Below the pieces are notes generated by a model, which was not told the origin of the DNA, made no database searches, and saw only the letters and a program-made list of their open reading frames with translations. Below are positions 1-64,000 of a stretch of 64,000 bases of DNA, piece by piece. Source of the stretch: Mantamonas sphyraenae STR306 (taxonomy: Eukaryota; Protista; CRuMs); assembly GCA_026936335.1 (NCBI GenBank), contig JAPMXV010000044.1, forward strand, positions 62,001 through 126,000, given 5' to 3'. Made by a program: the position numbers and the translations under genes. Each line of letters begins with the position of its first letter. The stretch's first letter is position 1.

Positions 1-1038
1 GTTGGGATCCAAGGCCACCACCTGTCGCAGCTCGTCCAGGCTGCGTTCCAGGTTGCCGGCCTCTTGCAGGGCCCCGGCGAGCTGGTAGCGGTAGGTTGGA
101 TCGGGAGAAACCTGGACAGCACGTTCGAAGCAGGCCACCGCGGCTTTGTAATCGCCGAGGGCACGATAAGCATTTCCCAGGTTGTTGTGTGTGTTTGCTT
201 GTTGCGGATCCAGCTCGATGGACTTTCGAAACACACGGACGGCGTCACTGTGTTGGCCCAGCTGGGCGAGCAGATTGCCGTAGTTGTACCACGTGCGTCC
301 GTTGGCACTGTCGAGGTCCAGTGCCCGCTTGTATGCATCACTGGCCTCTTGGATGCGGCCAAGGTTCTTGAGGGCCGCCCCTCGGTTGGCGTGTGCATCG
401 GCAAAGGTGGGACGCAACGCAAGCGCCTGGTCATAGTCTGCCACAGCACGAGGCAGTTGGTTGAGCATGTGCAGGATGGTACCACGCATAAAATAGTCCA
501 GAGACAGGCTGTGTTTGCCCTGGTCGGACGAGAGGTCAAGTTCACGTCGGTGGAGGGCGACAAGAGCTGTGTACGAGTCGACTGCGGCGGCATACCTGCC
601 TAGGATACGCTGGGCCGTGGCCAGCTTGGCCAAACCAGGGGAGAAGGATGGAGCCAGGCGTCGCACTTCTTGCAACGCCGCCTCTTGCTCCGCGTGCTTT
701 CGCTGGCGTTCGTAGACGGAGGCGAGATGGAAGTGGCCATTGGGGTTGTTTGGATACAGGCGCGTGGCGTCCTGGGCACACACCAGGGCGGCGTCGAGGT
801 CGTTGGCGTTAAACAGACGCACTGTTTCTTGGAGGAGGGCCTGGGCGTCAACAGATCCGGCGGGCCGAGAAGCAAGGGCGGCGCAGAGGACACCTCGTGC
901 GCGGCCGTGCGAGTGGCTAATCTTTGTTTTGGCCTTTGCGGCAGCCCGGCGCAAGGTGGGGCGTGCGTGCACGTGGTGCAGAAGCACAAGCAACACAAGG
1001 AGCAGATGGAGGTGGAGGAGTTTGCAGCGACGGGACAT
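1..1038 (-). CDS. Signal-peptide TPR-repeat protein, 5' part only (runs off the window edge); probable OGT-like paralogue
   Basis: Absent from the ORF track because it has no stop in the window. Hand translation from ATG 1038 is open to position 1: MSRRCKLLHLHLLLVLLVLLHHVHA|RPTLRR..., then canonical TPRs (e.g. ADAHANRGAALKNLGRIQEASDAYKRALDLD, ANTHNNLGNAYRALGDYKAAVACFERAVQVSP). Confidence 0.85.
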   Translation of the reverse strand, partial: MSRRCKLLHLHLLLVLLVLLHHVHARPTLRRAAAKAKTKISHSHGRARGVLCAALASRPAGSVDAQALLQETVRLFNANDLDAALVCAQDATRLYPNNPNGHFHLASVYERQRKHAEQEAALQEVRRLAPSFSPGLAKLATAQRILGRYAAAVDSYTALVALHRRELDLSSDQGKHSLSLDYFMRGTILHMLNQLPRAVADYDQALALRPTFADAHANRGAALKNLGRIQEASDAYKRALDLDSANGRTWYNYGNLLAQLGQHSDAVRVFRKSIELDPQQANTHNNLGNAYRALGDYKAAVACFERAVQVSPDPTYRYQLAGALQEAGNLERSLDELRQVVALDPN

Positions 1039-1121
1039 GGGCGACGGAAAAAGGACTGGCCGCGGTGGTGCGCTTGCGAAGCCGCGCACAGGCAACCAAC
1101 CCCAAATTCGAACCAGACAGC

Positions 1122-1708
1122 ATGTTTTCGCGCAGCGCAAAGAGCAGCACGCAGTGTGTGTCCCCTTTGGTGGACGCCCTGCGCAGCCAGGCGTACTCGT
1201 CGGGCCAGCGCATCCGCGCGGGCTCGGTAAACAAGGTGACCCTGCTGGGCAATGCCGCAAAGGGTGAGTGAGAGTGCACTCGTGTGTAGCAGATGGGACA
1301 GAAGAGAGGAGAGGGAAAGGCAGGGGAAATGGGGTGGTGCTGGATGGTTGGGCAAGAAGAATTGTGACTGACTCAGGACGAGCAGAGCCTGAGGTGACCG
1401 AGTTTTCCAACGGCAACTCGGTGACAAAGTTCTCACTGGCCACGAACGAGTCGTGGAAGAACGCACAGGGGGAGTATGTAACCAACACGGAGTGGCACAA
1501 CGTGTGTGTGTGGAGCGACGCGCTGCAGGACGTGGCCAACAAGTACGTGCGCCGCGGGTCCATGGTCTACCTCGAGGGCAAGATCACCAGCTACACGTAC
1601 AAGGGCAATGATGGAGAGGAACGCAAGGGAGTGCAGATCGACGTTCCGCGCTACTCGGGTGTGCTGCAGGTGTTGTCTCAGGATGGCGAGGATGAGGTGC
1701 CCATTTGA
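1122..1708 (+). CDS. SSBP1: Mitochondrial single-stranded DNA-binding protein (SSB/RIM1 family), 1 intron (~1264-1376)
   Basis: Presequence-like MFSRSAKSS..., then SVNKVTLLGN, FSLATNESWK, TEWHNVCVW and RRGSMVYLEGKI, which are SSB OB-fold motifs. GTGAGT donor at 1264. Confidence 0.9.
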
Positions 1709-1737
1709 AGCGGGAAAGAACGCGGCAGCGTTCATGT

Positions 1738-2868
1738 TCATTTGCTCGAGCCAAATGCAGCCTCAAACAATGCAGCCATCCCAGAGTCTTTGCTGAGGCC
1801 ATGTTGCTCCTGATAGGAGTGGTAGGAGTCGAGGATTTTGGAGTATGCGTCTTGGAAAAGGACCTGTGGGCCGTCAACAGCGCCGCTTGCGTTGCCACCC
1901 GAGCTGCTTGAGCTGTTGCGTGTGTTCTTGTGCGTGCTGCTGAGTGCAATGATGGCCATGAGCACGCCGTACAGTGCCCGTTTGGGCTGCTTGTCGTTGA
2001 GTTCCAGAGCCAAGAGGTAGTGACGCAGGGCGGTGCGTTGGTTTTCCGAGCCACCTTGCGTGTAGAGGATCTATGCAAGGCAAAACGGGTGCCATGTGAG
2101 CAATCTGGGTGGGCTGGATATGCGTGTGGGAGGGTGGCAACCTACATCGGCATAGATACAGTGGTTGAGGTAATCTGTGGGTTCCGCCAGGAGCAACTCT
2201 TCATAGGCAAACTGCGCCGACGCATAGTCCTCCAGGGCCAGGTATAACTCGCCAAGCTGCTGCCACGCAGATGTGTCTGCAGCAAACACGCGCAGATACT
2301 CCATCAACTGCTCGACAGCTGTGCGCAGATCGTGTTGCTGCTTGTGCAAACTGATGATGCGCTTCCAAACGGCCTGTGTGAGGAGGGAAGAACGCGTGTC
2401 AGCCACCCCGTGTGACGCCACACAGTCCTGTGGAGGATGACACCTACCGCATCCGTGCCGTCTTCACGTAGCATCCCCTCGTACGTCTCAAGAGCCTCGA
2501 ACCACCTCTCCTGCTGCTCCAGCAGCAGGGCTTCGAGCTTGCGCACTCGCGACGAGTCTGGCAGCTCGCGCTGCAGGGATTCCAGACAGGATGAGGCGAT
2601 GTCTGTGCAGTTGCACTCCAGAGCAGCAAGAAACACACGCTCGTACGTGCTCCACACTGGGTGTGGGAATGGTGGCGTCAGTGGACCCGGTGTGCTGCCG
2701 CACAACTCACTCCCAACGCCAAAACGTTCCGCGCGCTCCCACTCGCTCACATTGGTCTCCGTGAAGCCAGTCTTTGTGTTTGCACAGCACCTCCCATCCC
2801 AATTCAAGCACCTGCTGGCTATCCTGTGGCCCAAGCTTCTTCAGTGCGTCGATTTTCTCTGTGGCCAT
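1738..2868 (-). CDS. EMC2: ER membrane protein complex subunit 2 (TPR protein), 3 introns
   Basis: Joined exons give WSTYERVFLAALE, PDSSRVRKLEALLLE, DTSAWQQLGELYL, AQFAYEELLLAEP and KRALYG, matching EMC2/TTC35. Confidence 0.88.
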
Positions 2869-3004
2869 GGCTGCTTGCGCTGGCTGAGATGGCGCAGTGG
2901 AGAATGGCCACACAACGGACTTCCATGCCTGGGGTGCAGGTGCATGTGCACATGGCAACAGCAATTGCACGCGTTCCGCAGCAAGCAAAATCCAGCCAGA
3001 AAAG

Positions 3005-5590
3005 ATGTCGCGCATGACCTCAGCGTACAGCGTCACATCGCGCAGTCGAAGGCCACAGAGTAGTGGAAACAGGAACAGCAGCAGCAGCAGCAGCAGCGGC
3101 AGCGTCGTGGGGGACCGTGCAAGACGCGCAGGAACATCGAAAATGGTTGAATTTGCAAACGTCAACCGAGTGACACCTGTCAAGAAGAGGGACTTTTTGA
3201 CGCTCAGCGTGAGCTACCGCATTTCTGGGGAGCCTCACTTGTACCGGTGGACCAATGAGCTGCAGGTGCATGTGGATCCGCCTCAAAACAACGCGTTTTT
3301 CGCGTTGGTGTTTGGGGAGCAGGAGGGCGAGCAGGAGGCCCAGCAAACCAGGCAGAGAGAAGCGTTGGCAGAGATGCTGGAGCAAGCGCGCAAACGTGTG
3401 GTGAGTGTCGAGCGCCAAGAGCACGTGGACGTCGACTCGCAACGCGCGTCGAGTGGGCAGGAGCTTCAGGAGCTGCAGGAGAAACTTGAGAAGTTGGCGG
3501 AAATTTCCGCACGACCCGTGTCTGACGGGTCGCTCTTGGAAGAGTTTTTCCAGCATCGAGTGAGCGGAGAGCGCACTCTGTTTGCAGCTGCACACGTTGC
3601 CTTTCTTCACCGGGACGGGACACCCGTTGCAATCTGGGAAGAGAAACAACAGTTTGCCGGTGCGTCCGAAGCCCACTTTGGCACGTTTGCGCTCAACATG
3701 AACGAAGCGTACAGCGTGGTGGTGTCCCTGCGCTCTCCAGATATCGAGAGCATCGAGAGCATCATGATCAACGAGGTGCCGCTGGCGATTGTGGAGCACA
3801 AGAGGCGGATCCACGGGCACGCGGTGCTGGTCTCCTTCGACATGGCGGACTTTTTCGACTTTGCCTGCGTGGATGCAGAGCACGAGTTTGAGAAGCACAC
3901 TGTGGTGAAGCCTGCAAAATGTGCTCTTTGCCAGGGGCCTGTTTGGGGCATGTTTTCCGCAGCTCAGCAGTGTGTGCGGTGTGATCGACTCGTGCACAAG
4001 GATTGCGTGAAGCATGTGCACAACGACTGTGGTGTGGACATGCTCACACAGCCGCTGAAGCTCAAGCGGCTTGTGTTGCCTGGCCAACGCGTGAAGAAGG
4101 TTGCGGTGCCAGTGACGCTGGATCGCAACGGCAGGGACGAGGAGCAGTGGGTAGAGGACGGTGACGTGCATGACACTGCAGATGATGATTACACATCCAG
4201 TGAGGACGAGGCTTCCGTGGATGAGACCGAGGTGTATGTCAACGCGCAGGAGGACGAGGAGAACAGCGTGCTCAAGTCGCATGCGATCCAGGACATCATC
4301 AGCAACACGCTGGTTCGTCAGTTTTCACAAGAGAACATGATGAGTGCGCTGGGGCAGACAAAACGACACGTGGAGACGAGTATGGGAGGATCGTCATCGT
4401 CGTCGGCCTCGTTGTCGTCTGCCTCGACCCCATCTCCCTCAACAGTATCGCCTCACACTCGATACTGGAACAGCGCCGCGTCACGTCTGGGTCTGCACTT
4501 TGACGAGCTGTCGCCCATGGTGCGATCCATGGAGGGAGTGCGGATTCGCGGGAGGAGTGAGAGCACAGCTAGCGCATGGAGCGAGACGGAACGCAAGGTG
4601 ACGGTGATGATCATGTTGGATGACATCACAGAGAGGCGCACGGTGGATTTGGCCAAGGAGAATCCGAACAAGGCGGTGTGGCAGCTGGTGCGGGACTTTG
4701 GAGAGGTGTTTGTCGACGAACATGTGCAGGACTGGGAAGGAAACCACCCGTTTGGCTACTTTGTGCCAAAGGGAAACAGCCAAAAGAGATGGAAGGAGCT
4801 GAAGGAGGCGGCGACTCGTTCGACGCTGCAAACGTCTGTGGGTGTGTGGCTGGAACCGAAGCGGACGCTGTTGGAAGAGGAGGCGCTGCTGCGAGACGGC
4901 AGCGTGATTGTTTTCACCAGCCAGGTTTTGTTTGTGCGAGATAAGCAGCACAAGCTGCGAACGACAACATTGACCAATCCGCACAACTGTGGCCACTGCA
5001 ACAAGTTCATTTGGGGACTGGTCAAGCAGGCCAAGCGATGCGACGACTGCAACTTTGTGTGCCACCATGCATGTGCAGAAAACGCAGAAGCAAACTGTTT
5101 GCTGTGGGAGATCAAGTCGCACGAGGGTCGAGGGCACCAGGAGGTCTTTGACTTTCTTCAGCGCTTTGACCCGTCCGCCATCCGCAGACTAGAGTCTTCG
5201 TCTGGGCGATCTAGCCCCAATGGAGAGGATGGAGATGAGAAAGTGAGCAACGAGGCTCTGGACCTGGCAGAGGCGGTGGTGAGGATCCAGACTGGATGGC
5301 GGATCCATCGAGCGGCGAATCTGATGCGGCGCGTCAAAGCACGTGCTCGGCGTGTGGAGCAGCTGGCCGACGAAGAAGGTGGCCTCAGCGATGGAGACAG
5401 CACAGACAGCAGCCCTGTGATGGTGCTGACGGAGGAAGTGGGGACAAAGTGGGATGCCGAGGAGGATCATGCGGCACGTGTGATCCAAGCCGCTTGGAGG
5501 CTTCGTGGAGCCATCCGCAGGACTCGGGACATTGTGTACGCGGCTGTACAGCGCCAGTACGAGCTGGAGTCGCTGGCACAGGACGATTGA
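3005..5590 (+). CDS. Protein with two C1 (DAG/phorbol-type zinc finger) domains and two IQ motifs
   Basis: C1 domains HEFEKHTVVKPAKCALC...C..C...VHKDC...C and HKLRTTTLTNPHNCGHC...C..C...CHHAC...C. IQ-like motifs RIQTGWRIHRA and VIQAAWRLRGA. Single long ORF. Confidence 0.8.
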   Translation: MSRMTSAYSVTSRSRRPQSSGNRNSSSSSSSGSVVGDRARRAGTSKMVEFANVNRVTPVKKRDFLTLSVSYRISGEPHLYRWTNELQVHVDPPQNNAFFALVFGEQEGEQEAQQTRQREALAEMLEQARKRVVSVERQEHVDVDSQRASSGQELQELQEKLEKLAEISARPVSDGSLLEEFFQHRVSGERTLFAAAHVAFLHRDGTPVAIWEEKQQFAGASEAHFGTFALNMNEAYSVVVSLRSPDIESIESIMINEVPLAIVEHKRRIHGHAVLVSFDMADFFDFACVDAEHEFEKHTVVKPAKCALCQGPVWGMFSAAQQCVRCDRLVHKDCVKHVHNDCGVDMLTQPLKLKRLVLPGQRVKKVAVPVTLDRNGRDEEQWVEDGDVHDTADDDYTSSEDEASVDETEVYVNAQEDEENSVLKSHAIQDIISNTLVRQFSQENMMSALGQTKRHVETSMGGSSSSSASLSSASTPSPSTVSPHTRYWNSAASRLGLHFDELSPMVRSMEGVRIRGRSESTASAWSETERKVTVMIMLDDITERRTVDLAKENPNKAVWQLVRDFGEVFVDEHVQDWEGNHPFGYFVPKGNSQKRWKELKEAATRSTLQTSVGVWLEPKRTLLEEEALLRDGSVIVFTSQVLFVRDKQHKLRTTTLTNPHNCGHCNKFIWGLVKQAKRCDDCNFVCHHACAENAEANCLLWEIKSHEGRGHQEVFDFLQRFDPSAIRRLESSSGRSSPNGEDGDEKVSNEALDLAEAVVRIQTGWRIHRAANLMRRVKARARRVEQLADEEGGLSDGDSTDSSPVMVLTEEVGTKWDAEEDHAARVIQAAWRLRGAIRRTRDIVYAAVQRQYELESLAQDD

Positions 5591-5654
5591 CAGGGGTGAG
5601 CGAGTGAGAGGGAGCGATGCCGGGTGCAGAGCGACTTTGCACCCACAACAAACA

Positions 5655-7764
5655 ATGAGCTCTGCTGGTGCATCATCGTCTTCGTCTTCGTCGTCTAGGA
5701 CGAGCGCAGGAGAATCAAACTTCCAGGAGAATGTCAAGGGAGACACAGTGCGCCTGAGCAACATCACGGCAGCCAAGGGTGGGTTGGATGCAGGGCGGCC
5801 GTTTCTGGTCGTTGGCGCGCAGGTCGAAGCGAACAAGGCAAAGGAGGAGGTGCTGACACACAACTACGTTGCACAGGCATTGCCGAAGCGGTGCGTACAT
5901 CGCTGGGCCCGCGTGGTATGGACAAGATGATCGTGGACTCGCGTGGCGACGTCGTGATCACCAACGACGGCGCGACGATCCTGAAGCAGCTGCAGGTGCA
6001 CCACCCGGCAGCCAAGATGGTGAGTGAGACCCACCGCCAAAGGGCATTGTTATGGAGAGCGTGCCGAGAGGCCTGTGGAGGAGGATAGGCGTGCGAGACG
6101 TTGCGTGCATGTGTGAGAGGAGGGCTGCTGGCACATTGGTGGCGCGCGGCAATTCCGCATGTTCTTCACCGTGCCTTCCCGGACGGCGCGGCGCGCACGA
6201 GGGCAGCGAGGAGCACGTCAACAAACAGGCCGAGCGCAGAGTATGGGTGTGCGGGGCGGAGACAGACGGTGTGTGAGAGGCAGAGATCATGTGCATGGAG
6301 AGACTGGGGCGGCCAAGTGTTTTTTTCGTGCGTTTTGGCGCCAAGTCCCTCTGTGGCGTTCTGAGAGACTGACACAGACGTGTGCACCCTCAGCTGGTGG
6401 AACTGAGTGCTTCGCAGGACGTAGAGGCTGGCGACGGAACCACAAGCGTGGTGGTAATTGCCGGTGCGCTGCTGGGCGCCGCTCTGCAGCTGCTGGAGCG
6501 CGGCATCCACCCTCGCACGATCTCGGACGCGTACCAGACAGCTGTGCTGGAGGCGGAGAAGATCCTGGAGAGCATGGCCATCCCCGTGGATCTGGAGGAC
6601 CGTGACAAGATCTTGGATGCAGCGACGACATCCCTGTCGTCCAAGGTGGTGTCGCAGTACAGCAATGTGATTGCGCCGGTGGCCGTGGACGCCGTGCTGC
6701 GCATCATCGACCCGCAAGAGTCGACCAACGTGGATCTGAACGACATCCGTGTGGTGAAGCGTTTGGGAGGCACCATCGACGACACGGAGCTGGTGGACGG
6801 GTTTGTGTTCAACCAGCGCGCCAGCAAGGCAGCCAACGGGCCGACCAACATCAAGGACGCCAAGATTGCGCTGATCCAGTTTCAGCTGAGCCCGCCCAAG
6901 ACGGACGTGGAGAACAACGTGATTGTGACGGACTACAAGCAGATCGACCGCATCCTGAAGGAGGAGCGTCGTTACATTGTGGGTCTGTGCAACCAGATCA
7001 AGGCAAGCGGCTGCAACGTGCTGCTGATCCAAAAGTCCATCCTGCGTGATGCGGTGAACGACGTGGCCCTGCATTTCCTGGCCAAGAAGGGCATCATGGT
7101 CATCCGCGACATTGAGCGCGACGAGGTGGAGTTCATCTGCAAGACGCTGGGCTGCAAGCCGTGCGCATACCCTGACTCGGTGACGGAGGACAAGCTGGGC
7201 TATGCCGAACAGGTGCAGGAGGTGGCCGGCTCGGACGGCTCCAAGTTGGTCAAGGTGACCGGCGTGCAGAACCCGGGCAAGACAGTGACGGTGGTTGTGC
7301 GCGGCTCCAACAAGCTGGTGTTGGACGAGGCCGAACGTTCCATCCACGACGCACTGTGTGTGGTGCGCTGCCTGGTCAAGAAGCGATTCATGATTGCCGG
7401 CGGAGGCTGCGCCGAGACGGAGCTGGCTGTGCAGCTGGGCCAGCTGGCCAACACGCTCACGGGTGTGGAGAGCTACTGCATCAAGGCGTACGCCGAGGCG
7501 CTGGAGGTTGTGCCGAGCACGCTGGCCGAGAACGCCGGTCTGCACCCCATCGAGATTGTCACAGAGCTCAGGAAGCAGCACTTTGAGGCGGGTGACTCGG
7601 CCGAGGAAAAGTCTCTGGGCCTGGACGTCAAGAAGGGCAAGATTGCAAACATGTTGGAGAAGAACGTGGTGCAGCCGCTGCTGGTCACCCTCAGCGCACT
7701 TACGCTCGCCACCGAGACCGTGCGTATGATCCTCAAGATTGACGACATCGTCGGTGTCAGATAA
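5655..7764 (+). CDS. CCT4: T-complex protein 1 subunit delta (CCT4), introns ~5779-5876 and 6020-6393
   Basis: [50 protein letters not shown] and [21 protein letters not shown]; C-terminus [13 protein letters not shown]. Confidence 0.96.
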
Positions 7765-7929
7765 ATGGAGTGACGGCAAATGAGAGACAGGGGCAGAGAG
7801 AGAGAGAGAGAGATGATGGAATGCAGACGGATTGGTCCGGACGTGTCGGGATTCGGAAGGAAACCAATAAGAAGAACACTTCCGCGCAGTTGGCACCACC
7901 ACAAACCAGGCACAGACCAACAAACAACA

Positions 7930-8238
7930 ATGAGCAAAAGCGACGACTACGCCACACAGTTGGACGAATTGATCGAGAACAACGACGTGCTGGTGCTTTC
8001 CAAGAGCTGGTGCGGCTTCTGCGCCGACACGAAGTTCACGCTGAAGCAACTGAAGCTGGAACCCAAGATCCTCGAGCTCGATGAAATGGCCGAGGGAAGC
8101 AAGTTGCAGAGTGCCATGACCGTACGCGAAGGCCACCGTACGGTGCCGGGTGTCTGGATCAAGCAGACGTTCGTTGGTGGCAATTCCGACCTGCAGAAAC
8201 TCGTCAAGAACGGCGGGCTGAAGGAGCTGCTGGCATGA
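7930..8238 (+). CDS. Dithiol glutaredoxin, copy 1 (CGFC active site)
   Basis: SKSWCGFC, HRTVPGVWI and FVGGNSDL are class I Grx motifs. Confidence 0.93.
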   Translation: MSKSDDYATQLDELIENNDVLVLSKSWCGFCADTKFTLKQLKLEPKILELDEMAEGSKLQSAMTVREGHRTVPGVWIKQTFVGGNSDLQKLVKNGGLKELLA

Positions 8239-8384
8239 GGGAAGGACAAACACGCACATTCGAAAGCAGGGAAAACGAGGTGGTCAGCACTTGCGTGTTT
8301 GTCGGACGCAGCGCAACCCAGAAAGTGCGCGTGGTTGCGCCCGCCTGACCACCACCAACACATCACCTTCATACACAACCACAA

Positions 8385-8693
8385 ATGAGCAACAGCGACG
8401 ACTACGCCACACAGCTGGACGATTTGATCGAGAACAATGACGTGCTGGTGCTTTCCAAGAGCTGGTGTCCGTACTGTGCAAGCACCAAGTCGACGCTTCG
8501 CAGCTACGATGCCGAACCCAAGGTGTTGGAGCTCGATGAAATGACCGAGGGAAGCAAGTTGCAAAGTGCCATGACCTCTCGCGAGGGCCACCGTACGGTG
8601 CCAGGTGTCTGGATCAAGCAGAAGTTCATCGGCGGCAATTCAGACCTGCAGAAACTGGTCAAGAATGGCGAACTGAAGCAGCTGCTGGCATGA
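8385..8693 (+). CDS. Dithiol glutaredoxin, copy 2 (CPYC)
   Basis: SKSWCPYC, TVP and IGGNSDL; nearly collinear with copy 1. Confidence 0.94.
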   Translation: MSNSDDYATQLDDLIENNDVLVLSKSWCPYCASTKSTLRSYDAEPKVLELDEMTEGSKLQSAMTSREGHRTVPGVWIKQKFIGGNSDLQKLVKNGELKQLLA

Positions 8694-8990
8694 GGCAAAA
8701 TGAGGCATAAAATCGCACCACCGCTCCTTTGTACAGCAAACCATACCCGTTCCCCTCACTCGAAGCAGCCGGACGCGACCGGAGATTTCTCTCGATTCCA
8801 TTTTCCGGACTTTGCCGTGAACGTCCTCAGCGACCCTGGCGCTTCACTCGCGCGGGGGTCGCACATTTCACACATGTCCATCGCAAGTGAGGCAAGCAGT
8901 TTGCTCCGTGGCGCACATTCGTCCCCCTCCCGCAGCGACGGCACACATGTCGCAACGACGCGAACGGGAGCCCAAACGTTTTCCGCGGAC

Positions 8991-9326
8991 ATGGGCAACG
9001 AAGCAAGCCAAGAAGACAAGGCAAAAGCTCTCGAGCAACTGGACGAACTCATCGACAACAACGACGTGGTGGTGCTGTCAAAGTCGTGGTGTCCATATTG
9101 TCAGGCGACAAAAGACACGCTCGCAGCATTCAAAGCTTCTCCCAAGGTCCTGGAGATTGACCAACGCAGTGACGGCCCAGCGCTACAAGCAGCCGTTGCA
9201 GAAAAGGAGGGCCACACCACAGTGCCCGCCATCTGGATTCGCGGCGAGTTCATCGGTGGCAACTCCGATCTGGAGGCGCTGGAGGACGCCGGCGAACTCG
9301 AGGCCAAGCTTGCCGGCTCCGGCTGA
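8991..9326 (+). CDS. Dithiol glutaredoxin, copy 3 (CPYC), with a putative N-myristoylation start
   Basis: MGNEASQEDK..., SKSWCPYC, HTTVPAIWI and FIGGNSDL. Confidence 0.92.
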   Translation: MGNEASQEDKAKALEQLDELIDNNDVVVLSKSWCPYCQATKDTLAAFKASPKVLEIDQRSDGPALQAAVAEKEGHTTVPAIWIRGEFIGGNSDLEALEDAGELEAKLAGSG

Positions 9327-9426
9327 GCCACACGTGCATGCAAAACGCAAAACAAACAACCTGTGCTCCAAACTTGGTCCCCCTTTTATGCATTTTGCAG
9401 TTGTGCAACGTCCATGTTCCCTCTCA

Positions 9427-10489
9427 TCACCCAAAGCGTGCGAGTCGTGCTTGGCGCAGCCGTTCACGTTCCTCCTCGTCCAGCTCCTTCTTTCCACTGC
9501 TGCTGCTCTCGCCCTCTGTCCCAGACGACGAAGACCACCATGATGACGACGATGCATCGTCTCCCGTGCGCGATTGACCGCTCCCACTGCTGCTTCCGCC
9601 CAGTGTTTGTCCCGTACCTTTCCCGCCGTTTGTCATCTCAATGTCAGTCCCTGTTTCTCTCTCATCCCGCACATGGTCCTTCTTGTCCCCACTTACCCTG
9701 GAATGCTGTCACCCCTGCGCTTCCACTTGCGTTCTCTTGCATCGCCTGCTCAGCATTGCTCGGCGTGCCCAGACCCATCTGCTCCGCCACAGACGCCGGC
9801 AGCATGCACTGTGCCCAGTCGCCCATCCATGCCAGTCGGTTCACCCACGCTGGGATGCTTTTGTCCAGCAATCGCTCGCACAGCGCGTTCGAAAAGTGGT
9901 TGCAATTCCTGTTCCGCCATTTCCGCCCACCCACGCCACACACCGCAAAGAACACACGCCGTCATGTCAGCCACCTGCCTCACCAACCCCTCTTGCCCCA
10001 TCGTCTTCTCCCATCCACTCCCTTGAAAACCATCTTTTCCACACCTACCTCTCCAAGACGTGGTACTTGTTTCCGGGCCAATCCGCCATCATGCTCTGAA
10101 CCACGCTGTGCACCTGCGACGCACTCATCTGCACCTCGCCCATCACCAAACTCTCACGAAACGTCACGTTTGGTGTGTCCGGGATCTCTCGTGGTGGCAT
10201 ATCAAACACCCCCGTCGAGTCAAAGTCGTGCCCGCCGAATGTGTACTCTGCTCGTGCATTCTACCGTGTCAGGCCATCAAACCGGAACCTTCCGTCGGCC
10301 ACCATCTCCTTCCCTGACTTCATTTCCCCCGTATCCATCCCGCGTCGTTCCACCACCCAACCACGCTCCAGCCTCACCTTTCTCGCCAATCTCCACACCC
10401 GTGTGGAAGACCCCCATGCCAAAGCTGTACAAAAAGTCGTTCACCGGAGCCATGTCGTACACATTCAAGTACACCGTGAGTGTGCTCAT
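9427..10489 (-). CDS. DESI2: PPPDE/DeSI family isopeptidase (DESI2-like), 3 introns
   Basis: VYLNVYDM...GVFHTGVEI, EYTFGGH and Y.VLE.NCNHFS (catalytic His and Cys), IPAWVNRLA; C-terminus RQARLARFG. Confidence 0.88.
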
Positions 10490-10602
10490 CTTCTTTGTCA
10501 GCGAGGCCCTTGCCTGCGCCGACGCGGCCACGGCAAACTCCCACCCTTCAAACCCCACCTCCCTGCCCACCCACCCACCCACACTCAGACACACACACAA
10601 AC

Positions 10603-11605
10603 ATGGAACTGGATGACGCCCCGGCTTCACAGGACCAGGGAGCAGACACCATGGACACGGAAACTCAGGCTTCCAACGCCGTTGCCGACGACAACGAGGA
10701 GCTGTTTGGCTTTATGGGCGACGACGACCTTGTAGACTCTACCGACGCCTCCCAGGGCGCCTCAGACACAGGGCTCATCACTGCTACATCCTCCTCCTCC
10801 TCTTCTTCCTCGTCCTCCTCCTCCAGCCGCGACAACGACGACGACGACGAAGACGGCCTCTTTGGCGGCTTTGGAGACGATGCAGACATGGCCACCGGCA
10901 CAGAACAGGCGGAGGCTGATATGGTCGACTCCAGGCCCGTCTCAAGTGCCGAGGAGCAGGCCGAAAGCACCCGAAGCTTTGCCTCCCGCGTTGTGCCCGA
11001 CGACCTTTCCAACAAGGCCCTCCGCGCCTGCATGATCTGCGGCATGATCAAAACCTTCAACCAGTTCTACAAAGATGGCTGTGAAAACTGTCCATCCGTC
11101 GGCCGGGACAAGGAGGTCGTCCTCGACCTCACCACCTCAAACTTTGACGGGTGCGTTCCATGCGCTCCCGCGTTGCCCCTCTCTCACACCTCTCAAGTGC
11201 GCCCCGTCCTCCCCACTGACTCTGTCCTCCTTCGCCCCAATGTCACACCCACCCCTCTGCCCTGAACACACCTTGGCCCTTTGTACTCCTCCCACACAGC
11301 TTCATTGCCGTCACCCAGCCCGAGCAAAGCTGGGTCGCCAAGTGGCAGCGATCAGGTACGTCCTCCCTCGGGGTTTCCCGTTATTCCACTCTGCAAAGCC
11401 ATTCGTCATTCTGCACCCACCCACCCACCTACCCACCACCTCACATTGCCTGTGCCCCTTGCCCCTCCTCTCAGCCGACCGCTCTCCAGGCGCCTACGCA
11501 GTCACCGTCTTTGGCAAGATTCGCAAAGCCATCCTTGAGGAGCTTCCTGAGCGCGACCGCCAACAGTACACCCTCCGTCTTGCCGAGCTGGACAACGCCC
11601 TGTAA
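10603..11605 (+). CDS. SPT4: Transcription elongation factor SPT4 with a long acidic N-terminal extension, 2 introns
   Basis: LRACMICGMIKTFNQFYKDGCENC, TTSNFDG, SWVAKWQR and PGAYAVTVFGKI. Confidence 0.9.
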
Positions 11606-11652
11606 ACAACAACAATCAAGAAGCGACAACAGCCATCCATTTCTCTCCCCCC

Positions 11653-11726
11653 TCAGTTCTTGTCAGCCGCCTTCTTGCCCTTGCTCTCCTTCAATGGCAG
11701 GCTGCGGTTAAACACAGGCTTGCTGT

Positions 11727-11765
<39 letters not shown>

Positions 11766-14306
11766 CGCTGTCCTGGTCCACGCAGAAGAAGCCCACACGC
11801 TCAAACTGAAACGCGTCATACGGCTTCACGTCTGCCAGCGCAGGCTCTGCATACGCTGTCATCGAGTGCTTCGAGTTGACGTCTACCACGCTCATCCAGT
11901 TGCTGCCCAGCTCCATTGGGTCCTCCACCGTAAACAGGTTGCTAAACGTGCGAACTTCCACGCTCAGCGGCGCCACACCCTCCGCAGGCTCAGCCACCCA
12001 GTGGATGTATCCGGCACACTTCTGCGCCCTGCTTGCGTCGTACTCGGCTCGCAGCAGCTCCACATTGCCCTCTGCGTCCTGCACCACGTCCACACACTTG
12101 ATCGGGTAACCGTAGCGCAGTCCAACCCACTTGCCGGGCGCCAGGCGCTTGTACCCCTTGCTGTCCTCCATGCGGAAGTCCTCTCGGTCGATGTACACCA
12201 CACGAGAGAACGGCATCGTGCGCGTGCCCATCGACTCGTCCTTCGGGTGGTTCGGTGCTTCCACCTCTTCGGGCTCCCCATCAAAGTTCACGATTTCCAC
12301 GCGCAAAGGATCCAGCACACACATGCGTCGCGGCGCCACTGGGTCCAGCACCGTGCGCTGGCAGTGCTCCAGCAGCGAGTACTGCGTCACGTTTGCTGCT
12401 CGCGTGACGCCAATCAAATCACAGAACATGTTGATCGCCTCCGCCGTGAATCCCCTGCGTCGCAGGCCCACCAGCGTCGGCATGCGCGGGTCGTCCCACC
12501 CGTCCACGATCCCGTCCTCCACCAGCTTCATCAGTCGGCGCTTGGACATCACCGTATGCGTCAGGTTCAGCCGCGAGTACTCCCACACCAGCGGCTTGTA
12601 CAGACCCAGCACGTCCAGAAGCCAGTAGTACGACTCCTGACGAGGCTCAAACTCAAGCGTGCACAGCGAGTGCGTCACATTCTCCAGCGAGTCCACAATG
12701 CAGTGCGTGAAATCGTACGTCGGGTACAGACACCACTTGTCGCCCGCATGCGGGTGCTCCTTGTAGATCACACGGTACGCCACCAGGTCCCACATCGCAG
12801 GGTTCGGGCTCGTGATGTCCATCTTCATGCGCAGCGAGTACTCGCCCTCCTCGTATTTGCCCGCCTTCATCCCACGAAACAGCGCCAGCGATTCCTCCAC
12901 AGGTCGGTCCCGGTCGGGGCTTGCCTCCTTCTTCTCTCGCTGTGCTTTGATCTCCTCTCCGCTCGACGAGTCCACGTACGCAAGGTCCTTCTTGATCAGC
13001 TCCTCCGCAAGGTCGTACAGCTCCTGGAAATAGTCTGACGAGTACGTAATCTCCGACGGTTTGTGGCCCAGCCACTCCACCATCTCGATGATTCCATCGA
13101 TGTACTCCTGCGATTCCTTCGCCGGGTTCGTGTCGTCGAAGCGCAGAATGCACTTTCCTCCCAGGTCGGCCGCATAGCCAAAGTCCAGTCCCATTGCCTT
13201 TGCGTGCCCGATGTGCAGGTATCCGTTCGGCTCAGGCGGGAAACGTGTCACCGTGATCCCTCCCGTAGCCTCCAGGTGCTTCTTCAGCATCTCTGGGCTG
13301 TTGCGCGTGTTCTCCTCGGGGCTCGGGAATCGTGCCGCCGCCTCCACACCCGCCGCCTCACGCAGCTGCTCCTCCTCGCTTTTCTCCTCCTTCTTTGCCT
13401 TCTCCCCACTGCTGCTCTTCTTGGCCTTCTTCTTCGTCTTCTGCACGGGCTTCAGGTCCTCCTCCGTCTTGGGGCCCAGCATCGCTTCCAGCTTGGCATC
13501 AATAGCCTCTCGCACTGCCTTGCCGTCTGCCCATGGCAACGTCTTGCGGATCTTGCCCAGGAACACGCCCACGTTCACATGGTACCTCTGTTCCACAATC
13601 TGTGCCTTGGAAGCCATCATGGTCGCCTCCACTGCCTCCTTAATCTGCTCCGGTGTCACCTCCACACCTGTGTCCAAACCCCACGCGCAGCTCCGAATCT
13701 GTTAGCAATCTCTTCACCACGGCGCATTTACCCCGGTCCGGTCAATCCGTCGAAATCGCGAAATGCACTTGATCCAACCGCCTCTCTCACCACGTCCATC
13801 CAACCTACCTACGCCGCACGCAGCCTCGAAACCGGCAATATCTTCCAGTGGGTTGTTCCCCAGCTTCGTCAGGTACTTCAGCGCAGCCTCCAGCTGCGGG
13901 TTGCTCGAGATCTTGCCGCTGCCCACGTACTGCGCAAGCGTGTCCCTGTACGCCAGTGCGTTCTTTGGCGTTCGCGTGGCCACCTGCACAAGCAGCGCTC
14001 CTGTCGACTTGTCACACGATTCTCCCACCCCACTCTGGAAACAGCCGCGATGGGTGCGTGTGTGCGTGTGTGCGTGTGTCAGTGTGCCTGTTTGCAGTGT
14101 TCCCGTCCAGGGAGAGTTCACTCCCGCGAATCAGCTGCTTCCCCAAAAAGCTCCCACTCGTTACCAAGGGCGTCCTGCCGCCAACTAACCTTGTCAATCA
14201 CATCCAGCAGTGTGTTCAGCTTTTTCTCGCTGCTCAACAGCTCTTCAATCGACTTGGCTTCCATTCCAATCGCCGTCAGGCGGCTTGTTGCGTCGGCTGT
14301 GCTCAT
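11653..14306 (-). CDS. QARS: Glutaminyl-tRNA synthetase (eukaryotic type with N-terminal domain), 2 introns
   Basis: TRFPPEPNGYLHIGHAK, YPTYDFTHCIVDSLE, VMSKR, WDDPRMPTL and FQFERVGFF. Confidence 0.96.
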
Positions 14307-14378
14307 CGTTGCTGAAGTTACGGTGCCTCCTTGGGCGCATGCGCACCCAACGTACCTTTTCCCTCCCACGGAGCCACC

Positions 14379-15141
14379 ATGTCCTCCTCATCCTCGGCTT
14401 CCACCACCACCTCTTCCACCACCTCCTCTGCAGCGGCTGCTGCTGCCGCTGCTGGCACAGCTGCCACCTCCCTCCAGGCTGCCTTTGACTTTTCCGACTT
14501 TCTTCACACCAAGGACTTGTGCGACATCACGCTCGTGCTGGGCACCCGCGAGTTCCAGTGCCACCGCCTCATCCTGGCCTACCACTCCGACTATTTCCGC
14601 AGCATGTTCACCAGCGATTTTCGTGAACGCGACCAAACACGCATCGACCTCCACTACGACGACCCAGACGACATCTTTCCCGTCCTCCTCAACTACATGT
14701 ACACAGGTTGCGTCGACATCACTGAAGACAACGCCATCCCTCTGCTCGCCACCTCGGATCAGTACTTGGTCGAAGACTTGAAACGCCAGGTCTCCCTTTT
14801 CCTCGCCTCCCAGATCAACCGCGACAACGCACTCACCCTACTCATCAAAGCCATTGCCTACCACGCCGACGATATCGCTTGCAAGTGCAAACTCGTCATT
14901 GCAAAGAACTTTCTCCTCCTCGGTGACGTCGACCTCAGCGAGCTGCCCGTCGACGCCGTCGTCGACCTCATGACCCACAAGAACCTCGCTGTGCGCGACG
15001 AATGGGTCGTCTACACCACTGTCACTCGCTATATCTACTCCCAACTCGAATTGTACAGCCAGATGGCCGAGCAACACGCGGAAGGCCAGCCCAACAGCCC
15101 CGGCGTTACCCATCCCCAACGCACACACAACGACGACGACG

Positions 15142-15172
<31 letters not shown>

Positions 15173-16366
15173 TGATGATGACGACGGAGTGCATGCACTG
15201 CACACTTCTTCCTCCTCTTCTTCCTCCTCCTCCTCCTCCTCCTCTTCCTCCTCTTCCTCGTCGCGACCAGTGACCCCAACTCCTTCTACGCCACTTGCCA
15301 ATCTCGCCCTCGTTGAAGCCACCGACTGCGCCGTCGAATCGTCCGATCTGCTTGGCGACGGTCCATCCGCGTCCACAGTGTCCACAGCAAGCAGCCTCGA
15401 GACTAGCCCAGGCGGCGCTAGCGATGGAGCAGACTCCCTCGACCTCGAGGTGAGTCTGAGTACACGAAGCAGCACATCTGCAGCGCTCTACAACGCAAAG
15501 GGAATGGATGTGCGTCTCCTCGGCTGGGAACCGGAGGATCTCACGCGTCTTTATCAGGCAGTGCGCTTTCCGTTTCTACGCTACAACCAGCTCAAGGAGG
15601 CTGCCCAGAACCCGTATGTGCCTCGGCATCTTGTCATCGAGGGTCTCCTCAACCGACTGCAAACCACGGAACTTCCCGCCGACCAGACCGTCCAAGATCA
15701 GCTGTAGGCCAAACGTTTTCCCTTTCCCCCCATCCATCCCTCCACCCCCCGCTGTCGTTGTGTATTCACAGCCCATGCCAATCCACCGTACCACCGTACT
15801 GACACACTGAACAACGCAGCATTCAACCACGCGCCGTGTTTGGCATTCCATTCGAGTACAAACATGACAACGACGGCAACGGCGTGATCTACTGGATCGG
15901 CACCAACGGCAAGCGTGAGCCATTTGTCAATCCAGCGTCGCGCAAAGTGTTTGTCAACGCCAGTTCGGTGCAGCGAGGCAGCACAGAACTGTTCATTTCG
16001 CCCGATCCAGCCGCCTGTTGGACTGAAGATGTGCCCTCCTCCTGGTTTGTCGTCGACCTCGGTCCAAACCGCTCTGTAAAACCCACCTACTACACTCTTC
16101 GCCATGGTGCCAGCTTCAAGGACGAAGCCCTGCGTAACTGGGAGTTTCAGGGGTCGTCCGATAACCAGCGCTGGCGCCTCCTCAAGAAGCACATCAAGGA
16201 CAAGGCCCTGGACGGAGGTGCATTCCAGTCCCACAGTTGGCCCATCAAACCCACCAAGCGAGCCTACCGCTACTTTCGCATCCTGCAGACTGGCCACAAC
16301 GCCTCAGGCCACAACCACCTCGTCGCGTGCGGATTTGAGCTGTACGGCGAGCTGTTTGAATCTTAG
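14379..16366 (+). CDS. BTB/POZ-BACK protein with a C-terminal galactose-binding-like (F5/8C; HECTD1/At2g30600-like) domain, 1 intron
   Basis: CDITLVLGTREFQCHRLILAYHSDYFRSMF (BTB) and AVRFPFL (BACK end). Second exon FEYKHDNDGNGVIYWIGT...WFVVDLG...YYTLRHG...LRNWEFQGS...GFELYG. Confidence 0.85.
15208..15260 (+). repeat. (TCC/TCT)n trinucleotide tract encoding poly-Ser in the BTB protein
   Basis: Directly visible; preceded by a GAC/AAC tract at ~15131-15186. Confidence 0.9.
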
Positions 16367-16405
16367 ATCAATTGCAACAAGTTGTACTGTGTTGATCACC
16401 CGTCA

Positions 16406-19400
16406 TCACCCCTCCCCACTGCCCACCCCAAACGGATGGTCAGACAACACCTGCTCGTCTTGCTCGCCGCTCCCTGCGCTGCTTGACGCTCCTTGCACGC
16501 GCAGCAGCTGCAGCATGGCATCCAACTTTTCCTCCATGCGCAACTGGTTTTCTCGCAGCTCTGCATTCTCTGCCATCAGTCCTTCGATTGTCATGTGCAG
16601 CCCCTGCACGCTGTAGTGAAGCTGTCGCACACCAGCCTCCGCCTCTGTCTTCCCACCTCGGGTGTCTCCCACTTCACCGTCGCCCTGCCCATCTTCTCGT
16701 TTGTCCTCCTCTTCCTCGTCTTTCATGCCCTCCTTTGCCTCCTCCTCGTCGTACGAACGACTGTAGTCCAAATTGAACAGCTCCATCAGATTGTCGATGC
16801 GACCGTGATATGGCGATCCCAGCAACTTCATCATGCCGGGCACCATGTACTTCATCCACTCTTCGGGCTTAAAGTCCTGCCGCACTGCATGTAGTCCCTT
16901 TCGCCGTGTGTCATGCCTCCCCGAATCTCCAAGCCCTCCCGACGCCGAGGAGTCCCGCAGCGTCGACTCCGTGTTGCCTCGATTGCCTTCCACGTCGTCC
17001 TCATCGCCCATGTTTCGCTCTGACGCGCCTGCCTCATACATCACATCTGCAGCGTCGCGATCAAAGCAGGACGTCAGCCACACTTGCATGCGCTTGTGCC
17101 AAGGCGCTGTCACGTTGCGATGGCTGGCACTGCTGATGTACTCGCGCAGATGGCTGGTCAGGTCGTACACTGTCACGTACTGCACGTCTCTTCGCAGCAA
17201 TTGCTCGAAAAAGTGCTGCAGGTCGTCCCAGTGAAAGTACACGCCCATTTCATCACTTAGATCCACTCCTTGTTGCAGCAGCTGCATCCCTTCCTTGCGC
17301 ATCTCGCCTTCGTCCTGCTCCCGCGGACTCAGGGGGTCGCGCGACGCCAGCAGCGATGCAAAGAATGCCCACGCCACCGACATCCGGTCGCCGATCGTCA
17401 GCGCTGCGTTTCCCTTTGCACTCTGCGCTTCTGCCAAACGCAGATTCCACGCTTGTGTCAACATGCCTCGGTAGAACAGGTTACTGGACGCCTCCTTGCG
17501 GTACATCACAAACATGCTCTGGCTGACTCGCACCCGCCCGCCGTACTTCACCGTGCAGTACACTCCGCCCTGTTCCGGCTCCACTATTTCGATCTTGAGC
17601 ATGGCGTCTCCCACGCTGATGTACTCTTCGACGTCCATGAAGCGATCAAAGTCGTCCCGTGACACACAAATCAGTTTGTGTGACTGCGCCGGCCTACATC
17701 CAGATCCAGGCTCGCACAGAGGGCACATGCCCGTGTAGTCCTGCACATCGTTTTGAAGCCACGAAAAGTGCTTCAGGATCACGTGTGTACTCCTACCTAG
17801 ACGCGAAGTTTGCCTGCGCCGAGCCACCGGCGGCGCCTGCTCCGCCCCGTCTACATCACCCACGTCACCATCGTCATCGCCCATGTCTGCATGTCCACTT
17901 TCCTGACCCATAATCATATTTGCCACATTGATTGTGTGACGTGCGCCACGCATGTGCTTCTTGGCGCGCTCGTGAGCCGTGCCACCTCCTCCGCGCGATC
18001 CCGTCCCCGTTCCACCCAAAGGACTGTTTGGCTCCTCAGCATAGTAGTCCTGGATGGAAGTAATCCAAAGGCGTGTGTGGTACTCCCACCAGCTGCGAAT
18101 CACCACGCTCAGGTCGTACGTGACCGTGTCTGCCAGTGGGTCTTTGCGAGCCTCCAGAACCTCCTGGTAGTGCTGATCGTAGTGGTGCGACAGGATGGCA
18201 ATAAACACATTGACCAGAATAAAAAACACAAGCACCATGTAGATGGCAAAGTAGATTGGGGCGAAAAAGGGCGACACCGCCGCCAGCGGCTCGTAGCCGA
18301 TCTCGCCGATAAGCAGGCGGAAGCCTGCGCTAAGGGAGGCAATAATGGAGTGGAAGGAGCGTTCGTATGGCCCAAACACGACGTGGCCCATGATGGCAAA
18401 GCCCATGAAGCAAAGCAAAAAAATGGCACAGAACGAAAGCAGATCGCGACCCGCTCGCGACAACGTGCCCCACACAAGGTACAGGCGTTCGTTGGCGCGC
18501 AAGTAGTGAAACACCTTGAGGCAACACAGGAGGGTGACAAACGCCCCTACCTCGCGCGAGGTCTGGTGTGCCTCGACCACGCTCATCATGTCCACGTACC
18601 GGTCCGAGAACACACTCGTGCCCAAGTCTGGCGACGTGCTGAGCACATAGATGCGCAGTGCTACGGTGAGGAGCAGCAGCGAGCTGATCAGAGCATCCAC
18701 CACCGTCCACAGGCCGGCGTTTTCCTGGTACCGCTTGAACCCCATCCGCTTCACACGCGCGATCTCGTTGCGGATGTTGAGGGCCACCAGCACAAAGGCC
18801 AACAGCTCCAAGACCCCGCGGGAGAAACGGGTCACGTCGAACGAGGCCGGCTGCACAGTGATGAAGCGCTTGGACTTGAGAATGCGCCCTGGGGTGGTAA
18901 ACTCCATCAGTATCTCCACAGCCGTGAGCAGGTTCGTGGACGGGTTGAGAAGGTTGAGATTCACGGCAATGGCCGCCGTGCTCTTGTCCAGCCAACGGTC
19001 GGCCTTGAGCTGGGCAAGCAGTTCCGCTGCACGCGTTTGATTGCTGTGAGGTAGTGTTTCCGAGTAACCCGACTGCCCATATTGGCCCAAATAGTTGAGT
19101 GGGCCCGCCCACAACACAGAGTACGCCGATTTGTTGCATCTGTACTTTGTGCGGTTGCTGGGCGGTCCAAAGGCGGAACAGTCGCGCAGGCGAAAGTCTG
19201 TGCCGTCGCCAAAACAGTTTTGTGTCTTGAGCAGGGTTTGCACCTGTGGGTTGGGGCAAGTGTTGTTGCGCACTCGCACCTGTCGCAGCTGCACGCCGCC
19301 CAGCAGCCGATTGTTCACCCTCACAAAGGAAAGCTCCTCGCGCCGGTACGGATCATCGTTGTACCTGTGAAAGACCAATCCCCATATGCGTGTGTTAGCA

Positions 19401-20108
19401 AATGACCACGATTCAACATGGTTTCCATGCGCTGGGTGCCACTTTGGCTGGCCACAATCCTCTACTGCGCCGGGGGACGCGGACGGCACCTCGCAGCACA
19501 AACGCACCAAGCCTTTTCGTAGATGGCACTCATCAGGGGCCCTTCCAGAAAGTGCCACACTTCCTCGAGGTCCATGACGTCCCAATACGTCTTGGCAAAG
19601 TGGGACACGGTCGAGTCAAACTCGTCGTCGAGCAACTTGTCTTGCAGGGCGTCGTTCTGTGGGTGGCGCGGATTTGAGCAGGTGGAAAACGGCTCGAGCG
19701 TGTCAGCGACCGGCGTGACACGGCCACAGGCACAAACAGCGCCACGGATTGGTCACGTACCTGAAGATATGTGTTGGATACGTTCTGCCAGGTGAGGATG
19801 CTCACCAGTAACGCAATGAGGCTCAAGTGCGCGACAAACTCCAGGTAGAACTGGTTGCGCTCCTTCCGTGCCAGCTCGTGCACAGCACGCACAGCATACA
19901 CGACACGCTTGGGTCGGGCGGGCGACACGCTTTGGTCCATAAACTCATACTCATAACCCATTTCCAGAGGCGACTCGCCAAGACTTGAGTCTCGTCGCGG
20001 TCGCTGCAGGCGCCGAACTGCCGCAGGCCGCCCTTCCTCCCTGGACCCACTGGGTTCAGGGCCATGCGACGACTCCACGGGTGCCTTGCCTGTGATTGAC
20101 AAGTCCAT
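16406..20108 (-). CDS. PKD2: Polycystin-2 (TRPP/PKD2-like) cation channel, 2 introns
   Basis: NRLLGGVQLRQVRV, WLDKSTAAI, six TM segments, KVFHYLRAN, pore FRLLIGEIGY, FFILVNVFIAIL and a C-terminal coiled coil. Confidence 0.88.
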
Positions 20109-20177
20109 GTGGGAAAGAGCACACAAGGATTGGGATTGGGTTTGTGAGGGGCACGCATTCACGTCTTTGCGACCTGT

Positions 20178-23100
20178 TCATTCCGACGACGTCGATGACG
20201 ACGACGACGCACCAGACACGGTGGGCAAGTTGTCCAGGGTGGCTTTCCACGTGGCAATCCACTCGCTGAGCACAGAGACCATTTCGCCGTCGCGCTTGAC
20301 CTCGAGCTCCTCCTTCTCTTCCTCGGTCAGCTCGCGCCCCGCTGTGGACAGTTGCTTGACCTTGACAGTGCCGTTTGCCAGCTCATCGTCTCCAAACACA
20401 ACCACAAACGGGATATCCTTGGAGCTGGCGTAATCCAGCTGCTTTTTCAGGATGAGTTTCTTCTTGTACACAAACTCGGCCTTGATCTTGGCGTCCCAGA
20501 GAATCTTGCACACCCGCATGCGTTCCTCCAACATGTCGTTTCCGATCGATGCCACCAGCACCTCGGTTTCGACCTCGCGAACGGCGCCCGGGTTCTCGGC
20601 CATTTTTTGCTCCATGATGGCAAAGATGCGCTCGATGCCAATGGACACGCCCACGGCCGGGATGTCTCCACCCGAGTTGAACATGCCTACGAGCTTGTCG
20701 TAGCGCCCACCAGCGGCAATGGAGCCCACCTGGTTAGTTTCGGTAAACACAGCCTCGTAGATGACGCCAGTGTAGTAGTCCAGACCGCGAGCAAGGCTCA
20801 GGTCGAACGAAATCTTGTCCAACATTCCAAAAAAGTCGCAGTAGGTGAAGAGCAGGTCCAAATCAGCCAGCGCTTCCTTTCCCATGGCACTGTCGGCAAA
20901 CAGACCCTGGTCCACAAGGTGGTTGTACAGAGCTCGCGGCTCGTCCTTGAGAGTGACAAACGTCTCGATGCGGTCGGCCACCTCGGGATCCAGGCCCTTC
21001 TGATCGACCATCTCTGCACGCACAGCCTCCCAGGGCTCCTTGTCCAGCTTGTCGATGGCTGAGCAGATGGGACGCGTCTTGTCTTCGGGCACGCCGCACA
21101 GGTGCAGCATGCCGTCCAGCAGCTTCCTGTGATTCAGCTTGATCACATAGTTGCCAATGGCCAGTTCGTCGAGGATCTCCGAGAGGATTTTGAGCACCTC
21201 TGCGTCGGGAATCATCGGTTCGTACTCGCCGGCCACGTCGAAATCGCATTGGTAGAACTCGCGGAAGCGGCCGCGCTTCATAGCCGGGTTGTCGCGACGG
21301 TACACCTTGGCGATGTGGTAGCGCTTGATGTTGCCCACCGAGTGGATGGCCAGGTAGCGTGCAAACGGCACGGTGAGATCGTAGCGAAGGGCAAGGATCT
21401 CACCACCCTGGTCAGCCAGGTCGTAAATGAGCTTGGAGTCCTCGCCATACTTGCCTGTGAGGATGTCCTTGCGCTCAAACACGGGTGTATCGATGGTGAC
21501 GCCTCCGTGGCGCTTGAACACCTGCGTGATGGTGTTGAAGGCCTTTTCCCGGATGGCCATCTGGAAGGGCAGAAAATCACGCACACCCTTGGCAACCTTG
21601 GGCTTGATGGCACGCGTGTTGGTGGTGAGCACGGCGCTCAGCCATGTGTCCAGAGAGACGTTGAGCGGGTTGAGCTTGGCGCGAACGGAGAACAGCTGGT
21701 CCTGCAGCTCGGCGTCATCCAGACCCACCTTTGAGCCTTGCTGCAGGTACTTGAGTACCACAGCCGTCCCTGCGCCCAGTGTAATGTCGGGAGACATTTC
21801 CTTGCCCTTCTTCTTCGCCTTTTGCTTCTTGTTGTTCTTGTTGTTGGCCTTGGCACCGCCGGTGGAGCCGTCGTTGTTGGCAGCGGCCTCCTTCTCGCGC
21901 TTCTCCGCCAGTTTGGCCTCTGCAGCAGCTTTCTTCTGCATGGCGGCCTCGTAACGAGCAAAGTGCTCTTCCTGGCGCGCACGGATGGCGTGCGCGGAAA
22001 CGAGCGCTTCGATGGCCAGGATTGCGCTCAGCTGCGTGACCATGTCGTACGCAAGCATGGCACCGGACATGGGTTCAACTTCCACATGGTTGAGCTGCGA
22101 GTCGTCTGTGCTGTTGGCGACCTGGGCCAGGTACAACTGCACCGCACCCTCTGGGCCCGAGCCCGAAGATGAGGCGCTGATGGAAGACGACGCTTGTGCA
22201 GCGGCTCCAACGCGTGTGTCGCGCATGGAAATGCTGTAGATGCGGTCCAAGGCAATGGTGGCCTCCTGCTGCAGGGGGAACATGCCTGCTTCCGTGTTTG
22301 CCTTTGTGCCCTTGAGCATGTCGGGCAGGCTGTACAGGGAGGCACCGAGCACGGTGGTGTTGATGCGTGCCGACGCACCTGTGGCCAGCAGAGGGATGGC
22401 CGTGTCAAACGCAGACGCGACCTTCAGCAGTGGCGTGGCCATCTTCAGGTCGGTTTCCGCCTCGCAGGCGTTGATTTCGATCTTCATGGTGTCTGTTTGA
22501 GACATGGACAGGGGAGAGACGATGGTGAGAGAGAGGGTGTGAGTGTGTGTGAGTGCGTGCGTGCGCGTGGCAGCTACTGGGAAGGGTCGCAAAGATGTGT
22601 CACACGTACTCTGTGCGTTTTCCAGCATGTCGCGCGCAGGGCCGTGATACTGAGGGATGCAGGAGATGGAAAACACGTCGGCCTGTTTGCCCTTGCGCTT
22701 GTTGGCGAGACCAGAGCCGTCTGTGAGGAGTGACAGGTTCTCGGCGGATTGCATGTCTCCCTTGTGCGGGCGGTTCGTCTCAAACACGGAGCGGTTGAAA
22801 GGTTGCGTGGACGCCTGGATGGCCTCGCAGGTAAGAGCAGCCGTGGCGTCGGCGGTGTTGAGCAGGTTCTTGCTGGCAAAGGCAGTGAGGGCAAGAACGG
22901 CGCGTGCGCAAACGGGCGACGGGAGGATGAGCTCCTCCTCGCTCTCAAACAGACCTGGTGCCTGGAGACCAGCCTGCTCCAGGTACTGTCCAAGCGACTC
23001 GTCTGGCTCCGAAGCGATGCAGCCCACGCCGCGCATGGCCATGCACAGTGCCGTTTCTGCGTTGGATGATGCAGGGATCTGCGGAGCGGGGGTGAGCGAA

Positions 23101-23611
23101 AACAAAGCACGTGCGCGAGGGAAAGAGGGCCGTAGGAACGTGTGTGTGTGTGTGTGCACATGGAGCAGCGACTTACATGCAGTGGGATGTTTGCGTTGAA
23201 GAGGGAAAGGACAAAGTCGACGACAGCGAAGCGCACTCGCGTTTTCTGCAGCAGCAGAGCGAGAAGCAAGAGACTCGCACGGCGTTGCTCGTCGTTCAGG
23301 GGCTCCTCCTGCGCCAGATCTCCGAATACACTCTGGTCCAGCTCGGGCATGATGGACTGTACATGCCAAGGAGGTAGGACCCGGTGTGTGTGTGTGTGTG
23401 TGTGTCAGTGTGTGTCAGAAGGATGTGGGGAAGAGAACCGGAGGTGGGATCGGCGAAATCGGCGTACCTCGCCCTTGCGGCCAGCCTTGTTCTTTTTCAG
23501 GCCAGCTGCGCTCTGTTCACTCAGCTCCACAGTGCTGGTTTGAATGGCAGCCAGCTGCACCAGCTCTTCCAGCTCCAGGGATTGGCCAAGGGTGGTTGCG
23601 GACGAAGACAT
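20178..23611 (-). CDS. HARS: Histidyl-tRNA synthetase with an N-terminal histidine-ammonia-lyase-like domain, 3 introns
   Basis: KVAKGVRDF, LRYDLTVPFARY, GRFREFYQCDFD, LARGLDYYTG and SIAAGGRYD. N-terminal FSISCIPQYHGP...KIEINA resembles HAL. Confidence 0.94.
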
Positions 23612-23689
23612 GAGTTGTGGTGCTGGCGCCGGGGCCGCCAGCCAAACTGATCTCATTCAAACACACATTCATTCGTGCAACCCACGCAA

Positions 23690-24037
23690 ATGAGCAAGAG
23701 TGTGCCTGCGTTCTCCCGTTGTCTCGTCGTCACATTTGTCAGCAGCGACGCACTTGAAGCCGTGTGCGACGCGTTGGCAGCCGCAGGCGCAGGCGTCCAA
23801 GGAGAGTACACCAAGTGCTCTTTTGTGCTTGAAGGCACAGGGCGCTTCTTGCCCTCGTTGGAAGCAGATCCACACACGGGCAAGGTGGGCGAGCTCGCCA
23901 AGGAGACGGAGCTCCGTGTGGAGACGTGGTGCCCTGCAGACGCAGCCAAACAGGTGGTGGCCGCCATCAAAGAAGCACACCCGTACGAAGAACCGGTCAT
24001 CCACGTCATGCCCTTGCTAGATGTGGAGGATTTGTGA
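23690..24037 (+). CDS. Stand-alone NIF3/YqfO PII-like domain protein (COG3323-like)
   Basis: DALAAAGAG.QGEYTKCSF...GTGRFLP...ADPHTGKVG...ELRVET...AHPYEEP signature. Confidence 0.85.
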   Translation: MSKSVPAFSRCLVVTFVSSDALEAVCDALAAAGAGVQGEYTKCSFVLEGTGRFLPSLEADPHTGKVGELAKETELRVETWCPADAAKQVVAAIKEAHPYEEPVIHVMPLLDVEDL

Positions 24038-24074
24038 TTGAATCCAGCGCGTCTGCTCTTCATTTTCCATCTCT

Positions 24075-27000
24075 TCAAATTTTCAGTCGCTTGGCGAGGC
24101 TCAGCAGGGTCTTGAGGCCGGTGAGCTCATGTCCAATCTCCTTAAAGTACGTCTTGGCGAGATCCTTCTGGAGCTTGGCGGCGGCGTCGTAGTTGCGCGA
24201 CTGCAAAGCGCCGGCGAGCTGCGGGAGGGCAGCCACGGCTTGGTCGGGAACCTCGCCGTTGGCCAGCTTGGCCAGCAGGTTCTCCAGACGCTTGGAGACG
24301 TCTGCAGCCTGCTTGTTCTGTGCGGTGGCCAGGTTTTGCGCCTGGATGGTCTCCAGGACAGCGGAAAACCCTGCCACGAGCGCCTTTTGCTCCTCGGTGG
24401 GCTCAGCCTGCACCTTCTGCTCCTCCACCTGCTTTTGCTTGCCTGCGTTGCCGCTGGAAGACATCTGTCCGCCTGTGTTGCCTCCCTGCATGCCGCCTGC
24501 GTTCTGCGCATTGCCTCCCATGCTGCTGCTGCTGCCGCTGCTGTTTCCGCTGCCGCTGCTGTTGCTGTTGTTCTTCTGTGCCTCCTTGGGGTTGAAGAAT
24601 TCCATGTTGCCCGTGTTGCCCATCATGTTGTTGGTGTTGGTGTTGACGTTGCCGTTGTTTGCGTTGTTGGTGTTGCTCGGCACGTACGGCGTGCCTTGGT
24701 TGACCGTGTTGTTCGAGTTGGGGTTGTACATGGCGTTGGGGTTGTAGAACTGTTGCTGCTGTTGCTGCTGCTGTTGCTGCTGCGCCGCTGCGGCTGCCTC
24801 CTGCGCCCTTCGCGCTTCGGCTGCCTGCCGTGCGGCCTGTTGTGCCGCCATCGAGTTCATGCCCTGCGGCGTGCCAGCGTTGTTCTCATACCTCGACGTG
24901 TCGATGGGTCCACTTGAGTACGGGTTGGCCTTTTGCTGCCCGCCTTGCTGCTGCACCTGCTGTTGCGCCTGCTGCTGCGCCTGTTGCGCTTGCTGCGCCG
25001 CCTGCTGCTGCTGGCGCTGCGCCTCTGCAGCCTGCATCTTGGCCGCCTGCTGGCTTTGCGTACCCACAAACACCGTTTTGTACGGCAGAGGCGGCGGGGC
25101 CATGTCCACGCGTCCCTGCAACGCAAAGAACAGCCTGTGCTTGAGCTCGAGCAACGAGTCGTCGCCCTCGCCTGGGCGTTCGTTTTCGCCCGCCAGCTGC
25201 AGGTAGCGCAGAGACGTCTCGAGTGCGCCCTGTGCTGCAAGCACCTGTGCGTAGCGGTTGTACACCTGCGTCATCACCGACGGCGGCGAGCGGCTGTCCA
25301 CGGACTTTTGGAAGATGACCATGCGTTCGACCAGCTCCTGCAGAGCCTCGTTCGTCTCCTGGCCCTTGGCCGTGCGCGTGTTGAACTCGTCCAGCCACAT
25401 CTGGCCCAGGCGTTCCATGTCTGCAGCGCACATGAAGCAAAGCATGGCTGCGTTGGTGTCGCCTGCCTCGTTGACCAGACGCTCGGCCAGAATCTGGCAG
25501 AAGCGCTGGAACTGGTCCTTTTGGGCAAAGGTGATGATCACACCCAGGGTCTCCTTCCACTCGGCCAGGTCCGAGCTCTCCACCACAGGGCTGATGTCCT
25601 TCTGCATCAGCGCCTGCAGCAGCTGCACGTGCTTAGCCTCGCGGCGCAGGTTCAAGTATGTGGCCTGTGTCTTGCTCCACAGCTCGCGGTTCATCGAAGC
25701 AAACATAATGGCGTCGGCATAATTGCCTGTGGCAAAGCATGTGCGCACCACAGCCTCAAAATCGCCTGTCTTGGCCGCGTTCCACAGCATCTTGTCCACG
25801 CTTGCGTCCTGCTGCGCCGCAAACGGCTTGGCGGGGAAGAACGGGCTCTCGGGCTCGGCCTCTGCCTCGTCCTCGTTCGTCACTGCCACCTCCTGTGGCT
25901 CGGGCTCGCTCTGTTCTGTCTGTGGCTCTGCGTTGATGGCAAAGCCTTCGTCGTCGCCTGCCGACGAGCCTCCAAACAGTTCCATGGGATCTGCCGCCTG
26001 CACGGGCGAGTCCTTGGCAGCGTCGTCGTCGCCGTCCTCTCCTTCGCCGGCTGCCGCCTCGGCCTCGGCTTCAGCTTCAGCTGCGTCATCGTTGCCGATG
26101 TCTGCTGCGTCGGCTGCACCTGCCTCTGCGGAGGCCTTGGGGCGCTGGTCCTCGGGCAGGCGGTCGTTGGTAAAGTCGCGCACCTCGTCGAGGAGGTCGT
26201 CCAGATCAAGGTCAAAGTAGTCCAGCAGCTGTTCACGCGAATCGTTCTTGAACAGGACGCCGAGCAGCTTCCACATCTGTGCGTCCTGCGGGTCCTTGGC
26301 CGCGGCCTGCTTCTCGTCGCAGAACTGAACAAAGGTCTCGTCAAACATGGTCTGCTCGAGCGCTTCGGACTGCTTCAGAAGGTCGTTCTCCTGGTTGAGT
26401 TTGTAGACGTGCAGGGACGGCGTGGGTGTCGCGGTCTTGCCCTTGCCTGCGCTGCTGTTGCTGGAAGACGACGACGACGACGAAGACTTTGCGTCATCGT
26501 CGATGCCACCGTTTGAAAAGGAGACCAGGCGGCCGCCAAAGCCAAAGGTGGCGCCGACGGGACGCTGGAGCCAGCGCGGTGCGTTGATGACTGCCTTGGA
26601 CTCGCCTCCGGCCGAGGAGATGTCGCCCAGGCCTTCGACGTTGTTTGTCTTTGAGGTGTGCACGTCTTGGAGGGAGTACACGGCGAGCTTGCTCTCGAAG
26701 GAACAGGTGCAGAGGACGGCGGGGATCTTGGGAGACCACTGGACGTCAAAGTTCCAGTTGGAGCTCTGGGGCAGCTCGCAGAGGATTTCGCCGGTGTTGG
26801 GGTTCCAACACAGCGTGCGGTTGTCCTTGCCACAAGTGAGCAGGAGGCCCGAGTCGTTGGGGCACCAGGAGACGGAGAGAATGCCTCGGTCATGGCCACT
26901 CATCTCCATGACGGGCTGGTAGGCGTTGCGCAGATCCCAGAGCTGCATGACGGGTCGCTTGTCGTCGTCAGAGGCAGTGATGATTTGGGTGCTGACCTCG

Positions 27001-28053
27001 GGGCTCCAGGCGATGGCCTTGTACTTCAGGGGCTTGTCAGGGTCGGTGAAGGAGATTGCGGCGCGCTTCTCCTTGACGTCCCACACAGTGGACATGCCGC
27101 TGCTACTGGTGGAGGCCATGATGTGGGCGACCTTGCGGTTCCAGGAGACACAAGAAATGTCCAGGGGACCTGTCTGGGACTTGTTCTTGGCGGCAAAGGA
27201 AAACACCTTTGGGGTTCCAGGCGCAGCAAGGTCCCACATGAAGATCTGTGCGGGTGATGGAGGGCAGTGTGGTGGCCAAGTGCGAGAGGAACGGGGTTGG
27301 GATGTGAGCATGGCGTTGGGGAAGTGGGGGCAGGCCCGGGAAGGGGCTGTTCCGTGACGAAGAGGGAAGGGCTGAAGAAATGCGCCCGCGGGTTTTCCCT
27401 CCCTCGCGGGTGTGGAAGGGCAGACGGACAGGAACGGACCTCGGAGTTGTTGGAGCCGGAAGCAAGGAGGTTAGGCTGGTGCGGGTTAAAGTCGAGACCG
27501 CGTACGGGGCCGCTGTGGTGCTCTGCGTGGGCGAGGACTGGGTCGCCGAGAGACGGGTCACTGTGCGCCGGCATGACGTCAGCTGGAAACGCTCGGCGGC
27601 AAGGGCAGGGGCGAGAGAAATGTCGGGACGAGGCGGGCAGGCGGGAGGACGAGGAGGGCAAGAATGGATGCAGGTGGGTGTGGAGGCAATGTGGGGCCCA
27701 TGGGTGGAGGTGTGGGAGGAAGGGAAAACGTACAGAATGGCAGCCGGGTTCCAGACACACAGGGCGCCGTTGTCAAGGCCGCCGGCAAGAATGCCATAGG
27801 GAAAGTCGTCCGAGGCGGTGGCTGTGCCCCACGCAAGGCGGTGGAAGCGGTACTTGACGGCAGCAGAGCCGAGGACGGGCATCTGGTCATCCTGCTCGCT
27901 GAGGTTGAGGGAGAAGAGCTCGAGCTGGGCGGTCGACTGGAACGTGTGGTCCATGTGGCCTGCCACGGTGCCAGCAGCCAGCAGATTGGGGTTCTGCGGC
28001 GTCGGACTCCACGCAATGGTGGCCGAGCGGTCGGCTTCTTTGAGTTTGCCCAT
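24075..28053 (-). CDS. SEC31: COPII coat subunit SEC31, 2 introns
   Basis: MGKLKEADRSATIAWSP, WD40 repeats, LWDLRNA, APRWLQRPVGATFGFGGRLVSF, Q/N-rich linker and C-terminal helical domain. Confidence 0.95.
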
Positions 28054-28150
28054 TGTGTGTGGTTGGTGGGGGTGTGTTTTTGGTGGCTGGGAGCGCGCTT
28101 CTGGCCAGCACATCTCCAGTCTCCCAGTTGCGCACACAAAGACACACACC

Positions 28151-28953
28151 ATGCAGGCGATCGACAATGTGCTCAAGCTGCCCTTCAAGGTGCTGCAAGT
28201 GCCGGACACGCGCCTGCGCATGCCGCGCCCGCAACGACCTTCGGCCATGACCATCTTTGCCCTCTTCTTTGTGTCCTACTTCCTGGTCATCTCGGGCATC
28301 ATCTACGACGTACGTGTGGCCTGGACGGGCGTGAGCGCATCCCTTGCGCATGTTGCATGTTGCCCTTTTGCCTGTCCCTGCGCTGTGTGACTGTGGTGGC
28401 CCCTGTGACGTGGTCAACATTTTCGTGACGCTGACGCCCTCGCTCCCTCGCCCACCTTGCCACCCGCACACTGTGCTGCGTGACCCTGGCGCACTTGTGA
28501 CCCCCCCACCGCGCGCAGGTCATTGTGGAGCCGCCTAGCATCGGCTCGCACCAGGATGAAACCGGCGCTGTGAAGCCTGTGGCCTTCCTGTAGGTTGCGT
28601 GCATGAGAGGCGTTTTCGCCACGCTCGGTCTCCTTGTTTGGCAAACGCGCACACCCTCTGACGCTGCCGCACTCGACTGCCCACGTGCCCTTGTGCACGC
28701 CTGTCTTGCCTCACCACACAGCCAATACCGTGTCAACGGACAGTTTATCATTGAGGGTCTGTCGGCTGGCGCCATGTTTGCCATTGGCGCAGGCGGCATC
28801 ATCCTGCTCGACAAGGCCTTTGCAAAGGAAAACGACGCGACCACGCGCTACTTGCTGCTCGGTCTGGGCTTCCTCGCCGTCGTCATGGCGTACAACATCT
28901 CCATCGTCTTTCTCAAGATGAAGATCCCGGGCTATCTTGTATCCAGTTCATAA
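28151..28953 (+). CDS. OSTC: Oligosaccharyltransferase subunit OSTC/DC2, 2 introns
   Basis: [36 protein letters not shown] and [10 protein letters not shown]. Confidence 0.93.
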
Positions 28954-28991
28954 ACGGCCTGCTTTTCATTCTCCCTCTCTCGACGCTGCAC

Positions 28992-29491
28992 TCAGAAGCC
29001 CCTGTGGCGCTTCCACAAGATCCATCGGATCTTCTCCTTGAGCTTGCGCCTCTGAATCCGCCTGCTCTGCTCCTTGCGCACACGCACGCGCATCTCGGCG
29101 GGCTTCTCGTGAAAGCGGCCCGAGCGAATCTCCTTGACAAAGCCTTCCTTGATCATCTTGCGCTTCAGACGCTTCATGGCGAGTTCTGTGTTGTTGTCAA
29201 TCACGTCGATGTGCATGCCCGTCCTGTTGGCTGTGTGTGTGTGCCATCGTATCCCTTGTGGGTCAGCATGTGCGTGTGTATGCCCGCCTGCCAGGCATGC
29301 AACTCACTCGGTGTGCTCGTCGAGAACCACCTGTGCACGCATGAAGGTCCTGTCCGTGCGGATGCGCCCCCTGTTGCATCCACGACCATCCCCACTTGCG
29401 TTGTGCTGCTGCGTTGCACACTGCGCAGCAGCATGCCCGTCATTTCCAGCCCAGCCGTTCTTGCCTCTGTGGCAAGCAACCTGGAGAACAT
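28992..29491 (-). CDS. MRPS21: Mitochondrial ribosomal protein bS21m, 1 intron
   Basis: Presequence [11 protein letters not shown]...; domain [23 protein letters not shown]...FHEKPAEMR. Confidence 0.85.
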
Positions 29492-29729
29492 CGTAGCGCT
29501 GGCCAGCCCAGCGCTTCCGAATCGTCATGTGAGTCTCTCTTTCCTGCCGTGCCCTCCTCAACCCGTCGATTTTGCATGTGCGCCAAGCCTGCTTTGTCCA
29601 CTTCCCGTTGGCGCCTCGTCTGCCTGTCGCCGGAAGGCCTGGCACGTTGCTGTGGCGTTTCCCGCTCAGCAGCTCGATTCCGCCGCTGACCCGTCCCGTT
29701 CGCTTCCTTCCCCTCACCCCTGCAGCACA

Positions 29730-31422
29730 ATGTCCAAGAAGAGCGAGCAAAAGGACGACCAGGTGGCCGACGCCATGGTGGAGGATGATAAGAAGAAGGA
29801 CGACAAGGGCAAGGGTAAAGCCAAGGAAGAGGACGAGAAGAAGAAGGACGCTCCGCTCAAGTCTCTCGACGCGGGCGACATCGAGCTCCTGAAGACCTAT
29901 GGCCAGGGCCCGTACGCCCGCCTCATCAAAACTGTCGAGGACGACATCAAGGACATCACCAAAAAGGTCGACGACGTCGCAGGTGTCAAGGAGTCTGACA
30001 CTGGCCTCACTCCGCCCACTCACTGGGATCTCGTCGCTGACAAGCAGATGATGTCCAGCGAGCAGCCTCTGCAGGTGTGTTGTGCCTTCCACATCCCGCC
30101 CTTGCCCGTTTGCTCTGTTGCTTGCCCTGTGCATTTGGCCCAATGCGTGCTGGCGTGCCGGACGGAAAAACTGACCCGCCCTCAATTCCCTCCCAGGTTG
30201 CCCGCTGCACAAAGATCATCAACGCTGGCCAGGACGACGCCAAGTATGTCATCAACGTCCGCCAGTACGCAAAGTTTGTCGTCGGCCTCGGCGAGAACGT
30301 GGCACCCACAGATATCGAAGAGGGCATGCGTGTAGGGTACGTATTCGACGCAACCGCTGAGCGTTTTCGCGCGCCTCTCATTCCTACCACCCGCCCTTCC
30401 GCCCGTCGGCGTCTCACATGTGCTGCGTTCCCTCGTTCCCGTGACATCCCCTCACCCACCAACACACACACACACACACACTCACACACATACGTACACG
30501 CACACATGCACAAACACACCACACCCTTCTACGCAAACACAGCGTGGAGCGCAACAAGTACTCCATCCAACTTCCGCTGCCGCCGCGCATCGACCCCACC
30601 GTGACCATGATGACGGTGGAGGAGAAGCCCGATGTGACGTACGACCAGGTGGGTGGATGTAAGGAGCAGATTGAACAGCTGCGCGAGGTGGTGGAGCTTC
30701 CCCTCCTTCACCCGGAGCGCTATGTCGACTTGGGTATCGACCCGCCCAAGGGTGTGCTGCTGTACGGACCGCCGGGCACAGGCAAGACCCTTGCCGCACG
30801 TGCTGTGGCCAACCGCACCGACGCCTGCTTCATCCGCGTCATTGGCTCGGAACTTGTGCAAAAGTATGTGGGTGAGGGTGCTCGCCTTGTGCGCGAACTC
30901 TTCCAGATGGCCAAGCAGAAGAAGGCCTGTATCATCTTTATCGACGAGGTGGACGCCGTCGGTGGTGCCCGCTTCGACGACGGCGCAGGCTCCGACAACG
31001 AAGTCCAGCGAACCATGCTCGAGCTCATCAACCAGCTCGACGGCTTTGACTCTCGCGGTAACATCAAGGTTCTGATGGCCACCAACCGACCAGACACCCT
31101 CGATCCGGCCCTCTTGCGCCCGGGACGTCTGGACCGCAAGGTCGAGTTTGGCGTTCCCGACCAGTCCGGCCGCTCCCAGATCTTCAGCATCCACGCAAAC
31201 GCCATGAACTGCGAAAAAGACATCCGCTTTGAGCTGCTTGCTCGTCTCTGCCCCAACGCTACCGGCGCAGACATCCGCAGCATCTGTACCGAAGCTGGCA
31301 TGTTTGCCATCCGCGATCGTCGCCGCACAATCGTCGAAAAGGACTTTCTCCGCGCCATTGACAAGGTGTTCAAGTCTGGCAAGAAGTTCAGTGCCACCAG
31401 TCAGTACCTGGTGTACAATTGA
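29730..31422 (+). CDS. PSMC2: 26S proteasome AAA-ATPase RPT1, 2 coding introns plus a probable 5'UTR intron (29529-29725)
   Basis: [46 protein letters not shown] and [11 protein letters not shown]. Confidence 0.96.
30462..30510 (+). repeat. Intronic (CA)n microsatellite; similar tracts near 23140, 23384, 35880, 53300 and 56211
   Basis: Directly visible; all lie in inferred introns. Confidence 0.85.
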
Positions 31423-31462
31423 TCAATCAAAATGAACCCCTTTTTTCTTCATCAACGTCACG

Positions 31463-32893
31463 TCATCCACTTTCGTTCAAGTCGGCTTCGTGCAGCTCAC
31501 ACACTTCGCCGTTGGGCATGCGCACGTCGCGTTCGTAGCCAAACCCAAGCTTCTCCAGGATACCCAGACTGATTTCGTTGTCTGGTTTCACCACTGCCAG
31601 CACGCGCGTAAGACGCAACCGGTCGCGTGCATCGCGCATGACCCCCTCAGCAGCCTCGGTGGCGTAGCCCTTCCCGCGATGCTGCTTGAGGATAACGTAT
31701 CCCACGTCGGGCACGTCTACGTCCAGGTATGGCCGGTCAAACAGGCCTGCGATGCCGATGGGCTCCTCCGGGTTGTCGCGCGTGGCCACCGCAAGTGCTC
31801 CGTACCCTTTCATGGCATACGATGTCATAGGATTCTCCCTCAGGTAATTTTCCGCCTTGCTCTGTGTGTCGATGCCACGATCGCCTCCGCAGAAGCGCAC
31901 AAAGTCCTCGTCGGCAAACAGCTCCATTACAAACGCTGCGTGCTCCAGATTCATCTCAAACAGCCGCAGCCGCTCCGTGACGATCTCGATCTCTTCGTCT
32001 TCCTTCTCTTCCGAGATGCCCTTTGCTGTGTGGATTGGCGACCCGAAAAAGTTGTCTTTGTCGTCGATCCATCTGTCCTCCACGCCCTCGCCCATCATTG
32101 TGACCCAGTTGACTGTAGGAACAGGAGCACAGGAGCGGAACAGAACGAGCGTGATTTGATGTCCCCCGTGTGGGTGTGTGGGTGGGTGGGTGAGTGTATG
32201 TGTGTGGGTGTGAGTGAGTGCGTGTGTGCTTTTGTATCGCTCGCTTCCCCTCCGACGACACCTACTTTCCAACGCCGGCGCAATTTGCTCGATATACACG
32301 CTGTCACGCTGCAGCGACCCCAGACTCAGCGAGTACAGGGATGTGTTGTGTTCGCCCAGCAGCGATGCAAAGGCACCCAACGTCTCGGCACCCATGGTCC
32401 TGTTGTTGGCCAGTCCCAGCTTGAGCAGACTCGAGTTTTCCTCCAGGCTGCGCGCCAACGCACACGCTCCGTCGTCGCCCACCTCGTTTGTGTTCAAGTA
32501 CAGCTTGCGCAGCGTGGTGTTCACTCGCAGCATGTCTGCCAGCGCAACAGCACCCTCGTCCCCAATCTTGTTTTCCATCAAACCCAGCACGCGCAGGGTC
32601 GTGTTGGTGCGCAGCAGATCGGCCATCAACGCTGCGGATGCGTCCCCAAGAGAGTTTCCACGCAAGGCCATAACCGTCAGCACCTCATTGTTGCGCAGGC
32701 CCTGACGCAGCAGCGGGAGCAGAATCGAATCCCCAAGCCTCTTCTGCACCAGCTCCAGCTTTGGCATGCTGCGCTTTTGCTCTGCAAACTTGGAAAAGAT
32801 GTCTTCAAAGAAGGCTTGGCGACGTGCCAGAGCCTCCTGCCTTGCCTGTTCCTGGAGATCCATCGCTGGGTGCCGCGGCGCACCGCTTTCCAT
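31463..32893 (-). CDS. RI-like leucine-rich-repeat plus RimJ/RimL-type GNAT acetyltransferase fusion, 1 intron (32113-32265); start 32893 or 32863
   Basis: LRRs such as NTTLRVLGLMENKIGDEGAVALADML. GNAT region IVTERLRL...DVGYVIL..HRGKGYATEAA...NEISLGILEKLGF. Confidence 0.8.
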   Translation of the reverse strand: MESGAPRHPAMDLQEQARQEALARRQAFFEDIFSKFAEQKRSMPKLELVQKRLGDSILLPLLRQGLRNNEVLTVMALRGNSLGDASAALMADLLRTNTTLRVLGLMENKIGDEGAVALADMLRVNTTLRKLYLNTNEVGDDGACALARSLEENSSLLKLGLANNRTMGAETLGAFASLLGEHNTSLYSLSLGSLQRDSVYIEQIAPALESRCRRRGSERYKSTHALTHTHTHTLTHPPTHPHGGHQITLVLFRSCAPVPTVNWVTMMGEGVEDRWIDDKDNFFGSPIHTAKGISEEKEDEEIEIVTERLRLFEMNLEHAAFVMELFADEDFVRFCGGDRGIDTQSKAENYLRENPMTSYAMKGYGALAVATRDNPEEPIGIAGLFDRPYLDVDVPDVGYVILKQHRGKGYATEAAEGVMRDARDRLRLTRVLAVVKPDNEISLGILEKLGFGYERDVRMPNGEVCELHEADLNESG

Positions 32894-32968
32894 TCCATTT
32901 TGCACTTGGCAACAACATGCCACACTTTGCTCCCCTCCTTTCTGTTCCCCTGTTTGCTCTTTCTTCCC

Positions 32969-34056
32969 TCACAGACGGTCCGAATCCACGCCGCCCGCCT
33001 CCCACATGAGGAGACCGCGTGCGTACGAGGCTGCGCCACTGCTGCTGCTGCTGCCGCCTTGCTGTTGGTCGTTGAACCACTTGAGATAGATGATGAGGCC
33101 GATGATGGCAGCCAGAACGAGGATGACAAAGGCCAGAATGAGCTTGTTGGTCACCACGCGTCGCTTCATAGCATTGAGAATGCGCTGCCCTCGGCTGACG
33201 TTTCCGTCCAGTTCATCGACGTTGTCGCGGATGTTGTACAGCTGTTGGCGCTGGTGTGTCAGATCCTCCAGGATGCCCGTGCCGATGGCTTCTGTCTCGG
33301 CCACAGTGCGCGTTGCGCCGCGGATGCGATCTGTGCTCTTGTCCAACCGGTTCGTGTTGTCCAGCAGACGCTGGCGTTGGTCCAACGACGATTGCATCTC
33401 GTCGTTGCTGGCCCCGTCAAACAGGGCGTCCCTGTTCACAGCCACCTGCGCTCGCTTGAAGTTGTTCTCCTGCGTTTTCAGGTCCGATTTGTAGTTGCGC
33501 AACCGCGTCTGCAGCTTTCCACGCGACTGTGGCGGGAGCCCGCGCACCTCCAGCTCCATTGTGCCCAACTGCATCCCCACACCAGATCACACATATGCCA
33601 ATCCGTGTGTGCGTGGCGTTGCCTCGGTGTCAGCGTCCTACACACGCGTCGAAACCTCCGCCCGCGCCCACACTTGCTCGTCCCACCAGAATTCACTCTG
33701 AGCGTGTACCGCTCTGCACACCGCCGTACACCTCGGCACACATTCTACCCAACCTCCTGCCCTTCCCACAGACGTCGGCAAACCTACCACTCCCTGTGCA
33801 TCGTCCAACTCCTTCTGTGTCTGCCGTGCTTCGGCCTTCTTTGCCTCTGGAGGGCATTTCGAGGGGCAAGTTAGCCGATTCGTTCCCAAACTCGCTCCGG
33901 GCCGGAATCCACAAACTCTGCTGCTGACCCTGCACACACCCTTTCCCTCCACTCACCTCCTTTGAGCTCTGGCAGCTTGGAAATGCGGCGCGAGATGCTG
34001 CTCGACAAATCCGAATACTCGCGCTCGTACGACTCGAAAAGCTCGCTGCTGCTCAT
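32969..34056 (-). CDS. VTI1: Qb-SNARE VTI1, 2 introns
   Basis: MSSSELFESYEREY, MELEVR, QRQRLL, ETEAIGTGILEDL..QRQQL and a C-terminal TM (NKLILAFVILVLAAIIGLIIY). Confidence 0.92.
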
Positions 34057-34189
34057 CTTGTTTTGGCTGCCACAGAATGCGCATGGACGTCCACGCAGCG
34101 GAGTGATTCGAGGGCAACATTGTAGGTACAGCTGGCCATCCTTGACGTCCCTTCATCACCCATCCCACGCTGCGAGCACTCGGCCAACG

Positions 34190-34299
34190 ATGACGAGCAC
34201 CCTGGCACCCGCGTCGTCGACTGCATCCAGCAGCAAACAGCACTCCAGCCACAGCACCAGTGGCAGCGGTGCAACACATTCCACAAAAGGACACATGAG

Positions 34300-34345
<46 letters not shown>

Positions 34346-35155
34346 TCCAGCAGCGTTGCCGACACCGACCTGCTTGTGCCTCTGTTTGTGCGTGTACGCA
34401 TGGGCGAACAGACACTCGTGTGCAGCACAGACTGCAGATGTGCCGTCCTCATGGACTTTCTTCGAATCAACTACGCCCTCACCGACCCGCAGGTCTCACA
34501 CATGGACCTCGATCTGGCAGACGCCGACGGCTGCCTCTACTCCATGGGCGACAATGCACACAAGCAGGCCAGTGAAGTGCTCAGTCCACGTGATACCCTC
34601 TTTCTTGTCCAAACAAATGGTGTGTTGTGCTCCCTCGTGCATGTCTGTGGCGCTGCCGTTGTCCGCTAGCCGTTTCCCCGCGTCCCAGCTCTAAACCATC
34701 CCTGCTGCTTCCAGGATGCTGACCTCCGACCGTCACACCTCCAGCCGTCGATGAAGAAGGACAAATGCATCCAGTGGTGCTTGTAGAATACACAGAGGCT
34801 GATCCGGAGGACGACAGGCTGACCGAAGGTAAGGCAGGCATCGCCACTCTGCACCCTCCCCACATACCAACCCACGCCATGCCATATACTGACCCACGTA
34901 TGCATGTTTGGGCGCGTCAACACAGTCAATCCCGACAGCGAACCCATGGATCCCATGGACAAGTACAACGAACGCATCAAGGCCAAGCGCGACGAACAGG
35001 CTGCAGCCAACGGCAACACAGGAGGTTTGGGTGTGGCCAGATCCGATCAACGTCGCCTCAGCGCAAGCAAAAAGAGCCTGGGCAAGCCCAAAACACCGAA
35101 AAAGGGCCGCAAGACACGGTCCAGGGGAGGAAGGTCGCAGAGAGGAGGCGCCTGA
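34190..35155 (+). CDS. CXorf65/C22orf15-like small ubiquitin-like-fold protein, 2 introns; start uncertain (34190 or 34295)
   Basis: FVRVRMGEQTLVCSTDCRCAVLMDFLR...LDLADADG...ASEVLSPRDTLFLV resembles the CXorf65 family as I recall it; basic C-terminal tail. Confidence 0.55.
34296..34345 (+). repeat. (AGC)n tract encoding poly-Ser
   Basis: Directly visible. Confidence 0.9.
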
Positions 35156-35176
35156 GTCGCCAACCAAAACCCAGCA

Positions 35177-37148
35177 ATGCACACCACCACCTTGGTCGCA
35201 TGGACCCTTTTGCTGTTGATTGTGGGTGCGTCGTGCCAGGTGATCCCACGCAGTGCGATGAGCAGCAGCGAGGAGGCTCGTGAGGAGGCTCGCGTGCGTG
35301 CTCAGGGCACTCCGTTTCCTGAAGGCGAGCGCGTGGATGCAGCCGCGCTTGCCTCTGCGCCGTACGCAGACTGGGCCCACCACCATTGGGTGTGGTTTGC
35401 GTCTCGAGACGCAAACCAGACGTCCATGCTGCAGCTTGCGGCAGACTACATGGAACGCAACATCCCTGTGGGCGCCGTCGACCTCGACAGCCTGTGGTCA
35501 ACGGGCGTCAACAACTTTGAGTGGGATACCTCCAAGTATCCCGACGCCAAGGGCATGATCGACCAGTTCCACAGCAAGGGGATCAAGGTCATCTGCTGGG
35601 TCACCTCCATGGTCGACACCGACTCGTCCAACTTCAACGAGGGAAAGGAGAAGGGCTACTTTCTCAACGACGGAAAGACCATCAAGTGGTGGCACGGCCA
35701 CGGTGCCTTTATCGACTACACCAACCCGCAGGCTCTGGATTGGTGGCATGCCCAGATGGACAATGTCCTCAACGTGGGCGTTGACGGCTGGAAGTGCGAC
35801 GGCACAGACCCCTACACCTTTGAGCTTGTCCTGCCGCGCGGTAAGTACTGCGTGTTGTCTCTGCCCCCCCCCCTCCCCGTGTGTGTGCGTGTGTGTGTGT
35901 GTGTGCAAGTGTGTCAACTCACTCCTCTTACTCACCTCCCCACCCCTCGCTGCAGGCCACGCTGGATTCATCACCGAACGCGAGTACGCTGACATGTACT
36001 ACGGCGACTTTTTCGAGCACACACGCAAAGTGCGTGGACCCGAGGCACTGATCATGTCGCGACCAGTGGACTCGTACAACAACCTGCTGTACTTCCGCTT
36101 CTCGCCGCGAGACACCGTGTTCTCGGGCTGGGTGGGCGACCAGGACCCCACCTTTGAAGGTCTGGTTGATGCCATGGGAAACATTGTACACAGCGCATGG
36201 GCCAATTATGTCAACTTTGGCTCGGACATCGGCGGGTACCGAACGGGAGGGCCCAAACCGCTGGGCCGCACCAAGGAGCTGTTCACACGCTGGTTCCAGA
36301 TGGGTGCCTTTGTTCCGCTCATGGAGAACGGTGGTGAGAACGAGCATCGCCCCTGGATGTTTGATGAGCCAGGCAGCAACGAGACCCTGGACACGTACCG
36401 CCTGTTTGTGCACAACCACATGGAGCTCGTCCCGTACCTGCTGACCACAGGCACACAGTCGTTCGAGCAGGGCATCAGCAGCATCCGCCCAATTGCCGAG
36501 CACGTTGACCTGTCCCCGTCCACCTACGACTACCTTCTGGGTGACTCAATCCTGGTGTCGCCTGTGCTCAAGCCCAATGTCTCGTCGTGGAAGGTGGACT
36601 TCCCCAAGGGCGACAACTGGGTCGACTGGTGGAACCCCAGCGATGTGTACCCCGGAGGAAGCACAGTCAACTACCCGACACCTCTTCACACGCTGCCCGT
36701 GTTCAAGAAGGCCGGAGCCATGATCCCGCTGCACGTGGAGGATGCAGTCACCGGCCACGGCGACGCTTCGTACGCAGACGCATACACCGTCATGGTGCAT
36801 AGCCCCGGACGCCAAGGGTATCAGGAGGTGCGTGAGCATCTGGCGGATGGCATGCAGCTGTGGTACTCGCGCACGCAGCGCGAGGGCCAGCTGCACTTTG
36901 CCGCCAGTGCACACACTCGCCCTGTCATCTTTGTGATCCAGGGCGTGCATGCACCCACGTTGGTGTTGGATGTAGTGCATGACACCCTGTTGCAGCAGCA
37001 CACGAGTCATGCCCAGCTCAGCACTGCCCGCCTTGGCTGGCACTACGACGTAAACACAAACACCCTGGTCATCCGCCCTCCTGCCGACGACAAGAACGGT
37101 GTCAAGGTGCAGCTGCAGGGTGCCGAGAACCTTTTTGCAAGCAAGTGA
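35177..37148 (+). CDS. Secreted/lysosomal glycoside hydrolase family 31, 1 intron (35841-35955)
   Basis: Signal peptide; NIPVGAVDLDSLW, nucleophile GVDGWKCDGTD, acid/base WVGDQD, GSDIGGY and ELFTRWFQMGAF. Confidence 0.9.
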
Positions 37149-37209
37149 ACGAATGAAAGAGCTGGAACGCACCTGCGCCACCTGACCCAGTCCCCCCGCT
37201 TTGCCCACC

Positions 37210-39623
37210 ATGGACGACTCAGACGTCAAGGCAGAACCTGTTATGGACATTATGGCCACAGAATTGTTTGGTGGCGGCCTCTTCTCGGCCAAGCAGGCTG
37301 AAAACAACGCACACGCGGTACCGCTAAAGCACACAGGCCGTGCCGTGTTCTTCACCCGCATGGGCGACACGGTGGACCGTAAAGACATCCTTTCATGGTG
37401 TGGGGCCACAGAAGGCACAGCCACCACGGCGTGCCTGTGCCAGGCCAAAAGCAATGAGGACGGCAACAACCCGGCCACGAACACGAGCATGGTGATGTGC
37501 TGCAACTGCCATCGCTGGTACCACGTGACCAATCCAGATAGTAAGCGCCGCACCGGTGCGCCTTCCATGTGTGCAAAAGCACCGTTTTCGCAAGTCTATG
37601 TGTGTCTATCTGTGTCTGTGTGCCCTTGGACGACTGACACTTGCGTTTCGCGCGCTCTTCCCGCGCAATCCGCTCAGCTTGCACCTCCTTCCACGGCCTG
37701 ACAGGCAAGGAGCGTATCCATGGCGACTTTGGTCTGGCCTACAAATGCCGCGTCTGTCTGAACGGCCGCGAAGAGTATGGTCGCTACATGCTCACGTTCA
37801 CAGAGGTGACGGCTGTGGTGATCAAGCACTTGTCGACGATTGGCACCCCGTGCACGCGCGCGTACGTTTCCAGCCCCCCCAATTAGCTCGCACCACATCA
37901 CACCGGCACGCACCATCCCATCCATCTTTGTTCTCTGACCCTGATTGGCTCTCTTTGCCGTGCGGACACACTTCACCCCACAGCAACATCTTTACCTTTC
38001 TGGCCACGCACCCCGAGCTGTTGCCAGGGGTGTCGCCAAATCTGAAGGACTGGGAAGCAGCACCGTGGGACCAAAAGATGGAAGAGCACCCCAAGTTTGT
38101 GTACGCACAGGAGGAGCAGCCCAACGGCGAGTGCGAGCTCGTGTTCAGTCTGGATTCCTCTCTCGACCTCTTTTGGGTTCCCGGGGCCGTGCGCTCTCAC
38201 CGTGAGGTTGTCCATGCATTTGAGCCGCAGCGCAGCAAGCGCAGCCGTAGTGACATGCAAGATGACAACGATGACGACGATGACGACGACGACAGCAACG
38301 ATGGCGACGACCCACCCCTGGGCAGCAGCACAGAGGTGGACGCCTCTCCTGTCAAGCACCGACGCAAACATGCACGCACAGAAGTGACCCAATTCCACCG
38401 CATCAAGAACCCCATCCCGCTGATGGAGTTTCCTTCGTGTGAGTTTCCGCTGCAGCTCCCAGCTCCCAGCTCCGGGTCATCTTCCCCATTGCACAAGGCC
38501 TGCGACTCACCCACCCACCCCTCCGAAACATACAGTGCCCAAGTCCATTCCACCCATGCAGTTCTCAAAAACGGACGACTGGTCGGCCAGTAGCATCCGG
38601 GTCAAGAGCAACGGCACGACCGTGAGCAACCACACAGGATATGCACTGGCGAGGTGTGTGCACGGCGTGCTCAAGGGCGCCTGGTACTTTGAGGTCACCA
38701 TGGGCGTCGACAACTACTGCGACAACCCGGATCCCCACATGCGCGTCGGTTGGTGCACACCAGAGGCCGGCAAGGAGATGCCTCCCGGCACAGACAAGTT
38801 TGGCTACTCCTTTGGCGACAAGAATGGCTACAAGATCCATGATGGCAAGCCGCGCCTGTACAGCGACTCGTACCAAGTCGGCGACGTCGTAGGCTGCTAC
38901 ATCTTCCTCGACCGGCCTGAAAGCGACGAAGAGATTGAAACAGAGCGCAAGAATCTGTTGTGGGAACGCCATGTCAACGAATTTTATCCCCTCGAGAAGC
39001 CCAAGGACCCCGAAGAGCGTCTCGACAGCGCTCGCATTGTCTTTGTAGTCAACGGAAAGCCACAGGGTGTGGCCTTTGCAGACGCAGAGGTGTTCAAGGG
39101 TGAATACCATCCCTGCGTGGGGCTTTTCTACGGCGCCGAGGCAGACTTTAACTTTACCGGCCCCTGGATCAACCAAGACGTGTTCTCCTCACACACAGAT
39201 CTGTTTCCGCAGGCTCCCCGCCCCATGGCCGAGGCACGGCCAGAATACTGTGCGGACGCCGATCCACGCATCCGCAGGCAAATGGCCTATCGCGCGGTCC
39301 ACGGCAGCCGCGCAGAGCTTCCTGAGGAACTTCAGCTTCTTGAGCAGCGCCAGGCTGCCCAACAGCGCGCCGAGCAGGCTGCAATGGAGGCCGAAATGGC
39401 ACGTGCGGCCCGCAAGCGAGAGGCTGCTGCTGCGGACGCCAGTACGATTTCCTCGGCTGTCGACATCACCCTTCCAGACGCCGCCGACACTATCCCCACC
39501 TCTTCCTCCTCTTCCTCCTCCTCATCCTCCTCCTCATCCTCCTCCTCCTCATCATCATCATCATCCACAGCGCCAAAACCCGATCCCAGCACGGTCATCG
39601 ACAAAATCGAAATCGACGAATGA
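37210..39623 (+). CDS. ASH2L: ASH2/BRE2-like COMPASS subunit (PHD-like plus SPRY), about 3 introns
   Basis: C.C...MVMCCNCHRWYH...YKCRVC PHD-like region. SPRY GYALARCVHGVLKGAWYFEV...PHMRVGW...PPGTDKFGYSF...NGKPQGVAF. Confidence 0.8.
39500..39566 (+). repeat. (TCC/TCA)n tract encoding poly-Ser at the ASH2 C-terminus
   Basis: Directly visible. Confidence 0.9.
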
Positions 39624-39682
39624 ACAGAACTGAACTCGACTGCATTCCGCACCCCTCCCTCGCTCCAACACACATGAACGGA

Positions 39683-42600
39683 TCAATCCTTCACAACCAG
39701 CAAGCGAGGCGCCACATTCATGGCCATCAGCTCCTGGAAAAGCAGCTTGCATGCATACGGCAGTGTGACCTGCGAGATCTTGGTCGTGTTGCTGCACCCG
39801 TTGCAGCTGTAGGTGTTCTTGCTGAGGTTGGCAATGGCGATGAGACCACAAATGTCGCACACGTGCACGCGGTATGCGTCAGACACCGAAAACAGGCGCT
39901 CGCGCAGAAACTGCGCCGCTCCGTGTGCAATGATGCAATCGCGCTCCATCTCTCCAAAACGCAGACCTCCCTCGCGCGCACGTCCCTCCACTGGCTGGCG
40001 CGTCAGCATCTGCAGCGGACCACGTGCGCGTGCATGGATCTTGTCGTCCACCATGTGCTTCAGGCGCTGGTAGTACGTTGGCCCAATAAACAGGTGCGCC
40101 TCCAGCTTGCGGCCCGTGTGACCATTGTACAGCACTTCCCATCCGCGGCGCTGGTAGCCCAATTGGTGCAGACTCGTCGACACGTTGTCCACCGTCACGT
40201 CTGTAAACGGCGTGGCGTCGCCCTCCTTGCCCTGCGTCGCGCTCACCTTGCCCATCACACACTCAATCAGCTGTCCGATAGTCATTCGGCTAGGAATGGC
40301 ATGCGGGTTCACAATGATGTCCGGCGTGATGCCTTCGATCGTAAACGGCATGTCTTCCTGTCGGTACGTGATGCCCACTGTACCCTTCTGTCCGTGTCGG
40401 CTCGAAAACTTGTCTCCGATCTGTGGCGTGCGGATGTTGCGCACGCGCACCTTGACAAACCGCGATCCCTCCTTGTCCGTCGTCAGCATCACATTGTCCA
40501 CAATGCCCGACTCTGTGCTACGCAGCTGCACGCTCACGTCGCGCTTCGTCTTTGTGCGCGCCACATCTGCAGCCAGCTCAGCGTCTGGAATCGGCACCGT
40601 CTTGCCCACAATGATGTCTTCGCCAGACACGCGCGTACCGGGCGGCAACAATCCGTCCTCATCCAGCTTTTCGTAGCCTGCCTTCATGCGCAACTTGTCC
40701 ACCTGCTCCGGGTCCGGCCGTTCCAGCGACTCGGCGGTTTGGTCGTCCTTCTTCTCCGTCGTAGCGTACGTGCGATAGAACATGGAACGGAACAGACCGC
40801 GGTCGATCGAGCTCTGGTTCATGATCACCGAATCTTCCTGGTTGTAGCCCGAGTAGCATGCAATGGCCACCACTGCATTTTGGCCAGACGGCAGCTCGCG
40901 GAAGCGCAGTTGGTCCATGGCGCGTGTGCACACAAGCGGCTTCTGCGGGTAGAACAGAATGTGTGCCAACGTGTCCATGCGCAGGTGGAAGTTGGTCAGA
41001 TACACACCCATGGCCTGCTTGCCCATGGCCGACTGGTACGTGTTTCGCGGGGACTGGTTGTGGTCGGGAAAGGGAATGATCGACGCACACACGCCCAGAA
41101 TCAGGCTTGGATGGATTTCTGCGTGTGTGTACGAGTGCGAGTAGGCGTTCGGGTTCGTGCGGGCCTCCTTCAGGTCTGCCAGCGTCATGGCAATCATCAC
41201 TGTCTCCTCTTCTTCGGTGTCCACATACTCGATGAGGCCGTTGGACAGCACGTACGTCCAACCCTTGTCTGCAGGCGTCACGCTTTCGTCCATCAGATCC
41301 TCCAGATGCGACTTTTTCATGTTCAGCGCCTGGCTGTCCGTGTGCACCACAAACAGAGGACGCATGCACCGTCCTGCATCTGTGCGGATGTGAAGCTCAC
41401 GGTCGTGGATGTGGCGCACCACAGACACCTCTTCGCTAAGGTCGTTGCTGCGTCGCAGGTCGCGCAGCGTCTGAGCAAGGTAGTGCGGATCGTTGTGCAC
41501 GCCGACCCACGCGCCGTTCACAAACACCTTTGTGCCCGCCCCGATGTTTGTCGTCGTGTCCTCCAGGTTCTCCATGGCCCACTCATCCAAGAATGTCATG
41601 GCCGGTTGCGGCGGTGTACCCACGCTCACATACGTGGTCATGGCCAGGTTCTTCACCAGACCCACCGCCTGGCCCTCGGGCGTCTCTGCAGGGCACACCA
41701 TGCCCCAGTGTGTGTTGTGCAGCTGGCGAGGAGGCGCAATCTTGCCTTCGCGGCCCAGCGGCGTGTTGAGACGTCGCAGATGCGACAGCGTGGACGTGAA
41801 TGTGAAGCGATTCAGCACTTGGGCCACACCCGCCTTGGCTCCCAGTTCCTTTGTGGCCGACCAGTTGCCTGTGGCCAAGGAGTAGCGCAGGCCGTCTGTG
41901 ATGGCCTTGCTCTTGAACGCCATAGACACGTTCAGATCCTTGCGCTTGTTCACTGCGTTCTGCAGCTCCGCCTTGGCCTCCTTGTGAACACGACGGAACA
42001 GAGCGCGGAAAAGCGTGGAAATCAAGGGCCCAGCCAAGTCCAAGCGCTTGTTGCCGTAGTGGTCACGGTCGTCGTCCTTGCGCCTGCCCAGCGCAGCCAT
42101 GAGCATCTTGTGCACCATGTAGCCCAGGAAGTACGCCTTTTTGGTCTCTGTAAACTCGCCTACGCCCACATGCGGCAACATGTAGCGCATCAGGTTGGTG
42201 CGCGCCGTGTGCTGGCGCTGTGCCTTGTTGGCTCCCACAGTCGAGCCACGTCGGCCGATGTAGTCCAACGCCACGTCTGCGTCCTGGATGGGCATCGACT
42301 CCTCCAACGACGGCCGCAGCATTTCCATCAGCGCAAAGTCGTTCATGTCGAAGCAGATGTGAGCCAGAATCTCCTTGTCCGGGATGTAGCCCAGCGCGCG
42401 GAAGATGATCACCAGCGGGATCTCCTCGCGGATGTACGGCAGCTCCACTCGGATGACCTGGCCGTTGATCTGCAGATGCGAGAGAAAGACACACATGGCG
42501 ACAAGTAAGGGGGGTGGTGTGAGCGTGTGAGTGGGTGACTCGGTTTGCGGGTGCGGTGCGGGTGCGGGGTGGGTGCGGGCGTGGGCGGAACGCGACAAAC

Positions 42601-44040
42601 GTACACCTTTGGCCTGGCCTTGGGCCATCAGCTTGACCTTGAGTGCAGGTGCACTCTGGTTGCCTGCCTCTGGTGTGGAGCGAATCTCAGCGACGATAGA
42701 GACACGCGCGCTTTTGCGGTTGGAAAACACATAGACATGGTTGCTGGACATGCGTTCCTGGGCAACCACCACCTTCTCTCCTCCGTTGATGATAAAGTAT
42801 CCTCCCGCGTCGTACATGCACTCGCCCACCTGCGTGCGACCGCGGTCGTCCATCGTCGACAGCTGGCAACACTCGCGCGACCTCACCATGATCGGGATAC
42901 GCCCGATGAAAAGGTTGCCCTGCAGTGATGGTGGTGTGCGCCGTGAGTATGTCCGAGTCTGGGCGGGCTTCCTGTCGTCATCGCCTCGTCGCTGCACCCT
43001 CTACGACCTACCGACTGCGTTTCGTACGCCTCGTCGCCATCGCCTAGACTCAGCAGGCTGTAGTTGACATAGATCGGGGACGAGTAGGTCAGATTTCGCA
43101 AACGCTGTGGGGTGTGTAAACGTGTACATCCGTGAGAGCGAAGACGGTGCACGTGGCCAGACTGGGTGTTAGCACGCAGCTGCTCACGCCCCTTGCATTC
43201 CGCGCCTTGCCGCCAAAAACACGCGCTGTGCGGCCTGTCCTCGCTACATACCGCCTCGTTGGGAAACATGGCCACCACCTGGCCATCCGACTCTTGGTGT
43301 GTCGGACGACTGAGGTAGATCTGGTCGAAGGACACCACATGTCGCAGCTGTGTTTGGGAAGCCGGTGTGATCGCACCTTTCTCGGCGTCAGTGCCTCGCC
43401 CACCATCCGCCTACGCCTTTCTCTCCGTGCCCATGGATGTGCCGTCACTCGCAGCCACTTGGCACACACCGCACGGATGTTGGGGCTGCATCTGTGCGTT
43501 TGCACGCCCGTTTGTGGCTGTGTGCGGCGCCGGCGAGCGAGTTGGAAGAGGGAAACTCGAGACACGCCAGGAACTCACGCTGCCAAGCACCCCGCGGTCC
43601 ACGTCCATCTCCTTCTGCGACGGGTCATACTGGTTCTGGTAGCGCAGCTCGATGTTGGGCTGTTCTTCCACAATCACAGGCAGGGAACTGTGTGTGGTGG
43701 GCGCGCGGGGTACCCGCAGAGTGTCAGCACGCAATTCCCTTTTGCTCTCCCAGCCGGCTCTCGCCACATATCACGCTGCGTACCTGCGCAGAAAGTCATC
43801 GAAACTGTCCAGTTGCTGTCGCACAAGACCCTTCTCGTTGAAGAATGCCTGCACCACCGCCCACGCATCCTCCTGCACCAGCTCGTCCTCCTCGTACGTT
43901 CCCTCGAACGGCAGGTCCTCCTCCGCAACCGTGTTAAAGGCGTCTGTTCACACACGCCCTCGTATTGTCAGCATGCCCACCCTTCCCCCACAGCCCGTGT
44001 CCCGTCCTTCTCTGCTCCCATGCTCACCTTCAATGTCCAT
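39683..44040 (-). CDS. RPB2: RNA polymerase II second-largest subunit, about 6 introns at the 5' end
   Basis: MDIE|DAF...[66 protein letters not shown] and [13 protein letters not shown]. Confidence 0.97.
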
Positions 44041-44167
44041 GTTGCTTGGAGTTTTTGGCTGCCGCCTCCCGGGCTGCGCTCCTCCTCCCACCTCGACGCA
44101 CACCTTCGCTTCCACCACCGGCTTCAACTTCCTTCCACCCTCTTTTCCTTTCCTTCCGGCAATCTCC

Positions 44168-45689
44168 ATGTCCACTCTCACGGGCCTGAGCTCCGTTCCG
44201 CAGGACGACCAGCCAGAGGAGCCGGCGGAAACGCCAGCCAGCTCCGCCATCCAGTCTGCCAAGCTGCGCGAGCTACTCGATCACGACGGCGACCACGAGG
44301 AGCGCAAAGAGGTGGTTGTCGACGGCGACGTGGTTCCGCTCATGGACAATGGACACCTGGGTGTCACGACACTTCTGGGCTCCAAACACGTTCTCGTCGA
44401 GTCCAAAACCAAGACCATTGTGCCCGTCGACGAGCACGGCGTCTCTGTATGTGCCCTCAAACCCGACCGCCAGTACCACTCTCTGTCCTTGTGGCAGCTC
44501 TACTTTCAAATGGTGGCCAACGAAGAGGGACGTGGCGCAAAGGTTGTCAAGCCAAAGCGCATCGCCGTCACCTGGTACCAGCCCGAACTCACGGGCGACG
44601 TGAGACCCCCTGCTCTCACATCCCACACAGCCGTCGTCACCTCTGCAAAAGATATGCTCGTGTTTGGCGGCATGCTTGAGTCTGGGTACGTCCTGCCCCG
44701 CTTCCACCTTTCGTCTCTCTCTCTCCCTCTCTCTCTTTCTCTCACTGTGCTGACCCTCGAGTGTTTTTTGTTTTTCTCCCTTTCGCAGCAATGCTAGCAA
44801 CGAATGCTACCTGCTCTCGAGCGAAACAGGCACATGGTCGCTCCTGAAACCCACTGGCGACATCCCACAACCGCGCTACTACCACACTGCCGTCCTTGTC
44901 GACAACCAAATGCTCGTTTTCGGCGGTATCAATGACGAGGGCCTTTTGTGTGACAACGACATGTACGTGCTCGACCTGGACACCCTGGAGTGGCGCATCG
45001 AGGAGGTCCACGGCGACTCTCCTCTCCCACGGTATGGACACACATGCAACGTCTTCCAGGACAAGCTCGTGTTCTTTGGTGGCATGGGGGTCGAGCCCGT
45101 CAAGAGCATGTTCTCCACAGCCAAGTACACGAAGAAACTGCTGAACGATCTTTATGTGTACGACGTGCGCAGCTCTGTATGGCTGCAAGTGCCCACCACA
45201 GGCGACCCGCCCGTGCCCACCGCCTTTCACGCTGCCACCATCTGCGGCGACTCTCTGTACATTTACGGCGGCAAGGTCGCCTCGGTGCTGGGTGTGCAAG
45301 TGCCCACCAACCAGCTCTGGGTGCTCCAGCTCCGCTATTGGAGCTACCATGGGCCTTACGACTACGGCATCCGACGTGGAGGCAGCACCAGTGGCGTCAC
45401 GGCACATTCGCTGACCTCAATCGGCCAAAATGTCCTCGTCCTCTTTGGAGGCGACCATCTCGTCAACCAGCGTGCTGGAAGGCTCCTGTTTATGGATATC
45501 CAGACCCCATCGTGGCTCCAGCCACGCTACATCATCGGAACCGAACCTCGACTGAGCGGCCACTCCATGGTGCGCATCGGCACAGCCATCTGGCTGTTTG
45601 GTGGCCGCGACCTCCAAGGCCTCACCAACGACCTCCACGTCCTGGATCTGGCCGCCATTTTCGCCAACTTGCAAAAGCACACGATGTAA
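44168..45689 (+). CDS. Kelch-repeat protein (HCF/RABEPK-type), 1 intron
   Basis: Six repeats of P.PR..HT...L.VFGG...ND...LD. Confidence 0.85.
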
Positions 45690-45739
45690 CAAAACGGGTG
45701 GGGAGAAAACCTGGCGATGAATTGGTCCAGTCCCAGGAA

Positions 45740-47461
45740 TCAAACATCCACCACCGCCGACACGCTGACGGCATCCACGTCCAGCTGCACATTTGCCGCA
45801 CCACTCTTGGCCAAAGCCAGCTGTGCACCCAATTCGCCAGCCGTCATCGTCACACGCACATGGGTCCACGCATCGTTGTTTCCCTTCACCGCCGGTGAAC
45901 ACTCGGTGGGCTTGCCTTGCACCAGGAGCGAGGCGCCCAACGCCGAGCAACGCATGCGCAGGTTCACAGCCACCTGTGTGCCACTGTTTCCCCCCGAAAC
46001 CTTGCGCACAGGCTGAGTCACATTGCTGCCCTCTGCAGACAGTCTCAGAAAGTGCCAGCTGTCGTATGCGCTGGCACCTTGTACAACCACAGCCCCATGC
46101 GCCATCCACGCGTCCAGACCGCTTTCGAACGATCCATTGTCCACCAGGTTCACCCCTCCCGATGCCATTTGGGTGTATTTGGTGCCCGTTGTGGTCACCG
46201 ACTTGCCGATGCACAACGAGTTGATGCAATCCGCCTTGTCCTGCTCGCCCAAAGATCCGCACTTGCTCGGGTTGGCATTGCTGTTGAACCAAAACCACCG
46301 ATCAATGATGCCCGTGCTTGAGAACGTCCCAATCATCCTCTCCATGTACTCGTCCGTCTCCTTGCGCGACGGGAAGTTCCAGTTGCCTGGTCCAAACTCG
46401 GTCACCCACATCGGCCGCCACGTTTCCTCTGGCAAGGTTTCGGCCACCAGTTCACGGTATCGTGCGATGCTTTCCATGTTCTGGCGCATCGAGTGCTCGT
46501 TGCATCCAATCTCCGGGTACACATGGGTGGAAAACACGTCGGGCACGACATTGTGGGCCTTCAGGCCCTCCAGCAGCTTGCGCACGTACAAGTCCACCCA
46601 TGTCTTTGTGGGTGCAAAGACAGCCCCGACCACCAGCTTGGCACTGGGGTCCAGCGACTTGATCAGCGCATGGAAGGAGGCAAAGTAGGCTGCGTAGTCG
46701 GCGGCCTCGACGTGCGGAAACCAGTTGGGCTCGTTGGCAACAGCCCAGTGCTGTGCATGGTTCACCTTGTTGCTCAATCGCTCTGCAATCCAGCTGCTCT
46801 CGTAGGCAAACACGTCCTCCAGCGAACACGGCTCTGTATGGACGGCCAGGTCGCGGTCCCGAAACACAGGATTTGAGCCGCTCTCGCTGAACTCGGCCCC
46901 GTTGCTTGTGCGAAGCGTCACGTTGACAGATGAGCCCACCGTGGGTGTCTCTTTGCCACACACCGACAGCCGAGTGGTCCGCTCTGCGTGGTGCTCCAGC
47001 TGTTTGCTACCCACCTGCAACACACAGTGGCCCTTGCACCGAGCCGTCAGGCACACTGTCTGGTTGGGTCTGTGTGTCTGTACACTCTGGGTCAATGACG
47101 CAGCCCCGTTGGCCTTGGCCACACCGCCGTCTGCGCTCACGCGGCCTGTCACATGCCACCCGTTCAGGCCATTGAAATTTGGGTTGGTGAGCTTGTCCAC
47201 GCCAACGTTGGACTCCCGCGCGTCCAGCTCTCCAACGCTGTACAGAAACGAGTCGGCGCCACTTTGATCTCTTTCGTAGCATTCGTTCTCCGGATAGTAT
47301 TGCAGAGGCTGTGCGAGCGAACACAGCGGCGGGAAACCCTCCATGGCAAACCGAGCATCCAACTGGCTACTGCCAGACGCATGCCCACACAACGACAACG
47401 CCAGACACAGTTGGAGCAGCAATGCGGCCACCAGTGCATGCGCTTGACTGTGTTTGAGCAT
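45740..47461 (-). CDS. Secreted clan GH-A glycoside hydrolase (GH128/GH39-like) with two CBM4_9-like modules
   Basis: Signal peptide; WAVANEPN (acid/base), FSTHVYP and PMWVTEFG (nucleophile). CBM-like starts LTNPNFNGLNGW and NLVDNGSFESGLDAW. Confidence 0.78.
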   Translation of the reverse strand: MLKHSQAHALVAALLLQLCLALSLCGHASGSSQLDARFAMEGFPPLCSLAQPLQYYPENECYERDQSGADSFLYSVGELDARESNVGVDKLTNPNFNGLNGWHVTGRVSADGGVAKANGAASLTQSVQTHRPNQTVCLTARCKGHCVLQVGSKQLEHHAERTTRLSVCGKETPTVGSSVNVTLRTSNGAEFSESGSNPVFRDRDLAVHTEPCSLEDVFAYESSWIAERLSNKVNHAQHWAVANEPNWFPHVEAADYAAYFASFHALIKSLDPSAKLVVGAVFAPTKTWVDLYVRKLLEGLKAHNVVPDVFSTHVYPEIGCNEHSMRQNMESIARYRELVAETLPEETWRPMWVTEFGPGNWNFPSRKETDEYMERMIGTFSSTGIIDRWFWFNSNANPSKCGSLGEQDKADCINSLCIGKSVTTTGTKYTQMASGGVNLVDNGSFESGLDAWMAHGAVVVQGASAYDSWHFLRLSAEGSNVTQPVRKVSGGNSGTQVAVNLRMRCSALGASLLVQGKPTECSPAVKGNNDAWTHVRVTMTAGELGAQLALAKSGAANVQLDVDAVSVSAVVDV

Positions 47462-47546
47462 GGGAAGGGAGCGGGCGATGTGTTGGTTTGCGCACGGCGG
47501 AGCAGAGCAACCTGTGTTTGCGTGCGTGTGTGTTGTGCGGAGAGAC

Positions 47547-48380
47547 ATGTTCAGCCGGTGCAGGTCGTCCCTACACGTGGCATCCACAGCTCGCGTGGCA
47601 CCAGTGCCAATGGCTGGCAAACATACAAACGCAGATGCAGCCATGACGGGTGTGTACGAAGCACCGGCACGTTTTGACTTTGCCCTCGGTGCAGAGCATC
47701 TGAGCAGCATGGAGGAGCACCTCACTGGTTTTCCGCGTCGCATTCTTGCGCGGGACTCGAAGCAAATTGTGGAGCAGCACCACAAGTCCAACGTGGAGCG
47801 TGCCACAAAGGCCGGACTCGCGCACCCTCCGAAAGCGCCTGTGGTTCCTGCTGCAGCCGTGCTGGTTCCCTTTATCAATGTCAACGACAAATTGTGTCTG
47901 TTGTACTCGCTGCGCTCTTCCGAAGTGGGCACACACAAGGGGCAAGTGTCGTTTCCAGGCGGCAAGATGGATCCAGAGGACAACGGCTCACCCGTGGCCA
48001 CTGCCGTGCGCGAAACCCAGGAGGAGATCGGTGTCACCGATGTGCATGTGATGGGTCTCTCACACGACTGGCCAGCCATCACAGGCATCGTGGTGACCCC
48101 GGTGTTGGGGTTTCTTGGCTCGGTACCCGACCACGAGCACGTGCGGGACGTGCTCACCACGTGGAGCGAGAGGGAAATCGATGATGTTTTCACTGTCGAA
48201 GTATCCACTCTGGTGGACCCGTCCAACGTCGAAATCCAAGAGTTTGAGGATCGGATGTTCAGCGGTCAGCCCGTCAGGGTCCCACGCTATCATGCGGGCA
48301 CACATCCCATTTGGGGTCTCACAGCAATGATCACCGACAGTGTGATTCGCACACATTTGCAACCAACTTGGCTGCTGTAG
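47547..48380 (+). CDS. NUDT8: Mitochondrial CoA diphosphatase Nudix hydrolase (NUDT8/PCD1-like)
   Basis: AAVLVPF...LLYSLRSS...HKGQVSFPGG...TAVRETQEEIG Nudix box and IWGLTA; presequence-like N-terminus. Confidence 0.88.
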   Translation: MFSRCRSSLHVASTARVAPVPMAGKHTNADAAMTGVYEAPARFDFALGAEHLSSMEEHLTGFPRRILARDSKQIVEQHHKSNVERATKAGLAHPPKAPVVPAAAVLVPFINVNDKLCLLYSLRSSEVGTHKGQVSFPGGKMDPEDNGSPVATAVRETQEEIGVTDVHVMGLSHDWPAITGIVVTPVLGFLGSVPDHEHVRDVLTTWSEREIDDVFTVEVSTLVDPSNVEIQEFEDRMFSGQPVRVPRYHAGTHPIWGLTAMITDSVIRTHLQPTWLL

Positions 48381-48587
48381 CGGCGGATGAAGAAATGAAC
48401 TCGTCCAAAAAGACGGCGTGCCAAAAATCGGCCACCTCCGGCATGCCCTCGTGTTCTCCAACTTGCCGATGCGACCATGTGCTTGCAACACCCCGAAGGC
48501 ATGTTGTGTTCATTTTTCATGAGATTCATGCAGATTTGGCCCTCGCCAGGCCCTGGGTAGTCCATTGAAACATCTGGCTTCGATTTG

Positions 48588-51500
48588 ATGTCTGGAGCCC
48601 AATTTCACATCTCCACCATTGCGGTGGTGATGATCACGTGCTTTGTGGTCGCCTCACAGGCCACCACGAGTCAGGAAGAATTGATGAGCCGTTGGACAGG
48701 TGTCGACGACGTCGTCGACGCCACTGTTGAACAAGTCCCAGCGTCGGTGCCTGACAGCGAGTTCTACTCTGTCCGCACCGAAAACTCTGTTCCGTTTGAC
48801 AAGGAAACGTCTGCTTTGCCGTCAACGGGCCAGCTGCATGACGCAGAAAAAAACACGCTCAGGCGAGAGTTTGAGGCAGTTCTGCAAGCAGGCGGTCTAA
48901 AGGCACACACAAAGTCCCGAGGCGACGTCAACGTCCACGAGGACTATGTGAAAATGCATCACGACCACTCCAGCAGCGTGCGTCTGATTCGCAGGCCGAC
49001 AAACGCTCTTCAGAAGAGTGACCCCTTGGAAATTTTCCAGACGGTGATTCCCGATGCGTTCGGCAAAGCAGCCCAAAAGGCCCAAGGGCAGACCGACAAG
49101 AAACAGGTGGTGCTCAACCACGATGAACTGATGGATGATGTTGATCTCGAGGATCTGGATACCCAGCCCGAGCTGGATGCGCCTTGTGAGTTTTTCCATG
49201 TGTGGTGTGGGCTCCATGTGTGTGGCGCCTGACGTGCGGGCGCCCCCCCCGCCCTTGGTACATGATTCTGACACTATTCTCTTCCCTGCAAAATAGCAAT
49301 TGCCCCATTCGAAGGACTGCTCGAGATTCCCGATGCGATTGTGTCCAAATACGGTCTGCGTGCTGGCAGCCGCTTCGCCACTGAAGAGGGTCTTTTTCGC
49401 CTCGTGGCGGAGAAGCCGGACTCCTCATCCGCGGCCGGGTACACACGTTTCAGCTGTCTCCGTTCCGGTCTGTTGGAGAACGTTCAAGATGCAGACATCG
49501 AGACGACCATCCACGATGCACGCGACATGTACCAGGACGTGGCCACGGGTGAGTTGACGGACACGTACGACACCCCCACGACGCCTCTGGACGAGATCCG
49601 CATGGCCCAGGCTCGCATGAGGCGGGTGGCTTCCGAGTTCATCGACGAGCAAGTCGACGACGACGATGAAGGAAACCTGATCGAGGACGAGGAACTGCAC
49701 GAGAAGCACATTGCCTTCCGCACAGCACAGCGCACACTGCTCAAGGAGACCACAGCCCAACGGGCATGGGAGAGCATGCACCCGACAACCACCCTATCTC
49801 GGCCAGTATCCAACGACGTCGAGGGTTTGGAGGAGGTGGAGGACCGAAACACCTTCTTGCGCGGCCTGGCTGGCAAGCTGGCCAACGCAATCAACAGTGT
49901 CAGCCGTGCGGTTGCCAGGACTCTCTCCAATCTGAAGAATGCCACCGCAGCGGCGCTCAAGAAGGCATACAATGCCATCAAGTCTGTGGTAAACACAATC
50001 AGGGATGGCCTGAACAAGCTGGCCGAGAGTGTCAGCAGTGCTGTCAACAACATGGCCAACAAGATGATTGATGGCATCAAGTTTGTCGGTGGCGCCATCA
50101 GCAATGCCGCCAAGTCTGCCGTCATGGCTGGCATCAACCTCGCCAACTCTGCAATCAACAAGGCCAGGTCGGCCATGGACAAGGCAGCGCAAGCCATGCG
50201 AGACGCTGCCAAGAGAGCTGCCAACGCAGTGGCCCACGCAGCCACCATGTTTGCAGACCAAGTGAAGAACGCAGCCAGTCAAGCAGGCAAGGCCATTGCC
50301 AGTGCCGCCAAGGCTGTAGGGAAGGCTGTCAAGGGCGCCATCGCCTTTATTGGCGACATGCTGCAGGGCAAGCTGAATCTGGAGCACGACTTTGCCAAAA
50401 AGGCCCAGATCAGCGTCAGCGTGCGCGCACGCTACCTGATCAACGTCAACAAGCGCCATGTCAAGATTCGTGTGGGTATGACCAAGGCCACCTTCAAGAT
50501 TGTGCCCAAGTTTGTGCTGACAGTGAGGATCAAAAAGTTCAAGCTGCAGAGGCTGTCCGCCATCCTGAGCGGTGAGGTGGATCTCGGCGTCCGCGCCGTC
50601 GCCGAACTCTACGGTGTCTTCCGCAAGAAGAAGGAGACGCTGCTGAAGAAGGCCAAGCCCAAGAAGGTGCGCTTCCAGGTGGGCCCAGTGCCAATCATCA
50701 TCTTCATCCACAAGAAGGTGTTTGCTGGCACAAAGGTCAACGTCAACGCAGGGATGAAGGTGGAGACAAAGGCTGGAGTGTACGCCATGATCAGAACAGG
50801 TCTTGAGTACACACGCGCAAGGGGCTTCCGTGCCATCTTTGAAAAGCGCTTCCATCGCGAGTTCAAGAAACCCGACCACATCCAACCGTGCGCCCAGATC
50901 TCCTTTGAGATGTACCTCAGGGGCCGTGTGGAGTTCCTTGTCTACAACCAGGCAGGTCCGACGTTCTCTCTGATCCCGTTCACGAGGCTCGAGTACGACC
51001 CCATCGCCGGCCTTGAGGGCTGCAAGACCAAAAAGGCAAAGGCAAAAGCAAAGGCAAAGGCAAAGGCGAAGAAACGCACGCGAGTTCAGGATGTTGACGC
51101 AGACAGCAACGCCATCAAGCCCATCTATTCAACATGGAGGCTGTACCTTGGCTTCCGCGGAAACGTCGGCGCAAAGATCCAGTTCTTTGGAAGGAAGATG
51201 TTTGACGAGGAGAAGGAGCTCCTGGAGGTGAAATGGAAGGTGGCCAGTGGAAAGGTGCGCATGCCCCTACCGACGGACGTGGAGGACGACGATGCGGATG
51301 CGGACAAGCAGGAGAGCCTGGACGACGAGTTTGACGCCATGCTTGAAGACGAGGACTGGGCCAACGCACGACTGCCCGCAGCAGGAGAAGAGGATGTCGG
51401 TGGTATTGGAGACGACGACTCCAGAGGGTATTGGTACACGAGGTGGCATTCATTGATCGATTGGATGGCCCGACGCAACCGAGGTCTGGCCCGAATCCTC

Positions 51501-52739
51501 ATCTCCAGGTGCGACGCCCATTGGACCCTGCAACTGAAGTACAAGTGTTTGAAGAAGTACAAGTCCGACTATTACGTGCATCGCCCGCGAGCGTACGCAC
51601 AGAACCGAAAGAACCACCGACTGGACCGAAAGCACCACGTGCGCTGGGCGAGGAACTTTTGGGGCGAGTGCATGCAGGCGTCAACATGGAAACGCCGTGA
51701 GTACTGCCTGAAGATCAACAGCGACGACTTTTACGTGGGCAAGATCAAGTTCCTGAAGCTGATGAAAGAGCTGAAAACGTACACGAGCCGTTGGCGCCTC
51801 TATCGCGGCACAGCCATCCATCTCCAGAAGACCTGGGTGGGCCGTTGTGCCTACCTGGAACAGAAGATGCTCCCGATGCGATCCAAGGACATGTTCTACA
51901 AGGTGGGATCGAAGTACCGTGCCGTTTCGCGCAGCCACTTCCAACGCGCCCACAGGCGCTGCATGCGCTACAGGAAGTGGGAACAACGTGCAGACTGCAT
52001 CAAAAAGGCTTTCCAGACTACTTTGGACATGAAGCGCTACTCGTCGACGTACTACGCCATGCTCAAGATGGACCGCGCCTGGGCAAGGATGACCAAGCGC
52101 GAGTGCGATCGGCTTTCGTGGGCCAAGGCCGCTCCCTGCATGGCCAAGGGCTTTGCCGAGGTCAAACACCGAGGTGAGTACCGCAACTTGCGCATGTCCA
52201 TGTCCCGCCGCGATCACAGCTCGTGTATGCGCCATTCCACCTGGAAGGCGCGACTGCGATGTGCCGAGAACAAGGTCGGCTCCTCGGCCTACCGACACCA
52301 GGTTCATGCCGTGCGTCGCGCCATGAACAAGATTGACCGCAATCTGTTCAGGCGCACGTGGCGCCCTTGCATGCGCCTGTCCTGGAAGGATGCCGCCGGT
52401 TGCATCCGCGTCGCCCTGATCAAAGCACGCCGGGAAGGCCCCAAGATGCGAGCCCAAAAGAGGAGGCTTGTTGCCAGCAAGAAGGCCAGAATTGCCAGCA
52501 ACCTGCGCAACAGCAGGCAAAAGGCAAAACTGCAGCACGACCGTTCGCGTGCGAGGCGCACTCTCCGCGAGGCTCTGTTGGCCAGGCGCAACATGCAAAG
52601 GGTGCGTGGAGAAGTCCCCACCTCGGTGTGGTCCGAGATGGAAAGCAAGGTCGACACAAGCATCCGCGAGTCCCGCAAGCTCATCCGCAAGTGCGACAGT
52701 GAGATTGCCAAGATCAACCGCGCCGCGCGCAACCTTTGA
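48588..52739 (+). CDS. Large secreted protein of unknown function (~1346 aa), 1 intron (49186-49296)
   Basis: Signal peptide MSGAQFHISTIAVVMITCFVVASQA. A GTGAGT...TAG intron joins the 215-aa and 1132-aa ORFs in frame. Strong coding-type codon bias. Confidence 0.8.
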
Positions 52740-52863
52740 TTGTTTCAGGATATGTGAAGGTGTCCATGGGATGCGTTGGAACAAGCACATCGTTGTGAGA
52801 ATGAGCCGTGATTCGCAACAAAGGCCTGCACGTTCCCGTCTCGTCCAAAACAATCCTTGCCAC

Positions 52864-53941
52864 ATGTCCACCAGCACCACCGTCGAAGACCTTCAAGAAT
52901 ACACATGCGTACAGGCTGCAGCTGTGGCTGAGAACAAGAACAGACGTCACCGCCGCAAAATGGAGGTAAGGGTGCAGAGCCAGCTGACACCGCACACGAC
53001 AAGGAGGCGTCGCTGACACACCGCACACACCGCACACGGCATACTGCACACTGCACGCAGGACGCACATGTGCTGCTGAACGGCGTTGCAGGCGACGACA
53101 AACAGGGCCTGTTCTGCGTGTTTGACGGCCATGGCGGAGACAAAGTGGCAAAATGGGCAGGCGAGAACTTTGCCAATGTACGCGTCAGCAGCCTGGCCCA
53201 CAGCAGGGACAGTTGACTCACACAACGTCAAACACGTTTCGTGTGCACACACTCTCTCTCGCTGCACACGTGGCACCGCTTTCACACGCCCCCCCCCCCA
53301 CACACACACACACACACGCACAGGTGTTGCAAGAGAAACTCGCAGAGAGGGGCGACTCCGCAGAGGACTGGGACTCTCTTTGGGCAGACACGTACGCAGA
53401 ATGCGATGCGCAAATCAAAGAAGAGACGAGTATGCAGTACTCAGGCACGACGGCAGTGACGTGTCTGGTGTGGATGCAGGGCGAGGAACGTGTTCTGCAC
53501 ACCGCAAACGCCGGCGACGCGCGCGCTGTGCTCCTCAGCGGTGACGACAGCACGTCCCTCACTGCCAAGCGACTCACCGAAGACCACAAACCGTCGGATG
53601 ACTCAGAGACCAAGCGTATCACCGACGCAGGTGGGTTTGTCAAGGGCGGTCGCGTGCTGGGCATGCTCGCAGTCAGTCGCGCCCTGGGCGACCACACCAT
53701 GAAGGACTTTGTCGTCAGCACACCCAGTGTATCGCAACACGTTCTCGATGCCAAGGCCAAAGACCACTTCCTCGTCGTCGCCTGCGACGGCGTGTGGGAC
53801 GTGTTCTCCGACGACCAGCTCGCCGACTTTGTCGCCCAGGCTGACGACCAGAGCGTCGAAGCGCTGGCCAAGGCCATTGTCGATGCTTCCATCGAGCGTG
53901 GCTCCACCGATAACATTACCTGTGTGGTGGTACAACTTTGA
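52864..53941 (+). CDS. PP2C/PPM protein phosphatase (PTC1-like), 2 introns
   Basis: RRKME|DAH, FCVFDGHGG, SGTTA, ANAGDARAVL, LAVSRALGD, ACDGVWDV and GSTDNIT. Confidence 0.93.
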
Positions 53942-54011
53942 AAGCGGAATGAAGGAACCCCACCCACGCGCACCCAACCCATCCTCACTGGCTCCGTCCC
54001 TCTGTTGCCAC

Positions 54012-55115
54012 ATGTCCACTCGCACTCTTTCAGACAACGAACAAACCCACGAACAAACTGTCACCACATCGACCAAGCCCCGGGCAAAGGCAAAGCGACC
54101 GAAGCCCAGGTGGCGCATAGTTGAACGACTCCAAGAGGCGTTGGATGATGCGGTCACTGAGCAACTGCAAGCGTGGGCATTGGAACACGCCACAGAAGCC
54201 TCTGCAGCCGCCCTGGTCCCCAAAAAATGGGAACTGGTGGGAGACATCTGCGTGCTGCAAGGACTGCACTCTGAAGAGCTGCAGGCGTATCCAGAGCTGT
54301 GCGAGGCTCTGGGAAACGCAGTGCTGAGCGAAATGACAAAAGCTCGTCTGGTTTGCGTGGACTCGGGCGTTGTCAAGGGCGAACTGCGCCAGCCGAGCGA
54401 GTTCCTCGTGCTGGCCACTCGCAAAGGCTGTGACGACAGCACAGAGACCGTCCACAAAGAGTCGGGCATTCTATTCAGCCTGGATGTGGCGCACATTATG
54501 TTTGCGTCTGGCAATGGGACGGAGCGCACGCACTGGGCACAGATCGACGCTTGCGGCCACACCGTGGTCGACATGTTTGCTGGCATCGGCTACTTCAGCG
54601 TGCCCCTTGCCAAGAACAATGCACACATGCAACGACTTGTGTGCATCGAAAAGAACACCGTGTCCTTTGGCTATCTGCAGCAGAACATGGCGCTCAACAA
54701 GGTCGACCCAGAGGAGTGCAATGTGATCCTCCTCTGTGGCGACAACAGAGAGGAGGGAGACGCATACTTGCACACAGCCCACCGCATCAGCATGGGCTAC
54801 ATTCCTACACCCATTGGCTTCATCGGACGCGCTCTCGACTTTGCCGTCGTCGATGACGCAGGCACACCGTGTGTCATCCATTACCACTACACAAGCACCA
54901 AGGACGAGTCGCATACACTGCCTCTGGAGCATTTTCAGGAGCAGAGTGCTGCGTGGAGCCTCGAGCAGCAGCACTACACGGTGGCGTCGATGCAGCTTCT
55001 CGAGGTGCGCAAGATCAAGGCGTATGCTCCACAACTGTTTCATTACGTGGCCGAAATCCAAGTGGTAGTGCAACAGCAGCAGCAGCAGCAGGCGGCAGCA
55101 AGCGCAGAGGAATGA
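54012..55115 (+). CDS. TYW2: tRNA wybutosine-synthesizing protein 2 (Met-10/TRM12 family)
   Basis: VPKKWELVGD, HKESGILFSLD...MFASGNGTER, VVDMFAGIGYFSVP and VRKIKAYAP. Confidence 0.88.
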   Translation: MSTRTLSDNEQTHEQTVTTSTKPRAKAKRPKPRWRIVERLQEALDDAVTEQLQAWALEHATEASAAALVPKKWELVGDICVLQGLHSEELQAYPELCEALGNAVLSEMTKARLVCVDSGVVKGELRQPSEFLVLATRKGCDDSTETVHKESGILFSLDVAHIMFASGNGTERTHWAQIDACGHTVVDMFAGIGYFSVPLAKNNAHMQRLVCIEKNTVSFGYLQQNMALNKVDPEECNVILLCGDNREEGDAYLHTAHRISMGYIPTPIGFIGRALDFAVVDDAGTPCVIHYHYTSTKDESHTLPLEHFQEQSAAWSLEQQHYTVASMQLLEVRKIKAYAPQLFHYVAEIQVVVQQQQQQQAAASAEE

Positions 55116-55141
55116 CGACCCAGCCAAAGGACAGAAACGCA

Positions 55142-57759
55142 TCAGGGTTTGCCCTGGCGGATGACATTGGCCATCGCAGTAAAATTGTTGCTCTTGATGG
55201 CAGCGCGGCAACCGGTGGTGACTGCGGTGCGTGCTTCGCCAACACGCAAATTGCTGGCCATTTGGATGATCTGGTTGACGTCCTTGAGACACTTGAGCAG
55301 CGCCTCGTGGTTGTTGCGTCTCTTGTTGTACTCGGCCATCAGTTCGTGGTTCAGGTCATACAGAGTGCTGAAGCAGTTTTTCATGGCCTCCATGTTGCCC
55401 AGCAGTCGCGCGTCCTCTGCCTTGATGACCATCATCTTCAGAAACTGCGAGCGGTCCGCCATGTCCGCCGTCAGCTTCTGGCGAACTGCATTAAAGTTAT
55501 TCACATGGCCCAAGACCTCCTCCAGTTCGGCGAGGGTATCGGGGAAGTCTGCCTCCGATTCCAGATTGCTGATGTTCAGATCGCGGCACAGCGAGTTGAC
55601 AAGTTCCCCAGCAATGGCCATGTCATTGGTACGCAGCGTCATGACGCCGTTGTCACCCGTCATGTGCATGTGGATCATCTGCGACTCTTCCGTGAGGTGC
55701 TGGAACACCACGTCCAGACTTCCGGAAGGCAGTTTCTCCGTCATCACAAAATTGTTTTCGATCCACATGATCACGCGGTTGACACGGTCGTGCACATCAA
55801 ACACCACCGAGTTTGTGGGCAAATCCTTCTGCTGCACGCTTCCTCGTTGCATCAGCGACCAGTTGCAGAATCCGGGCACGTCTTGCTGGCGTTCGAATAC
55901 TGTGAACGACGTGGCGCCACGCATGCCCACGAGCACCTTGACCGCAACCGTGCCACCTGTCGTGCCCTTCAGTGACACTGGGATCATCACCTCGTTTGTG
56001 GGATTCAGAGGATGGCTGCGGGGCGAGTCAGTGAGCCGCTCTGCAATTAGCGCACGACGACGCAGATCCACTTACATCACAATTGTGTCGCTGTGCAGCA
56101 CGTTGTCCGACTCGAGCACTACTGATTTGACAATGGTGCTCGACGTGGACGCAATCACCATGTCCACACGACGTTCGTTCTGCCAAATCCGTGTCAGCAT
56201 CGCACACGGCACACACACAAACACACACACACATACACACACACACACACACCACTTACGTTGTTGATGCGCAGCTTGCACGACACCTGCGTTTGCTTGG
56301 GAATGCTTCCCGCTTCCAGAGATTCGCCGTTCTTGGCCTTCTTGAGGCCGACTTCATAGGTCTGCAGTTCATACAGCAGCTCCTGCTTGCGCTGGTTCAG
56401 CTCCGACAGCGTGTTCTCCACCAAACTCTCGTCCATAAGGTTGCTGCCCATCTGCGCCTCGGCAGGCAGGTAGCCACGCACCTCACCCTCGTACGAGCAG
56501 CAAACAACTTCCAGGTTGCCGTCGAGGCGATAATCTGCCTCCACAATGGCGCTTACCGACGAACTAAAGTGGTCCTTGAAAACAATCTCGCCCGACGTGT
56601 CAGACAGAACCTGCAGTCGTCCGTTGGACCAGCCGGCGATGAGTTCGGGCTGGCCGTCGGCGTCGAGATCAAAGCCGCCCAGCGCAGTCACCTCGTGCTT
56701 GTACTTTTTGCGCCACACGTTCTTCTCCTTGTTGTACACGCCCACTGTGCCGTTGATCAGGCCAAACCCGTATGTGGTGTGGCGCATGCCGCACAGGGCG
56801 ACAATTGCTTCCGTTTCGTGGATCTCCGAAAACACCTCCTCCCCCTGGAAGATGCGAATATCAAAGTCCTCTGAGCCCACCAGTAGCTCGTACTGTCCGT
56901 CTTCATCCACGTCCAGCAGCTCCAACGACGTGACGTTGTCTCCCGTGAGCGTCCAGAACGCCTCCTCGCCCTCGGCGTCGTAGCTGGAGGTGTGTGTGTG
57001 TGCACATGTGTGTGAGCGAGGTGCTTCTGCGCATGTGTAGATGTACATGCGCATATGTATTTGCGCATGGAAGTGGAGGAGCAAAGGCTGCTTGTGCGAG
57101 GGTGTGCCTGGGAAACGCACCCTTGGATGGAGCAGTTGCCGCCAACCACAATCAAGGGCGTGGCAACGTCACCCACTCGGCCCACCACGGCCTGGGCCAC
57201 GCCGTCGTTGACGTCGCGGTAAAACACATCTGAATTCTCCTGCACGTCATAGCTGTGTGTGCGCAGGATGCGTGTATGCGCGAGTGTGTGTGAGGGTGAA
57301 AGTCAGCAAAACGGAGGGCCTTTTGGCGCCATCGCCCCTCGAAAACGCCGAAACGCACGCCAGCAGGTTGGATTCGCTTCCCACAAACAGTGTGTCCCTG
57401 CCCTCTGTGGCACCAATGTCGCCTGCCACCAGCCCCGTGACATTTTGGTTGATGTTGAGGAAGCGCACGGCCTGTTCTTCGTGCGGGCTGTGCAAGAACA
57501 CGCGCCCGCCTGTCGTCGCACATGTCAGACTCGGGTGCTCGCCATCGTCTGTGGGTCATTCACGCGTGGGTAAAGGCAGCGGTGAAGCGCGTCGTCACGA
57601 TTCAAACCGGAATGTGAGCAAGAGGGGTGGCCCATCCAGATCCCGCCCACACTACTTCCCCTCTCATCCACGCCACTACACAAACGTACACTTGCCCACA
57701 GTGGCCAAATCCGTCAGGATTTTGTTGTTGACGAAAAAGTTGAAGCAGGGAATGAGCAT
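55142..57759 (-). CDS. BBS2: Bardet-Biedl syndrome 2 protein (BBSome), about 5 introns
   Basis: MLIPCF...VGK|YDGEHPSLTCATTGGRVFLH, VGGNCSIQG, ELLVGSEDFDIRIF, ELIAGWSNG and ASNLRVGEA...CRAAIKSNN. Confidence 0.93.
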
Positions 57760-57816
57760 GGCTGCGCGAAAAGGGTTGGACAGACTCGCGCGTCCTTGGC
57801 CAACCGTCCGCCCTCC

Positions 57817-60620
57817 ATGCTCCGACGAGCGCACGCACACACCGTCGTCGTGTGCGCTCTCGTTGTACTTGCAGTGGCTCTCTTGCTCCCTGCGGCTGAG
57901 GGGAAGCCGCAGGTGCGCAGGAAAGCCTCCGCCAGTGCGCGACGACCGAGGCCCACACCAGCGGCAGCAAACACAGCCTCACACTCACACAGAGGCAACC
58001 AGAGGTTGCCAGCATATCTAAGCCAACTAGGAGACTTGACCACACGCAGCATGCAGCTGCGGTCCGACTCGGTTTGCGCCGGATTCGACGCAGCAAGCAT
58101 GGATGTCAACGCAATCTTGTGGGTGCCCTCACACGAAACCCTCAACGACCGCACACCCACTCACACACACGCACACATATCCACAGCGCCAAAGGAACCA
58201 CACTGAGACAGCAAGGACAATGGGATGCAGCGCTTGCATGCCTGGAGCACACGGCACGTTTGGCTGGGCCTGTGCCGCAAGTCTATCTGGGCATTGCCGG
58301 CGTACTAAAGGGAAGACAGCAGTATGAAGACGCCATTGCTGTATACGTGTCTATTTTGCTGCACATGGATGGTGACAATCGTGTGTGCATGGTCAACCTG
58401 GCCAACACGCTCGTGCAGATGCGTCGGTTCACTCATGCCGAGCCCGTGTATCGCCACGCCATTGCTGCACACCCAGAATGGGACCAGCCGCAACTGAACT
58501 TGGCCGCCATGCACGCCACACAGCATGCCTATGACAAGGCATTGCCTGTGTATCGTCAGCTTTTACAGCGTGACCCGGGTCACGCTGAGGCCCTCTACGG
58601 CCTTGGCACAAGTCTGTTCCATCTGCGAGACTACACCGCGGCTGAATCGACTTTGACCTCGCTTCTCAAGCAGCATCCGCGCCATGCAAACGGACTCGCC
58701 CAGCTGGGGGAGGTGTACAATCGGTTGGGACGCCTTGAGGACGCCGTTGCCCTGTATTCCTCTGGTCTAGCCTTCCATCCCAAGCCACATATGCTCCACT
58801 ACAAAATGGCCGTGTGCTACAAACAGCTCAATCGCATCACAGAAGCACTGCAAGCCTTCAATCGCTCCGTGCAACTGGACAACACGTTTCATCCGGCATT
58901 GTTTGGCGTAGGAAACACGCTCAGCCGTCTCGAGCGCTTCGAAGAAAGTGTCCCTGCACTGTTGCGCGCTCTGCGTGCCGATCCCAATCATTTGGCAACC
59001 TGGACCCATGTGCTCAACGCGTTGGCCAACCTGTGTGCGTGGAACTCGGAGAATGCCGAGCTGCGTGCTCTCACAGACATGGTGGCGGCCACACATCCGC
59101 TGAAAGGCTTCTCTGCGTTGGACGTGACATCTCGTCGGGCATCGTGGGCCTCGGTGGACAGCAGCCTGGAGACCAAGCTGATGCCTGTGGCCCGCGCTCT
59201 GCTGGCTCAGCAACTGCACCAACCGTTCGACACCGACCATCTCAACCCGTTCCTCAGCCAAATGTTTCTCTTCACCGAGGAGGACTGTCTCGCCGTGGCA
59301 CGCAAGCGCGCACAACATGCGTACGACGCAGTCCCTGCCGAACGTCGCCTGTACACGTACACAGGAGACACACGAGACATGCACGCAGCACATGCAGCAG
59401 CGCAACAGTCCCTGAGCACGTGGAAATCACGACACGGAAGTGCAGCCACGCAGACACTGCGTGTCGGATACATGACGGCAGACTTTGGTGCCCACCCGAC
59501 CGGCATCATGATCAACAGCATCTTTGCGTCGCACAATCGCACAAGAGTGGCCGTGTGGTGCTATGGCACTGCGAGCAGTGATGGTTCGACCGTGTACGAA
59601 GCAGCGCGACGAGGATGTGCCACCTTTGTGGACTTGAGCACCATGAGTCTGCCGCAGCAGGTGCAGCGTATCCGCAACGACGGAATTCACGTGCTCATCG
59701 ACCTCAACGGCTACAGTGGTCAGGAAAAGTTGCCCGTGTTGGTGCACCAGAGTGCGCCCGTGCAGATGAGCATGCTTGGGTATCCTGGCACCACCGGCGC
59801 ACACTACGTCCACTACTATCTCAGCGACGCACGGGCCACACTACCCCACACGGCTGCACACCAGTTTGCAGAACACATGCTCATGACTCCAAACACCTTT
59901 TACATTTCGAACCACGCCGTCACCTCGCCCCAGTTCGCCGACGAGGAAAGTGTGTCTGCAGCAGCGCGTGCCGATCGCACAGCCATGGGTCTCCCAGCAC
60001 GCGGTGCCACCCACGGCAATCACTTTGTCTATTGCAACTTTGGACGCATGTTCAAGCTCGACCGTGCCACGTGGAAGGCCTGGATGAGTATCCTTCGTCG
60101 TGTGCCCGGTTCCGTCCTGTGGCTTCTTCAGTATCCTGCCGAGTCGATGCCCCGGTTGCGAAAAGAGGCAGAGCAAGAGGGGATCGAGGCCAGTCGCCTT
60201 GTGTTTTCGCCCCTGACCACAAAGGAGGAGCATGCCAAGCGAGCGGCTGTCTGTGACCTCTTTCTTGACACACCCATGGTCAATGCGCACAGCAGTGCCA
60301 CAGATGTCCTCTGGACCGGAGTACCCATTGTCACCGTCGCCCTGAGCGACAAGTTTGTGGCTCGCCTGGCCGGTTCGCTGATGGTCTCTTTGGACGCTCG
60401 CGACCTGGTGGCTCGCGATCTGCAACACTACACAGACATTGCCGTGCACATGGCCACAAAGCCATCTTGGTACGCCGACATGCGCTCGCGCATTATCCGT
60501 GCGCGCATGACCTCACCCCTTTTCAACGTTTCCCACTGGTGTGAGCAGTTTGAACACATGCTGGCCTTAGCGTGGGAGGTGTTTGCCGCTGGTCGCCCAC
60601 CCATGCACATCGTCGGCTGA
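57817..60620 (+). CDS. GT41 O-GlcNAc-transferase-like protein (TPRs plus catalytic lobes) with an N-terminal signal peptide, 1 intron (~58062-58186)
   Basis: About 8 TPRs; LRVGYMTADFGAHPTG, DGIHVLIDLNGYS, APVQMSMLGYPGTTG, FVYCNFGRMFKLD and DLFLDTPMVNAHSSATDVLWTGVP. Hydrophobic leader VVVCALVVLAVALLLPAAEG. Confidence 0.9.
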
Positions 60621-60679
60621 CTAGGATCACCACCAGCTGTCCAATCAATCCACCGTTTGCATTCACATCCCCCTTTTCC

Positions 60680-63202
60680 TCACGTCTTCTTGTGCTTCTG
60701 CTGCATCTCCACAGCGCCGGGCACGCCCAGGCCGGCCAGACGCGTGATGATCTTGTGGTTGGCAGGCAAGGACTCGCCAACCAGGGAGAAGGCGGCTTCG
60801 TACTGGTGCTTCACACGCGCGTCGGCCCAATCCAGCTTGGACATGACAGCGCCATGGTTGATCTTGGCTGTGGCCAGTTTGGTGACGTAGCGGAACTTGT
60901 CGCGCGGCTTCACCGTGCCCAGCAGCTTGTGCAGCACCTCCTCCAGCTTGGCGTAATAATCCTTGGCCTCCTGCAGTGTGGACTGCTTGCGCATTGTCAC
61001 AGCGCCCAACACAGTCAGAGCGGTGACCTGCAGGTCCAACTCGCGCTTCGTTTCCAACACAGGCAGCACCTGCGACGCCCAGTGCTCCGCCTTGTCCATG
61101 TCCCCCAGCATTTTCGCAAGCTGGGCTGTTTTCACCATGGCTGCCATGCAGCGTTCATGTGTGCCCTGTGCGTCACCACACTCTGCCGGGATCTGATTGT
61201 CCGTTGTGTCGATCGCCGTCTCCAGCGTCTGCAACAGCTTCTCCCGCTTGCCCGCCATCCCGCGGCCTGTCATGCGCATCATCATGTCCGTTTTCACCAG
61301 CAGCGTCTTGGGGAAGCCGAAGAAGGCCATCTTGGCCTCGGGCAGCTCCAGCAGTTCGCTGTCCAAGCTAAACGCAGGCAGATGCTTGCGATGGATAAAC
61401 ACCATTCCAGCGCCGGCCTTCCACAGATACTCATAGGCCCGGTTGCAGATGCGCACGGCCTCCTTTGTTTTGCTCTGGAGCACCAGGCCCTCAGCATACG
61501 ATGCCAAGGCCTGCTCCACAAGAAAGAGGGCGCTGGTTTCCTCCAAGCCCAGCTGCAGGATCTGACGCAGCCACACCTCCTGCTCCTTGGCCTTGCTCTT
61601 GCACGCCTGCATGGCGGCCACCATCCACACAAGGTCTGCCAGGTCGATGGCGTTTGTTTCCACAAACGGAGGCTCGCCAAACGTGGGCGTGAACGAGTCT
61701 GCCGCCGAGTCATCTTCGTCGTCGTCCTCAGCCATTTCGGCCAGCACCAGCTTCTGCTGCTCCTCACTCAGAGGCACCGGGTATTGTTCGTTGAACTTTT
61801 GAAACAGCTCCGTCACCGAACGCTGGTCGCTCTTGAGCTTGCCCGTGTCCACCAGCAGCCGCTGGCGCAGCTTTTGGTACAGCGCATGCACCGCCTTGTC
61901 GTTGTTCAACATCCGTTCGCACTTGATCGTCTGCAACGCAAAGCGACGTTCAAACACACACATGTTGCTTGTGTACCACATGCGCTTGGTTGACGAGGAG
62001 GACGACGAAACCTCGTCCTCGTCCTCGTCGCCGACCTTGCCCTTGCCCTTGTTGTCCGGACGCATCTGAAAGGGACTGACGCCGCTGAGGGCCTCCAGGG
62101 TCCTCCACGCGTAATGAGCCAGATGCAGGGCATCGTCCACGCTAAGGGCAGGCACCCACACCTCACCCTCCTCCAGATCGTCCTCGTCGGGGGGCTCGGT
62201 GGTGCTGCGAATCTGCTTCAGCCAATGCTCAAGGATGCTGGTGAGCAAGTGACCAGGTTGTGCCAGGACACCGTGGTGGGCATAATCCCTGTCGAGTTTG
62301 GCCATGGCAGTGAACGCCTCGACCTGTGCCTGCGGCTTGTTCTCCAGGACCGCAGCCACGTTGAGCCACAGTGTGCACATCGCCTTGTCCAGCCTGCTAC
62401 TGGGCATGCTGTGTTCTCCGTCTCGCTGAAAGACAGCCAGCCCTGCGATGCGCTGGGCAATGTCCTCCAAACGCGTGCTGAAGCTCATCTTTTCCCACAG
62501 CTCTACGCGCTTCTCCGCCAGCCCCACCATAAGCTCCCCTGTGCTCCACGCCTGCTCCAGCTCTCCTTGTTTCAGTTGCATGCGCAGTAGCTTCTCGGCG
62601 TAGTCCATGCACACCAGGTTCCAGTCCGCCGCGCGAAAGACGCTCTCGTTGCATTCGATGTCCGTCACAAAGCGGCACAGGCGCAGCAGACCCGGCGTGG
62701 GTTTGATGGCTCGGTTGAATGCATCTTGCTCCTGGCCATACTGAGCAAGCAGCGCCTTGGCCATTCGTGACCCCTCCTGCGTGTCGCCCTTTTCCAGGGC
62801 GCTCTCCAGCGCCTCCAGCGCCGCTTCGTCGTCCTCCTGCTTGCTACCAAACAGAGCGTTGGGCATGCCCGGCTTGCCGTAGAACTCGCTCACTTCTGCT
62901 GCCATGTAGCCCAGGTCCTCCCTACGTTTGCGTGTGCTTCCGCGTTTGCCCAGCCCCTTTCCGCCGCCTCCTTTGTCTCCATCGGCCCTGTTGGCTTTGC
63001 TGCTTGTCGATGCCCGTGAGCTACCCGCTGGTCCGTCGCCATTGCTGCCCTCTGTGGCCGCACTGCCCGTCCAGTATGCGGCCAGGGCGTACCCGGCCGC
63101 AGCCACCCCCAGCGCGGTGGCTGCGTATGGTACCCAGCCGTAATCGGAGTCCGACTCGTTGCTGTTTGATGATACTCCAGTGTGCGTGTCTCGTGAGCTC
63201 AT
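60680..63202 (-). CDS. N-terminally anchored alpha-helical/TPR-like protein of unknown function
   Basis: Long ORF with a single TM (WVPYAATALGVAAAGYALAAYW) followed by a basic segment; degenerate TPR-like helices at the C-terminus. Confidence 0.65.
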   Translation of the reverse strand: MSSRDTHTGVSSNSNESDSDYGWVPYAATALGVAAAGYALAAYWTGSAATEGSNGDGPAGSSRASTSSKANRADGDKGGGGKGLGKRGSTRKRREDLGYMAAEVSEFYGKPGMPNALFGSKQEDDEAALEALESALEKGDTQEGSRMAKALLAQYGQEQDAFNRAIKPTPGLLRLCRFVTDIECNESVFRAADWNLVCMDYAEKLLRMQLKQGELEQAWSTGELMVGLAEKRVELWEKMSFSTRLEDIAQRIAGLAVFQRDGEHSMPSSRLDKAMCTLWLNVAAVLENKPQAQVEAFTAMAKLDRDYAHHGVLAQPGHLLTSILEHWLKQIRSTTEPPDEDDLEEGEVWVPALSVDDALHLAHYAWRTLEALSGVSPFQMRPDNKGKGKVGDEDEDEVSSSSSSTKRMWYTSNMCVFERRFALQTIKCERMLNNDKAVHALYQKLRQRLLVDTGKLKSDQRSVTELFQKFNEQYPVPLSEEQQKLVLAEMAEDDDEDDSAADSFTPTFGEPPFVETNAIDLADLVWMVAAMQACKSKAKEQEVWLRQILQLGLEETSALFLVEQALASYAEGLVLQSKTKEAVRICNRAYEYLWKAGAGMVFIHRKHLPAFSLDSELLELPEAKMAFFGFPKTLLVKTDMMMRMTGRGMAGKREKLLQTLETAIDTTDNQIPAECGDAQGTHERCMAAMVKTAQLAKMLGDMDKAEHWASQVLPVLETKRELDLQVTALTVLGAVTMRKQSTLQEAKDYYAKLEEVLHKLLGTVKPRDKFRYVTKLATAKINHGAVMSKLDWADARVKHQYEAAFSLVGESLPANHKIITRLAGLGVPGAVEMQQKHKKT

Positions 63203-63313
63203 TTGTTGGGTTCCGGTCTTGTTGTTTGTTTTGTGGCTTCTTCTGCTGCGTTGGCAGGCGCGTCCTCGTGCAATGCACGGCTCCAGCCCACCCACAGAAA
63301 AAGCAAGAGATCC

Positions 63314-64000
63314 ATGCATACATTGGTTTGGCTGTGTGCTGTGGCTACCTTTCTGATGAACGGCACCCGTGCTCTGATGAGTACGGCTGTAATTCCGCTC
63401 GCGGCGGAACTGAACATGGACCCCGAGGCACAGGCTGCCGTGCTGTCATCCTTCTTCTGGGGATACCTGTTTACTCAGGTGCCTGGCGGATGGCTGGCTG
63501 CCCGGTATTCCCCCGAGGCTGTGTATGCCGTCTCCGTCGCTCTGTTTAGTCTGTTCACCCTGCTCACCCCTGTTCTCGCGTACATGGACACGGTGGGACA
63601 CGGATGGCTGTACATGGCCCGTGTTATAGTGGGTCTCTCCCAGGGTGTGTTCTATCCTGTGCAGAATCAACTGGTCGCCAAGTGGGTTGCTGTGCACGAA
63701 CGATCCACCGCTCTCGGCTTCCTCGGCGCGGCTGCTTCCAGCGCCATCCTGTTTATCATGGCCCTTTTTGGTCCCATGGACGCAGCCATGGGGTGGCACG
63801 GCCCATTCGTGTTGCTTGGAGCGTGTGGGTTGGCCTGGATGGCTGCCTGGCGTGCAGTGACAGCCGCGACCACGCCCGAAGGCCGTCCGGGTCTTGCGGA
63901 CGAGGAGCAAATGGCACTGATTGGAAACGGGGCTGATAACCATGCCAAGGACCAAGCGTCGGATGTGGTGGCCTTCCCGTGGTCCCGCGTGTGGTCTGAG
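63314..64000 (+). CDS. MFS anion:cation symporter (SLC17/PHT4-like), truncated by the window end
   Basis: Hand translation: MHTLVWLCAVATFLMNGTRALMSTAV...VLSSFFWGYLFTQVPGGWLAARY...RVIVGLSQGVFYP...KWVAVHERS...FPWSRVW. Confidence 0.88.
   Translation, partial: MHTLVWLCAVATFLMNGTRALMSTAVIPLAAELNMDPEAQAAVLSSFFWGYLFTQVPGGWLAARYSPEAVYAVSVALFSLFTLLTPVLAYMDTVGHGWLYMARVIVGLSQGVFYPVQNQLVAKWVAVHERSTALGFLGAAASSAILFIMALFGPMDAAMGWHGPFVLLGACGLAWMAAWRAVTAATTPEGRPGLADEEQMALIGNGADNHAKDQASDVVAFPWSRVWSE

Follow-up and report, generated by a model that had tools for sequence, protein, structure and literature searches.

The GT41 Locus and Its Gene Model

The window, meaning the whole stretch of 64,000 nucleotides that was analyzed, contains a GT41 glycosyltransferase gene at 57817-60620 on the forward strand and the 5' part of a second GT41 gene, the paralog C44a, at its left edge. 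The open frame of exon 1 has its first ATG at 57817 and runs into a stop at 58204. In the long frame encoding the TPRs and the GT41 domain there is no ATG within the first ~58 codons past the acceptor at 58186, and the two must therefore be connected by splicing. The arrangement of the coding elements is as follows.

57817-58118 (+): exon 1 in the favored model, with the donor GTGGGT at 58119 and a tail that aligns with the intronless paralogs C36 and C44a
57817-58061 (+): exon 1 in the earlier model, with the donor at 58062
58119-58186 (+): intron in the favored model, 68 nt, phase 2; its 3' tract is CA-rich and ends in CACAG
58062-58186 (+): intron with the alternative 5' end at 58062, 125 nt, GT..AG
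58187-60620 (+): exon 2 with the stop codon, a frame of 810 codons from 58188 without internal stops
1-1038 (-): 5' part of the second GT41 paralog, C44a, with its ATG at window position 1038 and a signal peptide followed by RPTLRR; the remainder lies to the left of the window

The donors at 58062 and 58119 each form an in-frame GT..AG pair with the acceptor at 58186, and the 125-nt intron at 58062-58186 put forward in the sequence-only reading is in frame as claimed. Its donor is replaced here, as 58119 fits better: GTGGGT agrees with GTGAGT, the donor of a homology-pinned intron in paralog C7, at five of six positions, and its use adds 19 residues that can be aligned to the intronless paralogs (BLOSUM62 sum of +15 versus -35). 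Judged from the genomic sequence, 58119 is a likelier 5' end of the intron than 58062. In the intronless paralogs the first TPR-like helix is collinear with the start of exon 2. Splicing and initiation at the first ATG are both inferences made without transcript evidence, and exons 1 and 2 were analyzed separately, the spliced protein not being assembled for searching or folding.

Domain Structure and Active-site Residues

The protein matches PF13844 (Glyco_transf_41) in two stretches with an E value of 1.2e-94 and 318 bits compared with a cut-off of 25, and TPR_1, TPR_2, and other TPR families are matched at 1e-29 (Pfam). The best solved relative is human OGT (2.7e-115), followed by XcOGT (1e-54) and SPY (1e-42). 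The TPRs and intact GT41 region claimed from the letters alone are confirmed by these matches, and the OGT/SEC-like motifs named there are all located among the features below.

58191-59093 (+): TPR superhelix of ~9 repeats and 18 helices, exon-2 residues 2-302 (Pfam TPR families; AF2 pLDDT >90)
59448-60617 (+): GT41 catalytic domain of the GT-B type, with N and C lobes and a short linker (PF13844, 1.2e-94; human OGT catalytic domain, 9e-84; Foldseek)
59481-59501 (+): HP motif DFGAHPT; exon-2 His436 corresponds to the human OGT "H498" histidine in a nearly invariant column
60030-60056 (+): donor-loop motif YCNFGRMFK; exon-2 Lys623 (60054-60056) corresponds to human OGT K842
60267-60305 (+): DTPMVNAHSSATD, DTP..NAHSS.TD, with the equivalents of human H920, T921S, T922S, and D925 and a valine at the C917 position

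The AF2 model has a mean pLDDT of 87 and a pTM of 0.83. The top 35 Foldseek matches are all OGT structures, human or Drosophila, with E values down to 3e-40 and TM scores of 0.63-0.67 normalized by the query and up to 0.78 by the target, and XcOGT reaches 0.89 by the target. SPY is a weaker match both by sequence and by fold, and no GT61 hit (PF04577) is found among the Pfam matches of the protein.

Lys623 and Asp706 show no variation across 40 aligned sequences and His436, His682, and His701 hardly any. The catalytic and UDP-binding equivalents of human K842, K898, H901, H920, and D925 are kept together with the HP-motif histidine, and serine replaces threonine at 921 and 922. Neighboring positions differ from human OGT by the substitutions N838G, Q839R, L840M, Y841F, and C917V. 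The replacement of NQLY by GRMF beside the catalytic lysine is confined to this paralog, the others having N-x-L-Y-K and C36 having G-T-L-Y-K. This pattern of conservation is compatible with a UDP-sugar donor, but neither the sugar specificity nor transfer to Ser/Thr can be read from the sequence. The change of donor raised in the sequence-only reading for FGRMFK is a conjecture. The lobes are separated by ~35 residues compared with ~120 in human OGT. The metazoan intervening domain is therefore absent, as had been noted, but the absence is normal outside animals: a short linker is also found in plant SEC and other protist OGTs, so it is no peculiarity of this enzyme. The catalytic domain also holds N-x-S/T sequons, for example N-R-T and N-V-S.

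The N-terminal Leader

The N-terminal part of the protein, encoded by exon 1, is made up of two elements.

57817-57903 (+): predicted signal peptide of 29 codons, with an n-region charge of +2, a 16-residue apolar core, and the c-region P-A-A-E-G
57904-58020 (+): motif [KR]-P-x-[VLTI]-x-[RK]-[RK] and linker, with KPQVRR at 57904-57921 followed by an acid-poor, basic linker rich in S/T/A/P (eight paralogs aligned)

The c-region places Pro at -5, Ala at -3, and Gly at -1, and the KD10 maximum is 3.52. The features of a cleavable ER signal peptide (a basic n-region, an apolar h-region, and a polar c-region with small residues at -3/-1) are present, although the call rests on this manual n/h/c and -3/-1 rule with no dedicated predictor behind it. 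The leader with n/h/c anatomy and an A-x-G site preceding KPQVRR is thus present at 57817-57903 as first described. The uncharged run extends over 23 residues, enough for a membrane span, and the basic stretch after the hydrophobic segment also resembles a nuclear localization signal. A mitochondrial presequence was considered and rejected, as the leader is a contiguous Leu/Val-rich apolar core and not an amphipathic helix. The protein ends in MHIVG and has no KDEL-type tetrapeptide.

Conservation of the Leader in the GT41 Paralogs

The 25-Mb genome contains ten deeply diverged GT41 loci, the nine besides that at 57817-60620 also lying above the PF13844 cut-off. A clear signal-peptide-like N terminus is present in nine of the ten, and the tenth, C3, has only a weaker candidate for one. 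In C13, C44a, and C70 the leader, TPRs, and GT41 domain lie within one uninterrupted ORF (for C44a the full ORF is L017:3055-6039:-, 995 amino acids, Pfam GT41 6e-97), and in C36 one ORF extends from the leader through the TPRs to the N lobe, the C lobe being in a different frame. The same leader is found on an upstream exon in C30, C7, and C49 and in a frame overlapping the main ORF in C2. C70 has a C-terminal KDEL in addition to its signal peptide, and C36 ends in KTEL.

Eight paralogs have a common module in which the n-region is basic, the apolar core short, and the residues at -3/-1 small, with an invariant [KR]-P next and a strongly basic stretch after it. The n-regions of these KP-type leaders carry a charge of +2 or +3, and the uncharged run is only 14-19 residues long in five of the eight. 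Their apolar cores have diverged completely with the -3/-1 pattern kept in all eight, -3 being A, V, or S and -1 being G, A, or S. In the 25 residues past the leader the net charge is +4 to +8 in the eight paralogs compared with -6 to +1 in seven other ORFs of this genome with a signal-peptide-like start. That eight independent, diverged paralogs share this leader architecture is beyond chance.

The recurrence of the leader across paralogs, in three of them within uninterrupted ORFs, means that the exon-1 leader is not an artefact of the exon model. It also weighs against the idea that the locus reflects an annotation or assembly artefact or a decaying gene, the upstream hydrophobic ORF being unrelated or there by chance and the GT41 a pseudogene. 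Apparent 1-nt frame breaks in OGA, C36, and C2 of the same assembly lend this idea some support. The 810-codon frame is intact, however, the catalytic residues are conserved, the fold is confident, and a single leader architecture would not recur in eight paralogs by chance, leaving a decaying or artefactual gene barely credible.

Secretory Machinery and OGA in the Same Genome

The genome encodes a KDEL receptor and a calreticulin that terminates in KDEL. There are at least five SLC35A-type nucleotide-sugar transporters, two kexin/furin-type convertases (S8 plus P-domain), and at least 12 GT61 loci. No match to GT60 (PF11397) was obtained, but none was obtained in the control either, so this result carries no information. 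An animal-type OGA (GH84 plus GNAT) is also encoded; it has no leader, its sequence opening with the catalytic domain, and its best hits are in sponges, cnidarians, and a choanoflagellate at 34-40% identity. The leaderless OGA implies cytosolic O-GlcNAc, which in turn implies some cytosolic GT41 activity. No clearly leaderless or canonical OGT/GT41 gene was found among the GT41 loci of the genome, and the presence of an OGA gene in an organism lacking a canonical OGT poses an evolutionary puzzle.

In most paralogs the region following the predicted cleavage site is basic and S/T/A/P-rich with few acidic residues, resembling the transit peptides of apicomplexans and chlorarachniophytes, and a bipartite signal, in which a signal peptide and a basic, hydroxylated transit-like peptide direct the protein to a complex plastid or other endosymbiont-derived organelle, was considered on this basis. 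The MEP-pathway genes LytB and GcpE left no trace in the genome whereas control genomes were positive, and a plastid-type leader was rejected on these grounds. The +1 residue is also not aromatic, the affinities of OGA are with holozoan sequences, and KDEL on a paralog points to the ER, so that delivery to any such organelle appears extremely improbable.

Predicted Location of the Enzyme

The account that we favor, with reasonable but not strong confidence, is that the product of the gene is a functional GT41 of the OGT/SEC type, synthesized with a cleavable ER signal peptide, that works in the secretory lumen or beyond and not in the cytosol. A family of nucleocytoplasmic and mitochondrial repute is here probably inside the secretory pathway, a localization that remains a prediction. 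A signal peptide is preferred to a membrane anchor because of the n-region charge, the short uncharged runs, and the small -3/-1 residues of the KP-type leaders, and a lumenal destination is indicated by KDEL in C70, KTEL in C36, and the KDEL-ending calreticulin and KDEL receptor of the same genome. The secretory OGT/SEC-type GT41 inferred in the sequence-only reading thus gains support from the leader in nine of ten paralogs, the -3/-1 rule in eight of eight, and the C70 KDEL.

The charge of the flank speaks against a lumenal enzyme, as +4 to +8 directly C-terminal to the hydrophobic run favors, by the positive-inside rule, an enzyme on the cytosolic side. The hydrophobic run could then be an uncleaved reverse signal anchor (N-out/C-in), as in microsomal P450s or Tom20/Tom70-type anchors, with the [KR]-P...RR stretch forming a cytosolic halt-transfer or nuclear localization signal-like flank and the body exposed, at the ER or nuclear envelope, to cytosol or nucleoplasm. 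The 23-residue run of the gene at 57817-60620 would suit such a tether, and cytosol-facing enzymes would reconcile a leaderless OGA with the absence of a leaderless GT41. This arrangement is nevertheless unlikely in our estimation, as the n-regions carry basic charges of their own, the charge-bounded runs of 14-19 residues in five of the eight leaders are on the short side for a stable span, small residues are kept at -3/-1 in all eight despite fully diverged cores, and KDEL and KTEL termini make sense solely for soluble lumenal proteins.

A cytosolic enzyme could also arise if exon 1 were included in only some transcripts, with an internal promoter or downstream start giving a leaderless product and the secretory form being perhaps minor. 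A first exon of its own carries the leader in this gene, C30, C7, and C49, and an overlapping frame does so in C2, an in-frame Met opens C30 exon 2 just before the first TPR, and the OGA gene implies a cytosolic transferase. The single human OGT gene yields ncOGT, mOGT, and sOGT, with mOGT (PMC4901358) as the precedent. The first in-frame ATG of exon 2 is, however, ~58 codons in and inside the TPR array, and in the three paralogs that are intronless between leader and enzyme the leader cannot be removed by exon choice. Alternative products of this kind are considered rather improbable.

For an enzyme in the secretory lumen a scheme can be proposed in which signal peptidase would cut after A-E-G, the TPR superhelix would bind extended Ser/Thr-rich stretches of secretory cargo as OGT binds its substrates, and the catalytic domain would pass on one sugar from a UDP-sugar donor, UDP-GlcNAc being the simplest choice. 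The basic module at the N terminus may be a short kexin-type propeptide, or it may determine sorting or retention in those paralogs, the present one among them, that have no KDEL. Because the intronless paralogs run from leader to stop in one ORF, the lumenal idea is directly testable. A wider proposal, advanced here only as a tentative possibility, is that the entire GT41 repertoire has moved to the secretory pathway as ten TPR-guided lumenal O-glycosyltransferases, at least one ER-resident through KDEL and others sorted or processed by way of the [KR]-P...dibasic module, with each TPR domain selecting its own class of cargo and no conventional cytosolic OGT remaining despite OGA. Such a system is not known to have been described in any organism.

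Comparison with Known Glycosyltransferases

To our knowledge, the biochemically studied eukaryotic GT41 enzymes (OGT, SEC, and SPY) are all located in the nucleus, cytosol, or mitochondria. Glycosylation outside the secretory pathway has its textbook case in OGT and related enzymes, and animals add O-GlcNAc in the lumen by means of an unrelated enzyme. A lumenal location, if true, would mean that the TPR plus GT41 design has been recruited for lumenal or extracellular protein glycosylation too, would widen the known routes by which O-glycans are started in eukaryotes, and would provide natural OGT variants adapted to an oxidizing compartment.

With eukaryotic OGT and plant SEC (CAZy GT41) the enzyme shares the TPR superhelix and GT-B fold, the catalytic lysine, KEEH, and H-[ST]-[ST]..D, its best sequence and fold matches being human and fly OGT and its inter-lobe linker being short as in SEC. 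It differs in the ER-type signal peptide and basic N-terminal module, in a very long branch outside the canonical clade, in GRMF for NQLY and Val at the C917 position, and in the presence of ten paralogs in place of a single conserved gene.

EOGT (GT61), the ER-lumenal O-GlcNAc transferase of animals, is a soluble protein with a signal peptide and a KDEL-type tail. Its role in adding O-GlcNAc to secretory proteins matches that inferred here, but it belongs to an unrelated fold family and is without TPRs, and the present protein is a GT41 with no GT61 match. TMTC1-4 and TMEM260, the latter named in PMC10214176, are GT-C O-mannosyltransferases with lumenal TPR domains. These enzymes illustrate that TPR arrays are usable for substrate selection in protein O-glycosylation in the ER lumen; they are, however, multi-pass GT-C proteins using dolichol-phosphate-mannose, whereas the enzyme here is predicted to be a soluble GT-B protein using a nucleotide sugar.

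The earlier statement that characterized GT41s (OGT, SEC, and SPY) are nucleocytoplasmic overlooks mitochondrial mOGT (PMC4901358). In human mOGT an alternative first exon gives an N-terminal organelle-targeting and membrane segment ahead of a shortened TPR array (PMC4901358), and it is similar in being a GT41 enzyme with an N-terminal targeting segment. There a cytosolic enzyme has a mitochondrial presequence on one of its isoforms, whereas here the leader has signal-peptide n/h/c anatomy and is a constitutive part of the ORF in three paralogs without introns, one paralog also having KDEL. GT41 proteins have been counted in the predicted secretomes of Saprolegnia parasitica (3), Achlya hypogyna (2), Phytophthora ramorum (1), and Phytophthora sojae (1) (PMC4316629, table 3), and brown algae have around ten GT41 genes per genome in groups distant from characterized OGTs (PMC11468063). 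A secretory location of GT41 is neither discussed nor tested in either paper (PMC4316629, PMC11468063). Unlike the family described here, no KDEL-bearing GT41 or conserved leader module has been described in these oomycete and ochrophyte proteins, and none is close to the Mantamonas family (at most ~45% identity to anything found).

Phylogeny and Rarity of the Leader

The catalytic domain is 32-38% identical to OGT/SEC of plants, oomycetes, and brown algae. A maximum likelihood tree (LG+C20+F+G4), in which animal OGT and SPY sequences were not included, places the protein within a eukaryote-type superclade (support 100/99) and apart from the sampled unnamed plus bacterial group. The protein lies outside the clade of 20 canonical SEC/OGT sequences (89/94) on a branch of 1.7 substitutions per site. 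None of the ten paralogs falls in the canonical clade, and a single origin of the ten is neither shown nor excluded by the tree. The ten GT41 paralogs are ancient and fast-evolving.

The exact-sequence look-up of paralog C13 returned no record, and the metagenome scan with the 57817-60620 protein returned no relative. With the C13/P0100 alignment the metagenome scan gave 80 distant loci, none of them close. A word search with words from the C13 catalytic domain found relatives only at 40-45% identity, whereas words from the whole of exon 2 were dominated by TPR matches, and in a large representative search nothing exceeded 34% identity and the ranking was led by giant multi-GT41 proteins. The closest relatives found are at most ~45% identical. 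A hydrophobic N terminus is present in approximately 3 of 146 word-search homologs, in 1 of the 150 top hits from the large representative library, and in 0 of 41 metagenome loci, amounting to only a few of the ~340 homologs inspected.

Gene and Protein

The ATG at 57817 of the window is the first in its open frame and begins a leader of 29 codons, read from the sequence.

57817-57903, + strand, leader of the studied gene (29 codons)

The n-region of the leader is basic, its core consists of 16 Val/Leu/Ala-type residues, and its c-region has Pro, Ala and Gly at -5, -3 and -1, respectively; KPQVRR and an acid-poor basic linker come next. The leader-bearing frame stops at 58204, and a second frame is open to 60620, encoding 810 residues from 58188. 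Exon 1 and exon 2 were handled separately in all searches and in fold prediction, never as a spliced protein. In a Pfam search the 810-residue exon 2 translation matches TPR families and PF13844 (Glyco_transf_41, 1.2e-94), and its closest solved relative is human OGT (2.7e-115), followed by Xanthomonas OGT (1e-54) and Arabidopsis SPY (1e-42). The AF2 model (40-sequence alignment, mean pLDDT 87, pTM 0.83) has 18 TPR helices and, after them, a Rossmann-type domain of two lobes, and OGT accounts for all of the best 35 Foldseek matches in the PDB. The motifs quoted in the sequence-only reading are located at 59481-59501, 60030-60056 and 60267-60305, and its observation of a leader, TPRs and an intact GT41 region at this locus is borne out by sequence, Pfam and fold.

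The upstream neighbor on the opposite strand is an intron-containing gene for BBS2 (BBSome subunit 2; window 56194-57559, - strand, PF14783 6e-37), from whose presence it follows that the organism builds cilia or flagella. The BBS2 start and the GT41 ATG are ~250 bp apart, which suggests a common divergent promoter region.

Splice Site Assignment

The long frame requires an upstream exon, as the first in-frame ATG of exon 2 beyond the acceptor at 58186 is reached only after ~58 codons. Two in-frame introns are possible, 58062-58186 (donor GTCCGA), as proposed by the sequence-only reading, and one of 68 nt from 58119 (donor GTGGGT). The proposed intron does preserve the frame; its 5' end is the less likely one, and on sequence comparison we favor 58119. 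GTGGGT is nearer to the GTGAGT of the homology-pinned intron in C7 (GT41 paralogs are named by contig), and the 19 residues gained fit the intronless paralogs (ungapped BLOSUM62 sum over three paralogs, +15 versus -35), with 4-5 of 15 identities to C36 and C44a in the 58119-specific stretch. No gap is needed to align the head of exon 2 with the first TPR-like helix in C13, C36 and C44a, and a CA-rich tract like those in front of exon 2 in other paralogs precedes the acceptor. Support for the splice is comparative only, because no RNA run is listed for the window.

Intron 3' ends in this genome carry CA-rich (ACACAC/CGCACAC) tracts ending in CACAG (window 58140-58186; also C30, C49 and C3). Read in frame, these give Thr-His repeats that open stop-to-stop frames and are a handy acceptor marker.

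A Common Leader in the GT41 Family

The window corresponds to G000:C44:62001-126000 of the 25-Mb eukaryotic genome (78 contigs), which contains ten GT41 loci genome-wide; C44a starts within the window at 1038 on the minus strand. A hydrophobic N terminus, TPRs and the entire GT41 domain occupy a single unbroken ORF in C13 (899 codons), C44a (995 codons) and C70 (915 codons, running from signal peptide to KDEL; extracted stretch L021:4258-7002, G000:C70:71257-74001). The leader, TPRs and N lobe of C36 share one frame with the C lobe in another, C30, C7, C49 and C2 have a matching leader close upstream on the same strand, and the candidate in C3 is less certain.

Only some tens of bases separate the C36 lobes (L014 reverse strand, oriented nt 5080-5330; G000:C36), and no obvious GT..AG intron of fitting length is present in the gap between them; KTEL terminates the C-lobe frame. 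In C2 the ORF with the leader (a signal peptide and then KPKINRR) and the opening of the TPR-GT41 frame lie in different frames and overlap in a proline-rich low-complexity stretch (L020 reverse, oriented nt 3541-3860; G000:C2); either a short intron or an assembly indel may account for the shift.

The leader architecture is common to eight of the ten paralogs. Each n-region has a charge of +2 or +3, position -3 is A, V or S and position -1 is G, A or S (8/8), and an invariant [KR]-P is followed by a hydrophobic residue and a dibasic pair; the apolar cores are fully diverged in sequence. Over the 25 residues behind the apolar segment the net charge is +4 to +8. Seven non-GT41 signal-peptide-like ORF starts from the same DNA, used as controls, range from -6 to +1 and have no [KR]-P motif, so the basic module is GT41-specific and not general to the secreted proteins of the organism. 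Its recurrence as a family trait disposes of the chief concern about exon 1, namely that it is a modeling artifact. The feature is real, and the secretory interpretation first made for this one gene is supported and widened to the family by the leaders on its paralogs; localization and donor remain predictions.

Predicted Localization

The enzyme of the studied gene is predicted, with somewhat better than even confidence, to be lumenal after signal peptide cleavage. This rests on the basic n-regions, the conserved -3/-1 rule, the short charge-bounded uncharged runs (14-19 residues) in five of the eight leaders and, counted as most telling, the C-terminal tetrapeptides KDEL in C70 and KTEL in C36. 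KDEL is a working ER-retrieval signal in this organism, whose calreticulin carries it at the C terminus and whose genome has a KDEL-receptor gene. The clearest candidate for an OGT-type enzyme in the ER lumen is C70. SLC35A-type nucleotide-sugar transporters (at least five loci) would bring UDP-sugars into the lumen, and two kexin/furin-type convertases (Peptidase_S8 then P domain; G000:C45:304698-305969 and G000:C33:210730-212123) may cut behind the dibasic pair of the leader module.

The uncharged run of the studied gene itself is 23 residues long and its flank is strongly basic, which by the positive-inside rule prefers the cytosol and is also NLS-like; a membrane anchor tethering the enzyme on the cytosolic side is thus conceivable, if unlikely. 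The studied paralog also lacks KDEL, and a further point against the lumen comes from an O-GlcNAc remover.

L022:1424-3468 (G000:C30:397122-399166), OGA (GH84 NAGidase 6e-54 plus GNAT-like tail)

This OGA is of the animal type (GH84 + GNAT), with best matches to sponge, cnidarian and choanoflagellate OGAs (34-40% identity). It starts straight at the catalytic domain (GFYGRPW motif), and the upstream sequence yielded no leader exon. Its presence implies cytosolic O-GlcNAc and so a cytosolic transferase, but none of the ten GT41 loci is clearly leaderless. Leaderless products from internal starts would supply one, and C30 exon 2 begins with an in-frame Met; such isoforms are considered slightly less probable still than the tether. 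The mismatch possibly reflects a cytosol-facing anchor in some paralogs, leaderless isoforms or a decaying OGA. Between the first piece of the OGA and its 649-codon remainder there seems to be a 1-nt frame break (near L022:1480-1500) instead of an intron; the break may stem from an assembly indel or from the onset of decay.

A plastid-type bipartite leader is unlikely, as LytB and GcpE are absent from the genome while the controls were detected.

Catalytic Residues

The equivalents of human Lys-842, Lys-898, His-901, His-920, Asp-925 and the HP-motif His are retained, with Ser at the Thr-921 and Thr-922 positions; the lysine and aspartate are invariant in the 40-sequence alignment. With these residues in place the enzyme should be active with a UDP-sugar, an inference from sequence. 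Beside the lysine, G-R-M-F occurs solely in the studied paralog, compared with N-x-L-Y in eight others, G-T-L-Y in C36 and the canonical N-Q-L-Y. At the Cys-917 position the studied paralog has Val and seven others have Tyr, as do two bacterial-group sequences; C7 has Cys and C3 has Phe. The studied paralog may use an altered donor, as the sequence-only reading suggested, and this is no property of the ten-member family; the donor cannot be read from sequence.

Relationship to Known Systems

The catalytic domains of the ten paralogs share merely 31-37% identity and are no closer to each other than to plant SEC, oomycete or brown-alga OGTs. The ML tree places all ten in the eukaryote-type superclade (100/99) and outside the clade of 20 canonical sequences (89/94), so the genome has no canonical OGT; branch lengths are 1.0-1.7 substitutions per site versus 0.1-0.6 in most canonical OGTs. 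The tree neither supports nor rules out a single origin of the ten. No relatives above ~45% identity were found in any collection searched, and hydrophobic N termini are rare among the GT41 homologs inspected (~3 of 146 in a word search, 1 of the 150 best in a representative library, 0 of 41 metagenome loci). The sole outside sequence grouping with a paralog (C13, 94/90) is the environmental P0100 (JGI metagenome 3300060877, contig Ga0589555_0056933, L032:1-3168), whose N terminus is hydrophobic once a poly-Lys run, probably from a mis-called start, is set aside. In P0100 Phe replaces the HP-motif histidine.

In domain content, fold and catalytic residues the studied protein is a GT41 member, OGT/SEC-like in its inferred working. 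It differs from characterized OGT/SEC in lying outside their clade and from characterized GT41 enzymes in bearing a leader. To our knowledge, TPR-guided lumenal O-glycosylation is known solely for GT-C enzymes, as described for TMEM260 (PMC10214176). Among GT41 enzymes, human mOGT (PMC4901358) is the closest precedent for a targeting exon at the N terminus. Predicted oomycete secretomes include GT41 entries, unremarked (PMC4316629, table 3), and brown algae have ~10 GT41 genes per genome, some groups being distant from known activities (PMC11468063). The literature searched does not describe any GT41 enzyme that resides in the ER lumen or bears KDEL. The family is of clear interest to glycobiologists, and the hypothesis is readily testable because no gene model has to be assumed for the intronless paralogs, C70 being the best construct. 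The nearest functional analogue is EOGT, of the unrelated fold family GT61; GT61 (EOGT and xylosyltransferase family) is also enlarged in this genome, with at least 12 loci and 13 matches (e.g. C40:69268-71656).
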